Below, one piece after another: positions 1-64,000 of a stretch of 64,000 bases of DNA (the first letter of the stretch is position 1; every line of letters starts with the position of its first letter). The notes beneath the pieces are model-generated. The model was not told where the DNA came from and did no database searches. It saw only the letters and a list, made by a program, of their open reading frames with translations. The stretch comes from an uncultured Planctomycetaceae bacterium. Its GTDB lineage: Bacteria; Planctomycetota; Planctomycetia; Isosphaerales; Isosphaeraceae. The DNA is taken from NCBI GenBank assembly GCA_963833985.1, contig CAWIAD010000001.1, positions 2,176,001 to 2,240,000 of the forward strand, read 5' to 3'. The position numbers and the translations under genes are program-made.

Positions 1-300
1 CGATCGGCTCAGCGGCAGGCCGTGGAAGAGGTTGACGCTGGCGACGAAGTCGAGCGCGTCGGTGAAGCTGCCGACGACGATCTCGGCGGGAATGGTCCGC
101 TTGCCCAGCATCACGGCGGCGGCGTGACGGTGAAAGCCGTCGGCGACCAGCCATTTGCCATCCACCTCGTATACGGTGATCGGCGGCAACCGATCCCACG
201 AATCTGCATAGCGTTCGACCGTGAAGTCGTCGAGCCGGTCTCTCAGGTTGAGATTGGGATCGAGGACCAGGTCGCTCAGTGGCACGTTCCGGATGTCCAT
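1..300 (-). CDS. ParB/Srx-like N-terminal domain protein (partial, runs off window start)
   Basis: Not in ORF track. Manual translation from ATG at 300: MDIRNVPLSDLVLDPNLNLRDRLDDFTVERYADSWDRLPPITVYEVDGKWLVADGFHRHAAA...; the PPITV...DGxHR motif is typical of the ParB/Srx fold. Confidence 0.75.
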   Translation of the reverse strand, partial: MDIRNVPLSDLVLDPNLNLRDRLDDFTVERYADSWDRLPPITVYEVDGKWLVADGFHRHAAAVMLGKRTIPAEIVVGSFTDALDFVASVNLFHGLPLSRS

Positions 301-453
301 CGCGGCCGCTCCCACGTTGCTCGTACAAGAAAGGAAATGTGCGCTATCGAGTCGTTTCCCAGCAGGCTCTGTTGGCCTATGATCGGCAGAGCGATCGCGC
401 GGCTTGCGAAAGATCGAAAGATCGATCAGATCCAGGGTGGGGAGCTAACGAAG

Positions 454-1329
454 ATGAGGATTCTCGTGACGGGAGCGACCGGGCAGCTAGGTTCGTACCT
501 TGCTCTCGAACTGGCTCGCGACGACGCATGGCAGCCGATTCTCTGGAGCCGCCAGACGGAGAAGAGCCTGGCGGGACTGAGCGTTCGTTCTGTCGACCAG
601 ACCGATCCAGACCTCTTGCTCTCGGCCCTCGACGAGGCGGACCCTGAGGTCGTCATCCACGCGGCCGCGATGAGTGCGGCCGAGTCCGTACGCCAGGCAC
701 CCGAAGCCGCCTGGAGAATCAACGTGGAGGCGACCGGGCGGCTTGCTCGCTGGTGTCGGCAGCACGGCCGCAAGCTGGTCTTCACGTCGACCGACCTGGT
801 CTTTGACGGCACGCGCGGGTGGTATCGCGAGAGTGACACACCGGCGCCGGTGCTGGCCTACGGCCGCACCAAGGCCGCGGCCGAGCGTCTGGCGCTCGAG
901 GCTCCCGGCGCCGTGGTCGCCAGGCTTGCGCTGCTGTACGGTGCCTCGTGCGCCGGCCGCCCCTCGTTCTTCGACCGTGCCATCGAGCGACTGAAAGCTG
1001 GCGAGCCGCAAACATTCTTCGAGGACGAGCTCCGAACGCCACTGCATTACGCCACGGCGGCCCGGGCGCTGCTTCACCTTGCCAGGACTGAGGCAAGCGG
1101 CGTCGTCCACCTTGCGGGCCGCGAGCGAGTGAGCCGGTACGAGCTCATGCAAAGAGCCGCGCAGGCGCAGGGGCTTGACCCCGCGCTGGTGCGTGCGAAC
1201 CGGCGGCAGGATGCGGCTCTGGCCGAGCCTCGACCGGCCGATGTCTCGCTGGACTGCCGTCTGCTCGAATCGCTCTTGCCCGCGCTGGAGCGGCCCTCCA
1301 TCGAGGCCGCGCTCCTGGCCAGCGCGTGA
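454..1329 (+). CDS. dTDP-4-dehydrorhamnose reductase (RmlD)-like SDR
   Basis: MRILVTGATGQLG Rossmann motif, STDLVFDG, YGRTK (YxxxK), RPADVSLD C-terminal motif. True start at 454 within ORF 22..1329. Confidence 0.85.
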   Translation: MRILVTGATGQLGSYLALELARDDAWQPILWSRQTEKSLAGLSVRSVDQTDPDLLLSALDEADPEVVIHAAAMSAAESVRQAPEAAWRINVEATGRLARWCRQHGRKLVFTSTDLVFDGTRGWYRESDTPAPVLAYGRTKAAAERLALEAPGAVVARLALLYGASCAGRPSFFDRAIERLKAGEPQTFFEDELRTPLHYATAARALLHLARTEASGVVHLAGRERVSRYELMQRAAQAQGLDPALVRANRRQDAALAEPRPADVSLDCRLLESLLPALERPSIEAALLASA

Positions 1330-1350
1330 TGGCCGGCACCGTGGCACGGG

Positions 1351-2843
1351 TCATGTGACGCCAGGGGGGCGACGGCGCGAGAGGATGCTCCACGCGGGGA
1401 GTCCCAGCAGAATGAGGCCGATACCAGCCAGCGCCTGCACGCGGCTCTGCACGTCCAGCAGCATGTTGCCCAGCAGCAGGACGGCGGCCACGGTGTAGAG
1501 GAGTGGAGTGACCGGATAGCCCCAGGTGCGATAGGGACGGGGCAGGTCCGGCTGCTTGAACCGCAGCACGAAGACGCTGGTGATGGCCATCAAGTAGAAG
1601 AGGTTGGCGCCGAAGATCACGTAGGTGAGCAGGATGTCGTACAGGGGCGTCTGGTTCAGTGCGCTCCAGGCACGGACAACGGGTGCCAGGAGCAGGTCTG
1701 CGTTGCCGCCTGAAAGCCGCGGGGGCGGTATGAGGATGAGCGCCGTGGCGGCGATGGTGAGCAGGCTCGCCCACAGACCCTGGGCAATGATGGCGTTGGC
1801 CGGGGTCTCGAATCGGTCGTGGACCCGGCAGAACGCGCGCGGCAAGAGGCCGTCACGGGCCATGGCGAAGTAAGCCCGTGGCCCCGTGAGGGCGTTCCCA
1901 TTCAGCGAGATGAACGTGGAGCACATCACCAGCAGCGAGATCCCCACCACCCCGGGTTCGCCCAGCAGGTGGCGGCAGTAGACGGCCGCGACCGCCTTCT
2001 CGATTCCGTCTTCCTCCTGGTTGGCCGAGGCAACCTCCTGGAGCGGGAGCACGTAGTGGTAAGCCAGCGTCATGCCCAGGTAGACGGCGATGAGCGTGGC
2101 CATGCCGAGGATGAGGGCACGCGGCAGGTTGCGTCCCGGCTCACGCACCTCCTCGCCCAGCGGGGTGATGTTCACCCAGCCGTCGTAGGCCCAGAGCACA
2201 TGGACCATGGCCGCCATCATTCCGGTGAGCAGTGAGCTTGAGTAAACGGCTGGCCAGACGGGCTGAAGGTGGCGTGCCGAGCCCTGGCCCAGCAAGAGCG
2301 GCAGCAACATGAGCAGGAGGATGCCTCCGACCTTGATGGCGGTGCCGGCGACCTGGAGTGCACCTCCCCGGCGCGTGCCGAGCACGTTCACCACCGTGAC
2401 AAGGGCGATGGCGGCCACGGCCGCAACCGCTTGCCAGACGCGATCGTCGATGGCACCCGTCGGCCGGACGAGCAGGACGAAGTAACGCGCGAAGGCCGCC
2501 GCCAGCGTGGCCATGGAGCCGGTCCGCGCCACGGTGAACTCGGTCCAGCCGAAGAGGAACGCGGGCAGGCGCCCGTAGGCCGCGCGCAGGTAGACATAGG
2601 GTCCGCCCGCCTGCGGCATCATGGCACCCAGCTCGGCGAGGGTCAGCGCCCGGCCGCGCTGAAGATCCCCCCCACAATCCACACCAGGGCGATGCCGCCG
2701 AAGTACGGCACCTCGCCGGCAACCTTCGCCGGCACGAGGAAGATACCCGAGCCGATCACGCAGCCAACCACGACGCAGAACGCCTGGACCGGCCCGAGCA
2801 CGCGCGGCAGGGTGACGCTCCGCTGTTCCAGGTCCAGGCTCAT
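1351..2843 (-). CDS. APC-family amino acid permease (frameshift ~2650, probable sequencing error)
   Basis: VIGSGIF in ORF 2643..2843 joins LAELGAMMPQAGGPYVYL and WAYDGW in ORF 1351..2862; many TM helices; RPYRTWGYP tail. Confidence 0.88.
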
Positions 2844-5290
2844 TCACGTGGCTCCCGGTCAAGGCCGCCGGTCTTGATCGCCTGCATCACGCGTTCCAGT
2901 GCGCCGCTCGCCCGGTCGATCGCACGTGCGGTCAGGTCGATGGCCGGCCCAAGCTGCTCGGGCTTCTTCTCCTCGAGTACCTGCCGGACCGCCGGCAACG
3001 GCCAGGCGCCGTAACCGGTCGTGACGCCCGGCGCATACACGGCGTGCTTGAACCAGGTGCGGCCCGCCAGGCCCTCGGGCAGCAGGAACGCGCGCTCGAC
3101 GCGCGCCAGCGCGGCGTTCACCGGCTCGATTGCTTCGGCGGCAAGGGAGTGCCGGCGCGCGACCTGATCGAGCGCGCGGTCGACCTTGGCCGCCCGGGCC
3201 TGGAACCCGCGGACCGCTGTGATCAGGGGCAGGAACAGCTCGGTCACTTCGGCGGCCTCCGACGACTTCCGCGCCGGGTCTAGCTTGCCGCGAAGCTGGC
3301 GGACCCGAATGAGGCGCAACTCGTCAACATGGTCGCGCAGCGCCTCGCCGTACGGGACGAATCGCAAGGGGAGCAGTTCGGCCCCGGCCGCCCGCATCAT
3401 AAGGATCGTGTACAGCCGGGCGGCGGTCGCGTGCGTCAGGAATTCGGGGTCGCCAAACTTCTCCATCCAGTTGAAGTCGTCATAGATGGAATGGTAAACG
3501 CCGTAGCTGCCGGAGAAGCCCATGTCAAAGGATGGAATGGCCAGGTGATCCAGAAAGGCAGTGTAGTCCGAACCAGAGCCGAGCGGGTGAAGCTGGGCCA
3601 CGAAACCACGCGGCTGCTTCGGCGACGGGTTCCCCTCGGAACTCTCACCGTTGCGTTCCCAGACCGGGTCGCTGGTATCCAGCGGGCTTGTGGAGGTCCA
3701 GGCCGAGCGTCTGGCATCCATCCAGATGTCGTGGAGGGTCTTGCCGGTACGGAGGTCGGTGATGGCCCTGGCGGAGTCGAGGGCCAGATCGCGGAGTGAT
3801 GGAACACCGCCCATCTCGAGGTCGCGCCCGCTCACGGCAGAGTCCACGTTCAGCAGCAGTGCCAGCTTCTGATCGACGGCCCGGGCGTGTTCCTCGGCCC
3901 ACTCGGTGGAGCCCACCAGCCCGTACTCCTCCGCGTCCCAGCTTGCATAGACGAGCGTGCGCCTGGGCTTCCAGCCGGTCTTGACCGCCTCGCCAATCGC
4001 CCGGCACATCTCCAGCGTCGCGGCCGTGCCGCTGGAGGGATCGACGGCCCCGAAGACCCACGCATCACGGTGGTTTCCCACCATGATCCAGCGATCGGGC
4101 TCCACGGTACCGGGAATGGTGGCCATCACGTTCCAGATCGGCCGCAGCTTGTAGTCCATCATCACGGAGAACTCGACCTCGGCCGGGCCGGGCCCCACGT
4201 GATAGGCCAGCGGCAGACCGCCCTGCCAGCCAGAAGGAACGTTCGGGCCGGCCAGTACCTGGAAGATCTCACGCGCGTTGTCATAGCTGATCGGCAGCGA
4301 GGGGATCGTGGCGTAGTAGTCCTGGCGCTTCAGGCCGGTCTGCGTTTGCCAGTCCTTGACGGAAACCGGATTGCGTGGGTGGAGCACGTTCGTCGCGGGA
4401 CGGTCGAGGGGAAAGCCGTAGTCCTCGTCGAAGGGGAGCCGCTCGGCGTTCTTGACCGATGGACCGCGCGGCGTGGAGGGATCACCCGGGCCCAGCGACA
4501 GGAACTGGACGCTGCCGCGCTGGATTGCCGAGCCCGGTCGATACGGGCCGGCAGGGTAGACGTCGCCCCGGGCAAAGCCGTCATCGGCCGGATCCGAGTA
4601 AATGAGGATGCCGCGCGCGCCATGCTTCTGAGCATTGAGAACCTTCAGCCCGCGGAAGTTGCCGCCATAGCGCGCCAGCACAACCTTGTCCTGCACCGAG
4701 ATTCCCAGCTTCTCGAGCGCGTCGAAGTCTTCGGGCCGGCCGTAGTTAACGTAGACGACCTGCCCGCTCGCCAGGCCGCTGATGCCGTAGCCATGGAAGG
4801 CGCCGAACGCCTGGGAACTGGCGGAGTCCTTGTCGACCGCCAGGGGCGCCTCGTCCACGCGCAGGGCCTTTATGACCGGCAGGCGGAGCTGGAGCGATGG
4901 CCGGCCCAGGGGAAAGTTCAGCAACACCTCGTACGAGACCATCTCGGCCTTCCAGCCCCACTCCGCCAGCCGGTCGCGGACGAAGAGCGCCGTCTTGTAG
5001 TCGCCCGGCGTACCGGCGACGTGCGGCTCGGCGGTGAGGGTACGCAGCCATTTCCGGGCACTTTCAGGAGTGGGCACGCCGAGCGCGTGGCGCTCGGCCG
5101 CAAGCTGCCGTGCGCGCGAGGCTTCACTGAAGCCGATCGGCGAGGGCGACGCTGCTGCCGATGCCGGCGCATCCGCGCCATGAGCTTTCGTGTCGCCGCC
5201 GGCTCCCTGCGGGCCTTGCCCGAGTGCCGTTGAACCGATCAGGAAGAACGCTGGGAGAAGCTGAACCAGGCCGAAACCGGGTCGCCGCAT
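2840..5290 (-). CDS. M28 glutamate carboxypeptidase II-like peptidase (PA and transferrin-receptor dimerisation domains)
   Basis: Signal peptide; PHVAGT, YVNYGRPEDF, GNHRDAWVFGAVDPSSGT, WDAEEYGLVGSTEW, GSGSDYTAF, YHSIYD, WFKHAVYAPG. Confidence 0.92.
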   Translation of the reverse strand: MRRPGFGLVQLLPAFFLIGSTALGQGPQGAGGDTKAHGADAPASAAASPSPIGFSEASRARQLAAERHALGVPTPESARKWLRTLTAEPHVAGTPGDYKTALFVRDRLAEWGWKAEMVSYEVLLNFPLGRPSLQLRLPVIKALRVDEAPLAVDKDSASSQAFGAFHGYGISGLASGQVVYVNYGRPEDFDALEKLGISVQDKVVLARYGGNFRGLKVLNAQKHGARGILIYSDPADDGFARGDVYPAGPYRPGSAIQRGSVQFLSLGPGDPSTPRGPSVKNAERLPFDEDYGFPLDRPATNVLHPRNPVSVKDWQTQTGLKRQDYYATIPSLPISYDNAREIFQVLAGPNVPSGWQGGLPLAYHVGPGPAEVEFSVMMDYKLRPIWNVMATIPGTVEPDRWIMVGNHRDAWVFGAVDPSSGTAATLEMCRAIGEAVKTGWKPRRTLVYASWDAEEYGLVGSTEWAEEHARAVDQKLALLLNVDSAVSGRDLEMGGVPSLRDLALDSARAITDLRTGKTLHDIWMDARRSAWTSTSPLDTSDPVWERNGESSEGNPSPKQPRGFVAQLHPLGSGSDYTAFLDHLAIPSFDMGFSGSYGVYHSIYDDFNWMEKFGDPEFLTHATAARLYTILMMRAAGAELLPLRFVPYGEALRDHVDELRLIRVRQLRGKLDPARKSSEAAEVTELFLPLITAVRGFQARAAKVDRALDQVARRHSLAAEAIEPVNAALARVERAFLLPEGLAGRTWFKHAVYAPGVTTGYGAWPLPAVRQVLEEKKPEQLGPAIDLTARAIDRASGALERVMQAIKTGGLDREPRE

Positions 5291-5318
5291 GGCCGGACCT
5301 CACTTCAATAACGGGTGC

Positions 5319-5348
5319 TTGACAGAACGGGCTGGCCGGCGTCACACT
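5319..5348 (+). promoter_or_regulatory. Putative sigma70 promoter TTGACA-N18-CACACT
   Basis: Perfect -35 at 5319-5324 and weak -10 at 5343-5348 in a divergent intergenic region. Confidence 0.4.
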
Positions 5349-5562
5349 CTGGCCTGGAATGATGGCTGAACCACCGCGGGGCGAGGATCCCGGTTCTTCA
5401 CCGTCCACTCGCACTCCTGCTGGCGCCGGGGAGAGGAACCCAGGATACGGTTCCAGGCCCCTCGACACCAGACTCACGCGGCAAAGAGGCGCGGACCAGC
5501 GCCAGTCACATCCTGCGAGATGCGGGACTCCCTCAGGCTCAGACACGATTGCGAGACTCACG

Positions 5563-7114
5563 ATGATGGGAGTCGTGCCCGTGGTGCTCATCCTGCTGGC
5601 CCAGGCCGGCCCCGACGCTGCCGGGACGGCACGCCCACTCGCCGCCGGCGGTTACTGCCCTACCGGGTCGATGACTGAGCTCCATGACACCGGACTGCTG
5701 GCGCGGCTGCGTGACCCGGAAGCGCGGCCGCTCGGGTTCAGCTCGTACGACCGCACCGGCGGCAACAACGACGGGTTCAGCGGAACGTACTCAAAGCTCA
5801 GAACCGAGGGCGACAACTCGGTGCTGGCCGAGGTGGACGGCCCGGGAATCATTCAGCGCATCTGGTTCACGCACACGTCCGGTGAGCGCCCCGGCCTCCT
5901 CGACCATAAACACGAGCATATCAAGATTTTTCTTGATAACATCGAGCGGCCGGCTCTGGATGTTCCACTGGAGACGCTCTTCTCCGGAGCCCATCCGCAC
6001 TTTCCCCGTCCGCTGGTGTCCGAGGGATCGGGCGGGTTTGTCTCGTATGTCCCGGTTCCGTTCCGGCGCGGCTGCAAGGTGCTCATCGAAGGTCAGGGGG
6101 TGCGGTTCTACCAGATCGGCGTGCTGGCTCTGCCGGAGTCGGCGGCTGCCGCGGTGACGTCGTTTACCGCGGAGCCCAGGTCCCAAGAACGCACCGAGCT
6201 GGCGCATGCCGCGGCCGTGTGGGACCGGCCTGGCGCGTACGAGGAGAGCGAGCTGTCCGCGGCCGACGTGGCGAGCTACGAAGTGCAGGGCGTGGCAGGC
6301 AGCCGTCACGATTACGTGCTCCGCGCAGGCCCGGCCACCGTGCCGCTCACTGGAGGTGATCCCCGCGGCAACATTCGAAGAGGCGTGGAGAGAGGCCCGC
6401 CTGCGCATGGTCTGGGATGATGACGACACGGAGCATGCCGCGGTGGATCTGCCGCTGGGCCTGGCCTTCGGCTGTGTCGATGCGGCGCGTCCTTACGAGT
6501 CGCTTCTGATGGGCCAGCGCAGGCGCGCCTGGTATAACCGTTTCCCTATGCCGTACCGCCGCCAGGCCCTGCTCAGGATCGACACCGCAAGACCGCTCAA
6601 AGGGACCATCCGGGTCCGCTCCGTGCGCGGGACGGCGCCGGAGGCGGGCTTCTTGCATATGGCTCTGAAGGAAGCAGTGCCGGCACGTGCGGGCGAGGAC
6701 TTCGGGTGGCTCAAGGAAGAAGGCCGCGGTCATTTCGCGGGGGTCCTGCTCTTGACCGAGGGCAAGGCCCGGCTGCCCTTCTGGCTGGAGGGGGATGACC
6801 GGTTCGTGGTGGATGGCCGGCTTGCCATCCACGGCACGGGGACCGAGGATTACTTCAACTGTGGTTGGTATGCCTTGCCGGGCCGGCTCGACGGGCCGGC
6901 GGCCTATCCTGTGCATGGCTTCCCCATCTACCGCCAGCAAGGCGAACGCTGGCAGGCGGCGGCTTACCGCTGGCACCTGAGCGACCCGGTGATGTTTGCT
7001 CGCTCCATCACCGCGGGAATTGAGCATGGTGGAGAGAATAACGTCGCGGCGGACTACCGCGCGGCGGTATGTTGGTACTCGGAACGCCCCGGCAGTGGCC
7101 GGACCTATCCCTGA
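5563..7114 (+). CDS. DUF2961-domain (GH172-like) secreted protein (frameshift ~6343)
   Basis: SSYDRTGGNND, GPGIIQRIWFT and YVPVPF in the first frame; LEGDD, HGTGTEDYFNCGWY and YRWHLSDP in the second frame. Confidence 0.82.
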
Positions 7115-7179
7115 GCTCGTCCTTCACCCGACGGCAGGCGGCTTCTTCTCTCCCGGTCCGATTCCTCGAGGTGAGCACC

Positions 7180-7718
7180 ATGTCCTTGCATTTCACAGTC
7201 GGCGGCGCCCGCGACACCTTTGAGCCCGGCTATGCCGCGGAGGTCGCCGAACTGCTCGACAACGCCTTCGGCGCGGAGAGCCAGTGGGAACGCTCCACGG
7301 CGCTGCATTACGGCGAACAGGCGGACTGGGGCTGGTCCGAGCTCCAGCGCCGCGCCACGGCGGAGCTTGATCCCGCGGCGATCCCGAACTTGCTGGCGAT
7401 CGCGGCGGAGCAGGGGGAGTCTTCCTGCCGGCACACGTCCGGACCATCTCGCTGCCGCTCTCGGCCGGCGTGCCGCTCAAATGCGCCAGCCTGCACGGTC
7501 TGCGTGGCGAGCTTGCGGAACTGGCACGCTGCTGGGAACTGCCCCAGGATGACCAGGGCTTGCAGCAGCTTCTGGAGGTTGCCTGCGATCCCGATGACGG
7601 CTGCGTGGCCGAGCCACCGGAGATCCTCACCTTCGCCCGGCTGGCGCTCGCCGCCAACGAGGCGGCGCGGCGCGATTGCCCGCTCTGGCTGGTGGGCAAG
7701 ACGGGGCTGGGAGACTGA
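7180..7718 (+). CDS. Hypothetical protein (frameshift ~7415)
   Basis: MSLHFTVGGARD... after a GAGGTG RBS joins ...GVFLPAHV...LKCASL...RRDCPLWLVG across a G-run. Confidence 0.6.
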
Positions 7719-7792
7719 CGGCCAAGCGCCATCCAGTCGCCGCGGCTCAGGGCACCATGATCTGGATGGTTGCATAGGGAGGGAGCACGGGG

Positions 7793-8542
7793 TTGCCCGC
7801 GCAACGGTCGCTGGCGCTGGTGGTGCGCACGGTCGAGGTCTTCGAGACCAGCCTGGTCGTGACGCTGTTCACCCGTGAGCTGGGCAAGGTCTCTGCTCTG
7901 GCCAAGGGGGGCAGGCGGCTCAAGTCGCCCTTCCAGGGTGGGCTTGACCTGCTCAGCGTTTCGGATATTGTCTTGCTGCCCAAGGCGTCAGAGTCCCTCG
8001 ACCTCTTGACCGAGGCCGTGCCTCTGGAGCGCTTCGCATGTCTTCGCCGCGATCTGGCGGCCCTGTATGCCGGCTATTACGTTGCCGAACTGCTGACCGA
8101 TCTGACCGACTATCACGATCCGCACCCCAAGCTGTTCGAAGCGGCCAGGACCACCTTGCGGCACCTGGGGGATCCCGAATTGCGGACGCGAAGGGTCTTG
8201 AGATTCGAGCTGGCCTGTCTTCGTGAGCTGGGACTCATGCCCGCGCTGGACTGCTGTGCGCATTGCGGAACGCCCGTCGAGATGCGTGGGGACGTGGCTT
8301 TCGGCCTGGCGACCGGGGGAGTGCTCTGTCCGTCTTGCAGGCCGGGACAGCCGCACGTGACCACGCTCTCACCGGCTGCACTCGACGCCATCCGTGTCCT
8401 CGCCAGCCCTGGACGGGCGTGGCGTGATCTGGCGGCCGGTCCGCCGGGTTCCAACCTTGGTGCCGCGCGACAGACCGTCGGCGCAGTGATCAGTCACATC
8501 CTGGGGCACCGCCCCCGGGTCTTGCCTTTTCTCGGAGCGTGA
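7793..8542 (+). CDS. recO: DNA repair protein RecO
   Basis: ETSLVVTLFTRELGKVSALAKGGRR N-terminus, RFELACLRELG, zinc finger CAHC...CPSC. Confidence 0.93.
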   Translation: MPAQRSLALVVRTVEVFETSLVVTLFTRELGKVSALAKGGRRLKSPFQGGLDLLSVSDIVLLPKASESLDLLTEAVPLERFACLRRDLAALYAGYYVAELLTDLTDYHDPHPKLFEAARTTLRHLGDPELRTRRVLRFELACLRELGLMPALDCCAHCGTPVEMRGDVAFGLATGGVLCPSCRPGQPHVTTLSPAALDAIRVLASPGRAWRDLAAGPPGSNLGAARQTVGAVISHILGHRPRVLPFLGA

Positions 8543-8714
8543 ACCGATGAGCCTGGTCCCCCGGAACATCGGCGGGTCGCTCGCACCGTGGGGCGCGGAG
8601 CAGCCGGACTTGTGCTGGACCCCGAGCCATGCGATGCCGCATGAACCCAGCAAGCAGTGGGCGTCCTTTCCCTCCCTCCGCGGGTTGGCAAGAAACAACC
8701 CGACCGCCAGATCG

Positions 8715-10052
8715 ATGGTCCAGACCGTCCTGGGGGCGTGCCTCGTCACCGCCCTTGCGGGATGCCAGGGGCTCAATATCCCGTTCGCGCAGTGGTCGGC
8801 GGGTTATGACCCCTCGCTGGCCAAGAAAATCACCGCGGATGAAAAGAAAGGGGGCGCCTCGGATAAGGTTGAGGAACCGCGGACGCTGATCCAGCGCTGG
8901 TTGAACCCCAATGCCAGCGTCGATACCAAGGACGAGAGCACGAAGCTGCCGTCCTCCAATTCACCCTCCTCGTTGATTCTTGGCTCCGACGGCTGGCGGC
9001 CGATGATGAAACCCGCGAAGAACCCGGAGGCCGAGAAACAGTTCGACGAGGCGATGAAACTGTTTCAGCAGGGCAAGTTCGCCGAGGCGGAGAAAGCCTT
9101 CGCCGCCATGGCCAAAAAGTGGAAAGACACGCCGCCCTGGGGCGAGAAGTCAGAGTACTACCTGGCAGAGAGCCAGTATCAACAAAAGAAATACGTCAAG
9201 GCCAACGATAGCTACGAGCGTCTCTTCGCGGACCATCCCGGCACCGATTACCTGGACAAGCTGGTCAGCCGCGAGTACTCGCTGGCGCAGCTCTGGCTGT
9301 TGCAGGCCGACCCGAAGGTCAAACCCGAGCAGAGACTTCCATGGTACTCGCATTTCACGGGTGAGCAGCCGCTCATTGACACCCAGGGCACAGCGCTGAA
9401 GGCCCTGGAACACGTCCGCCATCACTGGTCGGAGGGGCCGCTGGCCGACGACGCACTGATTCAGATCGCCGAATATCACATGAACAGCCACGATTACGAA
9501 TCGGCGGCCACCTACTACGATTATCTCATCGCCGACCACTCCAAGAGCCCCTTTTTCCAGAAAGCACAGCTCGCCGCAATCGACGCCCGCATGAAAGGCT
9601 ACCTCGGCCCCGAGTACGACGGCGCGGGGCTCGAGAAAGCCCGCGAGCTGGTCAAACAAACGATGACCAGCTTCCCCGACCACGCGAATTACGAGAACCT
9701 CTACCACACGCTCGACCTGATCAACGACCAGGAGGCGGAACGCACCTTCAGGATCGGCGAGTACTACAAGCGGATCGGCAAGGTCACCTCCGCCGAGTAC
9801 TACTTTGGCAAGCTCCCCCAGCGCTGGCCTTCCAGCCACTGGTCTGTGCAGGCGAAGACCGAACTCGCTCAGCTTGCCAAGCTGCCGCGGAAACCCTCCG
9901 TGCCCAGCAAGATCATGACCTCGCCCGGCTCCAACGACCCGTACTACAGCGCCGGCATGGGCGGCATGGGGCTTGGCGGTATGGGTGGCATGGGCGGCAT
10001 GGGCGGCGGTATGGGTGGCATGGGCGGCGGTATGCCGGGAGGCATGGGATGA
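8715..10052 (+). CDS. bamD: BamD-like TPR outer-membrane assembly lipoprotein
   Basis: Lipobox LAGC, TPR repeats (YYLAESQY, LADDALIQIAEY, AERTFRIGEYY); lies between recO and lptE. Start uncertain (8547-8715). Confidence 0.75.
   Translation: MVQTVLGACLVTALAGCQGLNIPFAQWSAGYDPSLAKKITADEKKGGASDKVEEPRTLIQRWLNPNASVDTKDESTKLPSSNSPSSLILGSDGWRPMMKPAKNPEAEKQFDEAMKLFQQGKFAEAEKAFAAMAKKWKDTPPWGEKSEYYLAESQYQQKKYVKANDSYERLFADHPGTDYLDKLVSREYSLAQLWLLQADPKVKPEQRLPWYSHFTGEQPLIDTQGTALKALEHVRHHWSEGPLADDALIQIAEYHMNSHDYESAATYYDYLIADHSKSPFFQKAQLAAIDARMKGYLGPEYDGAGLEKARELVKQTMTSFPDHANYENLYHTLDLINDQEAERTFRIGEYYKRIGKVTSAEYYFGKLPQRWPSSHWSVQAKTELAQLAKLPRKPSVPSKIMTSPGSNDPYYSAGMGGMGLGGMGGMGGMGGGMGGMGGGMPGGMG
9953..10049 (+). 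repeat. GGCATG-rich coding repeat encoding a (GGM)n tail
   Basis: Encodes [32 protein letters not shown] at the BamD C-terminus. Confidence 0.9.
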
Positions 10053-10097
10053 CGATCCACTCCCGCGTCCAGGCCGCAAGCAGGGAGAGCGAGGGCC

Positions 10098-10682
10098 ATG
10101 CATAAGATGCGTATTCGACCGCCCAGCCTCGTTCGATACGCTGCGCCGGACTCCGGGCGTTGTCTCACACGCGGAACGCTGGCCTTGCTGCTTCTTGCCG
10201 CCATGGTTTCCGGCTGCGGATACACGGTGCGGGCACCATTCGACAAGAGCGTGCGGACCGTGTTTGTTCCTGTCTTCCGCACCCAGTCCTATCGCCGCGA
10301 CCTGAATCTCAACCTCACCGAGATGATCCAGAAAGAGATCATGCAGCGCAGCCCCTACAAGGTGGTCGGGAACCCCAAGGAAGCCGACACGATTCTGGAC
10401 GGCACCATCAATTACGCAGACAAGAACATCGTGGTCGAGAACCCCTTCAACATGCCCCGCGAGCTCAATGCAACGATCGCCGCCTCGGTGAAGTGGACGC
10501 ACAACCCGCCCACGGATGACGAGCTGAAACGCGGAACGACGATGGTATCCGAGACGGTGAACTTCGTTCCGGAGGCCGGCGAGACCACTCTGACCGCCTT
10601 CTATCGCGTCAACCAGCGCATCGCCGCGCAGATTGTCGATATGATGGAGCAGACGTGGTACACCAGTGACGAGCTGAAGTGA
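10098..10682 (+). CDS. lptE: LptE-like LPS assembly lipoprotein
   Basis: Lipobox VSGC-GY followed by VRTVFVPVF and ADTILDGTI; directly after bamD. Confidence 0.78.
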   Translation: MHKMRIRPPSLVRYAAPDSGRCLTRGTLALLLLAAMVSGCGYTVRAPFDKSVRTVFVPVFRTQSYRRDLNLNLTEMIQKEIMQRSPYKVVGNPKEADTILDGTINYADKNIVVENPFNMPRELNATIAASVKWTHNPPTDDELKRGTTMVSETVNFVPEAGETTLTAFYRVNQRIAAQIVDMMEQTWYTSDELK

Positions 10683-10697
10683 CGAGACGAGGCGAGC

Positions 10698-11555
10698 ATG
10701 ACCCGCTGGGAAGCACGAGGCCGAGTGATCCTGGCGGCCGATGATCAGGCTCCGCTGGTGATGGGCATCGTGAACATCACTCCCGACAGCTTTTCCAATG
10801 GCGGGAGGCCGCTCCCCACCGAGGCCGCGGTGCAACGAGCATGGGACCTGCTCGACCAGGGGGCAGACCTGCTCGACCTGGGCGCCGAGTCCACCCGTCC
10901 GGGCGCACAGCCCGTCCCACTGGACGAGGAGCTGAAACGGCTTTTGCCGGTCCTTGACGCGCTGGGGGAAGGGCCCGATCTGCCTCTTTCAATCGATACC
11001 TCCAAGGCCAAGGTCGCCGCCATGGCGCTGGCCCGAGGCGCCTCGATCATCAACGACGTCACGGCCCTGCGAGCAGACCCTGACATGGCCCGCGTGATCG
11101 CGGACTCCGGCGCAGGGGTCGTTCTCATGCACATGCAGGGCACGCCCGCGACCATGCAGGCCCGGCCCCGGTATGACGACGTGGTCGGCGAGGTCCGCGC
11201 TTTCCTGATCGAGCGCATCGCCTGGTGCGAGCAGTGCGGAATCGCGCGGTCGCGCATCGCCGTGGACCCGGGCATCGGCTTCGGCAAGACGTTTGAGCAT
11301 AACCTGCAACTGTTGCGAAACCTTGATCAACTTGCCAACCTGGGCTGTCCCCTGCTGATCGGCACTTCCCGGAAAGGATTCCTGGGGACGATCACCGGCC
11401 GTGACGTGCTCCATCGCGACCTGGGATCGGCGGTCTCATCGCTGGCGGCCTGTGCCGCCGGCGCACGCGTTGTGCGCGTGCACGACGTGGTCGCGATGGT
11501 GGACGCCATCAGTATCTGGACACAGTTGAGAGGGTGGGGAGGCAGTACATCGTGA
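10698..11555 (+). CDS. folP: Dihydropteroate synthase
   Basis: MGIVNITPDSFS, GAESTRPG, SIDT, DPGIGFGK, GTSRK, RVHDV. Confidence 0.96.
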   Translation: MTRWEARGRVILAADDQAPLVMGIVNITPDSFSNGGRPLPTEAAVQRAWDLLDQGADLLDLGAESTRPGAQPVPLDEELKRLLPVLDALGEGPDLPLSIDTSKAKVAAMALARGASIINDVTALRADPDMARVIADSGAGVVLMHMQGTPATMQARPRYDDVVGEVRAFLIERIAWCEQCGIARSRIAVDPGIGFGKTFEHNLQLLRNLDQLANLGCPLLIGTSRKGFLGTITGRDVLHRDLGSAVSSLAACAAGARVVRVHDVVAMVDAISIWTQLRGWGGSTS

Positions 11556-12854
11556 GCACCTCGATCATGGGCCCGGAACATGCGTCGGGATCCGAATCAG
11601 CCGACCTTGAGGCCGTCTGCCGTACGCTGGCAGAACAGGCGAAGGTGGCAGCGCGGCAGATGGCGCTGGCCTCCGGCGCTGCCAGGAACCGTTGGCTGCG
11701 GCGGTCGGCCGAGGCACTGCGCGCGGACGCCGGAGATCCTCGAGGCGAATGCTCGCGACCTGGCTGCGGCGCCCGGGATGGGGCTGGGCTCCGCGGCCAT
11801 CGAGCGCCTGACGCTCGACGGCCGCCGGATCGACGAGATGGCCGGATCGCTGCTCGAGGTGCTGGCCCTGCCTGACCCGATTGGCGAGCTGGTCACGGCC
11901 AGCCGCCGGCCCAACGGCCTGGACGTGAGCCAGGTACGCGTGCCCCTGGGCGTCATCTTCATGATCTACGAGAGCCGGCCGAACGTCACCGTCGATGCTG
12001 CCGCGCTCTGCATCAAGAGCGGTAACGCCGTGATCCTGCGGGGCGGCAAGGAGGCCATCCACACGAACCGCGCCTTGCACCGCGTCCTCGCCGATGAGCT
12101 CGGTCCTTCCGTTCTGCCCGAGCACGCCGTGCAGCTTCTGGGCACGACGGATCGCACCGCGGTCGGAGTCCTGCTGGGTCTGCCGGATCTCATCGACCTG
12201 GCCATTCCGCGGGGTGGCGAGAGCTTGATCCGGCGGGTCGTGGCCGAGGCGAAGATGCCGGTGATGAAGCACTACCAGGGAATCTGCGCCGTGTACGTTG
12301 ACGCCGCGGCCGACTGTGACATGGCGACCCGCATCATTACCAACGCGAAGGCTCAGCGCCCGGGGGTCTGTAACGCCGCCGAGACCCTGCTGGTCCATCG
12401 CCAGATCGCTCGGGAGTTTCTCCCCCGCGCCTGCCGGGCACTGAGCGAGGCCGGCGTCACATTCAGAGGCGACGAGGCCGCGCGCTCGGTCGTTCCTTCC
12501 ATGACCCCTGCGCAACCGTCCGACTGGGACACCGAGTTTCTCGACAAGATCCTGGCCGTGAAGGTCGTGGAGTCTATCGACGAAGCCATTGCTCACATTG
12601 CCGCTCACGGCTCGGCCCACACCGACGCGATCGTTACCAGGGACCTGGCCGCGGCCCGCCGGTTCGTGGCCCAGGTGGACAGCGCGGTGGTGATGGTCAA
12701 CGCCAGCACCCGGTTCAACGATGGTGGTCAGCTTGGCCTGGGCGCCGAGATAGGCATCAGCACCGACAAGTACCACGCCCGCGGCCCCTGCGGCCTGCGC
12801 GAGCTGACCAGCACGAAATGGGTCGTCATCGGCGACGGCCAGGTGCGCGAGTGA
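11552..12854 (+). CDS. proA: Gamma-glutamyl phosphate reductase (frameshift in GC run ~11720)
   Basis: PLGVIFMIYESRPNVT, KSGNAVILRGGKEA, CNAAETLL, NASTRFNDG, GAEIGIST, HARGP. Confidence 0.95.
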
Positions 12855-12885
12855 CCCACAGTCGGAGCCGTCCGATCGATCGTGG

Positions 12886-15872
12886 TCACCGGGCCACCGC
12901 GCTGAGCTGGCTCGCCCTGGAGATGAGCTCGACCAGTTCCTTGCGGTAGCCCATCGGGTCATGAGCCAGGGTGGGAGTGGCAAGCTCCAGGACCACGGGA
13001 TACGTGAGATTGCCTTTGAAGGATGAGTTCCGCAGGAGCATGCCGAACCCGGCCACGGCGCTGGCGAGCTTGAAATCGAGCGAGGCGTGGCTGTAATCGA
13101 GGCCCTCGTCCACGACGCCGCGTTCGATCAGTGTGCTCACATCGCCCTCGGGCGGCTTGGAGCGCACCCGGACCGAGAATGACTCGGGGCTGTCGTCCTT
13201 GACCTTCGCCGGCTGCACATACTTCGAGGCTTCGATGCTGGCGGCCGCCGGCTGCTTGACGGCCGGAACCAGCTCGTAAAGCGCAGTGACGTGGTGTCCG
13301 GCGCCGATCTCGCCGGCATCCTTGGCGTCGTTGGAAAAATCTTCCTTAGTCAGCAGGCGGTTCTCGTAGCCGATGAGCCGGTACGCCGCCACCTTCGCCG
13401 GGTTAAAATCAACCTGGATCTTCACGTCCTTGGCAATCGTCACGAGCGTCGAGCCCATCTGGCGGACAAGCACGCGGTACGCTTCATCGGTACTGTCGAT
13501 GTAGGCGTAATTCCCATTGCCCTTGTCGGCCAGGGCCTCGAGCGTCCCGTCCTTGAGATTGCCCATGCCAAACCCCAGTACCGTGAGGAACACCTTGCTC
13601 TTCGCCTTCGCCTCGATGAGCTTCGTCAGTTCGTCGCGCTGGGTGATGCCGACGTTGAAGTCGCCGTCGGTGGCCAGGATCACGCGGTTGATTCCTCCGG
13701 TCTTGAAGTTCTTCGAGGCGATCTCGTACGACTGCTGGATGCCCGCGCCGGCATTCGTGGAACCCTCGGCATGAAGCTGGTCAATCCGCGAGACGATCTC
13801 GCGCTTGTGCTCGGCATCACAGCGCGTGGAGGGGAGATAAAGCCCCGAGGCACCGGCGTAGACGACGATGGCGACCTGGTCCCGCCCGTCAAGCTGCTCG
13901 ACAAGCTTGCGCAGCGACCACTGGACCAGCGGCAGCTTGTTTGCGTCGGCCATCGAGCCGGAGACGTCGATGAGGAAGACAAGGTTACACGCCGGCCGTT
14001 CGAGTGGATGAATCGGCTTGCCCGTGATGCCGATGCGGGCCAGGCGATGCTCGCCGTTCCAGGGACAGCGTGCCACTTCCAGGCGGATGGCGAAGGGGTC
14101 GGGCCCATTCATGGGCGGAGCCGGATCCTGGTAAGAAAAGAAGTTGATCAGCTCCTCGATGCGCACCGAGTTCGGTGGTGGCAACTGGTTCTGTTGCAGC
14201 AGGTAACGCCTGAGGTTGGTGTAGCTCGCCGTGTCCACGTCGATCGAGAAGGTGGAGAGAGGCTGCTCCATCGCCGGGATGAACGGATTCTCCTGGATCG
14301 CATCAAACGCCTCGAAATTGCCGGCCGCGCCAGCCGCCTGCATCCGAAAGTCATTTGTCTGGCCGTCCAGAAGCGCGGCTACAGGGGCCGGGACAACAGG
14401 GGTCGGGACAGGCGCGGCTCCAGATGCGGGAGCCGCTTGCTGAACCGGGGTCGGGACAGGGACGGCTCCAGGTGCGGGAGCCGCTTGCTGAACCGGCTCG
14501 CCAGAGACCGGAGGCAGGAACCCCGGCGCGACAGCTCCAGCCGGCATTCCAGTCTGGGCCTGCTGGACCGGCGCGTTCGGATTCTGTGCCGCCTGCTGTG
14601 CGGGAGCAGCCAGAGGTTTGCCCTCCATCGGCGATGGTGCAGAGGAGATACTGAGGATCGACGGAGGGGTGGCGGCAGCGGCCTCCTGGAGCTTCGATTC
14701 CTTCTGCTTGTCCTTGGCGAAGAACGCCGAGCGGCCAGCAGTCCTCTGGCCCTGGCCGGCCTCGTTCTGCTGAGCGTACGGTCCGGACGAAGGCAATGCG
14801 GAGTTCGCGACCAGGCCCGGCATTGCGTTATTCTGCGCCGCATTCTGAGCGAGTGACGCCGGGCCCTGGGCGCCCAGGTTCGAGGCGTCCTTCCCAGGGG
14901 ACGGATTGTTCCCCGGATAGGCATAGCCGGCGGGCGGCTCGGCGTAATGCTCTCGCGTTCCTGGAATTCCGCCGCCCATTCCGCCACCCATTCCACCCAT
15001 GGAACCCGCCATCGCTTGCTGCGCTGCCGCGGGTCCCTGTTGCGGTCGAACGCCCGATGACATCATGCGCGACCCGAACCCGCCGGAAGGTTGTCCAGCG
15101 GGAGCCTGGGCCGCCGGACTGGCTGCCGGAGCCCGCGTGGAAAGAGGACGCGCACCCGCCATGAACCTGCGCGAATCCCGGCCGAGCAGCTCTTCCTCTC
15201 GTTGCATGCGGTCGCGTTTCGCACCCGCCAGGAGCTGCCGCGTTTCCCCGCGCGAGCAACCTCGGCCGGCTTGCTAGCCTTCTCGTCAATGGCCGGAAGC
15301 GCAGGGGAATCGGCTCGCACCCGGGCAACGAGAGCTTCGGCGCTCTTGACCCGCAAGGCGTCGCTTGCCGGGTCTTGCCCGGGCTGGGCGGGGTCAGGCT
15401 TTGTTGACCTCAGAATCAAGTTGATCTGCGGTTCCTCGCTGGGGGCCTTGGCAAGTTCCGGTCTGAGCTCGCGTCGCGCCAGGGGCGCCGCGTCCAGGGC
15501 GATCCCAGGCGCTCTCATCTGGGGACGATAGGCATTGAGCGTGAAGAACCCGACCGTTGCGCCCACCAGCAGCGTGGCGGCCATTGACAGCACGCGGTAG
15601 GGCCTCCGCCACCAGCGGCGGACCGGAGCCGGGGACGTGGCTTTGAGGGCCTCATCAATCCGCTGATGGTGTATCTCCGCCAGGGCGGAGGCGGCTGCCG
15701 GCTCCCTGCGGAGTTCGTCAGCCAGCCAGGCGGCCGTCTGGCGGATCTCGGCGACCGAATTCCTGGCCTCTTCGCTCTCATCGAGAAGCTGGTGAAGTTC
15801 GTCTTGCTCGAGCGGGTCCAACTCGCCCAGGGCATAGGCCGTCAGCCGAGGGTCATTCGGGTCAAAGTTCAT
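12886..15872 (-). CDS. Anti-sigma-like N-terminus + TM + low-complexity linker + YfbK-type vWA/DUF3520 domain (frameshift ~15246)
   Basis: [12 protein letters not shown] anti-sigma-type start and [21 protein letters not shown] motif [34 protein letters not shown]. Confidence 0.85.
14401..14496 (-). repeat. 48-bp tandem duplication in the vWA protein linker
   Basis: Two near-identical units at 14401-14448 and 14449-14496 encoding [16 protein letters not shown]. Confidence 0.9.
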
Positions 15873-15893
15873 CGGGGATCTCCTTTCAGCTCT

Positions 15894-16436
15894 TCAGGCA
15901 CGGGCCTCGACCGGCTGGCCGTCGAATAGTTGTCCGCGAAGCGTTTTGATTCCCGCGTGGATCAGGTAGCCAACGTTCGAGACGCTGTGCCCGCTGATCC
16001 GGCTGATTTCCTGGTAGGAGAACCCGTTCTGAAACTTGAGACGGAGCACTTCGCGCTGGTTCGGCGGAAGCGTTTCGAGCAAGGAGAGGACTCGTACTCC
16101 CAGGTCGTGCCGCTCGGCCGCCTCGAGCGGGCCGGGGGCGGGGCTCAGGCAATGATTCACCTGTTCGTCGCTCAAGCGAGTCATGCGATGCTCCTTGCGC
16201 AAGACATCCAGGGCCCGGTTGCGGCACACCGTGAAGAGCCATTCCGCCAGATGATCCCCGACCGCGGCGTGGTTTTGGCCGCAGAGGCGCAGGAACGCGT
16301 CCTGGACAACGTCGCGGGCGGCGTCCGCATCCCCCAGCAGGCGCGTGGCATAGATGAGGAGCGGCTTCTCGAAACGGCCGACCGCCTCGTGAACCCACGC
16401 CCCGTGCTGGCTCTCGAAATTCTCTGTCATCACCAC
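15894..16436 (-). CDS. ECF RNA polymerase sigma factor
   Basis: DVVQDAFLRL and WLFTVCRNRALD (region 2); LPPNQREVLRLKF and SYQEIS (region 4). Confidence 0.93.
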   Translation of the reverse strand: MVMTENFESQHGAWVHEAVGRFEKPLLIYATRLLGDADAARDVVQDAFLRLCGQNHAAVGDHLAEWLFTVCRNRALDVLRKEHRMTRLSDEQVNHCLSPAPGPLEAAERHDLGVRVLSLLETLPPNQREVLRLKFQNGFSYQEISRISGHSVSNVGYLIHAGIKTLRGQLFDGQPVEARA

Positions 16437-16682
16437 TCTCGCCAGGCGATGTGAGGCCGTTCGATCTTACTACGCACCACGCAGGCGTTTCTTAGAGGCG
16501 GGCCCGCGGATTTCCAGACCAACGCGTTCCCCGCCATGATCCGGCACCCTCATCGGACCACGCACGCCGCTTCCTCCACGCATCCCAAACCGCGGCTTGG
16601 CTCTTGAGTCCAGAACCGCAGTCCCTGAAACTAGCATCTGGCGGGTTCGGATCGCGATCGTCCACCCGGAGGGTCATGCAAG

Positions 16683-17836
16683 ATGGCTTGCCGTGCATTC
16701 GTCCTCTTCATCGCTCTCATGGCCCTGGCGGCCTCGTCTGCGCCGGCCCTGCAACCTCCTCCGCCAGCGGCCAGCTCTTCCATCTTGCCGATCCGCCCCA
16801 GCGCCGATGGTTCCCATTTCGTTCGCGCGGGCTCAGACCGGCCCTTCCTGATCTGGGGCGTCAATTACGACCGGGATGACTCGGGCAGGCTGCTCGAGGA
16901 TTACTGGGCCCAGGAGTGGCCGGCCGTGATCCAGGACTTTCAGGAGATGAAAGCGCTGGGAGCGAACGTCGTGCGCGTTCATCTCCAGCTCGCCCGGTTC
17001 ATGCACAGCTCGGAAGAGCCCGGCCAGGAGAACCTCGCGAGGCTCGAGAAACTGGTGCGTCTGGCCGAGGCCACCGGGCTGTACCTCGACGTCACCGGGC
17101 TGGGCTGCTACCACAAGCAGGACGTTCCCGCCTGGTACAGCGGCCTGGACGAGACGGCACGATGGGCCGTTCAGGCTCGCTTCTGGAAGGCGATCGCCGG
17201 CGTGTGCCAGCGGAGCCCGGCCATCTTCTGCTATGACCTCATGAACGAGCCGATCGTCGCCGGGGGAGAGCGGAAGGACGACTGGCTGCCCGGCCCAGCG
17301 CTCGGCGGCAAATACTACGTGCAACGGATCTCCACCAACGCACGGGGGCGGACCGACAAGGAGATCGCCGGTGCCTGGGTCAAGTACCTGTGCTCCGCCA
17401 TCCGTTCGATAGACACGACGCACATGATCACTGTTGGCGTTATTCCCTGGGCCCAGGTCTTCCCGGCGCAAAGCCGCTATTCCACGATCCTGAAGTTGGC
17501 AGACCGCTGGACTTCGTGAGCATTCACCTTTATCCCAGGGCCGGCAAGCTCCAGGCCGACCTGGACGCCCTGAAGGTCTATGAGATCGGCAAGCCGCTGG
17601 TGATCGAGGAGATCTTTCCGCTCGGGGCGAGTTACGAGGAAACCGAGGCGTTCATCGAGCGCTCGCGGCCGATCGCCGACGGGTGGGTCAGTTTTTACTG
17701 GGGCAGGACCATCGAGGAGTATGACGGGGCAGGCGGCCTGAACAATGCCCTGATCGCCGGCTGGCTGCGCCGTTTCCGGGCGCTGGCGCCTCGTATGACG
17801 GGAAACGAACCGTCCGAGAAGACAGGCGGTCGATGA
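16683..17836 (+). CDS. Secreted GH5-like (clan GH-A) glycoside hydrolase (frameshift ~17463)
   Basis: Signal peptide, GANVVRVHLQ, YDLMNEP acid/base motif, DFVSIHLYP, KPLVIEE nucleophile. Confidence 0.8.
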
Positions 17837-17867
17837 CGTTCGCTAGCAGTCCAAGAGGGACCGTTGC

Positions 17868-18905
17868 ATGAAAGTCTGTATCGTCGGCGCGGGTGCGATC
17901 GGCGGGATGGTGGGAGTCCAGCTTGCACTTGCGGGTCAGGACGTCACGTTCGTCTGCCGCGGTGCCACGCTGGAGGCCGCCCGCGCGCGCGGCTTCACGC
18001 TCATCCTCGAGGACGGCACCCGGCGGCAGGCTTTCCCGGTGACGGCGATGGACCGGGTTGCGGATGCCGGCGTGCACGACGTCGTGATCCTGGCGATGAA
18101 GGCGCACCAGCTTCCCGCCGTGGCCGGCGAGGTGCGGGCGCTGCTCGGTCCCCAGACTGTCGTGGTGACGATGCAGAACGGGATTCCCTGGTGGTACTTC
18201 CTCAACCTCCCTGGCCCATTCCACGGCACGAGGATCGAGGCGGTGGATCCGGGGGGAACGATCGCGGCAAACCTGGAATTCCAGCGCGTGATCGGCTGCG
18301 TCGTTTACCCCGCGGCCGAGACGATCGAGCCCGCCGTCATCCGCCATGTGGAAGGCCTCCGGTTTTCGTTGGGCGAGCTGGACGGGTCTGACACGCCCCG
18401 AGTGCAGCAGATCGCCGAGCTCCTCCGCGCCGCGGGATTCAAGGCTCCGGTCAGCAGCGATATCCGCTCGGAGATCTGGTTGAAGCTCTGGGGAAACGCC
18501 TCGTTCAACCCCATCAGCGCCCTGTGCCATGCGACACTCGTGGACATCTGCCAGTTCCCTCTCAGTCGCGAACTGGCCGCCCGGATGATGAGGGAGGTGC
18601 AAACGATCGGCCAGAAGCTGGGAGCGAGCTTCCGGGTGTCGCTCGAGAGGCGGATCGCGGGCGCCGAGGGCGTGGGCAAGCACAAGACCTCGATGCTCCA
18701 GGACGTCGAGCACGGCCGGGCCCTGGAGATCGAGGCGCTCATCGGTTCGGTCGTGGAGCTCGGCCGGCTCACGGAAACTCCCACGCCCAGCATCGACGCC
18801 GTGTACGCGTTGACCAGCCTGCTGGCGCGGACGCTGCACGAGCAGAATGGACGGTTGAGGATCGAGCCGGCGGTTGGAACACATTCTTCTGAGGCGCCAC
18901 TTTAG
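17868..18905 (+). CDS. panE: Ketopantoate reductase family, PanE2/oxalyl-CoA reductase-like
   Basis: GAGAIGG, QNGIPWWYF, IWLKLWGN, HKTSMLQD; directly upstream of an oxalate-CoA ligase-like gene. Confidence 0.85.
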   Translation: MKVCIVGAGAIGGMVGVQLALAGQDVTFVCRGATLEAARARGFTLILEDGTRRQAFPVTAMDRVADAGVHDVVILAMKAHQLPAVAGEVRALLGPQTVVVTMQNGIPWWYFLNLPGPFHGTRIEAVDPGGTIAANLEFQRVIGCVVYPAAETIEPAVIRHVEGLRFSLGELDGSDTPRVQQIAELLRAAGFKAPVSSDIRSEIWLKLWGNASFNPISALCHATLVDICQFPLSRELAARMMREVQTIGQKLGASFRVSLERRIAGAEGVGKHKTSMLQDVEHGRALEIEALIGSVVELGRLTETPTPSIDAVYALTSLLARTLHEQNGRLRIEPAVGTHSSEAPL

Positions 18906-18907
18906 CA

Positions 18908-20444
18908 ATGCAGGCCATGAAGATCGAGCAAACCATCTTGAGTCTCCTCGAGGCCGGCGACGACGAGGCATCTGCGATTGCCGCACCGGGCGTCCGTTCG
19001 CTGAGCTATGGCGCGTTGCGCGCGCAGGTCCGCTCCACCGTGGAGACCCTGAATCAACTGGGAATTGGCCGGAACGACCGGGTGGCGATCGTCCTGCCCA
19101 ACGGGCCAGAGATGGCGACGGCGTTCCTGGGCATCGCGGCCGGCGCATCGGCCGCACCGCTGAACCCGGCCTACCGCAGTGACGAATTCGAGTTTTACCT
19201 CTCGGATCTCGCCGCGCGGGCCATCGTCGTGGAGCAGAACAGCGACTCCCCGAGCCGCCAGGTCGCCCAGCGGCTGGGGATCCTCGTCCTCGAGCTCCAC
19301 ACCGCCGGGACCGATCGGCAGGCGGGCGCTTTCCATCTCAAGGCGACTGGCTCCGTTTCGGAGCCGGCGGCGACGGGCGGCTTTGCCCAGGAGGATGACG
19401 TGGCACTCCTGCTGCATACCTCCGGGACCACCTCGCGGCCCAAGCTGGTGCCGCTTTCGCAACGCAACGTGACTGCCTCGGCGCGGAGCATCCAGGCCAC
19501 GCTCGAGCTCACCGCCGGCGATCGCGGTCTGAACATCATGCCCCTGTTTCATATCCACGGGCTGATGGCTGGCCTGCTGGCTCCGCTAGCGGCCGGCGGG
19601 CGGGTGTTCTGCACGCCGGGCTTCAACGCCCTGCGGTTCTTTACCTGGATGAGCGAAGCGCACCCCACCTGGTACACGGCAGTGCCCACCATGCATCAGG
19701 CGATCCTCACGCGCGCCGGGCACAACCGCGAAGTGATCGCCGCGAACCCGCTCCGGTTCATCCGCTCATCGTCTTCCTCGATGCCCCCCCAGGTCATCGC
19801 CGCACTGGAAGAGACCTTTGCGCGCCGCTCATCGAGTCCTACGGCATGACCGAGGCATCGCACCAGATGGCCAGCAACCCACTGCCTCCCCGCAGGCGCG
19901 TACCGGGCACGGTGGGTCTCGCCGCCGGGCCCGAGGTGGCCGTCATGGACGAACAGGGGGCGCTGCTTGGACCCGCGCAGACTGGCGAGATTGTGATCCG
20001 TGGCGAGAGCGTCACACGTGGTTACGAGCAGAACCCGCGGGCCAATGCCGAGGCGTTCACGAACGGCTGGTTCAGGACCGGCGATCAGGGAGTTCTGGAC
20101 GAATCGGGCTATCTCACGATCACCGGCCGGCTCAAGGAGATCATCAACCGGGGCGGCGAGAAGATCTCCCGCGCGAGGTGGACGAGGTGCTCATGGACCA
20201 TCCGGCAGTCTTGCAGGTGGTCACCTTCGCCTACCCGCATGAAAAGCTGGGCGAGGACGTGGCGGCCGCGATCGTGCTGCGCGAGGGGGCGTCCGCCACG
20301 GAGCAGCAGATTCGCGAATTCGCAGCCCGGCGCCTGGCCGATTTCAAGGTCCCCCGCAAGCTGCTGTTCGTGACCGAGATTCCCAAGGGAGCCACCGGAA
20401 AGCTCCAGCGCATCGGCCTGGCCGACAAGCTGGGGCTGAGCTGA
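18908..20444 (+). CDS. Acyl-CoA synthetase, oxalate-CoA ligase (AAE3/Pcs60/Oxs)-like (frameshifts ~19822 and ~20170)
   Basis: [83 protein letters not shown]. Confidence 0.85.
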
Positions 20445-20516
20445 GGCGGCCTGCCGGCAGGGCGCCGAGGTGGCAGGGATAGCCTCACGACTCTGGTCAT
20501 CACGCTGGATAAACTC

Positions 20517-21140
20517 ATGCAAAATGGATCGCGCACGATTCGCGAGGAGATCCACGCGGTGCTCCTGTTCGTGGGGGCCATCTGGCTGGTCTTCTTCATC
20601 AGCCTGGCCGTCCCGGCCATCGATCAGTTCGGCGTCATCCCGCGGCGGATCATCGGGCTCGTGGGGGTCGTGGCCATGCCTTTCCTGCATGGAAACTTCC
20701 AGCATCTGATCTCGAACACGATTCCGCTCGTGGTCCTGCTCACCCTGCTGTCGGGCTCGAGGGGCAACTCGTGGCAGATCGTGCTGGAGGTCACCCTGCT
20801 GGGCGGCCTCCTGCTCTGGATCTTCGGCCGTGAGGCCGACCACATCGGTGCCAGCGGGCTGATCTCCGGGCTGACGGCGTTCCTCATCGTCTCCGGTCTG
20901 CTCGAACAGCGGATCGTCCCGCTGCTGATCGCGGTGGTCGTCGGCATCTTCTACGGCGGATCGCTGATCGCCGGTGTGATTCCCCGCTTTGGATCAGACA
21001 TCTCGTGGGACGGACATCTTTGCGGGGCAATCGCCGGTGGCATCGTCGCCTGTGCGCTCACCCGTCCCGCCTCGCCAGGACGCGCCGGCAGCTTCCTCGG
21101 GGGACGGAACCGTGGCCTGCTGAAGCATCTGCGGAGCTGA
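20517..21140 (+). CDS. Rhomboid intramembrane serine protease
   Basis: FLHGNFQHLISN, HIGASG catalytic Ser, SWDGHLCG catalytic His. Confidence 0.92.
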   Translation: MQNGSRTIREEIHAVLLFVGAIWLVFFISLAVPAIDQFGVIPRRIIGLVGVVAMPFLHGNFQHLISNTIPLVVLLTLLSGSRGNSWQIVLEVTLLGGLLLWIFGREADHIGASGLISGLTAFLIVSGLLEQRIVPLLIAVVVGIFYGGSLIAGVIPRFGSDISWDGHLCGAIAGGIVACALTRPASPGRAGSFLGGRNRGLLKHLRS

Positions 21141-21188
21141 TGTTCCGGTCCGGCTTCGCTCGGCCGAATTGCCGTCCCGCGGTCCCAC

Positions 21189-22487
21189 CTATCCTGCGCC
21201 ATTGGAACCGGACGCCACGGGATGCAGGTCGATGAGCACCCGGCCAATGGCATGGTCATGCACGTCGAGGACAGTGAACTCGATGCCATCGTGACGGAAC
21301 TTCGCACCAGGCTCGGGCAACCGGCCCAGCTCGTGGAATGCCAGGCCGCCCAGCGTCTGGAAATCTTCCTGCGTGGGCAAGTGCAGGTCGAGACGATCGT
21401 TGAGGATGTCCAGGGGCAGGGTCGCGTCCGCCTCGTAGCGCGTCTCCCCGAGCGGCTTGATGGGATCTTCGGGGGTCGGGACGTCGTGCTCGTCGTCGAT
21501 CGGTCCGACCAGTTGCTCCAGCAGGTCTTCGAGCGTCACCAGACCGGCCACCGCGCCATATTCGTCGAGCACGATGGCCATCTGGGTGCGGTTCGTTCGC
21601 AGCTCGTCGATGAGCTGCAAAGCATCATTCGTCTCCGGAACGAAGAACGCGGGGCGGAGGAGCTGCGGCGGAATGACGGTATGGGGGTCCTCGTTCTCCA
21701 GCATCAGGTCCCACAAATCCTTGCCAAGAAGGATGCCGGTGATGTCGTCGCGATTGGCCCCGTAGATCGGAATCCGGCTCCGGCCGGTCCGGCGCAGGGT
21801 TTCGGCGGCCGTGCTGACGGTGGCGGTGGCTGGGAGACTGATGATGGCCGTGGAGGGAATCATGATCTCCGAGACGCTGGTTCGGGACAGCTCTACAACA
21901 CGTTGCAGGAGAGCGCGTGTGGCTTCGGGAAGCTCCGCCTCAACGTCCTCGGAAGTCTCGCCCTCCTCGGTGCTGATCTCCACCTCCACGCTGGCGGGCC
22001 GTGGTCCGTTGCCGGGATGGCCGGCGAACCGTTCGGTGAGATACTCCAGCCACTCCGCGCCCTTGGCCAGCGGCCAGGCTGCGGCGCGGATGATGAACGC
22101 GGACGGCCAGAAGGTGTGGATGATGGGTTCGGCGTAAACCTTGCCGACGACGCCGGTCAGGACGTAGCCGAGGCCGCCAATCACAAGCACCAGCAGCAGC
22201 AACAGCTCGAGCCGTGGCGGAGAGTGCCAGAGGTCAAGTCCCACCCCGATCAAAGCGGCCAGCATCAGGCCGGTGACCACGGCCATCGCCTCGGCCGCCC
22301 GCTCCGTGGCCGTATCGAGATGAGCCACCTCGACCGCGCGCTCGGGCTTACCGTGATCGGCGCAATACTCTTCGAGCCGGCTCCGGGAATACGATTGCAG
22401 CGCCTTGGTGAGGGCGATGGAGGCCAGGTGCACGGCCAGGGCCGGCACGGCCAGCACCAGCATGACCAGGGGGGAGAGCCCGATCAC
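21189..22487 (-). CDS. CNNM/CBS/CorC hemolysin-like metal transporter
   Basis: N-terminal TMs, [37 protein letters not shown]-terminal CorC domain. Confidence 0.9.
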
Positions 22488-23026
22488 GACGCCAGCTCCC
22501 GCACCGAGGCTTCACCCTGCGGCGCCTGCACCCGGGGAATGCTCCGGAACCCGCCGTGGGAGTTCAGGTAGTCGCGCTCCAGCGAGTGCATCATGTCGCT
22601 GCCGCTCTCCGTGGCATCGTCGTATCCGCAAAGGTGGAGAACACCATGGGCAACATAGAGCGCCAGCTCCGCTTCGGCTTGCTCACCGAGCTCGGCAGCG
22701 CTGGCGGCTGCCATCTCGGCCGAGACGACCAGCTCTCCCGATAGTCCCTCAGCGCTGTTCCCCGAGAGGTTGAAGCTGATGACGTCGGTGGCCCAGTCGT
22801 GACCAAGATGCTGACGATTGATACGGTGGATGGTGGAATTGTCAACCAGGGCAATCGAGACCTCTCCGCGCTCGATCCCCTCGCTCCGCAGGATCAGGCG
22901 AGCCAGCCGGGCCAGGCCCGCGGCGTCAACGGGCAGAAAGCCCTGCGTGCTCGAGACCTCGACGCGGATGGCATTGGGTTCGGTGCCGTGCGGATGGCGG
23001 AACCGGGAACGGGCGGGCGTGGACAT
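22484..23026 (-). CDS. ybeY: rRNA maturation endoribonuclease YbeY
   Basis: TDVISF and HGVLHLCGYDD metal-binding motif; phoH operon context. Start uncertain. Confidence 0.92.
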   Translation of the reverse strand: MSTPARSRFRHPHGTEPNAIRVEVSSTQGFLPVDAAGLARLARLILRSEGIERGEVSIALVDNSTIHRINRQHLGHDWATDVISFNLSGNSAEGLSGELVVSAEMAAASAAELGEQAEAELALYVAHGVLHLCGYDDATESGSDMMHSLERDYLNSHGGFRSIPRVQAPQGEASVRELAS

Positions 23027-23048
23027 GAGGCTGGGGCTCGCGCGGTGC

Positions 23049-25289
23049 TCAGGCGGTTCGTTGTTCGGGATACTTGACGCGGCCATGGTAAATGCCGATG
23101 AGTGACTTGATCAGGCTTTCACGGATCTCGGCGATCTCGCGCAGGGTCAGGCCGCATTCATCAAACTGTCCGTCACGGAGGCGCTTGTCGATGAGGTCGC
23201 TGACCAGGCCCTCGATGCGCGAAGGGGTCGGCTCGGAGAGCGTGCGGCTGGCGCTCTCCACCGAGTCGGCCATCATCAGAATTCCGGCCTCGCGAGTCTG
23301 CGGCTTGGGACCGGGATAGCGGAAGGCGCTCTCGTGCACGGTCGAGCCGTCCGGGCAGGCGCCGTTACGGCGGTTGGCTTCATGGAAGAAGTACTCCACC
23401 AGCGTCGTGCCGTGATGCTGTTCGATGAGGTCGATGATAGGCTCGGGCAGGTGGTGCTGACGGCCAAGGTCCACGCCGTCCTTCACGTGGCCGATGATGA
23501 TCAGCGTGCTCATCGCCGGAGCCAGGTTGGCGTGACGGCTAGTCGAGCCCACCTGGTTCTCCACGAAATAGTGCGGCTTGAGCATCTTGCCGATATCGTG
23601 AAAGTACGCACCGATACGAACCAGCAGGGCATTGGCGCCGATGCGCTCGGCCGCGGCCTCGGCTATGGCGCCCACGGTGATGGAGTGGTTGTGCGTCCCT
23701 GGAGCGCGGCGGACGAGCTCCTGCAACAACGGGTGCGTGATATCGCCCAGCTCCAGCAGGCTGATGCCGGTGACAATTCCGAAGGCGTTCTCAAGAAACG
23801 GCAAGCTGCCGCCCAGGAAGAAGCCGGCCATGAGCCCCCAGCCGGCACGCCAGAGACCGTCGCTGCGCACCAGGTCCATGGGCTGATGCTCCCAGAGACC
23901 GGCCGCCCAGGTGAGAAGCAGGTAGCCCAGGGCCGCCGTGGCGCCGACCTTGATGAGCTTGGTGCGGGTGCGCACCTCGTTCAGCGCCAACGCGCCGGCG
24001 GCGGTTCCGCCCATGACCACCAGGAAGTACGAGATGCCGCTCCCCAGCGTCATGCAAGTCAGCAGGGAGAGACCAAAGCTGGCCATGAGCGCGAAGTTCG
24101 GTCCATAGGCAATGGCGAAAATCATGGCCGCGATGGCGACAGGCACGATCTCGGCATTCCAGGTCTGGTTGGCCAGCAGCCGGACGGTCGCCAGGCAGAG
24201 CACGGCCAGTCCGCACACCGTGGCGATATGCTTCAGGTCGCCGGCGATCCGCGGTTCGTGCCAGAAGATGTAGTAGGCTGTCAGCAGAAAAAGCGCGGTG
24301 ACCAGCCCGAGGATGCCCACGGCGCGGCGCAGCCGGTCGCCCAGCGTCAGCGCGAGCCGCCCGGCCTCGTGTTCCATCTTCAGAAGGATGAGCTGTTCCT
24401 CGCTGATCGGCTGGCCCTGTTCCACCAGCACCTCGCTCTGGGTGTAGGTGTCGAAATGATCGCTGACGCTGGCACGCGCCTGGTCGCGCAGCTTGGCGGT
24501 GATCTCCGGCTCGTAGGTCAGCGTCGGGCGGCTGTCGATGCGATCGGCGAGGAGCTGGAAGAGAACCTCACCGGTACGGGGCGCCGTGAATGCCAGGACG
24601 AAGTCCTGCTGCACGGGGCCGCCCGGCTTGACAATTCGCTCCGGCACAACTCGTTCCCGGGGCACTGGGCGGGCTTCCGACCAGGGCCGGCCGACGTTGT
24701 GAATCGCCAGCATGGAGCTCGATTCCTCGGTGCGCGGCAGCGCTTCGGGGCCCAGGACCCCATGCTCCACCAGCGGCAGGAAAGCCTTCTGAAGCTGGGC
24801 ATGGAGGTTGTCCCGGCGTTGCGGCGTGTCGGTGGCCGCCTTGATGTCCAGGTAGGCCTCGGGCTTGAGCTTCCAGGTCGTCCGCACGGTCTCCGGCACG
24901 TCCTCGAAACGGCTCGACTTGGCGATGGTCACCGTCAGGTCGTCGAGCCGGTCTTCCAGGTCCTTGATGGGTGCGGGATCGTTGACCATCGACGGCGGCA
25001 CCTTGTCGGCCGAGACTTGGCGCTCGTTGCTGGTCTTCGTCAGGTTGCGGACCTTGAACTCCTTGACGTTGACCCGGATCTCCCGGTCGGGCCGCTCGCC
25101 GAGGCGAAAGCAGAAGGGAGGCCCGGAGCCATGCACGATCGCGGCGCAGGTCACCACGGTGAGTGCCACGACCGACGCGCAGATGAAGCGGGTGCGTTGG
25201 CGTGCCAGGCGGCTCTGCTTGGTCGATGCGGAGGGAAGGGTCCGGAGCTGGGCCCTGGGTAGTTTCGGGCGGCGTTTACCAATGCTCAT
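23049..25289 (-). CDS. 7TM-HD phosphohydrolase (PgpH-like)
   Basis: Extracytoplasmic domain, 7 TM helices, APGTHNHS, YFHDIGK, HHGTTL, FRYPGPKPQ, ADSVESASR. Confidence 0.92.
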   Translation of the reverse strand: MSIGKRRPKLPRAQLRTLPSASTKQSRLARQRTRFICASVVALTVVTCAAIVHGSGPPFCFRLGERPDREIRVNVKEFKVRNLTKTSNERQVSADKVPPSMVNDPAPIKDLEDRLDDLTVTIAKSSRFEDVPETVRTTWKLKPEAYLDIKAATDTPQRRDNLHAQLQKAFLPLVEHGVLGPEALPRTEESSSMLAIHNVGRPWSEARPVPRERVVPERIVKPGGPVQQDFVLAFTAPRTGEVLFQLLADRIDSRPTLTYEPEITAKLRDQARASVSDHFDTYTQSEVLVEQGQPISEEQLILLKMEHEAGRLALTLGDRLRRAVGILGLVTALFLLTAYYIFWHEPRIAGDLKHIATVCGLAVLCLATVRLLANQTWNAEIVPVAIAAMIFAIAYGPNFALMASFGLSLLTCMTLGSGISYFLVVMGGTAAGALALNEVRTRTKLIKVGATAALGYLLLTWAAGLWEHQPMDLVRSDGLWRAGWGLMAGFFLGGSLPFLENAFGIVTGISLLELGDITHPLLQELVRRAPGTHNHSITVGAIAEAAAERIGANALLVRIGAYFHDIGKMLKPHYFVENQVGSTSRHANLAPAMSTLIIIGHVKDGVDLGRQHHLPEPIIDLIEQHHGTTLVEYFFHEANRRNGACPDGSTVHESAFRYPGPKPQTREAGILMMADSVESASRTLSEPTPSRIEGLVSDLIDKRLRDGQFDECGLTLREIAEIRESLIKSLIGIYHGRVKYPEQRTA

Positions 25290-25456
25290 GGAAGCGTCTC
25301 AATCGGCGTGGTCGGCGGTCTGTCGCCCCACGCTGAGATGTGCCGGTGCCACGTGGCACCCGCTTCGCGAAACCAGCACGCACCCTGTATCAGCCCCCGA
25401 AGTTCGATGACTTTCTCCCTGGCGGGGGACACCGATGCGATCGCTTCCGCGCCGCC

Positions 25457-26494
25457 TCACCCCGAGGCGGACGAACCGGATGGTGACATCGTCTGAGGGC
25501 CAGACTCCTGTTCCGGCGGGTCGGATCGAACCTCGCGATCCCGGCTCGGCTCCTCATCCTCGTACGCATTGACGATTGCCTGCACCAGCGGGTGTCGAAC
25601 GATATCCGCACGGTCCAGCAAAACCGTCGCGACACCCGCGACGTTGCAGAGACGGTCGATGGCGTCGGCTAGCCCGCTGCGGATCGACGGCGGCAGATCA
25701 ACCTGCGTGACGTCACCGGTGACCACGATGCGAGCGTTCTGGCCCATGCGGGTCAGGAACATCTTCATCTGCGGAACAGTCGCGTTCTGTCCCTCGTCGA
25801 GAATGATCATCGCGTCGTTCAGCGTCCTCCCCCGCATGTAAGCCAGGGGAGCGATCTCGATCAGGTCGTTGTCCATGTAGCGTCGAATCTGGTCATAATC
25901 GATCAGGTCATGCAGCGCGTCGAGCAACGGACGGAGATAGGGGTTGATCTTGGCCTCGAGGTCTCCCGGAAGAAACCCGAGATGCTCTCCCGCCTCGACG
26001 GCGGGACGGACCAGCACGATACGCTTGATTCGCCCTTTTCGCAAGGCGGTAACAGCCAGGGCTACCGCGAGGTAGGTCTTGCCCGTTCCCGCGGGGCCCA
26101 CGCAAAGCACCAGCTCGTTCTCCTGAAGGGCTTTCAAATAGCGTGCCTGACCGTCTGACCTGGGACGGACCACGCGGTTGCCTTCGCGAATCTCCAGCGC
26201 CCCTGTGCTGGTTTGCTCGTCATCACGCAGTGACTTATCAATGAGATCCGCCACATCAGAGGACTGGATTGTCCGTCGTGACCGGTGCAGCAGGCGCAGG
26301 TTCTCAAAGATCTGCCTGGCCTTCTCGACCCGATCGGACTCACCCTCGACACGCACTTCACCGTGCCTGGCCAGCACCTTGACCCCGAGGGCATCTCGAA
26401 CCTGCCGCAGATGCTGGTCGCGACTGCCGAATACCGCAAGCTCCTCCGCATGACCTTCAAGACTGATCGTCGCTTCCGACATTCCCGACCTCAA
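25457..26494 (-). CDS. phoH: PhoH-family ATPase
   Basis: GPAGTGKTYLA, RPAVEAGEHLGFLPG, PLAYMRGRTL, LDEGQN, GDVTQVDL, IVRHPLV. Confidence 0.95.
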   Translation of the reverse strand: MRSGMSEATISLEGHAEELAVFGSRDQHLRQVRDALGVKVLARHGEVRVEGESDRVEKARQIFENLRLLHRSRRTIQSSDVADLIDKSLRDDEQTSTGALEIREGNRVVRPRSDGQARYLKALQENELVLCVGPAGTGKTYLAVALAVTALRKGRIKRIVLVRPAVEAGEHLGFLPGDLEAKINPYLRPLLDALHDLIDYDQIRRYMDNDLIEIAPLAYMRGRTLNDAMIILDEGQNATVPQMKMFLTRMGQNARIVVTGDVTQVDLPPSIRSGLADAIDRLCNVAGVATVLLDRADIVRHPLVQAIVNAYEDEEPSRDREVRSDPPEQESGPQTMSPSGSSASG

Positions 26495-26719
26495 ACGGCC
26501 GCCGTGAATCGTGCAGAACCGCGAGACCGGGTTTGATCACCCGGAGCGGACTGAATCGCGGGGCGGCAACCTCTTTTTATTATGGTATCGAATAGGGGGA
26601 AAAAACCAGCATTCGAAAAAAAAGGGGCTGGCCGCCAAACCAAGCTTGCAACCCGCGATCCAAATCAAGATAGACGCGACAATTGTGACATTCCTGCCGG
26701 ATCCGGCTGGTGCTCTGAT

Positions 26720-27631
26720 TCAAGGACCGATGGCGACCCAGTAGGCGTAGCCCACCGGGCCGGCAAAGAGGAGCGAGTCCAGGATATCCAGCACGCCTCC
26801 AAATCCAGGGACCGCCGAGGAGGCGTCTTTCCGTGCCGAGTCGCGCTTGATCATCGATTCCATGAGATCGCCAAGCTGGGCGGCGATACCCACGAGGATG
26901 CCGAAGCCGATCGCCTCGAACCGGCCCAGAACAGGGGCATGCAGCACGTCGCCGGCCAGGGCGGTGACGATCAATGCCGCAGCGACCGCGAAGAGCATCC
27001 CACCCGCGGCGCCTTCCATGGTCTTGTTCGGGCTCAGGCTGGGCCAGAGCTTGTGCCTGCCGGCAAACCTGCCCACAAAGTACGCGCCCGTATCCGCCCC
27101 CTTGGCGGTCGCAATCAACATGATCAACGGCACCAGCCCGTGGTATGGTCCCTGTAGCCAGCGCAGCTGGAGAACGAACGTGCCAAGGAGCCCCACGTAG
27201 GCCACGACCAGGATGGATCCGGCGATGGTGGCCGTCGTTTTGCCGGGCTTGACGAACTGGACGCTCTGCACCAGGAAGCTGACCATGAGAACACCCACGA
27301 ACGTGAGCAGCGGCCAGGAGAGCGAAGCCAGCGGCTGCGCCGGCATGGTGGCGAGCAGTCCCGGCTGCGATTGGGCGTTCAGGTAGTCCGCGACATGGGG
27401 CATCCAGTTGGCCGTGACGATGGCCATCACTCCGCCCAGGACCGAGTTCAGGGAGGGCGCGCATCCCGCGGCCGCCAGCAATCCTGCAAGTTCCACGGCC
27501 GCGGCCCCCATGCCCAGCATCGCCACCAGCAGCCAGAGCGGGAACCAGGGAGCGAACCACTCGTCCAGGAAGAGCACCCCGAGCAGCAAGGCGACCAGTG
27601 AGAGACCGATGAAGACGCGCGTGCCGAGCAT
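26720..27631 (-). CDS. cdsA: Phosphatidate cytidylyltransferase
   Basis: DTGAYFVG, SPNKTMEG, GDLMESMIKR, KDAS, PGFGGVLDILDS. Confidence 0.94.
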   Translation of the reverse strand: MLGTRVFIGLSLVALLLGVLFLDEWFAPWFPLWLLVAMLGMGAAAVELAGLLAAAGCAPSLNSVLGGVMAIVTANWMPHVADYLNAQSQPGLLATMPAQPLASLSWPLLTFVGVLMVSFLVQSVQFVKPGKTTATIAGSILVVAYVGLLGTFVLQLRWLQGPYHGLVPLIMLIATAKGADTGAYFVGRFAGRHKLWPSLSPNKTMEGAAGGMLFAVAAALIVTALAGDVLHAPVLGRFEAIGFGILVGIAAQLGDLMESMIKRDSARKDASSAVPGFGGVLDILDSLLFAGPVGYAYWVAIGP

Positions 27632-27728
27632 GTTGAAGGGAAGGCCCAGGTGGTCTGGCAAGGAAGCGGGCTGCAAGCGTCGTGGCAAGCCATGCCGGCA
27701 AGCGCCGGGGGTTCCGGACCTAGACACT

Positions 27729-28537
27729 CTACACCACGGTGGATTCTTCCGCCAGTGAGGCAGGCAGTCCGCCGAACTTTCGCTCGCGCCCGGCGTAGGC
27801 CGAGCAGGCCTCCAGCAGGTCGTTCTCGCGGAAATCGGGCCAGAGCGTGGGAGTCACCCAGAGCTCGGTATAGGAGATCTGCCAGAGCAGGAAGTTACTG
27901 ATCCTCATCTCGCCGGCCGTGCGGATCAACAAATCCGGATCGGTCATCCCCCGCGTGTTCAGGTAGGATTCGAAGAGGCTCTCATCCACCTGCGCGGGAT
28001 CGATGCGGCCCGCGCGCACGTCGAGCGCCAGCCTCGCGCGGCGTCGCCGATTTCGGTCCGGCCGCCATAGTTCACCGCCAGGCAAAGGATCATGCCCGTG
28101 TTGCCTGCCGTCTCCCGCGTGGTCCGGTCGAACTCGGCGAGCACTTCCGGCGGCAGTCCCTCGCGCCGGCCGATCATCCGCAGCCGGACGTTCTGATCCA
28201 TCAGCTCGGCGCGCTCCACGATCAGGAAGTGACGCAGCAGCCTCATGAGGAACCTGAGCTCGCGTGGCGGCCGCTTCCAGTTCTCGACCGAGAAGCAATA
28301 GAGAGTGAGCTGCTGGAGACCCAGGCGGCAGCCTTCCTCGACCACGGCTCGGACGCTCTGGATGCCGCGCCGGTGCCCCACGATCCGCGGCAGACCACGG
28401 CGCTGGGCCCAGCGCCCGTTGCCGTCCATGATGATCGCCACGTGGCGAGGCAGCTGCTCGGGTTTCAGGCCGACCGCCGCGATGCGTGCCAGCCCTTCAT
28501 CGGTGATGCCGGCGCCTTCTCGGAATCCTGAGTGCAT
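27729..28537 (-). CDS. uppS: Undecaprenyl/polyprenyl diphosphate synthase (frameshift ~28036)
   Basis: HVAIIMDGNGRWA, FSVENWKRP, NYGGR, then DPDLLIRTAGEMRISNFLLWQ in the second frame. Confidence 0.95.
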
Positions 28538-28597
28538 GACTTCCTCGGTGAACGAAAGCGGGCCCGGCGGGCGCGGTCCTCCCGGCGCGGATTGCGA

Positions 28598-29899
28598 TCA
28601 GGCGTCTCTGCCCGCGGCCACCGCGATGGTCTGTCGCCGATCCGGGCCAACCGAAACAATCGACGCCGGTATGCCCACCTGCCGCGAGAGAAACTCGACG
28701 TAGTTCCTGGCATTCCTGGGCAGGTCCGCCCAGCTCCGGACCCCGGTGATATCTTCCGGCCAGCCGGGCAACGAGTCGTAGACCGGCTGGCAGTGCTCGA
28801 AGTCGGCCAGCGACGCGGGCAGGTCGGTCACGCGCTGGCCGTCCCGCTGGTAGGCCACGGCCACCTTCAGCTCCTCGATGCCGCCGAGCACGTCCAGGAG
28901 CATGATCGCGATCTCGCTGGATCCGCAAATCCTGGCCGAATAGCGCACGGCGACGGCGTCGAACCACCCGCACCGCCGGGGCCGGCCGGTGACGGTTCCA
29001 TATTCCCGGCCCACGGTACGAATTCGTTCGCCGGTCTCGTTATCCTGCTCGGTGGGAAACGGCCCTCCGCCCACACGGGTCGTGTACGCCTTGACCACGC
29101 CGATCCAGCGGTCGATGTTCCGGGTGGGCACTCCCGATCCGGCCGCAATCCCCGCGGCGCTGCTGTTGGAACTGGTCACGTACGGGTAACTGCCGTGGTC
29201 GATATCCAGCAGCGACCCCTGAGCGCCTTCGAATAGCAGCCGCTTGCCCCTGGCCAGCGATGCGTGCAGCCAGGCGGTCGTATCCCGCACAAAGGGGCGC
29301 AGTTGCTCGGCGTGCTGGAGGTACTCGTCGGCCACCGCCTTGGCGTCAAAGGGCTCGAAATCGGGTAGCATGGCCGCCAGCAAGCGGTTCTTGAAGGCGA
29401 TGATGCGGTCCAGTCGCTCTCGAAAGACGGCCGGGTGGAACAGGTCGGTCATGCGCACGCCGTGCACCCGGCCCACCTTGTCGCGATAGCAGGGACCGAT
29501 GCCACGGAGCGTGGTTCCCAGGTGGTCGGCTTTCGACGCCGACTCCTCTGTGAGGCGCTCCTCCGCCAAATGGTACGGCAAGATGACGTGCGCCCGGTCG
29601 CTGATGTGAAGCCGCTCGCCAAAATGGACGCCTTGCGACTCGAGCCGGGTGATCTCCTTCAGGAGCGCCGGGGGATGGATGACCACTCCGTTGCCAATCA
29701 CGCAATCAATTCCCGCACGCAGGATGCCGGTGGGAACCAGCGAGAGCTTGTAGGTCACCCCCTCGTGCACCACCGTGTGACCCGCGTTGGCCCCTCCCTG
29801 ATAGCGGACGACCACGTCGTGCTGGTCACACAGCAAATCGACGATCTTTCCCTTGGCCTCATCGCCCCACTGGAGGCCCACGACGCAGCTCGAGCCCAC
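28598..29899 (-). CDS. purA: Adenylosuccinate synthetase
   Basis: GLQWGDEAKGK, QGGANAGHT, FEGAQG, YPYVTSS, GTVTGRPRRCGW; GTG start at 29899. Confidence 0.97.
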   Translation of the reverse strand: MGSSCVVGLQWGDEAKGKIVDLLCDQHDVVVRYQGGANAGHTVVHEGVTYKLSLVPTGILRAGIDCVIGNGVVIHPPALLKEITRLESQGVHFGERLHISDRAHVILPYHLAEERLTEESASKADHLGTTLRGIGPCYRDKVGRVHGVRMTDLFHPAVFRERLDRIIAFKNRLLAAMLPDFEPFDAKAVADEYLQHAEQLRPFVRDTTAWLHASLARGKRLLFEGAQGSLLDIDHGSYPYVTSSNSSAAGIAAGSGVPTRNIDRWIGVVKAYTTRVGGGPFPTEQDNETGERIRTVGREYGTVTGRPRRCGWFDAVAVRYSARICGSSEIAIMLLDVLGGIEELKVAVAYQRDGQRVTDLPASLADFEHCQPVYDSLPGWPEDITGVRSWADLPRNARNYVEFLSRQVGIPASIVSVGPDRRQTIAVAAGRDA

Positions 29900-30181
29900 G
29901 GCATTCCGCTCCGATCCAGTCGGCGACCGTCGCCAGTCGCTTGGCATTGTAAAGTTACAGGGTAACGCGGGGATTCTGCGTCGTCAATCGCGGCGGTCCG
30001 CACCTCTTTCGTCCCGCGCTCGCTTTGGCCATACTGGAATCGAGGTGCCGGGTTTGCGCGCCTTGAGCTTTCCGCTTCAACCCGACGCAGGGTGCCCGGC
30101 CATCCGCCTCGGCGCGATACCGGTACGAATCGGGACATGGTGCGGATGGGCGAGTGCTGCCGCAAGCGAAAGGGTGGATCG

Positions 30182-31420
30182 ATGCGCACAGTTCTTGTCG
30201 GATTCACAGCCCTGCTGTGGGCCATCACGGCCGCAAAAATGAGCCATGCCGGGGACCTGGCCCCGCCTGTGCACGTTCTGGCCGGAGGGCAGGCAGTGGA
30301 TGTGGCACGGGTCGGCCACGCCGCTCCTTGCTACGGCGATGTGGACGGAGACGGCGTCAAGGACCTCCTTGTCGGCCAGTTTGACGACGGGCGGATGAGG
30401 ATCTACCGCAACCTCGGTACGAATGCGAGTCCCCGGTTCGATGGCTACGAGTGGTTCGAGGCCGGCGGCAGGGTCGGGACCGTCCCGGCGGGGTGATGCA
30501 TCGGCTTCACTCCACAGTTGGTGGACCTCGATCGTGACGGCAGACTCGATGTCCTCTCCGGCTCCTGGCCTGGTGAGATCTTCTGGTTTCGCGGCCTGGG
30601 CCAGGGCAGGTTCGCCGCCGGCGTGACTCTCCTGGCAGCTTCCGGAATGGCCGTGAACGTCGGCCATGCGGCCTCGGCCTCGGCTTGCGACTGGGACGGG
30701 GACGGCGATTGCGACCTGATCGTGGGCAACATCCTGGGTGAGGTTCATCTCCTGCGCAATCTCGGCCCGGCGTCCTCGCCTCGGTTCGTTACTGCGGGTC
30801 GGCTCGAGGCCGCCGGAGAGCCGATTGCCATGGCTTCTGGCGATAGCGCTCCGGTCGTGGCCGACTGGGACGACGACGCCAGAACCGACCTGGTCATCGG
30901 CTGCGGCGATGGCAGCGTGGTCTGGTTTCGCAATGTAGGCAAGCCAGGCTCACCGCGGCTGGCCGCGGCGCAAACGCTCGTCTCTGCCAGCAAGCTGGGC
31001 TGGAACTACGACGCGGCGCGCAAGCCGGGACAGTGGGGAGCGCGGGCGAAGGTCTGCGTGACGGACTGGAACGGCGACGGCAAGCTCGACCTCTTGCTGG
31101 GCGACCTCTGCGCGGGGCATCTGGGTAAACCCGCCCAGACCGATGCCGAGAAACGCGAAGAGATCGCGGCTCGGGATGAGCTGCCCCGGCTCAAGGAGAG
31201 ATGGGTCGCCACTTATGAGGAATACGGGGAACTGCGTCAGCGGATCGCCACCGGGAAGGCTTCGGCCGGGGAGGATGATGGGAAAGCCGGCGAGTTACAG
31301 GCTGCGATGAAGCGAATCAAGGAGGAGATCGTGGCGGTGCAGAAGACCCAGGCGCGGTACAAGCCGGGGTACCAGTACCACGGCTTCGTGCGGGTGTTCC
31401 TGAGAACGGGGCCGAGCTGA
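30182..31420 (+). CDS. Secreted FG-GAP/VCBS-repeat protein, probable selenoprotein (in-frame TGA 30494-30496)
   Basis: ORFs 30092..30496 and 30518..31420 share a frame. Readthrough gives signal peptide, DVDGDGVKDLLVG, VPAG-U-CIGFTPQLVDLDRDGRLD, then further DWDGDG/DWNGDG repeats. Confidence 0.75.
30500..30532 (+). promoter_or_regulatory. Candidate bacterial SECIS hairpin
   Basis: Upper stem TCCAC (30511-15)/GTGGA (30521-25) with loop AGTTG, 19 nt after the UGA; lower stem ATCGG/TCGAT. Confidence 0.55.
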
Positions 31421-31459
31421 CACTCCACGGTCAGCCGGGCCCCGGAAACGTCCCGCGCA

Positions 31460-32618
31460 TCAGAACCGTCCCCGCAGATCGATGATGGCGTCGCCGTTCT
31501 GGGGGAGCATGTCGAAGCGGTTGTCGGGAACTTTGTTCACCGTAAGACTCTGGACATGGATCTCCTCGAGCATGACCGGCCTGTCCTTGAGATCGGGATG
31601 CGGCCTGGCGGTGAAGCTCTCTCGCCGGATGGTCATGGGCAGCCAGATCCCCGGCTCGACCTGCTTCAGGTCTGCCGTGATCCAGCGGTTATGGACCCTG
31701 CCGTCGAGTGCCATCTCGCGCTTCCGCGGCACCAGGCCGTGGTCGCGGTCAAGCCAGATCCGGTCCGTGTACTCGCCCTTGAAGAAGCCGGGCTCGATGA
31801 ACGAATTCAGGTTCCCCTTCAGGACCACGCAGGTTGCGCCGTCGACGACCTGGGTCTTCGGTTCCAGCTCGTACGAGTGGTTCTTGATCCATTCAGCGAG
31901 CTGGAAGATCGCCTGACTCTTGCGCAGGTTCGCTGCCCGCGGGGTCAGGGACGTGCAGGCCCACGGCACCAAGGTAGGAGGACACCTGGAAGAAGTTCGG
32001 CTGCGAGGTGGTCGACCAGACCTCGTAGGAGAAGCCCTTCGGTTCTATCGCCCTGCGGCTCCAGAGCGTCTTCCCGTTGTAGCCGTACGTCACGTCCTGG
32101 TCGCTCCGCGGGCGCACGGACGGGTCACGCCTGCGCATGATCTTGGCCCCCCGAGCCTCGTTGGCCTTCATGCTGGCGATGGCCCGGTCGTATTGCTCCT
32201 TGAGCTTCTTCTGGTTCTCCTTGATGAGCGGGGGCGCGTCGGCCGCGGGCTCGGTCGGGACGAACAGGCCGTTCTCGTCGACGGAAGACAGGTAGGTGAC
32301 GTGCTCAGGCTGGATCTGCCGCCGGTACCGCATCGGACCCTTGAACGCCTCGTCCCACTCGTCGCTGGGCAGGAACATCTGGTTCATGTACTCCGGGAGA
32401 GCGCGCAGCTTGTCGGGACTGAGGTTGCTGGTGGTCTCCAGCTTGTAGTGAACCTCAAGGCTCTTGATCCGCTCGACCTGGTGCGCGAGCTGCGCCTTGA
32501 TGGCGCGGGTCTCCGCTGATTCCGGAGCCTGCTCGCGGGCGGCGAAGGCCAGCCCGGCCGCAAGCGCCGAGGCCCCCAGAAAGAGGGTGCTGATCTGTTT
32601 CACCTGGATTCGGTTCAT
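31460..32618 (-). CDS. Secreted hypothetical protein, possibly LolA-like fold (frameshift ~31940)
   Basis: Signal peptide; C-terminal QVVDGATCVVL, RIWLDRDHG, GIWLP, VNKVPDNRF pattern; third gene of the ECF operon. Confidence 0.6.
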
Positions 32619-32636
32619 CGGTGGTCTCCCGGTCGT

Positions 32637-33553
32637 TCAGGGTCGGTCGGATGGTCTGGGCGTGCTGTCTCGGGGTTCGGAATAGACCTGGCGTCCCAGG
32701 TCGGGATCATTGATCTCGAGCGTCACGTCGGGGGGCGTGTGGAACTCGAGCAGGTCGGCCGGTACATTCCCCGCGCCGGGTAGTCGTAGACGGCCTCGCT
32801 GATCATCCCGTCCCATTGCTCGGAGCGTTGCCGCAGGGGCAGGAGCGAATCGGGATCGAACCAGATGGTATCGACCTGAGGCCTGGAATTCGCGTCGCCT
32901 GCACCGGGCCAGCGCAGCGTGACCTTGCGCACGGCACGTCCCTGATAGGTGTCTTGCTCGATGCGGATATCCGCCTTGTGCGTCTCGGCCCAGTGCACCA
33001 GTGCCTCGTTGTTCTGTATCAGGCCGGCGTGCTCGAATTCGCTTTGCCGGCCCAGGAGCCGGGTCGACCAGGCCGCGACGAGTCGACCGGGCACGTCCCA
33101 GCGGAATTCCCAGCGGCCGTTGTTGACCACCACGCCCTTGACCGTTCCGCCCGAGCGTGTCTCGCTGCGCCCGCCCTTGCCGCGGGCATACCACGTCTCC
33201 TCGGTGCGATCGATCGCCGGCCCCTTCAAGATCACCACGCGATGGCACGCGGGCACCTCGGTCCAGGTGGATCGCACCGACTGGAGGAAGCCGGCCGCAG
33301 TCGCGTTGCGCGGCCGGGCCAGGAAGCCGACCAGGCCAAGAAAGAGGACCGCGGCCGCCACGGCAGCGAACCGCCTCCAGGACCAGAGGGCGACCGCTAT
33401 CGGGCGAATTGACGTCTCCTCGGCATGGTCAATGGTCGCCAGGCAGCGGTCGAGCAGGTTGCCAGGAACGGGCGGAGCGGCGAGCGATTGCAATCGGGCT
33501 TCAAGTCCGCCAGGCGGGGGCTTTGGTTCCTCGCAATCATGATCATGAAGCAT
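32637..33553 (-). CDS. Putative anti-sigma factor with TM and LolA-like periplasmic domain (frameshift ~32772)
   Basis: Short cytoplasmic LEARL...PPVP domain, RRFAAVAAAVL TM, C-terminal IWFDPDSLLP...YDYP; overlaps the ECF sigma stop. Confidence 0.65.
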
Positions 33554-34100
33554 GTTGATCCTCCCTTGTGGGCCGCAGAGACGGGTCCCAGGACGCGAGC
33601 TTGGAGGTGAGCCGGCGCTTCGCGGCGAAGTAGCGCCAGCGCGCGAGCCCCGCTGAGACCCCCTGGATGATTCCAATTTCCTCGTAATCCGCGTTCTGCC
33701 AGAAACGGAGCGTGAACGCCTCTCGGAGGTCTCCGGGCAGCTCGCGCACGGCCAGCTCGGCGGCCGCCTGGAACTCGCGATCCATTGCCGCTTGCTCTGC
33801 CGTACGCTCGGGGCCAGGGATCTCGGAAAGCACTGCGGGCCTGTACTCCCGGCGGTCACGCGCCTGCTTCCGCCAGAGGTTCCGGCCGATGGAATACAGC
33901 CAGGCCTTCGGGCTGACCTGCGGGGGAGACCGGTCAAGTCCACCCCAGAAGCCGACGAATGTCTCCTGGGTCAGGTCGGCGGACCGATCCGGAGAGCCGG
34001 TGAGCCGGCAAAACCAGCGATAGAGTGCGGCGTAGTGGGCCCGGACGAACGCCTCGCGTGAGGCCCGGTCAACGAGACGCGGCTCCGTTTCGTGCTCCAA
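33543..34100 (-). CDS. ECF RNA polymerase sigma factor
   Basis: DLTQETF, WLYSIGRN, LPGDLREAFTLRF, YEEIG. Confidence 0.9.
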   Translation of the reverse strand: MEHETEPRLVDRASREAFVRAHYAALYRWFCRLTGSPDRSADLTQETFVGFWGGLDRSPPQVSPKAWLYSIGRNLWRKQARDRREYRPAVLSEIPGPERTAEQAAMDREFQAAAELAVRELPGDLREAFTLRFWQNADYEEIGIIQGVSAGLARWRYFAAKRRLTSKLASWDPSLRPTREDQHAS

Positions 34101-34315
34101 CGGCTCGCTCCTCGCAGTGAGGCGGCTCGGTCTTTCGCCACACTGAAGACATACCCCAGATGAGGTTTTCGTTAGAGTGAATCCGCCTCGGCTCTGAAAA
34201 ACACCTGGCGAACCCGGGATGAGCAGGCAAAAAAGTGGTAGTGTGGCACCGAGGAACGCAGGGGCTCTGGACGTGGCATGAACGAGCCGGGACCGCTCAA
34301 CCCGGGGAGACTCTC

Positions 34316-35125
34316 ATGGGTTCGCCGTTTCCAGGGATGGATCCCTATATCGAAGGTTGCGGACTGTGGGGTGACTTTCACAATGAGCTCATCCTGGAGA
34401 TCAAGCACGCGCTGGCACGGGTGGCACCTGAGCGCTATCTTGTGCGTGCCGGAGAAAGATCGTACGTGATCTTGTTCGAGCAGGGGGCCAGGAAGAGCCG
34501 CCCGTTTGTTCCCGATGTCAGTGTCACGACAAAGGGGCGCAAGAAGAGCGCAGGGCGGAACGGCGGAGCCGCCGTGGCCGAGGCAACGCGGAATGGCGAA
34601 CCCGTTCTCATGCGTGCCTTCGTTGAAGAGGAACATCGCGAGGCCTTCGTCGAGATTTACGAGGCGACGCCCGAGCAACGCCTCGTGACGTGCATCGAGG
34701 TCCTCTCGCCGTCGAACAAGCGCCCCAACTCGGCCGGCTGGGATCTTTATGTCCGCAAGCGGCAGAACCTGTTCCTGGGGGACACGAACCTGGTCGAGAT
34801 CGATCTGCTGCGTGCTGGCCAACGCATGCCGATGCTCGACGCATGGCCGGAGAGTCCCTACACGTTCCTGGTCGCTCATGCCAGAAAACATGGTTCCTGC
34901 CGGGTCTGGCCGGTCCACTTTCAAACGCGGGTGCCCTCGCTACCCGTGCCGCTGGCCAAGCGCGATCCCGACATTACCCTGGACCTTCAGCCGATGATCG
35001 AATCGATCTACGAGGGATCTCGATACGACCGCAGCATCGACTATCGCAAGCCGCTTGACCCACCTCTGAACGACGAGGAAATCGCCTGGCTCAAGAAGCA
35101 GCTCAGGAGCAAGACGAGCACCTGA
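34316..35125 (+). CDS. DUF4058 family protein
   Basis: MGSPFPGMDPYIE, IEVLSPSNK, LVEIDLLR, LPVPL, LDLQ. Confidence 0.88.
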   Translation: MGSPFPGMDPYIEGCGLWGDFHNELILEIKHALARVAPERYLVRAGERSYVILFEQGARKSRPFVPDVSVTTKGRKKSAGRNGGAAVAEATRNGEPVLMRAFVEEEHREAFVEIYEATPEQRLVTCIEVLSPSNKRPNSAGWDLYVRKRQNLFLGDTNLVEIDLLRAGQRMPMLDAWPESPYTFLVAHARKHGSCRVWPVHFQTRVPSLPVPLAKRDPDITLDLQPMIESIYEGSRYDRSIDYRKPLDPPLNDEEIAWLKKQLRSKTST

Positions 35126-35128
35126 TTC

Positions 35129-36295
35129 TCACATCATCGACCGGAACTCATCGAAGAGGTACTGGCTGTCGTGCGGGCCGGCCGAGGCTTCCGGGTGATA
35201 CTGCACGCTGAAGATGGGGAGCCGCCGGTGCCGCATCCCCTCGAGCGTCTGATCATTCAGGTTCACGTGGCTGAGCTCGACGTCGGCCGGCAGCGTGGCG
35301 GGGTCGACCGCGAATCCGTGGTTCTGCGTGGTGATCTCGATCTTGCCGGTGAGCTCGTTGCGCACGGGGTGGTTGGCGCCTCGGTGCCCGAACTTGAGCT
35401 TGAAGGTCTTGCCGCCGAAGGCCTGGCCAAGGATCTGGTGTCCCAGGCAGATCCCGAAGATCGGGATCCCCCGCGATTCCGCGGCCGTGCGGATCAGGGT
35501 CCGGATGGTGGTGGTGGCTTCCGTCAGGGCACCGGGATCTCCCGGCCCGTTGGAAAGGAAGATGGCATCGGGCTGGTGATCAAGGATGCCCTGTGCGGGC
35601 GTCGAGCCGGGAACCGCGGTCACCCGGCAGCCGATGTCGACCAGGTGCCGCAGGATGTTCCACTTCATGCCAAAATCGAGGGCCACGACGTGCGGGCAGG
35701 CCGCGAGCGGCGAACCGGTCGTTGTGGCGCCCTTGCGCGGCCCCCTGGCCCCATGCGGATCGAAGAAGAACTGCCGGTCAAGGCCGGGCTCCCAGGTGAA
35801 CGATTCCCGCGGCATGACTTCGCGGGCCAGGTCGCGGCCGACCAGTCCCGGGCTTTTCCTTGCCTTGTCCACAAGACTGGCGTCGTCCGGGTCGGTCGTC
35901 GAGAGGATCCCTTTCATCGCGCCGCGGACGCGCGTCAGCCGCACCAGCGCGCGGGTGTCCACGGCCTCGATACCGACGATGCCGTGCCGATCGAGAAAGT
36001 CTTCGAGCGATTCTTGAGCGCGGAAGTTGCTCACCCGGCTGCTCAGCTCGCGGATCACGAACCCCCTGACCCAGGGACGACGGCTCTCCAGGTCTGCTTC
36101 ATTGATCCCGTAATTGCCAATCTCCGGGTAAGTCATGGTGACGATCTGGCCATGGTAGGAGGGGTCCGTGAGGATCTCCTGGTAGCCCGTCATGCTCGTG
36201 TTGAACACGACCTCGCCGTCCACCTCTCCGCGCGCGCCGAAGGCCCGGCCGGTGAAGACCGTCCCGTCCTCGACGGCCAGTTTCGCCATGTCCAT
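35129..36295 (-). CDS. carA: Carbamoyl-phosphate synthase small subunit
   Basis: GEVVFNTSMTGYQEILTDPSY, SNGPGDP, GICLGHQ, FGHRGANHP, QYHPE. Confidence 0.97.
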   Translation of the reverse strand: MDMAKLAVEDGTVFTGRAFGARGEVDGEVVFNTSMTGYQEILTDPSYHGQIVTMTYPEIGNYGINEADLESRRPWVRGFVIRELSSRVSNFRAQESLEDFLDRHGIVGIEAVDTRALVRLTRVRGAMKGILSTTDPDDASLVDKARKSPGLVGRDLAREVMPRESFTWEPGLDRQFFFDPHGARGPRKGATTTGSPLAACPHVVALDFGMKWNILRHLVDIGCRVTAVPGSTPAQGILDHQPDAIFLSNGPGDPGALTEATTTIRTLIRTAAESRGIPIFGICLGHQILGQAFGGKTFKLKFGHRGANHPVRNELTGKIEITTQNHGFAVDPATLPADVELSHVNLNDQTLEGMRHRRLPIFSVQYHPEASAGPHDSQYLFDEFRSMM

Positions 36296-36409
36296 TGCAC
36301 CGATCGGGGCCGCTCGGCCTCCACTCCGCCTTGGATGTTGTTGATCTTCAGGTTTCAATCTTACACGGTCAGATGCTCATGCGTCGAGTGACCACCGGGG
36401 TCGTCGACC

Positions 36410-38182
36410 TCACAGCAGGTCGGTCGCCTCGAGACAGGTGCGCTCCTGCCGCCATGTCGCCCACCCAAGCACCAGCGCGTTGAGGGCCAGCGCTCCGAGG
36501 GCCAGCGCGGCTGCCTGGCGACGGGCATCGCCAGGCTGGTTGGCCAGCATCACGATGCCTGGCCCCAGGGGACTCTCCTGGAGCGACGGCACCAGCACCA
36601 TGGCCGGCGAGACAGCCGTTGCCGTCAGCACGCCCCAGAGCAGGATCAGGCGAGGCGAGATCCCGCGGGCACGGCTCCAGATCTGTCCTGCGGCGCGCGT
36701 GCGGACAGCCCCGCAGAGACGAAGCTGGTCGAGCTGGTGCGCAACGGCCTGTTCCCGCCCGGAGCCTGCCGGACGGCCAGCGATCCCACGCGGCAGGCAC
36801 GCCAGCATGACGCCGGCGTAGAGTGCCAGACCCGGGCACGCCACGGGGTCGAAGGCCACGGCAATCCCTTGCAGCCAGTATACGGCCCCGGGTGCGTACA
36901 GGGTCCCGGAACAGTATCGCGCACCCAGCAAGGCGGTTTGACCGAGAGCCAGGATCCCCACGCCCACCGCCAGCGGAGGCATGGCCACAAGCAGTGCCGC
37001 ATGGCGCCGCCGGCGCGCGCTGGGTCCGCAGCTTTCGCGACACGGACGCCATGCCAGCACCCAGGCGGCCACTCCCACCACCAGCCCCACCAGCGCGGAG
37101 CGTGCCAGCAAGGCGCCGGCGGGTTCCGCAGTCCAGCGCCGCAGCAGGGCGATGATGGACAGTCCATCGGCCGGAAGAGCGCCTTCCGTCGCAGCCACCG
37201 GCAACGAGCCCAGCCGCAGGAGCCCGAGCACAGGTGCCCATGCCAGCAGCGACCAGCCGCCAAGCATGAGCCATGACAGCAATACGCGCGGCCAGGCCGC
37301 ACGGGACCTGGGAACGTCGACCGGCCGGTACCCGGTTCGCTCGGCCATGCCCGGTGCGGCTCTTGAGCTACTGGCCCGCGCTGCCAGCAATCCGCAGGCC
37401 AGTCCAATCGCCGCGATCATCCAGGCCATCACAGTCGACCTGGGAAACGGGTCCGGGCCGAGCAAGGACGCGGTGATCTGGAAACCGAGAGTTCTGCGCA
37501 GGCCCAGGAGCAAAGGAGCGCCTGGGTCCGCCAGGTTGATCACGAAAACAAGGCAAGCCGTACGTGCCAGTGACGGACTCAGCACCGGCCAGGTCAGCGT
37601 CCACCAGGCCTTGAGCGGCCGCATGCCGCCGAGCCGCGCCGCGTCCGCGGCATGGCCCTGGGAATGTCGAAGCACGGACCGGGTGGTCCAGCCCACAACC
37701 GCGGCACCCTGGATGGTCGCGCCCCACACCCAGGCAACCCACCGCCACGTCGCCTGTGATTCGCTTTCTGGAATGCCGAGCGCTACCGCAATGGCCACGA
37801 GACGGCGTGCCGGCTCCGGGCCGCAGAGTGCCACCACCCCGAGCGCCAGGAAGGCAGGGGCAAAGACCGCAGGTGCGGACACAGCGGCCCAGAGGACCGG
37901 GCGGCCCCAGAACCCTGGCCCGTCGGCCAGTCGGCCAAGTGTCACGCCAATCACAAGCGCAGCAACCGTGATGACCAGGGCTGCCATCACGCTGTTCCAG
38001 AGACTGGTCCGGACCAGCGGATCGAGCGCCGTCAGTGCCGCAGGGAACAGCGAGAGCCTTACGCGCGAGTCAGGCGCCGGTCCGATGTCGCAGACGGTCG
38101 CGGGAACGAGTGCCAGCAGCGGAGCCAGTACCGCCAGGCAAAGCGCGAACTCGAACATCCGGGAAATCGCACGTCCCAGCAT
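36410..38182 (-). CDS. Divergent FbpB-type ABC transporter permease
   Basis: Duplicated multi-TM architecture, SLWNS, EAA-like DAARLGG...WWTLTWP. Confidence 0.65.
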   Translation of the reverse strand: MLGRAISRMFEFALCLAVLAPLLALVPATVCDIGPAPDSRVRLSLFPAALTALDPLVRTSLWNSVMAALVITVAALVIGVTLGRLADGPGFWGRPVLWAAVSAPAVFAPAFLALGVVALCGPEPARRLVAIAVALGIPESESQATWRWVAWVWGATIQGAAVVGWTTRSVLRHSQGHAADAARLGGMRPLKAWWTLTWPVLSPSLARTACLVFVINLADPGAPLLLGLRRTLGFQITASLLGPDPFPRSTVMAWMIAAIGLACGLLAARASSSRAAPGMAERTGYRPVDVPRSRAAWPRVLLSWLMLGGWSLLAWAPVLGLLRLGSLPVAATEGALPADGLSIIALLRRWTAEPAGALLARSALVGLVVGVAAWVLAWRPCRESCGPSARRRRHAALLVAMPPLAVGVGILALGQTALLGARYCSGTLYAPGAVYWLQGIAVAFDPVACPGLALYAGVMLACLPRGIAGRPAGSGREQAVAHQLDQLRLCGAVRTRAAGQIWSRARGISPRLILLWGVLTATAVSPAMVLVPSLQESPLGPGIVMLANQPGDARRQAAALALGALALNALVLGWATWRQERTCLEATDLL

Positions 38183-38304
38183 CCCTTGACCTGTGAAAAA
38201 AGCTCTCGCGGAGGCATCATCGGCATGTCATCCTAGCAGTACCGCAGCCTCCTGGCCAGTTGCACGGTACCGGCCAGGGACGGCTCAGCCGCCAGGAGCA
38301 AGCC

Positions 38305-39312
38305 ATGAAAGCCTATCGCCTGCACGCTCTCACCGGTCCGGACTCGATCCGGCGCGAAGACCTGCCCTCGCCAGTGCCCGGACATGGGCAGGTGCTGGTG
38401 CGGATCCGGGCGGTGTCACTGAACTACCGCGACCTGATGATCGCCAGAGGCGAGTACAACCCCCGGCTGATGTTGCCGCGGATTCCCCTCTCGGACGGAT
38501 CCGGCGAGGTGGCCGGCACCGGAGCCGGGGTCACACGGGTGCAGCCCGGCGATCGCGTGATGTGCAGCTTCATGCCGGACTGGATCGGCGGCGGCCTTGA
38601 CGAAGCCAAGGCACACTCCGCGCTGGGCGGCAACGTCGACGGCGTGCTGGCCGAGGAGGTGGTGCTCCCGGCGGAGGCACTGGTCCGGATCCCGGAATAC
38701 CTGAGCTTCGAGGAGGCGGCCACGCTTCCCTGCGCGGCGGTGACGGCGTGGCACGCGCTGGTGGTCGGCGGCGCGGTCAAACCGGGCGATACCGTGCTCA
38801 CCCTGGGATCTGGCGGGGTCTCGATCTTCGCACTCCAGTTCGCCCGGCTCGCCGGAGCCAAAGTCATCGCGACCTCGAGCAGCGACCAGAAACTCGAGCG
38901 GCTCAAGGACATGGGCGCCGCGGTGTTGATCGACTACAAGACCGTCCCCGAGTGGCACAAGGTGGTGCGCGAGCAGACGGGCGGAGTGGGCGTGGACCAG
39001 GTTGTGGAGGTCGGCGGCGCGGGGACTCTGCCCAGATCTTTGCGTGCGGTCCGCATGGGAGGCTACATCGCGCTGATTGGCGTGCTCACCGGGGCCGGCG
39101 AGGTCGACCCGACCCCCATCCTCATGCGTAACATCCGCGTGCAGGGAATCTTCGTCGGCTCACGCTCCATGTTCGAGAGCATGACGCAGGCCATCGCGGC
39201 GAATCAGTTGCGCCCGGTCATCGACCGCGTCTTCGAGTTCGACGACGTCATCGCCGCGCTCAAGTACATGGAAAGCGGCAGTCATTTCGGCAAGGTCGTG
39301 ATTCGTATATGA
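38305..39312 (+). CDS. MDR-family NAD(P)-dependent alcohol dehydrogenase/quinone reductase
   Basis: AVSLNYRD, PLSDGSGEV, AATLPCAAVTAW, GSGGVS, HFGKVVI. Confidence 0.9.
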   Translation: MKAYRLHALTGPDSIRREDLPSPVPGHGQVLVRIRAVSLNYRDLMIARGEYNPRLMLPRIPLSDGSGEVAGTGAGVTRVQPGDRVMCSFMPDWIGGGLDEAKAHSALGGNVDGVLAEEVVLPAEALVRIPEYLSFEEAATLPCAAVTAWHALVVGGAVKPGDTVLTLGSGGVSIFALQFARLAGAKVIATSSSDQKLERLKDMGAAVLIDYKTVPEWHKVVREQTGGVGVDQVVEVGGAGTLPRSLRAVRMGGYIALIGVLTGAGEVDPTPILMRNIRVQGIFVGSRSMFESMTQAIAANQLRPVIDRVFEFDDVIAALKYMESGSHFGKVVIRI

Positions 39313-39335
39313 AAATGTAGAGCGATTTCGTCGCG

Positions 39336-40106
39336 TCATCGGGCAGGTTCGGTCATGAACGATCTGGCCCAGGCCGCGTCATCTTCACCCAGCCGCGGGT
39401 CGGGCTCGTGATCGTACAAGAAGTATCCATAGCCCGACTCGTCGTACACCCGGTCGAGGATCGCGCGCAGGTCGATCCTGGCATCGGAATCACCCGCCTT
39501 GAGGGGAACAGGAACCGTGGGCATGGGGTCACGGAGTCCAAAGGGCCAGAAACCGGCCCTGGGACGCGTTTCCACCCGGCTCACAAGAACAGAAAAAGGG
39601 CCGGCGGGCCGATCGATCGGAGGGAGCGGAGACCCGCCCCTCAATAGATCGATCTCGACGAGGTGTGCCGAGCTTTTCAAGATCTCTCCACGCTTCTTCA
39701 AACACTGTCCGCGGTGATCGCCTGCGCGTTTATTGGTCGGGCTGAGCAGCTCCACAACGGTGACGAGCTCGCGGCTCTGGCGGTCGCGAATCTGCAAGAA
39801 AGACTCGCCTTCGAAATCCAGTTCCGGCAAGACGACGTCGGCGGGCGCTTCAATGACCCAGGCGCCCGCTTCCGGAACCCCGAAGTTCCATCCGTGGGCA
39901 ACAGGCAGATCGGGACGACCCACACCACGGAGACTCTCACCAGGGAGATCGTGCAAGTACACATTCTCGTCAATCAGGACGATGTACCGGGGTAGAACCT
40001 GGGGTGTGAGATAGGCAGCCATGGCGGGAACAACCCGTTCGTGGAAGTCATGCCAGAGAACCTCTTGTTCCAGGTAGGGATCCATGCCGGGAAATGGAGA
40101 AGCCAT
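39336..40106 (-). CDS. DUF4058 family protein
   Basis: MASPFPGMDPYLE, VELLSPTNK, HLVEIDLLRGG, VPVPL. Confidence 0.88.
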   Translation of the reverse strand: MASPFPGMDPYLEQEVLWHDFHERVVPAMAAYLTPQVLPRYIVLIDENVYLHDLPGESLRGVGRPDLPVAHGWNFGVPEAGAWVIEAPADVVLPELDFEGESFLQIRDRQSRELVTVVELLSPTNKRAGDHRGQCLKKRGEILKSSAHLVEIDLLRGGSPLPPIDRPAGPFSVLVSRVETRPRAGFWPFGLRDPMPTVPVPLKAGDSDARIDLRAILDRVYDESGYGYFLYDHEPDPRLGEDDAAWARSFMTEPAR

Positions 40107-40215
40107 AGATGCGCCTTATGTGATCGCTGGACGCAGAATCGCTCATCGCTCTGAATTCACTTGCAAGTCAGAAAACGAGGGTCTGGATGATGACGGCGCT
40201 TCGCCGGTTGACTGC

Positions 40216-41325
40216 TCACGCCCCGGTCCCCACCGCGAACTTCCCCGGCAACAGGGCGACGAATTCCGGAGCCACGGACAGGGTCAGGCTCTGGCCCTCA
40301 CGCAGGCCTGGCGACTGGTTCTGGAGCACCCGAGCGGTGATCGGCCAGTCGCCCGGGCCGCGCAGGTCCACCTGGCGCATGGCCCCCTGAAAGAGTATAC
40401 GCTCGATCGTCGCGGGAAAACGGTTCCATTCGGGTGGAATCGAAGGACCCAGCGACAGGGCCTCGGGGCGGATCGCGATGGTCACCGGCGTGCCCTGTGC
40501 CAGCACCGGCGTGCCCGCGGCCGCCCTGGCCACCAGTCTGCCCAGAGGCGTACGTACCACGACCTCGCGGCGCGATTCGCTGCCATTCCCATCAATCTGG
40601 CCCTGAAGGAGATTGGCGGGGCCAAGCAGGCGGGCCACGAAGACATCGTTCGGATGGTTGTACAGCTCTTCCGGGAGTCCAACTTGGAGGATCTTGCCCA
40701 GGTCCATGACGGCCAGGCGGTCGGCCTGCGCCAGCGCCTCAGGGACCGAGCGGGTGAGCAGCAAGGTGGTGAGACCGAGCTCGCCGCGGAGGCGGCGGAT
40801 CTCGTCCCAGGCTTCCTCGCGGCCGCGCGGCTCGATGCACTCCAGTGGCTCGTCCAGCACCAGCAATTCCGGCCCGGTGACTACTGCCCGCGCCAGCGCC
40901 ACCCGCAGCGATTGCGAGGCAGTGAGCTGCTCGGGGCGCTTCCCCGCCAGGCTGTCGATCCGCAGGAGATTGAGGAACTCGCTGGACCGCTGCACCCGCA
41001 AGGGACGCTTCATCCCCTGCGCCTTGAGCGGGTAAGCGACGTTCTCGGCCACGGTCATCCCCGGCCAGAGGGCCAGGTCCGGAAAGACCACGCCGACCTT
41101 GCGCTCGTGTGCCGGCATGGCGTGGACGATCCGGTCGCTCAGGTAGATCTCGCCGTCGTCGCGCGGTTCCAGCCCTGCGAGCACGCGGCCGAGTACGGTC
41201 TTGCCCGCCCCGGGCGGACCGAGCACCGCGCAGAGCTCCCCGGGTGCGATTTGCAGCGATGCGCCATCCACGGCGGCGACCTGCCCGTACCGCTTGACCA
41301 GCCCTTCGATGATGAGGCGCGTCAT
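40216..41325 (-). CDS. FbpC/PotA-type ABC ATPase with TOBE domain, degenerate motifs
   Basis: Walker A GPPGAGKT, Walker B LLVLDEP, ELYNHP; signature, Q-loop and H-loop altered. Confidence 0.85.
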   Translation of the reverse strand: MTRLIIEGLVKRYGQVAAVDGASLQIAPGELCAVLGPPGAGKTVLGRVLAGLEPRDDGEIYLSDRIVHAMPAHERKVGVVFPDLALWPGMTVAENVAYPLKAQGMKRPLRVQRSSEFLNLLRIDSLAGKRPEQLTASQSLRVALARAVVTGPELLVLDEPLECIEPRGREEAWDEIRRLRGELGLTTLLLTRSVPEALAQADRLAVMDLGKILQVGLPEELYNHPNDVFVARLLGPANLLQGQIDGNGSESRREVVVRTPLGRLVARAAAGTPVLAQGTPVTIAIRPEALSLGPSIPPEWNRFPATIERILFQGAMRQVDLRGPGDWPITARVLQNQSPGLREGQSLTLSVAPEFVALLPGKFAVGTGA

Positions 41326-41366
41326 GAACCAGAGCTTTCCTGGAGGATCGAGCAACGATCGGGAGG

Positions 41367-42686
41367 TCAAGGAGAACGAGCAGGCTCCGGCTTCCCGGCC
41401 GGGCTCCGGCCGCTGGCCAGCCGCGCAATCCGCCGGTAGCGCTGGCGTGCCCACGCGGTCCACTCGGCACGCAGCCAGGCGCGAAACCTCGGCTCGCGCA
41501 CCAGTCGGCCGTCTTCCGCGGAGGCAAGCTGCTCCAGCAAGGCCTCATCGATGGGCCGGGCCGGCTGGAGCCAGCTCTGCACCAGCCAGAGGCGAACCTG
41601 GGGATCGGGAACGATCTGCCGGGTCAGCTCCTGCAACAGGCCGAGTGCGGATTCACCGCCCTGCGCCTGTAACTTGCCAATCGATGCCGGCGGCCAGGGG
41701 GGCGGCTCCGTGAGCCAGCCGCGGATGCGAGCCACGGCGGCGTCATCCGCTCGCGGCATCGCCTTGCTGGCGATCAGCAACTCGTCGCGGGCATCCACCA
41801 GTACGGAGCCCAGCAGGTCGGCCAGCAGGTCGTTCCGCCCGGGATCGATATCCGAAGCCTCCTCCTGGAGCCCGGCACCATGGTGCTCGACCAGAAAGCT
41901 CAGGAACAAGCGCGCTTGCCGCCCGTGGCGGCTTCCGCGCAGCACGGCCGCCCCCTCGCGGAAAGGAACGGCGGGAGCCGCGGAACCGAGGGGATCGGGT
42001 GGAACCGCCGCCGTGACGGCAAGGCCCTGCTGGGCCTCACCGCGCTGGAGTGCGGCCGCGGCACTTCCGCTTTGCCAGCCGGTCGGACAGGACGCCCGCG
42101 CTGCCAGCTCCACCAGCCGGGCGTAGCCGTCGCTCCACTTGCCCTGGCGCAGCTCCGCCGAAAACCAGGCCAGCGTGGGTGGGTCGACGCGGGGATCGTC
42201 CAACGCGAGGACATCGTGTCCGGTCGCGCCGGCCGGTCCCGGCGTCGCCTGCCGCCAGACGCCGCTCACCCAGCCCCTCGAGCCCGATCCGTCGACCGGC
42301 TCCAGCCGTCCCTCCCGGTCCAGCCGCAGGTACTCCGTGACCGGTCCGCCCAGCACGACGTCTACCGGCAGGACCCGATTGCAGACGCGGCCCAGACGCG
42401 TGCCCGGTGTGACGTCGATCCAGACGATCTTCACCGGTTTCGGGCCCGTGCTCCGGCTCTGGAACTCACGTTCCAGCGTCTGCTGTGCTGGCCGGGCCCA
42501 GGTGGTGGCGATCCGCAAGACGTCCACATCGGGACCTGCGAGGACGGACTCGACGACCTGCGACGCGAGGCCCGCGCCCCGGTCGCCTCCGCACCCGGCG
42601 ATGCCCAGCAGGCAAGTCAACAGAAACGGTGCAAGGTCGATGGCACGCCGAGAGATGCCTGCCGTCATGGGGAGCTCCCGCTTCAA
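41367..42686 (-). CDS. Divergent ABC substrate-binding lipoprotein
   Basis: Lipobox IAGC, DVVLGG, EGAAVL...ARLFLSFL; directly upstream of the ATPase. Confidence 0.6.
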   Translation of the reverse strand: MKRELPMTAGISRRAIDLAPFLLTCLLGIAGCGGDRGAGLASQVVESVLAGPDVDVLRIATTWARPAQQTLEREFQSRSTGPKPVKIVWIDVTPGTRLGRVCNRVLPVDVVLGGPVTEYLRLDREGRLEPVDGSGSRGWVSGVWRQATPGPAGATGHDVLALDDPRVDPPTLAWFSAELRQGKWSDGYARLVELAARASCPTGWQSGSAAAALQRGEAQQGLAVTAAVPPDPLGSAAPAVPFREGAAVLRGSRHGRQARLFLSFLVEHHGAGLQEEASDIDPGRNDLLADLLGSVLVDARDELLIASKAMPRADDAAVARIRGWLTEPPPWPPASIGKLQAQGGESALGLLQELTRQIVPDPQVRLWLVQSWLQPARPIDEALLEQLASAEDGRLVREPRFRAWLRAEWTAWARQRYRRIARLASGRSPAGKPEPARSP

Positions 42687-42816
42687 CCGGGTCGAAGGCC
42701 GGGCCTGCGATTGGCTAAATAGATCCTCGCCTCTTGGAATGTGGGCCAGCCGCCCTCGGCTGGCTCAGGACGGCCGAGGGCGGCCGTTCCACACTTTCCC
42801 TCTTACGGGGAGCTAT

Positions 42817-44772
42817 TTAGTTCCTCGGCCGGGCCGCCGAGCCGCCAAGCTCGGCGTGCAGGCTGACCACGGCCCCATCGCGGCGCACGACCACATCCAC
42901 CTTGTCACCCGGCTTGTAGCCTCTGAGGCTTTCCATGTAGTCGTAGATCGTCGCGATGGGCTTGCCGCCGATGCGGATGATCGTGTCGCCGCCCTTGAGC
43001 CCGGCCTTCGCCGCGGGACCGCCCTCGCGCACGCCGTTGATTTTCATGCCGGCCTTGGCCTCGTCGGCATAGTCGGGCATGACCCCCAGGGTCACAGCCA
43101 TCCCGGCCGAGGCCGATGCCGAGGCTGGCTGACCTGCGCGGGTGTTCCGCCCCGGAACGGCCAGCCGCGTGAACGCGGGACGCTCGGGCCGGCGCACCAG
43201 GTCAAGCACGATCAGCTCCATGTAGTCCGCAATCCGCGCCATGCCCGCGTAGTTGATCTTGTCCGAATCGTCGCTGGGGCGATGGTAGTCGGAGTGAATG
43301 CCCGTGAAGGCGAAGAGCACCGGAATGCCGTGGCCGTAGAAGGATTGATGATCGCTGCCGCCGAAGCCGTCGGTCATGCCCGCCACCTTCTTGATGACCA
43401 GGCCTGTGGATTTGCCCAGGACCTCGACCAGGGGGTCGATCCCCGGACTGGTCCCCGTGCCGATCATGGTCAGCTCGTTCTTGCCGTTGAGCCGGCCGAT
43501 CATGTCGAAATTGACCATCATCACCGTGGTGGCAAGGGGGTAGAGCGGGTGCTCCACGTAATACTGAGAGCCAAGCAGCCCACGCTCCTCGCCGGAGAAC
43601 GCCATGAAGACGACCCGGCGGGGGAGCGGATCGCGCCGGGCCGCCAGCCGCCGCGCGATTTCCAGCACCATCGCCGTTCCCGAGGCATTGTCGTCGGCAC
43701 CGTTGTGAATTTCGGATGAGAGGAATGCCAGCGATCCAGACAGGAGCCCGCCGCGGCCAAGGTGGTCATAATGCCCGCCGATGATGACGGTCTCGTCCGC
43801 CGTGGGGCCGGAACCCTCGAGCACGCCGATCACGTTCTCGGTCTCCACCGAGGGACGGTCGATGGCCAGCTTCGCGTCCAGGCTCACCCCCTCGAGCAAT
43901 CGCGACCGCGGCTTCAGGTCGGCATCAATCTGCTTTTCCAGCTCGGCGAGGCCCGGCGCGCCAGCGGCGGAGAGGACCTCGTCCGCGAAATGACGCGACA
44001 CCATCGCGAAGGGGAGGGCGGTGATCACCTCGGGACCCGCCGCGGCCAGTCCCAGAACCCGGTCCTCCTCACCGCGCAGCCCCGCCAGGTCGTTCACCAG
44101 CAGCACCACCGCTGCGCCGTGCTGGAAGGCGTTGGTCGCCTTGTGCCGGAAGGTGGCGTAGTCGCTCGTCCGCTTGCCGGCGAAGGGGCTGTCGTCGCGG
44201 TCCTGCTGAGGTTCACGGCGGATGATCAGCACGGCCTTGCCGCGCACGTCCATCCCGGCGTAATCGTCATAATCGAGCTGCAAGGCGCTGTCCTTCGCCG
44301 TGATGCCGTAGCCGGCGAAGACGATGGGCATCTGCTCCGCCGAGCCGCTGGAGCCGATTGCCAGCGGACTGAACTCGGTTTTCAGCTCCGCCGTCAACAC
44401 CCTACCGCCAGGGGCACGGACGGCCAGCTCCTGGGGCTTGCCCAGGGTGGGCCGGCCGGAAAGCTTGAACTTCTGGAAGTAATTGTCGGCTCCCGGCGCC
44501 GGCTTGAGTCCCAGCTTCTGAAAGGTCGTGGCGATGTACTGTGCCGAGTCCTCGATGCCCTTGCTCCCCGGCGCTCGTCCCTCGCGGGCATCCGCTGCCA
44601 GGAACGTCACGTCGGCGCGCAACCGCTGCTCGGCCGGTGCCAGCGCGGACGTCACCCGATGAGCAGTCGTGTCCGACCCCCGGTCGTCCGCATGGAGCGC
44701 GGCCTGAAACGTCAGCCAGCAGGCCACGGCGCAGCTCAGCAGGCGTCCCGCGAACAGCCCGGCTCTCCTCAT
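42817..44772 (-). CDS. M28 aminopeptidase with PA and C-terminal PDZ domains
   Basis: Signal peptide, VFAGYGI, GGHYDHLG, NGADDNASG, FSGEERGLLGS, SDHQSF, YHRPSD, LGVMPDY...GPAAKAGL. Confidence 0.92.
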   Translation of the reverse strand: MRRAGLFAGRLLSCAVACWLTFQAALHADDRGSDTTAHRVTSALAPAEQRLRADVTFLAADAREGRAPGSKGIEDSAQYIATTFQKLGLKPAPGADNYFQKFKLSGRPTLGKPQELAVRAPGGRVLTAELKTEFSPLAIGSSGSAEQMPIVFAGYGITAKDSALQLDYDDYAGMDVRGKAVLIIRREPQQDRDDSPFAGKRTSDYATFRHKATNAFQHGAAVVLLVNDLAGLRGEEDRVLGLAAAGPEVITALPFAMVSRHFADEVLSAAGAPGLAELEKQIDADLKPRSRLLEGVSLDAKLAIDRPSVETENVIGVLEGSGPTADETVIIGGHYDHLGRGGLLSGSLAFLSSEIHNGADDNASGTAMVLEIARRLAARRDPLPRRVVFMAFSGEERGLLGSQYYVEHPLYPLATTVMMVNFDMIGRLNGKNELTMIGTGTSPGIDPLVEVLGKSTGLVIKKVAGMTDGFGGSDHQSFYGHGIPVLFAFTGIHSDYHRPSDDSDKINYAGMARIADYMELIVLDLVRRPERPAFTRLAVPGRNTRAGQPASASASAGMAVTLGVMPDYADEAKAGMKINGVREGGPAAKAGLKGGDTIIRIGGKPIATIYDYMESLRGYKPGDKVDVVVRRDGAVVSLHAELGGSAARPRN

Positions 44773-44800
44773 CGTCTTGCTTTCGCTTTCCCACACGCGG

Positions 44801-44890
44801 CAGCGCATCCCAGAAGTCCTTTCGTCGCAAGTCCAGGTCATCTCGAGCGACTTGATTCTCAAGTGTGGCCGCGAGATCGTCAAGCGCGGC
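44801..44890. repeat. ~90-bp direct repeat, copy 1
   Basis: Matches 46684-46772 with 5 substitutions and 1 indel; internal hairpin ATCTCG...CTTGA-TTC-TCAAG...CGAGAT. Confidence 0.92.
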
Positions 44891-45375
44891 TGATTGCAGG
44901 CCGGGGGTGATTTCTTGCGGTGAGCCATCTCCATCACCGGCCCTCAGTCACGCGCTTCTGGCCGCCTTCCTCCCTCGTCGGAATTGGGTCCGTTCGCTCT
45001 CGCCGCGGGACCAAGGTACCGAACTTAACTCCTTGTCAAACTGAAACTTATAATGTTATTCTGGATTGGCTTCGTTCGGCCGCTTGCTCGCGTGAGTCGC
45101 TGGCGAATCGCGTCCCGCTGTGCCGCCAGCCGGACCGACCGCACCCGCTGCCCGAGGTCATGGGCCGTGCGCTCGTGTGCACCGTCGATCCCATTACCAG
45201 GCAGCTTCCGCACGGTGTCGTCCTCCTTCAGTTTACGGCCGGACGGCCCGGCGCCTGCGAACTTCCTGGCCGCTGGCTTTTCTTCCGATGGCGAAGTCAG
45301 GACTTCTTGCCCGTGCGGCGCCGCCGTGAACCTCGCGCTGACCCTGCAGCGGCTCTTCTCGATTCGTGCAAGATC

Positions 45376-45428
45376 GTTCGCGTTTTGCGAACTTCCGCCT
45401 TGACCGTTCGTGATCTGCGAACGAGAAT
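45376..45428 (+). promoter_or_regulatory. higBA promoter (TTGACC-N17-GAGAAT) with two GTTCG-N7-CGAAC palindromes
   Basis: Palindromes at 45376-45392 and 45405-45423, the latter filling the promoter spacer; -35 at 45400-45405, -10 at 45423-45428. Confidence 0.7.
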
Positions 45429-45458
45429 ACTGTCTGATGGCAAAACCAGGAGTCGCGG

Positions 45459-45842
45459 ATGCGAGTTGTCTCCAAGGCTCGTCTGAAGCAGTTCTGGGAG
45501 TCTCCGGGTCACGAGGATGCCAGAGGACCGCTCCGGGCGTGGTATACGCACGTCAACAGCAAGACGATCTCGTGGCAATCTTGGGGAGATGTGAAAGCCT
45601 CATTCGCAAGTGCAAGGATTATAGGCGACTGCATCGTCTTCAATATCGGCGGCAACAAGTACCGGCTGATAAGCCGCATTCACTACGCGACCCAGAAGGT
45701 GTATGTCCTGAAGGTGATGACTCACGGCGAATACGACGAAGACAGGTGGAAGGGCGAATGTGGGTGTTTTGAGACACTTCCACCATCGCAGAGCAAGAAG
45801 ACAGTCCCGACCAGGCCGCCCACTACAAGGAAACGACCATGA
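45459..45842 (+). CDS. higB: HigB mRNA interferase toxin
   Basis: MRVVSKARLKQFW, LRAWY, VFNIGGNKYRLI, MTHGEYD. Confidence 0.92.
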   Translation: MRVVSKARLKQFWESPGHEDARGPLRAWYTHVNSKTISWQSWGDVKASFASARIIGDCIVFNIGGNKYRLISRIHYATQKVYVLKVMTHGEYDEDRWKGECGCFETLPPSQSKKTVPTRPPTTRKRP

Positions 45843-46270
45843 CGGCAAACACGAAGTTCAGTCTCAAGGGGGCAGGGCGTGACGTGTACCTCAAGCTTGT
45901 GACGGCCTTTCCACTTGCTTCGATCAAGTCGGACGAGCAGCTTCAAGAATCGCAGAAAGTCATGGACCAGCTTCTTGCGCGAGGCGAGCTCAAGGTTGGA
46001 GAGGAAATGTACCTCGACGCGCTCAGCGACCTCGTTGCCGCATACGAGGACGAACACGACCCGATCGAGCCTGCTTCGGACGCTGACATGCTGCGCCATT
46101 TGATGGAAGCCAAGGGCGTGACACAGGCGCAGCTCAGCAGGGACACGATGGTCCCCAAGTCCACGATCTCCGAGATCCTCGCGGGGAAGAAGCATCTGAG
46201 CCGCCAGATGATTCGTAAGTTCGCGGACTATTTCCAGGTGGACGTGAGCTTACTCGCCGCCAACTTTTGA
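45839..46270 (+). CDS. higA: HigA HTH antitoxin
   Basis: ATGA overlap with higB; LVAAYE, LRHLMEAKGVTQAQL, STISEILAGK XRE-type HTH. Confidence 0.92.
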   Translation: MTANTKFSLKGAGRDVYLKLVTAFPLASIKSDEQLQESQKVMDQLLARGELKVGEEMYLDALSDLVAAYEDEHDPIEPASDADMLRHLMEAKGVTQAQLSRDTMVPKSTISEILAGKKHLSRQMIRKFADYFQVDVSLLAANF

Positions 46271-46356
46271 CATCGGACTGGCGCAGCTTGCGCTGGGTGT
46301 AAAGGGCTTCCAGGTCATCAGAGAAGGGAAAAGAAGGGAAATGGGCCAAGGAAGGG

Positions 46357-46424
46357 AAAGGGACCATCACTGAATAGCTATCTTCTGCGCCACAAACATT
46401 CGATATTAGTGATATCCCATTTTT
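46357..46424. repeat. Imperfect REP-like inverted repeat
   Basis: AAAGGGACCATCACTGAAT ... ATTAGTGATATCCCATTTT arms in an AT-rich patch, preceded by repeated GAAGGGAAA. Confidence 0.55.
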
Positions 46425-46446
46425 CTGATCCGTTTTTCTGATCCCC

Positions 46447-46554
46447 GACCGCCCGCTGGGCAACCCAATCTGGACCCTGGCGACGACCAGAGACCTCGGA
46501 TTGGCATACAGCCTCCACCCGCGCGGAAGACCGCGAAAGCCTACCGGGCCCTGA
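46447..46554 (+). mobile_element. Remnant C-terminus of a REP-associated tyrosine (Y1/RAYT-like) transposase
   Basis: Start-less frame DRPLGNPIWTLATTRDLGLAYSLHPRGRPRKPTGP* resembles the RPxG...W...LGL...LRPRGRPRK tail of these enzymes; adjacent to the palindrome. Confidence 0.55.
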
Positions 46555-46683
46555 GTCCGAGCCTGAGACGGCCCGACCCGATCCGCAGTGTCGTCCAGTC
46601 GAGAATAAACAGGATCGGAGCGGTAATCCCCTTAATCCCTATATCGCCTCGAAAATGAGCAGTGGCCCCTTACCGCCCCCCGA

Positions 46684-46772
46684 CAGCACATGCCAGAAGC
46701 CCTTTCGTCGCAAGTCCAGGTCATCTCGTGCGCTTGATTCTCAAGTGTGGCCGCGAGATCGTCAAGCGCAGC
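46684..46772. repeat. ~90-bp direct repeat, copy 2
   Basis: Near-identical to 44801-44890, same orientation. Confidence 0.92.
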
Positions 46773-46889
46773 GCGAAGGACCAGCATGCCTCTTTCTGCG
46801 CCGGCGCGTTGCACGGATCACCACGATTTGATAAGCTTTCTGCGGCAATCTGACACTTGTCTTTGTCTCGTGCCCTGGGGAATCGAGCC

Positions 46890-48209
46890 ATGATCCGCGC
46901 CCGCTGGATGAATCGAGTGCTCGTACGAAGCTTGCTGGCCGTGCTGGCCCTGCTGGCGCCGGCGCCCGGATCGCCGGTCTGGGCCCAGGGCGAGGTGAGC
47001 GACGCGGCGCTGCGGGACCGGGTGCTCCAGCTTCTGGAGCGGCTCGACGACCCCAAGCCGGAATCGCGCGATTCGGCCGAAACGCGTCTCATCAACCTGG
47101 GCCCGAGGATCTTGCCCCTGCTGCCCGACGCCGCAGGCGTTGCCGGCAACGACCGCAAGGAGCGGCTGGAGCGCATCCGCGCCGCACTGCGGAAAGCTCA
47201 GGAGGATGTGGGAACCGGTCCCAGCAAGGTGACCATCCAGGCCAAAGGAATCCGTCTTTCCGAAGCACTCGGCCTGCTCCAGAAGCAGACCGGCAACGGC
47301 GTCAGCGACATCCGCGAGCAACTTGGCGGTGAGACCACCAATCCCGCCTTCGACCTGAGCATCAAGGACCTGCCGTTTCTTGAGGCGCTCGACCGCGTCG
47401 CCCGCGCCGGCGAGGTCGCGCTCAACGCGTTCACCGGCGACGGCACGATCGGCATCACGGCGGGGACGATCCCGAAAGAGGCGCTCATCCAGTACAAGGG
47501 GCCTTTTCGCATCGCCTTCAAACAGCTCTCCGAGCTCCGCGACCTGCAAACGGGTATGACGACAGCGAACGCGCAGCTTGAAGTTGGCTGGGAGCCCCGG
47601 CTGCGCCCCATGCTCTTGACGCTCAAGGCGGACGGCGTGCAGGTGCGGGACGACAGGAACCGCGAGATCAAGCCGCAGACCATGATGGAGTCCAATGAGG
47701 TGGTGCTTCGCCCGGAGAACCCCGCGGCCGAGATCAACCTGAATCTCGAGGCGCCCGATCGCTCGGCCGTGAAGCTCGCGCGTGTCCAGGTGAAGGCTGA
47801 GGTCACCCTGCCGGCCGGCATCAAGACCTTCCGGTTCCCCAGCCTGGCCCAGCCGAACGTCACCCAGACCCAGGGCGACGTGAGCGTGACGCTCCAGAAC
47901 ATGGAAGTGGACGAGCAGGTGTGGAAGGTGAACGTCGAATTGACCTATCCGGCGGACGGCCCGGCGTTCGAGAGCTACCGCCAGGGCCTGTTCAACAACC
48001 GGATCTGGTTGCAGAGGGCCGACGGCTCGAAGTTCGACCACAACGGCGGCTTTTCCAACACCAGCTCCGATGGCGGCAAGCTCGGTTTTGAGTACCTGTT
48101 CGTGGACGCCCCCGGCAAGCCGGCCGATTACCAGCTCGTCTACGAGACCCCCAGCAAGGTGGTCACCATCCCGCTCGAATTCGAGTTCAAGGACGTGCCC
48201 CTGCCGTGA
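46890..48209 (+). CDS. Secreted hypothetical protein
   Basis: Signal peptide ending VWA-Q, short helical HEAT-like segment, two STN-like segments (IRLSEAL, LPFLEALD), beta-rich C-terminus; strong codon bias. Confidence 0.8.
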   Translation: MIRARWMNRVLVRSLLAVLALLAPAPGSPVWAQGEVSDAALRDRVLQLLERLDDPKPESRDSAETRLINLGPRILPLLPDAAGVAGNDRKERLERIRAALRKAQEDVGTGPSKVTIQAKGIRLSEALGLLQKQTGNGVSDIREQLGGETTNPAFDLSIKDLPFLEALDRVARAGEVALNAFTGDGTIGITAGTIPKEALIQYKGPFRIAFKQLSELRDLQTGMTTANAQLEVGWEPRLRPMLLTLKADGVQVRDDRNREIKPQTMMESNEVVLRPENPAAEINLNLEAPDRSAVKLARVQVKAEVTLPAGIKTFRFPSLAQPNVTQTQGDVSVTLQNMEVDEQVWKVNVELTYPADGPAFESYRQGLFNNRIWLQRADGSKFDHNGGFSNTSSDGGKLGFEYLFVDAPGKPADYQLVYETPSKVVTIPLEFEFKDVPLP

Positions 48210-48271
48210 GGCAGGAGAACTCGCGGGCCAGATGAGCCGCCGGCCGGTCTGTACCATACATCCCGCCCCGT

Positions 48272-49453
48272 CTATGCACTCGAGCCCGCGGCAAGAGGTG
48301 CCTGGGGAGCGGCCATGAGGGCGGTGCGCACGCGGTTCTCGAATGTCGTGTCCTCGGAGAGCGCCTTGAGGAAGTCGTCCTTGTGCAGCACGTACAGCTC
48401 CATTTCCGTGCGCGCCACGACCGTCAGGCGAATGGGCCGCTTGAAGTAGGCCGTGATCATGCCGAAGCTCTCGCCAAAGCAGAGCTCCTCGACGAAGGCG
48501 CCGTCGGCAAAGCCGTCGGCGATGCCGGAGCCCACGACATAAAAGCGGTCGCCTTCTTCACCCTCGCGGACGATTGTTTCGCCCGGTAAGCGCGTCTCCA
48601 CGGTCATGCGGCTGGCGATCCGCGAGAGCGTCCCCTCACCGAGCCCCTTGAGCGCTTCCAGCTCGGCCAGGGCACGGCAGATGCGTACGGCAATGCGGGT
48701 GAGCGAGTTGGTCACGATCCGGCCGGCGACCATGTTCACGATGCGATCGGCATGGTCGATCACGCGCTGATCGTGCGTGACCAGGAGGACCGTGGTCCTG
48801 AGCGGCCCGTCGGCCATGCGCCGCAAGACCTCGAGTACCGTCTTGCTGGACTCGGCGTCGAGCGAGGCCGTCGGCTCGTCGGCAAGCACCAGAGCCGGCT
48901 CATTCACCAGGGCGCGCGCGATGGCCACGCGCTGCTTCTGGCCGCCGGAGAGCTCCGCCGGGCGATGAGCGATACGATCGCCGAGCCCGAGCCTCTCCAG
49001 CATCGCCGCGCAGCGCCGGTTCATCTCGGTCACGCTGCCAGGCCGCAGGGCCGTCGCCATGCGTACGTTCTCGATCGCCGATAGCGAGCTGAACAGGTTG
49101 TGCTGCTGAAAGATGAAGCCGATATTCTTGCGTAGCTCCACCTGCTGGCCCGCCGTCGCGCGGGAGAGATCGCGGCCCAGGACTTCCAGGCGTCCTTCCT
49201 GCATGCCGCGGAGCGCGCCGATGAGAGTGAGCAAGGTGGACTTGCCCGAGCCGGACGGTCCGGTCATGATCACGACCTCGCCACGGCTGATCTCCAGGGT
49301 GTTGTCGAAGAGCACCTGGGTGCGGGTCTCGCCCTTGCCATAGGCGTAGTTCACATGGACGGCGCGGATCACCACGTCGGCCCGGGCCGGCTGCATCACG
49401 GCCACGGAGGTGAGCGTGGAAAACGTCCCGGTCTCGCTGACGGCGGCACTCAA
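48272..49453 (-). CDS. devA: DevA-type ABC ATPase fused to a C-terminal cNMP-binding domain
   Basis: [37 protein letters not shown]; then [17 protein letters not shown]...GESFG. TTG start after AAGGAG. Confidence 0.88.
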
Positions 49454-49470
49454 GCGGGGTCTCCTTTCAG

Positions 49471-50700
49471 TCAGGCGAAGAGCTGGGCAGGATCCACGGA
49501 CAGCAGCTTCCGTGCCGCGTAGGCGGCGGAGAGCACGCACATCACCACGGCCAGCGCCAGGATGGCCAGCGGATCGTTCCGCGATAGGTCCAGGGGCAAG
49601 CCGGTCGCCTCGTGCACCCACCCGAAGAGCAGGACGCTCACGATCAGGCCCGCCGCGTAACCCAGAAGCGCCAGGTAGACACCCTGCATCACCACCACGC
49701 GGAAGAGGCGAAAGTTCGAGTATCCCATCGCCTTGAGCGTGGCGAACTCGCCGAGCCGGTCGCTGATGTCCGAGAACAGCACCTGGTAGCAGATCACGCA
49801 GCCGACAATGAATCCCATGACCACGCCGATGAAGAACACCGTGCCGATCGGCGCCACCTTGTCCCAGAAGTCGCGCTCCCTGGCGATGAACTCCTCGAGC
49901 GTGAGCACGCGCACGTCGTCCGGCAGGGCAGCCCGCAGCGCTCCGCAAACGGAGGCGATGTCGGCACCGGGGCGAACCCTGAGCACGCCGATCGTCACCC
50001 TCTGGTCCCCCTCTTCGCGGCCGGCAAGATCCGGGAAGATCCGCAGCAGGTTGCGATCGCTCATGATCAGGTTGCCATTGGACTGTGAGTTGATCCCCAG
50101 CTTGAACAGGCCAATGATCCGGATGGTGTGGCCCGAGAGCTCGGAGACCTGCCCCGCGGCAAACTCGCCGAACCGCGAAGACCGCGAAAGCGCATCGGCG
50201 AGCGCCGTGTCGGGCTCGCCCAGCCGCACCCGATTCTGCTTCACCTCGTCGAGATTCAGGACGTCATCGCCGGGGGCGACGCCAATCACGCAGATGCGGT
50301 CGAGCGAGCCATCGGAAGGCTGCCGCCAGTAGCCGAATCGCGTGACCACGTAGACCGGGCTGGCGTCCACCACGTCCGGAACGCCCTTGGCCTGGATCAT
50401 GCGGCGAAGCGGGAAGTTATAGGGAATGGCCAGAGTGTAGAGGGTACGGCCGAGAATCACGATCTGGCCGTCGAGGCGCTCGATCACGTTCACCATGCTG
50501 TCCAGCATGGCGTGGCGAAAGCCGTTTTCCATGAACATGAGCGTGACCGCGAAGGCCGTACCCGCCACCGAGGCCAGCAGCCTGCGCTTGTTCTCCGTCA
50601 GGTTGCGCCAGGCCAGCGGGATGATCGATCGGGGACGCGGCACGCTTCCGTTCCTCACCCTTCCGTTTCGTTTCGAGAAACGCCGGCCCGTGCCGGACAT
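49471..50700 (-). CDS. devC: DevC-type (FtsX-like) ABC permease
   Basis: PLAWRNL, FAVTLMFMENGF, ALPDDVRVLT, YQVLFSD, EFATLKAMGY. Confidence 0.88.
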   Translation of the reverse strand: MSGTGRRFSKRNGRVRNGSVPRPRSIIPLAWRNLTENKRRLLASVAGTAFAVTLMFMENGFRHAMLDSMVNVIERLDGQIVILGRTLYTLAIPYNFPLRRMIQAKGVPDVVDASPVYVVTRFGYWRQPSDGSLDRICVIGVAPGDDVLNLDEVKQNRVRLGEPDTALADALSRSSRFGEFAAGQVSELSGHTIRIIGLFKLGINSQSNGNLIMSDRNLLRIFPDLAGREEGDQRVTIGVLRVRPGADIASVCGALRAALPDDVRVLTLEEFIARERDFWDKVAPIGTVFFIGVVMGFIVGCVICYQVLFSDISDRLGEFATLKAMGYSNFRLFRVVVMQGVYLALLGYAAGLIVSVLLFGWVHEATGLPLDLSRNDPLAILALAVVMCVLSAAYAARKLLSVDPAQLFA

Positions 50701-50701
50701 C

Positions 50702-51982
50702 TCAGAAAAGCTCAGCCGGCTCGGCCCCGCGGAGCTTGGAGAGCGAGAGCAAGCCCGAGAAGAAGCCCACCGCGAGTGCCAGGCCCAGGCTGATCAAGAG
50801 GTTTTCGGCAGTCAATCGCATGGGGATTCCGGCCAGCTCCTCGGTCACACGGTACACCACGCCGGCCAGCAGGACAGCCAGCATGTAGGAAATTACCATG
50901 TAAATGAGCGATTGTTCAATCACCACGCGCCCCAGCCGGCGCGGAGAGTAGCCCATGGCCTTGAGCGTGGCATACTCGGGCAAGTGCTCGCGGACGTCGT
51001 TGGAGAGCACCTGGTAGACCACCACTGCGGCCACGGCCATGGCTACCAAGACACCGAAGGCGAAGAGCTGGCCGGTCGAGGTCTGGTTCACCCAGTGGTC
51101 GGTCTCGCGGTCGAGGATCTCCGCGCGGGTCAGCACCTCCACGTCCGCCGGCAGCCGTTTTCGGAGCTCGTCATGCGCGGCGTCTGCCTGCCCTGGCTTG
51201 ACCCGCAGAAACCCGAAGCTCACCTGGCCTGGTGGGAACCGGCACAGCCGCTGGAAGTTAAGATCGCTACAGATCACGGTGGAATCGGCCGCGAAGCCGC
51301 GCAGCATGGGGAAGCCGCCGGCCAGAGTGACCGCGTGGCTGCCCAGTTCCCAGTGTGTGACACGGTCGCGGATCTGCCAGCCGAAATCGGGATGCGACTG
51401 CTCGTTCAGCAGCACCCGGTTCTCGAGCTGGAACTGCTCCCTGGCGGCCTCGACGTGCCTGCGGATCGGCTCATCGAAGGGGTTCTTCGCGAGGTCGATC
51501 CCGATCACGAAGAGCTCCCTGCGCTGGAGGGGACGGGGCAGCCGCGCACCGGCGAGCCAGCGCGTGAGCGGGCCCGGCGAGGGCTCCGCGCCGTGATCGG
51601 CCACCGTGCTGCCGGCGGGGTAAGCCGGGCACCGCCAGAGCTCGAACGTCGCGTACATCGGCGCGGCGCCCTGCACGGAGTCGACGTCCTGGGCGAGGGC
51701 CAGGCGATCACGGGGGAAAAAACCGGCCGCGTAGAATTGCTCGTACCGCGGCGAGAGCAGCACGAGGTCGAAGAGGATCTGCTCGAAATTGTTACGTGCG
51801 GTGATCCGTACGGCCTCCAGGAATCCAAGCTGGAGCAGGACCATGGTCAGCGAGAAGGCGACACCCGAGACCGCCGCCAGCGACCGCCTGCCCCCGTGGA
51901 CCACATTGCGCAGGGCGAGTGGCGGAGTGCGAAGCATGGGTGACGGCAATGCTCTGATGGCGAACTTCTCCGGTTGCATCAC
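50702..51982 (-). CDS. devC: DevC-type ABC permease, second paralogue
   Basis: PLALRN, LLQLGF, LPADVEVLT, YQVLSNDV, EYATLKAMGY. Confidence 0.88.
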   Translation of the reverse strand: MMQPEKFAIRALPSPMLRTPPLALRNVVHGGRRSLAAVSGVAFSLTMVLLQLGFLEAVRITARNNFEQILFDLVLLSPRYEQFYAAGFFPRDRLALAQDVDSVQGAAPMYATFELWRCPAYPAGSTVADHGAEPSPGPLTRWLAGARLPRPLQRRELFVIGIDLAKNPFDEPIRRHVEAAREQFQLENRVLLNEQSHPDFGWQIRDRVTHWELGSHAVTLAGGFPMLRGFAADSTVICSDLNFQRLCRFPPGQVSFGFLRVKPGQADAAHDELRKRLPADVEVLTRAEILDRETDHWVNQTSTGQLFAFGVLVAMAVAAVVVYQVLSNDVREHLPEYATLKAMGYSPRRLGRVVIEQSLIYMVISYMLAVLLAGVVYRVTEELAGIPMRLTAENLLISLGLALAVGFFSGLLSLSKLRGAEPAELF

Positions 51983-51993
51983 TCAGCGGCCTG

Positions 51994-53185
51994 TCACTCG
52001 TGGGGCGGGGTTGCGGCCGATGTGCCGGCGAGGTTCCTGCCGCCGGGGCGGATCGACGCTTCGACCTGCATGTTCACGAACCGGGCCGCCGGATCCGGCT
52101 GGTCCAGCGCGATGGTCACCTTGATGACGCGGCGGTCTTGCAGATCGCGCGGGTCGAGGCTCGCGAGCTGGTTCTTGCCGACCATGGTGCCGATGGCCGT
52201 CACCTTGCCCGCAACCGTGTCCCCGAGGATGGACACCGTTGCCGGGTCGCTGAGCCGGAGCCGGGGGACGTCGCTCTGGAAGACCTCCGCGGTGGCGACT
52301 ATCGCGGAGAGGTCGCCCAGGGCCAGGAGTGGTCCGCTGCTGACCTCGCCCGCGTGTGCCAGGACCTCGAGGACTGTTCCCGCGGACGGGGCCCGAACCT
52401 CGGTCTGCGCAACGCCCGCCACGGCCAGGTCAATCTGGCGGTCCAGCAACACCAGCACGGGATGGCCATCGCCCAGCTCGGCGTCCTCGAGCGCGGCGCT
52501 GGCGCGGCAGCAGTTCCTGGGCCACCTGGTACGACTTGATCTGGAGCTCGCCCTCCAACGCCCGGGTCTGAATCTCGAAGTAGCGTGCCTCGAGCTCGAA
52601 CCGCTCCTTGCCCTTGAGCGTGGACCCGAGTTCCTTGTAGAGCCTGGTGATCTCGTCGAGTTGCTGCTTTGACGAGAAGACACGCATGGCGGATTCGAGC
52701 TTCGCCTTCTGCGTCCGGTCGAATTGCTCGCGTTCGATCGCCAGCTTCTGCTTCTGGACCGATCGGTCGCGCAGGGCCTTCTCCTTCTGGGTCTTCGCGA
52801 GGGCAAGCTGTGCTTCGGCCTGCTCATGTCCTTCCAGGATGGCCAGATGCTGGCCAGCGGCGACGGATGCATGGGCCGCGACCAGGATTTGCTCGATGCG
52901 CGCACCTGGCCGGGCGCCCACGATCACCAGCCCCGTGGAGGGCTCGAGCCGCGCCAGGGCGTGCACGTTGGACGGCTCGGTTGCGCTGGGTGCGTCCCGG
53001 CCGGGCGCGGGCTGCGTCTGCCGTGCCGCGACCCGGCCGGCGAGCCAGAGCAAGGCAGAGCATGAGATGAGCGCCAGCGCGAGCACCATCCAGAGCGGCC
53101 GACGGTAAGCCAGGACCACGCGCATGATGGCCGGTGTTTTCGGGACTGCGCGATCATGCATCGCTCGGGCTCCAGGCTGGACCAT
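51994..53185 (-). CDS. devB: DevB-type HlyD membrane fusion protein (frameshift ~52503)
   Basis: TM anchor, VHALARLEP, coiled coil, VRAPSAGTVL, AEVFQSD, DRRVIKV, NMQVEA. Confidence 0.85.
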
Positions 53186-53218
53186 GATCCCTGCCGGGCG
53201 GCAGCAAGGAAGGAATGA

Positions 53219-54058
53219 TCATAGACCAGTCCGGAGCGGCGATCCAGGACTTTTGGGGCGGAGCCCCGGCCGCGACATCGCGGCCGGCTCCGGGCGATCG
53301 ACGAGTTCAGCCAACCTTCGCCAGCGCCGGGCGCTCTTGCCGGCCGCGGCCGCGGAGACAAACGACTCGATAAGCTGCATGTCCAGCGAGATGTGCCCCT
53401 CGTTCTCGGGGTGCCACTGAACGCCGACCACCCACCAGCCCGGGTCCTTGCCTTCGAACGCCTCGATCAGGCCATCGGGAGCCAGCGCCGCCACGCGGAA
53501 GTTGGGGGCGAGCTTGCGCACTCCCTGGTGGTGGTAGCTGTTCACGCGGATCTCTCCAGGACCGTAGATCTCCTCCAGCCGGGTCTTCGGCTGCATCACC
53601 ACGGTGTGGCGATGGGCGCCGCCGTGCGGGTCGTAGTGGGGGATGCTGCGGGGCATGTCCTCGGGCAGATGGACGAACAGCGAGCCGCCCGAAATGATGT
53701 TCAGCTCCTGCATGCCCAGACCAATGCCGAGCGTCGGGATGCGGGCCTGCTGGACCAGCTTGCAGAGGAGCCGGTCGGCGATCTCTCTGCGCTCGGGAAT
53801 GAGAGTGACAGAGGGGTGGAAGGGCATGCCCAGCTTGCGCGGGTCGAGGTCGTCGCCGCCGGTCAGCACCACGCCGTCCAGCCGCTCGAGGATGGGCAAG
53901 AGCTCGCTCTCGCGGATGAGGGGGGGAATCATGACCGGCAGCGCGTTGGCCGTGAGCAGGCTATCATAGTAGCCGCTGGCCGTCATGCTGCACGCGGTCT
54001 TCGTCTTGGCGGAAATCCGGAAGTCCGAGTTGATACCGATGAGCGGACGGTGAGTCAT
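53219..54058 (-). CDS. Peptidase C26/PuuD-like class I glutamine amidotransferase, catalytic Cys absent
   Basis: RPLIGIN, LTGGDDLDP, VNSYHHQ, APDGLIEA, GVQWHPE; nucleophile elbow reads LGIGLG. True stop may be ~53307 if an indel lies near 53330. Confidence 0.85.
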   Translation of the reverse strand: MTHRPLIGINSDFRISAKTKTACSMTASGYYDSLLTANALPVMIPPLIRESELLPILERLDGVVLTGGDDLDPRKLGMPFHPSVTLIPERREIADRLLCKLVQQARIPTLGIGLGMQELNIISGGSLFVHLPEDMPRSIPHYDPHGGAHRHTVVMQPKTRLEEIYGPGEIRVNSYHHQGVRKLAPNFRVAALAPDGLIEAFEGKDPGWWVVGVQWHPENEGHISLDMQLIESFVSAAAAGKSARRWRRLAELVDRPEPAAMSRPGLRPKSPGSPLRTGL

Positions 54059-54379
54059 GGCCGGCGTCCTTTCCGTGCAATAGGTCTCAGCGAAATCCAT
54101 TCGTTGACCGTCTCGATTGCGACCCGCGATGGTGGTCGAGGCCGCTCACTCAAGGCCGACTGAGTCTAGACAAGGCCGATCGCGAACTTCAAGAAAAATC
54201 TCCGTGGAAGTGACGGATTTCCCGGGTTTTTTTCGAAAGCTGCCGCGGTTGGGAAGCCAGGTTTTCCGAATCGTCCGCCTCCCTCGCCACCGGTCATGTT
54301 CGCATGAACAGAACTGGAGCCGGCCGGCCCGGTTGGCACGTGTTTTTGGGAAGGCGGATGCACAGCGGCAAAGGAGTGG

Positions 54380-56212
54380 TCAGCGGCCCGATACCGGGCC
54401 GGCGCTGGCCTGCGTCTCCAGGCTCGTGGACTGTGAAGTTCCGGGCATTGGTAGATAATCATTTTTAATATAGCGAATGATCATTTCAAGATCATTATCA
54501 GTGAGCTGGTCGCGGCTGAAGGGAGGCATCTTCGCGGCCTCGCCGAAGAACTCGTAGAGGTCGGGGGCAGCGGGCTTGCGAATCATCCGCGCAAGCCAGC
54601 GCGGTGAACCCCAGGCGAAGAGGCCGGGCGCGTCGCGGAGCCCGCCCTCGGTATAACCCTGGATCTCGTGGCACGCCCCGCATTCCTTCTGGAATGCCGC
54701 ACTGCCGGGGTGGTCCGAGACACCGGGGCTGTTCAGCCATTCCTCGACCGACTGATCGGCCGGAATCCGTGCGAACGACGCCACGAAATCCGCCACGTCC
54801 TCGAGCGCCTTGCCCTTGAGCCTGGAGCTCTTCTTCCATTCCGCCATGCCGCCCGCGCCCTTCACCTTGCCGAAATAGGCATTGTCCGCGGGGTTTTCGA
54901 GCAGTCCGCGGACCCACGCCCGGGAGCCAAAGTCGCGCAGCTCGGCCGCGGTTTGTTCGCCTGCGCCGCTGCTCGCGCCCCGGCCCCCGTAGACATGGCA
55001 GCCCAGGCATTTGGTCTCGAGTGCGGCGCGCCCCTGGGTGAGCGGATCTTGCCGCAGCAGGAACCCGGCGCCGGCCGGCGGCACGCCCGCTGCCGGGCTG
55101 GCCGCCAGGAAAAGCGCTCGCTGCCGGGCCTCGTCGGCCCTGTGCCGGGCCTCCTGGAACTGCCGGTCGCTCGCGTCGGCATGCACGGCCTCCCAGGTCA
55201 GGTAGCCCGCGCCACCAAGCAGCCCGAGGACCACGGCGCACGCCAGCACGTGCACAAACCTGACGGGCAAGAGCCGGTCCAGGAACGGCAGGACGAACAG
55301 GAAGGCCAGTACCGTGAGTGGCACAACAATCGACCCCACCCACTCCAGGCGTCCTGGAAAGTGCTTGAGCATCTGGAAAAGGAAGAGGAAGAACCATTCG
55401 GGCCGGGCGGGAAAGTCCGCGCTGGACGGGTCCGCCGGCGCGTCCAGCGGTGCCCCGCCGGTTGCCAGGACAAGCCCGACCATGATCGCGAGGAGCAGCG
55501 CGCAGGCAGCCGAGTTCTTGAAGCTCTGAGCGGGCCAGTAGCTCTCCACATTCGAAGGGTCAGCCGCGGAGGCTGTCAGACCGTGGCGCCGGGTGAGCCT
55601 GAGATGCGCGTAAACGCAGAGGGAGAAAAGGATGGGCAAAACTGCCACGTGCAGCGCGAAGAGTCGTGTGAGCGTCTGATTACCATATTCGGTTCCGCCC
55701 ATGAGCAGCGTCTTCACGGAGGGGCCCACATAGGGTACGCCGCTGGCAATATTCGTCATGACCTTGGTGGCCCAGTATCCCTTCTGGTCCCAGGGAAGCT
55801 GGTAGCCGGTATGACCGAAGCCGATGGTCAGCACCAGCAGCAGCAGCCCGGACCACCAGGTGAACCCGCGCGGAGTGCGGTAGGCGCCGGAGAGCAAGGT
55901 CCGCACCAGATGGCAGACCAGCAGGATCATGACTGCCGACGCCCCCACATGGTGCATGCCGCGGATGAACCAGCCCATCGCCAGCACGTTGTTGATGTAG
56001 AACACACTGCCCCAGGCCGAGGCCGATGACGGGCTGTAGGCGGTCATCATCAGCAGACCGGTGAATGCCTGGATAAGCACGGCCGAGAAGAGCACCGGCC
56101 CGAAGACGTACCGCCAGCGCGAGCCACCGGGAATCGGCTCATCGCGATGGGAGCGCATCAGGGCTCGGTCACCGGTCCGTTCGTCGAGCCAGTTCGCATC
56201 GTTGTTAGGCAA
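54380..56212 (-). CDS. Cytochrome b fused to subunit-IV-like region and two c-type heme domains
   Basis: GWFIRGMHH, TGYQLPWDQKGYWA, TLTRLFALH, RPEWFFL, CLGCH and CGACH. TTG start overlaps the Rieske stop. Confidence 0.92.
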   Translation of the reverse strand: MPNNDANWLDERTGDRALMRSHRDEPIPGGSRWRYVFGPVLFSAVLIQAFTGLLMMTAYSPSSASAWGSVFYINNVLAMGWFIRGMHHVGASAVMILLVCHLVRTLLSGAYRTPRGFTWWSGLLLLVLTIGFGHTGYQLPWDQKGYWATKVMTNIASGVPYVGPSVKTLLMGGTEYGNQTLTRLFALHVAVLPILFSLCVYAHLRLTRRHGLTASAADPSNVESYWPAQSFKNSAACALLLAIMVGLVLATGGAPLDAPADPSSADFPARPEWFFLFLFQMLKHFPGRLEWVGSIVVPLTVLAFLFVLPFLDRLLPVRFVHVLACAVVLGLLGGAGYLTWEAVHADASDRQFQEARHRADEARQRALFLAASPAAGVPPAGAGFLLRQDPLTQGRAALETKCLGCHVYGGRGASSGAGEQTAAELRDFGSRAWVRGLLENPADNAYFGKVKGAGGMAEWKKSSRLKGKALEDVADFVASFARIPADQSVEEWLNSPGVSDHPGSAAFQKECGACHEIQGYTEGGLRDAPGLFAWGSPRWLARMIRKPAAPDLYEFFGEAAKMPPFSRDQLTDNDLEMIIRYIKNDYLPMPGTSQSTSLETQASAGPVSGR

Positions 56213-56744
56213 GGGGAATCTGCTCCTCGGCCAGGGGCCGGAACCGCTGGAACCTGACGCGCACCGCGGGATCCGCATCGGTCGTCATTCGGACCTCGAG
56301 ACGGTCCATCGGCCGCGGGGGCACCTGATTCTCGGGCTTGCCTTCCAGGTCGAAGGCACTGGTGTGGCAAGGGCACAGGAAGCTCCGGCCGTCGGCCGCG
56401 AGGTTGATGGCACAGCCCAGGTGCGGACACTCCGCGGTGTAGGCGATTACCGGTGAGCCAGCGCCCTCAGGCTCGCGCACGAGCCAGACCGAGCCGACGG
56501 GCTCGCTGGGATACTTCACCCAGGCGTCACTGCGATCCTGAATGATTGCAAAGGACCGCGGCTCGCCGACTTTGAGATGGCTCAGGCTGGATACCGTGGT
56601 GAACTCATCGGCCTCCTGACGGCGGCCCTGGCTCCTCTTGAGCAACGGGGAAGCAAGGAACGCCACGGCTGGCACGGCGCACACCAGGGTCGTCAGGCTT
56701 TGCAGCAGGATGCAGCCGTAGCGGTACAGGTCGCGACGGGTCAT
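56205..56744 (-). CDS. Rieske [2Fe-2S] subunit
   Basis: Twin-Arg TRR N-terminus with TM, CPHLGC and CPCH boxes, PPRPM. Confidence 0.93.
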   Translation of the reverse strand: MTRRDLYRYGCILLQSLTTLVCAVPAVAFLASPLLKRSQGRRQEADEFTTVSSLSHLKVGEPRSFAIIQDRSDAWVKYPSEPVGSVWLVREPEGAGSPVIAYTAECPHLGCAINLAADGRSFLCPCHTSAFDLEGKPENQVPPRPMDRLEVRMTTDADPAVRVRFQRFRPLAEEQIPLA

Positions 56745-56988
56745 GGGAATCTCCCCGGGATCAGCGATCAGCGATCAGGGTGGAGGCAAGGAATATCTCA
56801 TGGACCGGCCGAATGCGGATTCCCTGGGCGGGGTCGGTGCACGGCCTGGGTGCACGCGACAGGGAAGGGCGGAACTGGCAGGAAGGTCAGCGAAACACTC
56901 GACCCACGAGCAACTACCTCAGGAAACCAGGCCGGCTCCCGCGAGGGCCAGGCGGCCTGCCTTGCTTCTGACGTCGATGCCGACTTTC

Positions 56989-57994
56989 CTATCCTTGCCC
57001 GGAAGCAGGCGCCGGATCAAGTGCCTGGCGAACCGCGGCAAGCACTCGTTCGACGTTCGGCTCCAACGGTCCGGCGAGAGTAAGGCCCGCGGCCGCACGG
57101 TGACCTCCTCCGCCCAGCGTGGCCGCCAGCCGGGCGCAATCCAGGCCGTTCCGCGATCGCAACGACGCCTTCACTCCTCCGCGCCTGCTCGATGAAAAGG
57201 ACCCCCACGTCAACGCCGCGCAAACTCACCGTGAAGTCCACCAGGTCCTCGGAGTCCTGTGCAATCGCGCCCGTACGCTCCAGGTCCGCACGCGAGATCA
57301 CCGCGTAAGCGAGCCGGCCGTCGAGCTCCGTGCGCAGGCCGGCCAGCGTCTGTCCCATGAGCCGCAGCCGGCCCAGCGTGTTGCGTTCGAAGAGGTCGCG
57401 GTAGATCGTGGCGATCTCGGCGCCCGCGTCGATCAGCTCGGCGACGGCACGGAGCGTTCGGGCGCGGGTGTTGGTGTGACGAAACCAGCCGGTATCCATG
57501 GCGATGGCCGTCAGGAGCCCGGTGGCCACCTCGCGGGTGAGCTCGGCCCGGAGCACCCTGGCCGCATCCATTACCAGCATTCCCGTCGCCTCGGCAGCCG
57601 TGTCCTTGAGGAACAGTGCACCCAGATCATCCTGGCTGACATGGTGGTCGATCACCGCGCGCGGGCCAGGGAACACCCGGATGTATTCGGCCATGTCGCC
57701 AAGCTGGCTCCAGGCCGAAAGGTCGAGGATGATCGCCACCTGGCGGTCGGCCAGGTCGGAGGGCTGCACCGAGTGTGCGTAGTGCTCGAAGAGCGTGCGC
57801 GGCGGATCGAGAAAGTCGTAGCGAGGTGGCATGTGACTGACGTTCACCACGCGCACGTCCTTCCCCTTCTGCCGCAGGATCCCGGCCATGGCCGCTTCCG
57901 ACCCCAGAGCGTCGCCGTCGGGCCGGATATGGGTCGTCACCAGGAACCGGTCATGGCGTTCGATCAGGTCAACCAGCGGCGTCCAGTCGATCAT
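56989..57994 (-). CDS. nrnA: DHH/DHHA1 phosphoesterase, NrnA-like (frameshift ~57180)
   Basis: HIRPDGDALGS, IDHH, DTGWF, then KASLRS and GGGGHRAAAG in the second frame. Confidence 0.9.
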
Positions 57995-58226
57995 CAGTGC
58001 TCGGCTCTGGGAAGGGCAAATTTGTCTTGTGACATGGCTATCAGCGTAGCCGGAGCGGGAACCGGACCGCAATGGCAGCGACCACGCTGTGCGCCGCGGA
58101 GGATCTTAGGCCGACGTCGTTACCTGCCAGCGGTTCAGCGGCTCACGGCCTCGTTGCCCCTGGCCGGTGTGGGTGCTACGTTGGCGCGACAACGCATGCC
58201 ATGAAGGTCGAACGGGAGATCCGACG

Positions 58227-60209
58227 ATGACGCGCTCTCGATTCTGCTGGACAACGCTGCTCTTGACCTGCCTCGCCTCGTGGGCCCGGTCCGCGGACGT
58301 GATCGTCGTGGACGTGAAGCATCCGGGCCCGGAGATCTCACCTCTGCTGTTCGGGCAGAACCTTGAGCATACTCGCCATTCGGTCTGGCAGGGCCTGTCG
58401 GCCCAGTTGCTCGCGAACCGGAAATTCGCGGGTCCCGTGAGCGCAGATGGCCCTGATGGGCGAAAGGTGGTTCGCGGCGCCATCAGCCCGGACGGCGTGG
58501 TGGCCCGCTGGTTGGCAGTCGGCCCGGATCCGGCTGAGTTCACAGCCGACACCACCGCGGCTTTCGCGGGCAGCCAATCCCAGCGCATTCGCATCGCGGG
58601 CCAGGGCCGGGGAGGAATCGGCCAGCGCGGGCTCGCATTGCAGCAAGGCAAGGACCATGAACTTCGCCTTCAGGTCAAGACCGACCGGCCCACCGAACTC
58701 GTCGTCCGGCTTGTCTCCGATCACGGTCCCGAGGTCTACGCCGAGGGTCGGATCGCGCTCGCTGCGGGATCGTGGCAAGGTTACCAGTGCACCTTGAAGC
58801 CGGCAAAGACCGATGCGTCCGCCCGCCTCGAGCTGGTCTTCCATGGTCCGGCCACCGTCTGGATGGGTGCGGCATCGCTCTTGCCGAAAGGCCATTTTCA
58901 CGGCCTGCGGCGCGATGTTGTGGACCTGCTCAAGGAGATTTCGGTTCCACTGCTACGCTGGCCCGGCGGCAATTACACGCGTGACTACCGCTGGCAAGAC
59001 GGGCTCTTGCCCGTCGATCAACGTCCTACCATCGCCATTACCTGGCACGAAACCCAGCCGTTCGCCGACAACGTCGATGCCCACGAGATTGGCACGGACG
59101 ACTTTTTGGCCCTCTGCCACGAGCTGGGCGCCGAGCCGGCCATCACCTTGAACCTTGACCCGCGATTGACCACGCCCGAGGATGCCGCGGCCTGGGTGCA
59201 GTATTGCAACGGCCCAGCGGACAGTAAGTGGGGAAAGGTGCGCGCAGCGCGTGGTCATGCCGGGCCGTATCATGTCAAGTACTGGACGATCGGCAACGAG
59301 GTCTGGGGCGGCTGGATGGGGCCGACTCACAGTGATGCGAAGCACTACTCCGAGCACATCTTGCAGTACAGCGCCGCCATGAAGCAGGCCGATCCCTCGG
59401 TCATCTTGATCGCGTCCGGCTTGCGCGGTCAGTGGGACACGGACTTGCTGGCTCATGCGGCCGGGCAAATCGACCTGATCAGCGAGCACGACTACGCTTC
59501 CGAAGGCAAGGCCCACGCAGCGCATCCCGGCACCGCGGAGCTGGCTCGCCTGGTGCAGGCTCCCGCAGTCACTGTCTTGCCCATGCTCCGCGAGGTTCGC
59601 CAGGCCGCCGACCGGCTGCCGGCAGGGCGTCGCGTCGGGATCGCCTTTGACGAATGGAACGTCTGGCACAACTGGTTCGTCCGGCCGTTCGAGAACACCT
59701 GGAGCGTCGGCCCGATCGACGGCATCTACGCCGCCACGTTGCTGAACCTGCTATGCCGGGAAGCCAGCCCGCTGAAACTCGAGATGGCGGCCTTCTTCGA
59801 GCCCGTCAACGAGGGGGCCATCGACGTTCAACCCTTCTCCGCGCGCTTGACCGCGGTCGGACAGGTGTTTTCGCTGTACAGAGCGCATCACGGCCAGAGA
59901 TTGCTCAAAGCCCGCCTCGGCGGCAACCCGGCATCTCTCGACGCGTGTGCGTCGCTGGATCACGCCGGGCGGACCATCGCGCTGACCGTTGTGAACCGCG
60001 ATCCCGAGCATTCCCAGCAGGTCCTCATCAAGCCGGAGGGCGTGACCGGCGTTCGTGACGCCATGGCACGCCTGCTGACGGTGCCTGAGCTTGCGGCGAA
60101 CGCAGGTTTCGACGAACGAAGGGAGACGCTGCCGATTGACCACGGATCCGCGGTCTTGAGTTTACCGCGCTACGGCATCGCGCTCGTCCAGATGAGCGTG
60201 AGCCAGTAG
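58227..60209 (+). CDS. Secreted GH51 alpha-L-arabinofuranosidase
   Basis: Signal peptide, ISPLLFGQNLEH, LRWPGGN, WTIGNEVWG, IAFDEWN. Confidence 0.9.
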   Translation: MTRSRFCWTTLLLTCLASWARSADVIVVDVKHPGPEISPLLFGQNLEHTRHSVWQGLSAQLLANRKFAGPVSADGPDGRKVVRGAISPDGVVARWLAVGPDPAEFTADTTAAFAGSQSQRIRIAGQGRGGIGQRGLALQQGKDHELRLQVKTDRPTELVVRLVSDHGPEVYAEGRIALAAGSWQGYQCTLKPAKTDASARLELVFHGPATVWMGAASLLPKGHFHGLRRDVVDLLKEISVPLLRWPGGNYTRDYRWQDGLLPVDQRPTIAITWHETQPFADNVDAHEIGTDDFLALCHELGAEPAITLNLDPRLTTPEDAAAWVQYCNGPADSKWGKVRAARGHAGPYHVKYWTIGNEVWGGWMGPTHSDAKHYSEHILQYSAAMKQADPSVILIASGLRGQWDTDLLAHAAGQIDLISEHDYASEGKAHAAHPGTAELARLVQAPAVTVLPMLREVRQAADRLPAGRRVGIAFDEWNVWHNWFVRPFENTWSVGPIDGIYAATLLNLLCREASPLKLEMAAFFEPVNEGAIDVQPFSARLTAVGQVFSLYRAHHGQRLLKARLGGNPASLDACASLDHAGRTIALTVVNRDPEHSQQVLIKPEGVTGVRDAMARLLTVPELAANAGFDERRETLPIDHGSAVLSLPRYGIALVQMSVSQ

Positions 60210-60265
60210 CCCGGGGACAGGCGTGCTCCCGAGCATAGTCTTGCCAGCCTGCCAACGTGGGCCCA

Positions 60266-61253
60266 TCAGGTCGTGTAGCTGCCGGTCCGGAACTGCCCGA
60301 GGTGCCCGCGAATCCAGTCGATCGTCTCTTTCAGGCCGTCGTCCAGGCTGTACTGGGGCTGCCACTGGAACAGAGCCTGGGCCAGCGCCGTACCGGCGAG
60401 CAGGCGTTCGACCTCGCTGGCTGCGGGGCGGAGGCGGTCGGCCTCGCACTCCACCTGAATCGGCCTGCCGACCAGGCGGCCGATGCGCTCCACCAGGTCA
60501 CCGATGGAGATGTCGTCGCCCCGGCCGATGTTCACCGCCCGGCCGATGGCAGCGTCGCAGGCGGCAATGGCGGCAAAACCGCGAGCCGTGTCTTTCACGT
60601 ACGTCAGGTCGCGCCGCGGGTCGAGCCGGCCGAGCTTCACCACCGGCCGGGTGAGCGCCTGGGAGATGATCGTGGGGATGATGGCCCGGGCCGACTGGCG
60701 CGGGCCGAAGGTGTTGAACGGGCGAAGGATCGTGACTGGCAGGCCGAAGGCGCGATGGTAGCTCTCACCCAGCGCGTCCGCGGCAATCTTGGTGGCGGCA
60801 TAAGGCGACTGGCCGCAAAGCGGATGCTGCTCGTCGATCGGCACGTAGCGGGCTGTTCCGTACACTTCCGAGGTCGACGTCAAGACCAGCCGCAAGAGGC
60901 TTGAGGAGTCCCGGCAGGCATCGAGCACGTGCGCTGTGCCGAGGACGTTGGTCTGCACCACGTCGTGCGGGTTCTGGTAGGAGTAGGGGATGGCGATCAG
61001 CGCCTCCCAGGTGGAAGACCCACTCCCGCCCGGCCACTGCGGCCCGGACCGCAACCGGGTCCTTCAGGTCGCCGCGGTTCACTTCCAGCTCCGTCTGAAT
61101 CTCGGCCGGCAGGTCGTCGAGATGGCCCCGATCATCGCGTCCATTGTAGCGCACCAGCACCCGCACCTTGTGCCCGTCACGTACCAGGTGCTCGGTAAGA
61201 TGGCTGCCAATGAAGCCCGCAGCCCCCGTGACCAGAACGGCCTTCGGCATCAT
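60266..61253 (-). CDS. NDP-sugar 4,6-dehydratase/epimerase (frameshift ~61008)
   Basis: VTGAAGFIGSHL, ALIAIPYSY, TSTSEVYG, SPYAATK, RPFNTFGPRQS. Confidence 0.9.
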
Positions 61254-61650
61254 CGATCCACTCCATCGGTCGATTCGAGACCCGGTTCAGCTCGCAACGG
61301 CCTTCGACAGATGTGGCCGCTCTTCTTTCTCGGCATCCGTTTCGCCGGGCCTGCCGGAACGACGGTGCGCATCCTAGGAGTTTTTCCGGCGAATGACCAC
61401 GCGAAACCCCGGGAGACCGGGCGTTCGACCTTTGCCGACTCGAAAAAAGACCGCGATGCGAGCGGCCTGCGGAACCCGGACAGCTTCAAAAGACGCCCAA
61501 GTTGCCCCATGCTTCCCCAAGTTTCTAAAGCCTCCGTTTTGCCTCGTCGATAGTGATTGTCAAGGAGAACCGAGGTCTGGACCTGAACAGCTTCAAACCT
61601 ATGGACGGCTTCCGCGACTGATGATGACACTACGACCCGGAGAACGACCG

Positions 61651-63012
61651 ATGACTCTACGACTGGTCTTGGTCAGTCTGGTGGCAGCGCTGGGGTTGAC
61701 GATTCCCGGTGCGCCAGTGATCGAGAACTGGGTCGCCTCCACTCAGAACTGGATGAATGCCAGGTTCGCCGATTGGGACACCCGCAATCCGCAAACGATG
61801 GACACGATCATCGTGAGTGATACATACGACGTGGAGCAAATCGCTCCTCGTCTTCCGATACCCTCCCCCCTGACCGCCCCGCCCGCCGTGGAGCGGCCCA
61901 CAGTCGAGCTCGCGGGCCCTCCGCGGGCGCTTGCCCTCGCTTCCGCTCCTGCCGTCAAGCCCGTTGCCGTGGAAGGGACCATGGCGGCCCAGGTACCCGT
62001 GGTCTCTGCCGTGCGTCAGGGCCGCACGGAGATCATTCCTCTGCTCGGGAAACTCGCCCAGAAAGCCCGGCGCGTGGTGCTGCGGTGCACCACGATCGTG
62101 TCTGCCGCGGTTCCCCGCGTGGTCTTTCCGGCAGCTCCGCGAGCTTTCCCGCCTCTCGTGGCCGGTGCCTCGCCACGCGGCATCGCGGAGCTGCTGAACG
62201 AGTTGAACGAAGGAATCGGCATCCGGCCGCAGATGCCCACCGTGGCCGCTCGGAAGGCGGCCAGCCCCGCTCGCTCGAGGCGAGTCGGCGATCAGCCATT
62301 CGGATCCATGGAGCAGAGCGCCAGCCTCTACTTCGCCGGAGAGATCCAAGTGGCCCAGCCGGGCGGCAGGCTGACGAAGGCAGGGCCGGTGAAGAATCCC
62401 AGGATGGCGGCAACCGCCAAGGCGCAGCACGTGGCGGCCCGGCCAACCGCAGGGAAGCCCGAGCCGGCGAAGCTCACGGTCACAAAGCCGGTTGCGGCGA
62501 AGCCCGTCACGGCGCAGCTCATGGCCTCTCAGCCGCCGACTTCGGCCCCGGTGGTCCCGCACCACGCAGCACGGCCGCAACTCGTAGCCGAAGCGCAGGA
62601 AGATCTGGACATCGAGAGCGCCGGAGAGCTGGTGCGGCTTGAAGATGGCTTCGGCCTGCCCGGAGCCACCGTTCTCACAGGGTCAAAGGTCCGTCCTCTG
62701 GTACCGCACGCGGCGACGGCCCCGCAGCCCGCGGTCCTGCCCTCCCGCACCGTGGCCGTCGCGATCAGGCCCGGCTTCGACCCGCTGGAGGTTCCTACCG
62801 ATTTCTACGCGGGAATCGCCTTTGAGCTGAACCAGATGAGCGACGGCATCCGTCCTGAAGCCGTGCTCGTGCGAACGGCCAAAACCGATTCACCGGCTCC
62901 GAGCGGCACCCACGAGCTACGGCGTGCGGTGCGGCTGACCCGCGACGCGGTTTATGCCTGGGTGAACGTGCTCACCGGCCCGGCTTTGATGACCGTCTCG
63001 CAATCGAATTGA
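61651..63012 (+). CDS. Exported Pro/Ala-rich hypothetical protein
   Basis: GGAGA RBS, hydrophobic N-terminus MTLRLVLVSLVAALGLTIP, low-complexity body, short internal repeats. Confidence 0.7.
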   Translation: MTLRLVLVSLVAALGLTIPGAPVIENWVASTQNWMNARFADWDTRNPQTMDTIIVSDTYDVEQIAPRLPIPSPLTAPPAVERPTVELAGPPRALALASAPAVKPVAVEGTMAAQVPVVSAVRQGRTEIIPLLGKLAQKARRVVLRCTTIVSAAVPRVVFPAAPRAFPPLVAGASPRGIAELLNELNEGIGIRPQMPTVAARKAASPARSRRVGDQPFGSMEQSASLYFAGEIQVAQPGGRLTKAGPVKNPRMAATAKAQHVAARPTAGKPEPAKLTVTKPVAAKPVTAQLMASQPPTSAPVVPHHAARPQLVAEAQEDLDIESAGELVRLEDGFGLPGATVLTGSKVRPLVPHAATAPQPAVLPSRTVAVAIRPGFDPLEVPTDFYAGIAFELNQMSDGIRPEAVLVRTAKTDSPAPSGTHELRRAVRLTRDAVYAWVNVLTGPALMTVSQSN

Positions 63013-63091
63013 CCTCTGGATTGCCCGATCGCGGTCGACGAGGCGCGGTGAACCTTCCGCAGATGGGGGGTTCGCCGCGTCTGGTTGTTTT

Positions 63092-63481
63092 TCAAGAGAG
63101 CTGGGAATCACGAGACTCGTCCGGGATGGTCAGGCGGTAACCCAGCGAGACGGCGATCTTGATCACCTCACCGTGGGTCGGAAACGACTTGCCGGTTCGC
63201 TCCTTGAAGCGCTGCATCGCGTTCATGAACTCCAGCTCGTCGTCGGTATATTGCTTCTCGAACGTTGTGGGATCGATCCGCTTCCGCCGTTCCTTGCGGG
63301 CGCGCCGTTCCGATCGAGCCGGAGCCGGGCTTTGCGGATCCGCGGCTGGCACCGACTTCCCGGGCGGCCGCGTGCGCCGATCTCGCCCCTCGCGGCGATC
63401 ATGAAACAGGGTGTTGGAGGGGAAGCTGGAAAAATCGAATTCCAGGGGCTTCGATTTCGTCTGATCATCGTCCTCAGTCAT
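63092..63481 (-). CDS. Small conserved-looking hypothetical protein
   Basis: DRR/ERR repeats then RIDPTTFEKQYTDDELEFMNAMQRFK...FPTHGEVI...LGY, a pattern I recall from planctomycete proteins. Confidence 0.75.
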   Translation of the reverse strand: MTEDDDQTKSKPLEFDFSSFPSNTLFHDRREGRDRRTRPPGKSVPAADPQSPAPARSERRARKERRKRIDPTTFEKQYTDDELEFMNAMQRFKERTGKSFPTHGEVIKIAVSLGYRLTIPDESRDSQLS

Positions 63482-64000
63482 GGTCTTCGGTCTCACGTTG
63501 GATGCGGAGCGGCCGCCGCGCCGGGTGGGAGACAGATCCGCACGAGCACGATCCCCGGGCACCTGGCCAATGTCGCGGCCGAGCACCGATTCGACCTGGG
63601 AAATGATTCGTAAGTCACCGGGCCTTCTGCACTTGAAGAACTTGTAGAACACGCGTCCGCGCCTGTCAAAGAGGCAAAACCCAAAGCGTGTGGCATAATC
63701 AATGTCAGGCAAGAATCAGGCGTGCTGGTTCGGAGGGTTGACCGGTCCGGTCCCCATGAGCCGCCGCCTGTCAGCGGTTTGTGGCGCCGGACACGAACTT
63801 TGTTCTACCCCAGGAGCCGCATTGCTTGCTGATCTGGTTCAGCCACAAGGTCCTTCAGCCCGGAATTCCTTCGCGCCTCTGCTTGATGAGCTGAAGCGAT
63901 GACCATAAAGTGAGAGTTGAGAGCGTCTAGCGTCCCAGCCGGTCCTGGTGCCGGTGACCCCTTCTGCTGGAGAGCACGGAACATGTCTCGAACCTCCCGA

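Follow-up and report, generated by a model that had tools for sequence, protein, structure and literature searches.

Is the TGA that interrupts a planctomycete reading frame for an FG-GAP repeat protein a stop codon, or does it encode selenocysteine (Sec)? The frame lies in the window, the whole stretch of 64,000 nucleotides analysed here, which belongs to a host assembly of 10.2 Mb (96% complete, 2 contigs). The original prediction described two ORFs in one frame that are split only by a TGA, and translation confirms this: between 30182 and 31420 (plus strand) there is one frame of 412 amino acids, counting U105, and the TGA at 30494-30496 is its sole interruption. From the ATG at 30182, 104 codons lead up to VPAG and the TGA; directly 3' of this codon, the sequence continues with CIGFTPQLVDLDRDG, and the 307 residues that begin with CIGFTPQ close at the TGA at 31418-31420. 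Judged from sequence comparisons, we put the probability that this is one gene in which UGA is recoded as Sec at about 95% (Table 1). The prediction of a selenoprotein from a widespread five-bladed FG-GAP family that is absent from the current catalogue is strongly supported, and the reading of the UGA as Sec agreed with every computational test that had been proposed for it.

Table 1. Features of the putative selenoprotein gene (positions in the window)
Feature	Position	Strand	Basis
Single CDS with predicted Sec105; putative exported FG-GAP/VCBS five-bladed beta-propeller, 412 aa	30182..31420	+	
In-frame UGA, predicted selenocysteine U105	30494..30496	+	conservation in homologues
Cys106, vicinal partner of the predicted Sec	30497..30499	+	Cys in 104/106 TGA contexts
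Probable signal peptide; putative cleavage after residue 23	30182..30250	+	sequence, hydrophobic family N-termini
First FG-GAP Ca-binding loop, the sole one upstream of the UGA	30338..30364	+	Pfam, alignment
FG-GAP blades 2-5; Ca loops from 30524, 30689, 30863 and 31064	30524..31090	+	model, alignment
Helical hairpin of two helices, an insert of blade 5 that some homologues have in shorter form or lack	31142..31357	+	model helices 298-333, 339-369
C-terminal G-x-V-W-type strand completing blade 5	31367..31399	+	model strand 373-383; G invariant, V 41/43
His46 of the G-H-A-A-P motif before strand A of blade 1; candidate active-site neighbour	30317..30319	+	
bSECIS-type hairpin; 5-bp stem, 5-nt loop, G at second position	30511..30525	+	

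Conservation of the TGA codon

The sequencing reads gave one 151-nt contig of depth 2 that spans 30368-30518; it ends 22 nt past the TGA and is too short to count. Moreover, nearby genes show apparent frameshifts, which makes evidence from other genomes essential. Indels as the cause of every other gene break in the window, as originally claimed, were seen in part: at 27729-28537 and at 31460-32618, two overlapping ORFs lie in different frames, probably due to assembly indels. The former pair we take, from its sequence, to be an undecaprenyl-diphosphate-synthase-like gene; the latter is a secreted-protein gene downstream of the propeller gene. Judged by sequence appearance, an ECF-type sigma factor, an anti-sigma-like gene and a secreted protein (31893-34100, minus strand) run convergently towards the gene's 3' end. 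A search for a promoter or terminator of the gene gave no match.

The 107 best matches listed for 401 genomes of the phylum (E at most 1.8e-18, the window's own gene included) contain exactly one TGA in 105 cases and no stop in two (hand count), and neither TAA nor TAG occurs inside any of them. The TGA-bearing matches are spread over 80 of the other 400 genomes. In a set of 61 closer relatives, the three best same-genus copies retain the TGA; these homologues are about 75% identical in DNA, and the differences are biased towards third codon positions on both sides of the TGA. Such retention, together with the more than 100 distant homologues that keep the TGA, goes far beyond chance. The named homologues of the propeller gene belong to the Planctomycetota; in the phylum to which the Verrucomicrobiota locus L029 belongs, the TGA form was found in 4 of 301 genomes.

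In an alignment of 125 loci retrieved from among the matches, 107 stops fall at the Sec column, and all of these are TGA; the offset is 0, or +1 in one clade that has one extra residue. In 106 distinct contexts, the residue after the TGA is Cys 104 times, and Asp (L136) and Arg (L185) once each. The terminal stops of the same genes are TAG in 48, TGA in 46 and TAA in 7 cases, with 5 frames remaining open. The stop-free members that were checked at the DNA level have Cys codons at the column, giving Cys-Cys in L106 and L162 and Cys-Gln and Cys-Arg in the two copies of L024; in L144, the motif is absent. Likewise, eight full-length database proteins picked from 150 matches have CC (five proteins), C-x (two) or no Cys (one), and Cys forms appear in at least three places of a 114-row quick tree. 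TGA or Cys at the column in homologues and coding conservation on both sides are as expected for Sec, and Trp, TAA or TAG did not turn up there; in one clade Trp precedes the TGA without replacing it.

A representative search without a profile was dominated by large multi-repeat proteins. Of the first 80 loci from genome contigs, 7 were true family members (six TGA-Cys and one Cys form), and the other 73, from different FG-GAP families without the motif, were dropped, as was the off-register locus L147. One locus has the variant C-U-C-C around the UGA (L207:3021-3074, minus strand). A 5.1-Mb genome, G119, harbours ten matches (L110, L164-L166, L171, L174-L177 and L179), a lineage-specific expansion that includes a tandem pair.

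A covarying hairpin and the selenocysteine machinery

The Sec reading is further backed by a covarying bSECIS-type hairpin that the original prediction had not seen. The part of the catalogue article that deals with the bSECIS model describes a loop of 3-9 nt whose first two positions include a G, a stem of 4-16 bp and a spacing of 16-37 nt (PMC13188914), and the hairpin in the window, with 19 nt between UGA and loop, agrees with this description in loop, G, stem and spacing. The G is found within the first two loop positions in 99 of 106 family members. The stem pair that links the wobble base of a Pro codon to the second base of a codon for Val or Ala is A-U in 68 members, G-C in 25, G-U in 5, C-U in 8 and A-C in none (n=106). 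The otherwise rare codon CCA is used at this Pro in 68/106 members, as compared to 95/1562 downstream Pro codons and to 3/151 for the same Pro in other repeats. The preceding codon ends in T in 96/106 members versus 19/151 in other repeats, and five to six of the six stem pairs are formed in 97/106 versus 6/151. When covariation was tested with 73 sequences, 91.6% of the cells paired, the covariation score was attained in none of 500 shuffles, and slid controls gave 29-50%. RNAalifold recovers the inner four pairs unaided, and the stem codons are lost in all four DNA-checked Cys copies. A point against the Sec reading is the weak core of the window hairpin: its folding energy is -5.9 kcal/mol, and -9.5 over 45 nt (model bound -7.5), a value that depends on the span and has no shuffled control. 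The 45-nt energies of -7.5 or below in 105/106 family members lack a control as well and carry no weight.

The genome encodes the machinery for Sec insertion. Profile searches found selA (511.8 bits), selB (370.9) and selD (345.6), all above their cut-offs, and the tRNA-Sec(UCA) encoded by selC is the only UCA tRNA found. The selD gene itself encodes a selenoprotein, with one in-frame TGA (G000:C2:4294585-4295517, minus strand) in the context C-A-G-U-A-G-K. Across the phylum, selA is present in 79 of 80 TGA-bearing genomes as compared to 208 of 320 others; the one TGA-bearing genome with no selA match, G063, has selB. In agreement with such a link, the genome G344 (99% complete, single contig), which has the Cys-Cys form, gave no match for selA, selB or selC. 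There are also observations against it: the TGA form is present in G416 (76% complete), where selA, selB and selC gave no match, and Cys forms occur in the selA-positive genomes G375 and G453. The genomes are related, and kinship makes such tests overstate significance. The family offers a partial answer to the question why 288 of the 401 genomes of the phylum sample retain selA. In family f2 of this sample, selA was found in just 1 of 20 genomes. A genome-wide scan for UGA plus hairpin gave 54 of 802 candidates, which are mostly noise, and missed selD, hence it is no census. One of these positions, G000:C2:4615473 (minus strand), is likely to be a further selenoprotein gene, with the redoxin-like frame ADW-stop(TGA)-PFC (UxxC) and a 7-bp hairpin.

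How else could the TGA be explained? It might be a real stop, with two genes coupled in translation and a single propeller built from their two products. TGA-TGC makes an overlapping ATG in 104/106 contexts, and databases store the 5' half as proteins of about 100 amino acids, 112/119 of which end at the TGA point (pattern match). However, this ATG lies in another frame, where it opens ORFs of 2-505 codons (median 27), and an in-frame ATG within 12 codons is present in just 5/106. Neither the column, which is never TAA or TAG, nor the existence of fused Cys forms fits two genes, and both the covarying hairpin and the link to selA would be left unexplained; we regard this arrangement as very improbable. 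A pseudogene or a sequencing error in an indel-prone assembly might be suspected from the frameshifted look of nearby genes and from a codon that the reads leave unsettled, but the TGA is shared by three same-genus genomes and more than 100 others, and this conservation refutes the idea. Just as negligible is the chance that a reassigned code or a special tRNA makes UGA a codon for Trp, Gly or Cys: Cys does align at the column, yet TGA is an ordinary stop here that ends the window gene and 46/106 family genes, and the sole UCA tRNA found is tRNA-Sec. If the UGA is a Sec codon within one gene, the hairpin just 3' of it would bind SelB, which would deliver Sec-tRNA, and readthrough would produce the full-length 412-aa protein, which is presumably exported. 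Gene finders halve this gene, and the result is a systematic mis-annotation as 'hypothetical' or 'VCBS repeat' fragments.

The propeller and its relation to known proteins

The protein matches FG-GAP_3 of Pfam (PF13517) with 84.6 bits (cut-off 26.9) and contains five DxDGDG Ca-loop repeats. The one repeat noted earlier upstream of the UGA was confirmed, and four more follow downstream. A hydrophobic stretch gives the N-terminus the look of a signal peptide. A structure was modelled from an alignment of 43 sequences (43 of 81 intended rows) with the TGA read as Cys; according to this model (pLDDT 95.1, pTM 0.89), the fold is a five-bladed FG-GAP propeller that needs both halves and that the Ca loops would stabilise. 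The beta-propeller of about 410 residues proposed originally is thereby refined to one of five blades with a helical hairpin insert. As a whole fold, it comes closest to five-bladed glycoside hydrolases (Z 18.8, rmsd 3.9, 254 aligned residues, 9% identity); by sequence, its relatives among PDB entries are CRTAC1, integrin alpha and ITFG2. Foldseek matches to Tc-toxin B subunits were rejected since they share the FG-GAP blades only.

U105 and C106 sit ahead of strand A of blade 2, in the loop that enters this blade. The loops before strand A form the face of FG-GAP propellers opposite the Ca loops. By the repeat register, the U-C pair would lie on this face, the ligand face, around the central funnel, and His46, Gln66-Phe67, Arg288, Lys/Arg290 and Asp308 may be its neighbours there. 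Position 46 is His in 37, Tyr in 5 and Phe in 1 of the 43 members; the other polar residues are conserved in 35 (Gln66), 37 (Arg288), 38 (Lys/Arg290) and 37 (Asp308) of them.

The original prediction placed the fold outside the classical selenoenzymes. This holds for the 119-family selenoprotein catalogue of 2026, where an entry for FG-GAP, VCBS, propeller or repeat proteins is lacking (Table 1, PMC13188914), but FG-GAP candidates of another architecture had been tabulated in 2016. Term searches for an FG-GAP or propeller selenoprotein found none in the main text and one supplement of BSepDB or in the main texts of deep-Sep and SelCysML, and the NCBIfam (release 20) selenoprotein models did not match any of 43 members; a match to FusH (20 bits, cut-off 999) was rejected as weak. 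Our literature search on FG-GAP, VCBS or propeller selenoproteins returned nothing relevant; the family may be listed in supplements to Haft and Tolstoy (2025) and to Deng et al. (2026). The 2016 table holds four FG-GAP/ASPIC-UnbV selenoprotein candidates that align to Gly (Table S9, PMC4807772). They resemble the present gene in being planctomycete FG-GAP genes split by UGA, with a SECIS called in three of four. By their description, however, they are set apart by an ASPIC/UnbV domain and by Gly in the closest match, whereas the propeller family has Cys at the column and a following Cys; the UnbV_ASPIC domain is found in 0/43 members, and the 17 ASPIC matches of the genome lie elsewhere than the propeller gene. 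The prediction concerns a large selenoprotein family, present in 80/400 sampled genomes of the phylum and in ten copies in one of them, on a fold that the current catalogue lacks.

Like other bacterial genes with a bSECIS inside the ORF, the gene combines a UGA aligned to Cys and a G-containing loop 19 nt downstream with the presence of selA, selB, selC and selD; it differs in its host protein, a putatively exported FG-GAP propeller. Vicinal Cys/Sec pairs are common to SaoL, SaoC, HgcA, KCU-star and MbdU, with CU, and to the (2Fe-2S)-binding form 1, with GxUC, but these have unrelated folds, and here the pair runs U-C within a loop of a propeller. CRTAC1 (9etn), integrin alpha, ITFG2 and the Psathyrella lectin PVL share FG-GAP repeats with Ca loops; their propellers are seven-bladed, whereas the present protein has five repeats plus a helical insert, and TM-scores are just 0.3-0.4. 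Conversely, the glycoside hydrolases GH43, GH62, GH32 and GH159 share the five-bladed fold (Z 15-19), a comparison by fold alone at 5-12% identity, and the FG-GAP Ca loops and the U-C pair are features of the protein studied here.

Possible chemistry of the Sec-Cys pair

What might a Sec-Cys pair do in such a scaffold? FG-GAP and integrin-type repeats are known mainly for binding and adhesion. We lean slightly towards a redox centre: Sec105 and Cys106 would alternate between the selenol/thiol and a vicinal selenenylsulfide, the reduced pair would act on an oxidised substrate of the cell envelope bound in the funnel (peroxide, disulfide or another small molecule), and a DsbD-type electron chain would re-reduce the pair. 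The main clue is the C-terminal DsbD_N domain, which was found above cut-off and with its Cys pair retained in five of seven long members scanned (L181, L199, L205, L195 and P0089). The N-terminal domain of DsbD reduces periplasmic substrates, as stated in the part of the work that concerns this domain (PMC3322552). On a quick tree, the fusions fall in two separate, well-supported clades, which suggests a re-reducible redox site. The host genome, too, has two DsbD_N genes. Against a redox pair, most members, including the window protein, are without DsbD_N, and the partner Cys is replaced in 2/106 TGA forms as well as in several of the Cys forms. The wider proposal, that a widespread exported selenoenzyme on an FG-GAP/integrin-type scaffold performs DsbD-fed redox catalysis in the envelope and is among the commonest uses of selenium in Planctomycetota, has in our view an even chance of being correct.

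The pair might instead be a site for soft metals or metalloids (Cu, Hg, As), which would scavenge envelope ions or hand them on rather than catalyse redox reactions. The adjacent C/U motifs in HgcA, SaoL and MbdU (Table 1, PMC13188914), the conserved His46 nearby and the heavy-metal P-type ATPases that 3 of 111 neighbours encode on the upstream side (L163, L211 and L216) are consistent with this. Yet two of the three ATPase neighbours are one family, the neighbours are otherwise unconserved, and the DsbD_N fusions point to electron supply, so that we find a metal site unlikely, if still worth considering. Somewhat more doubtful is the idea that the oxidised vicinal ring serves a propeller that binds or modifies glycans, either as a shelf for binding or as a redox switch. 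The fold matches to glycoside hydrolases, the FG-GAP lectins among the Foldseek matches and the vicinal disulfides mentioned for propeller sites of PQQ dehydrogenases in one section of PMC13384848 would fit such a role. However, the fold matches reflect blade number, a glycan-gene neighbourhood is lacking, and the costly Sec would be hard to explain in a static role. A catalytic redox role and its alternatives are directly amenable to experiment: with a single codon, a defined hairpin and natural Cys-Cys forms, both readthrough and chemistry can be tested.

Conserved or recurring neighbours were absent among the 111 flanking ORFs, which indicate no pathway and count against the proposed function; also absent was synteny beyond the gene in the 1.5-kb flanks of three same-genus loci. 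L196 has a TPR insert instead of DsbD_N, and in P0135 an N-terminal region that looks kinase-like by eye precedes the family part. At L197:3251-6001 (minus strand), the upstream neighbour matches the Pfam Binary_toxB Ca-binding domain.
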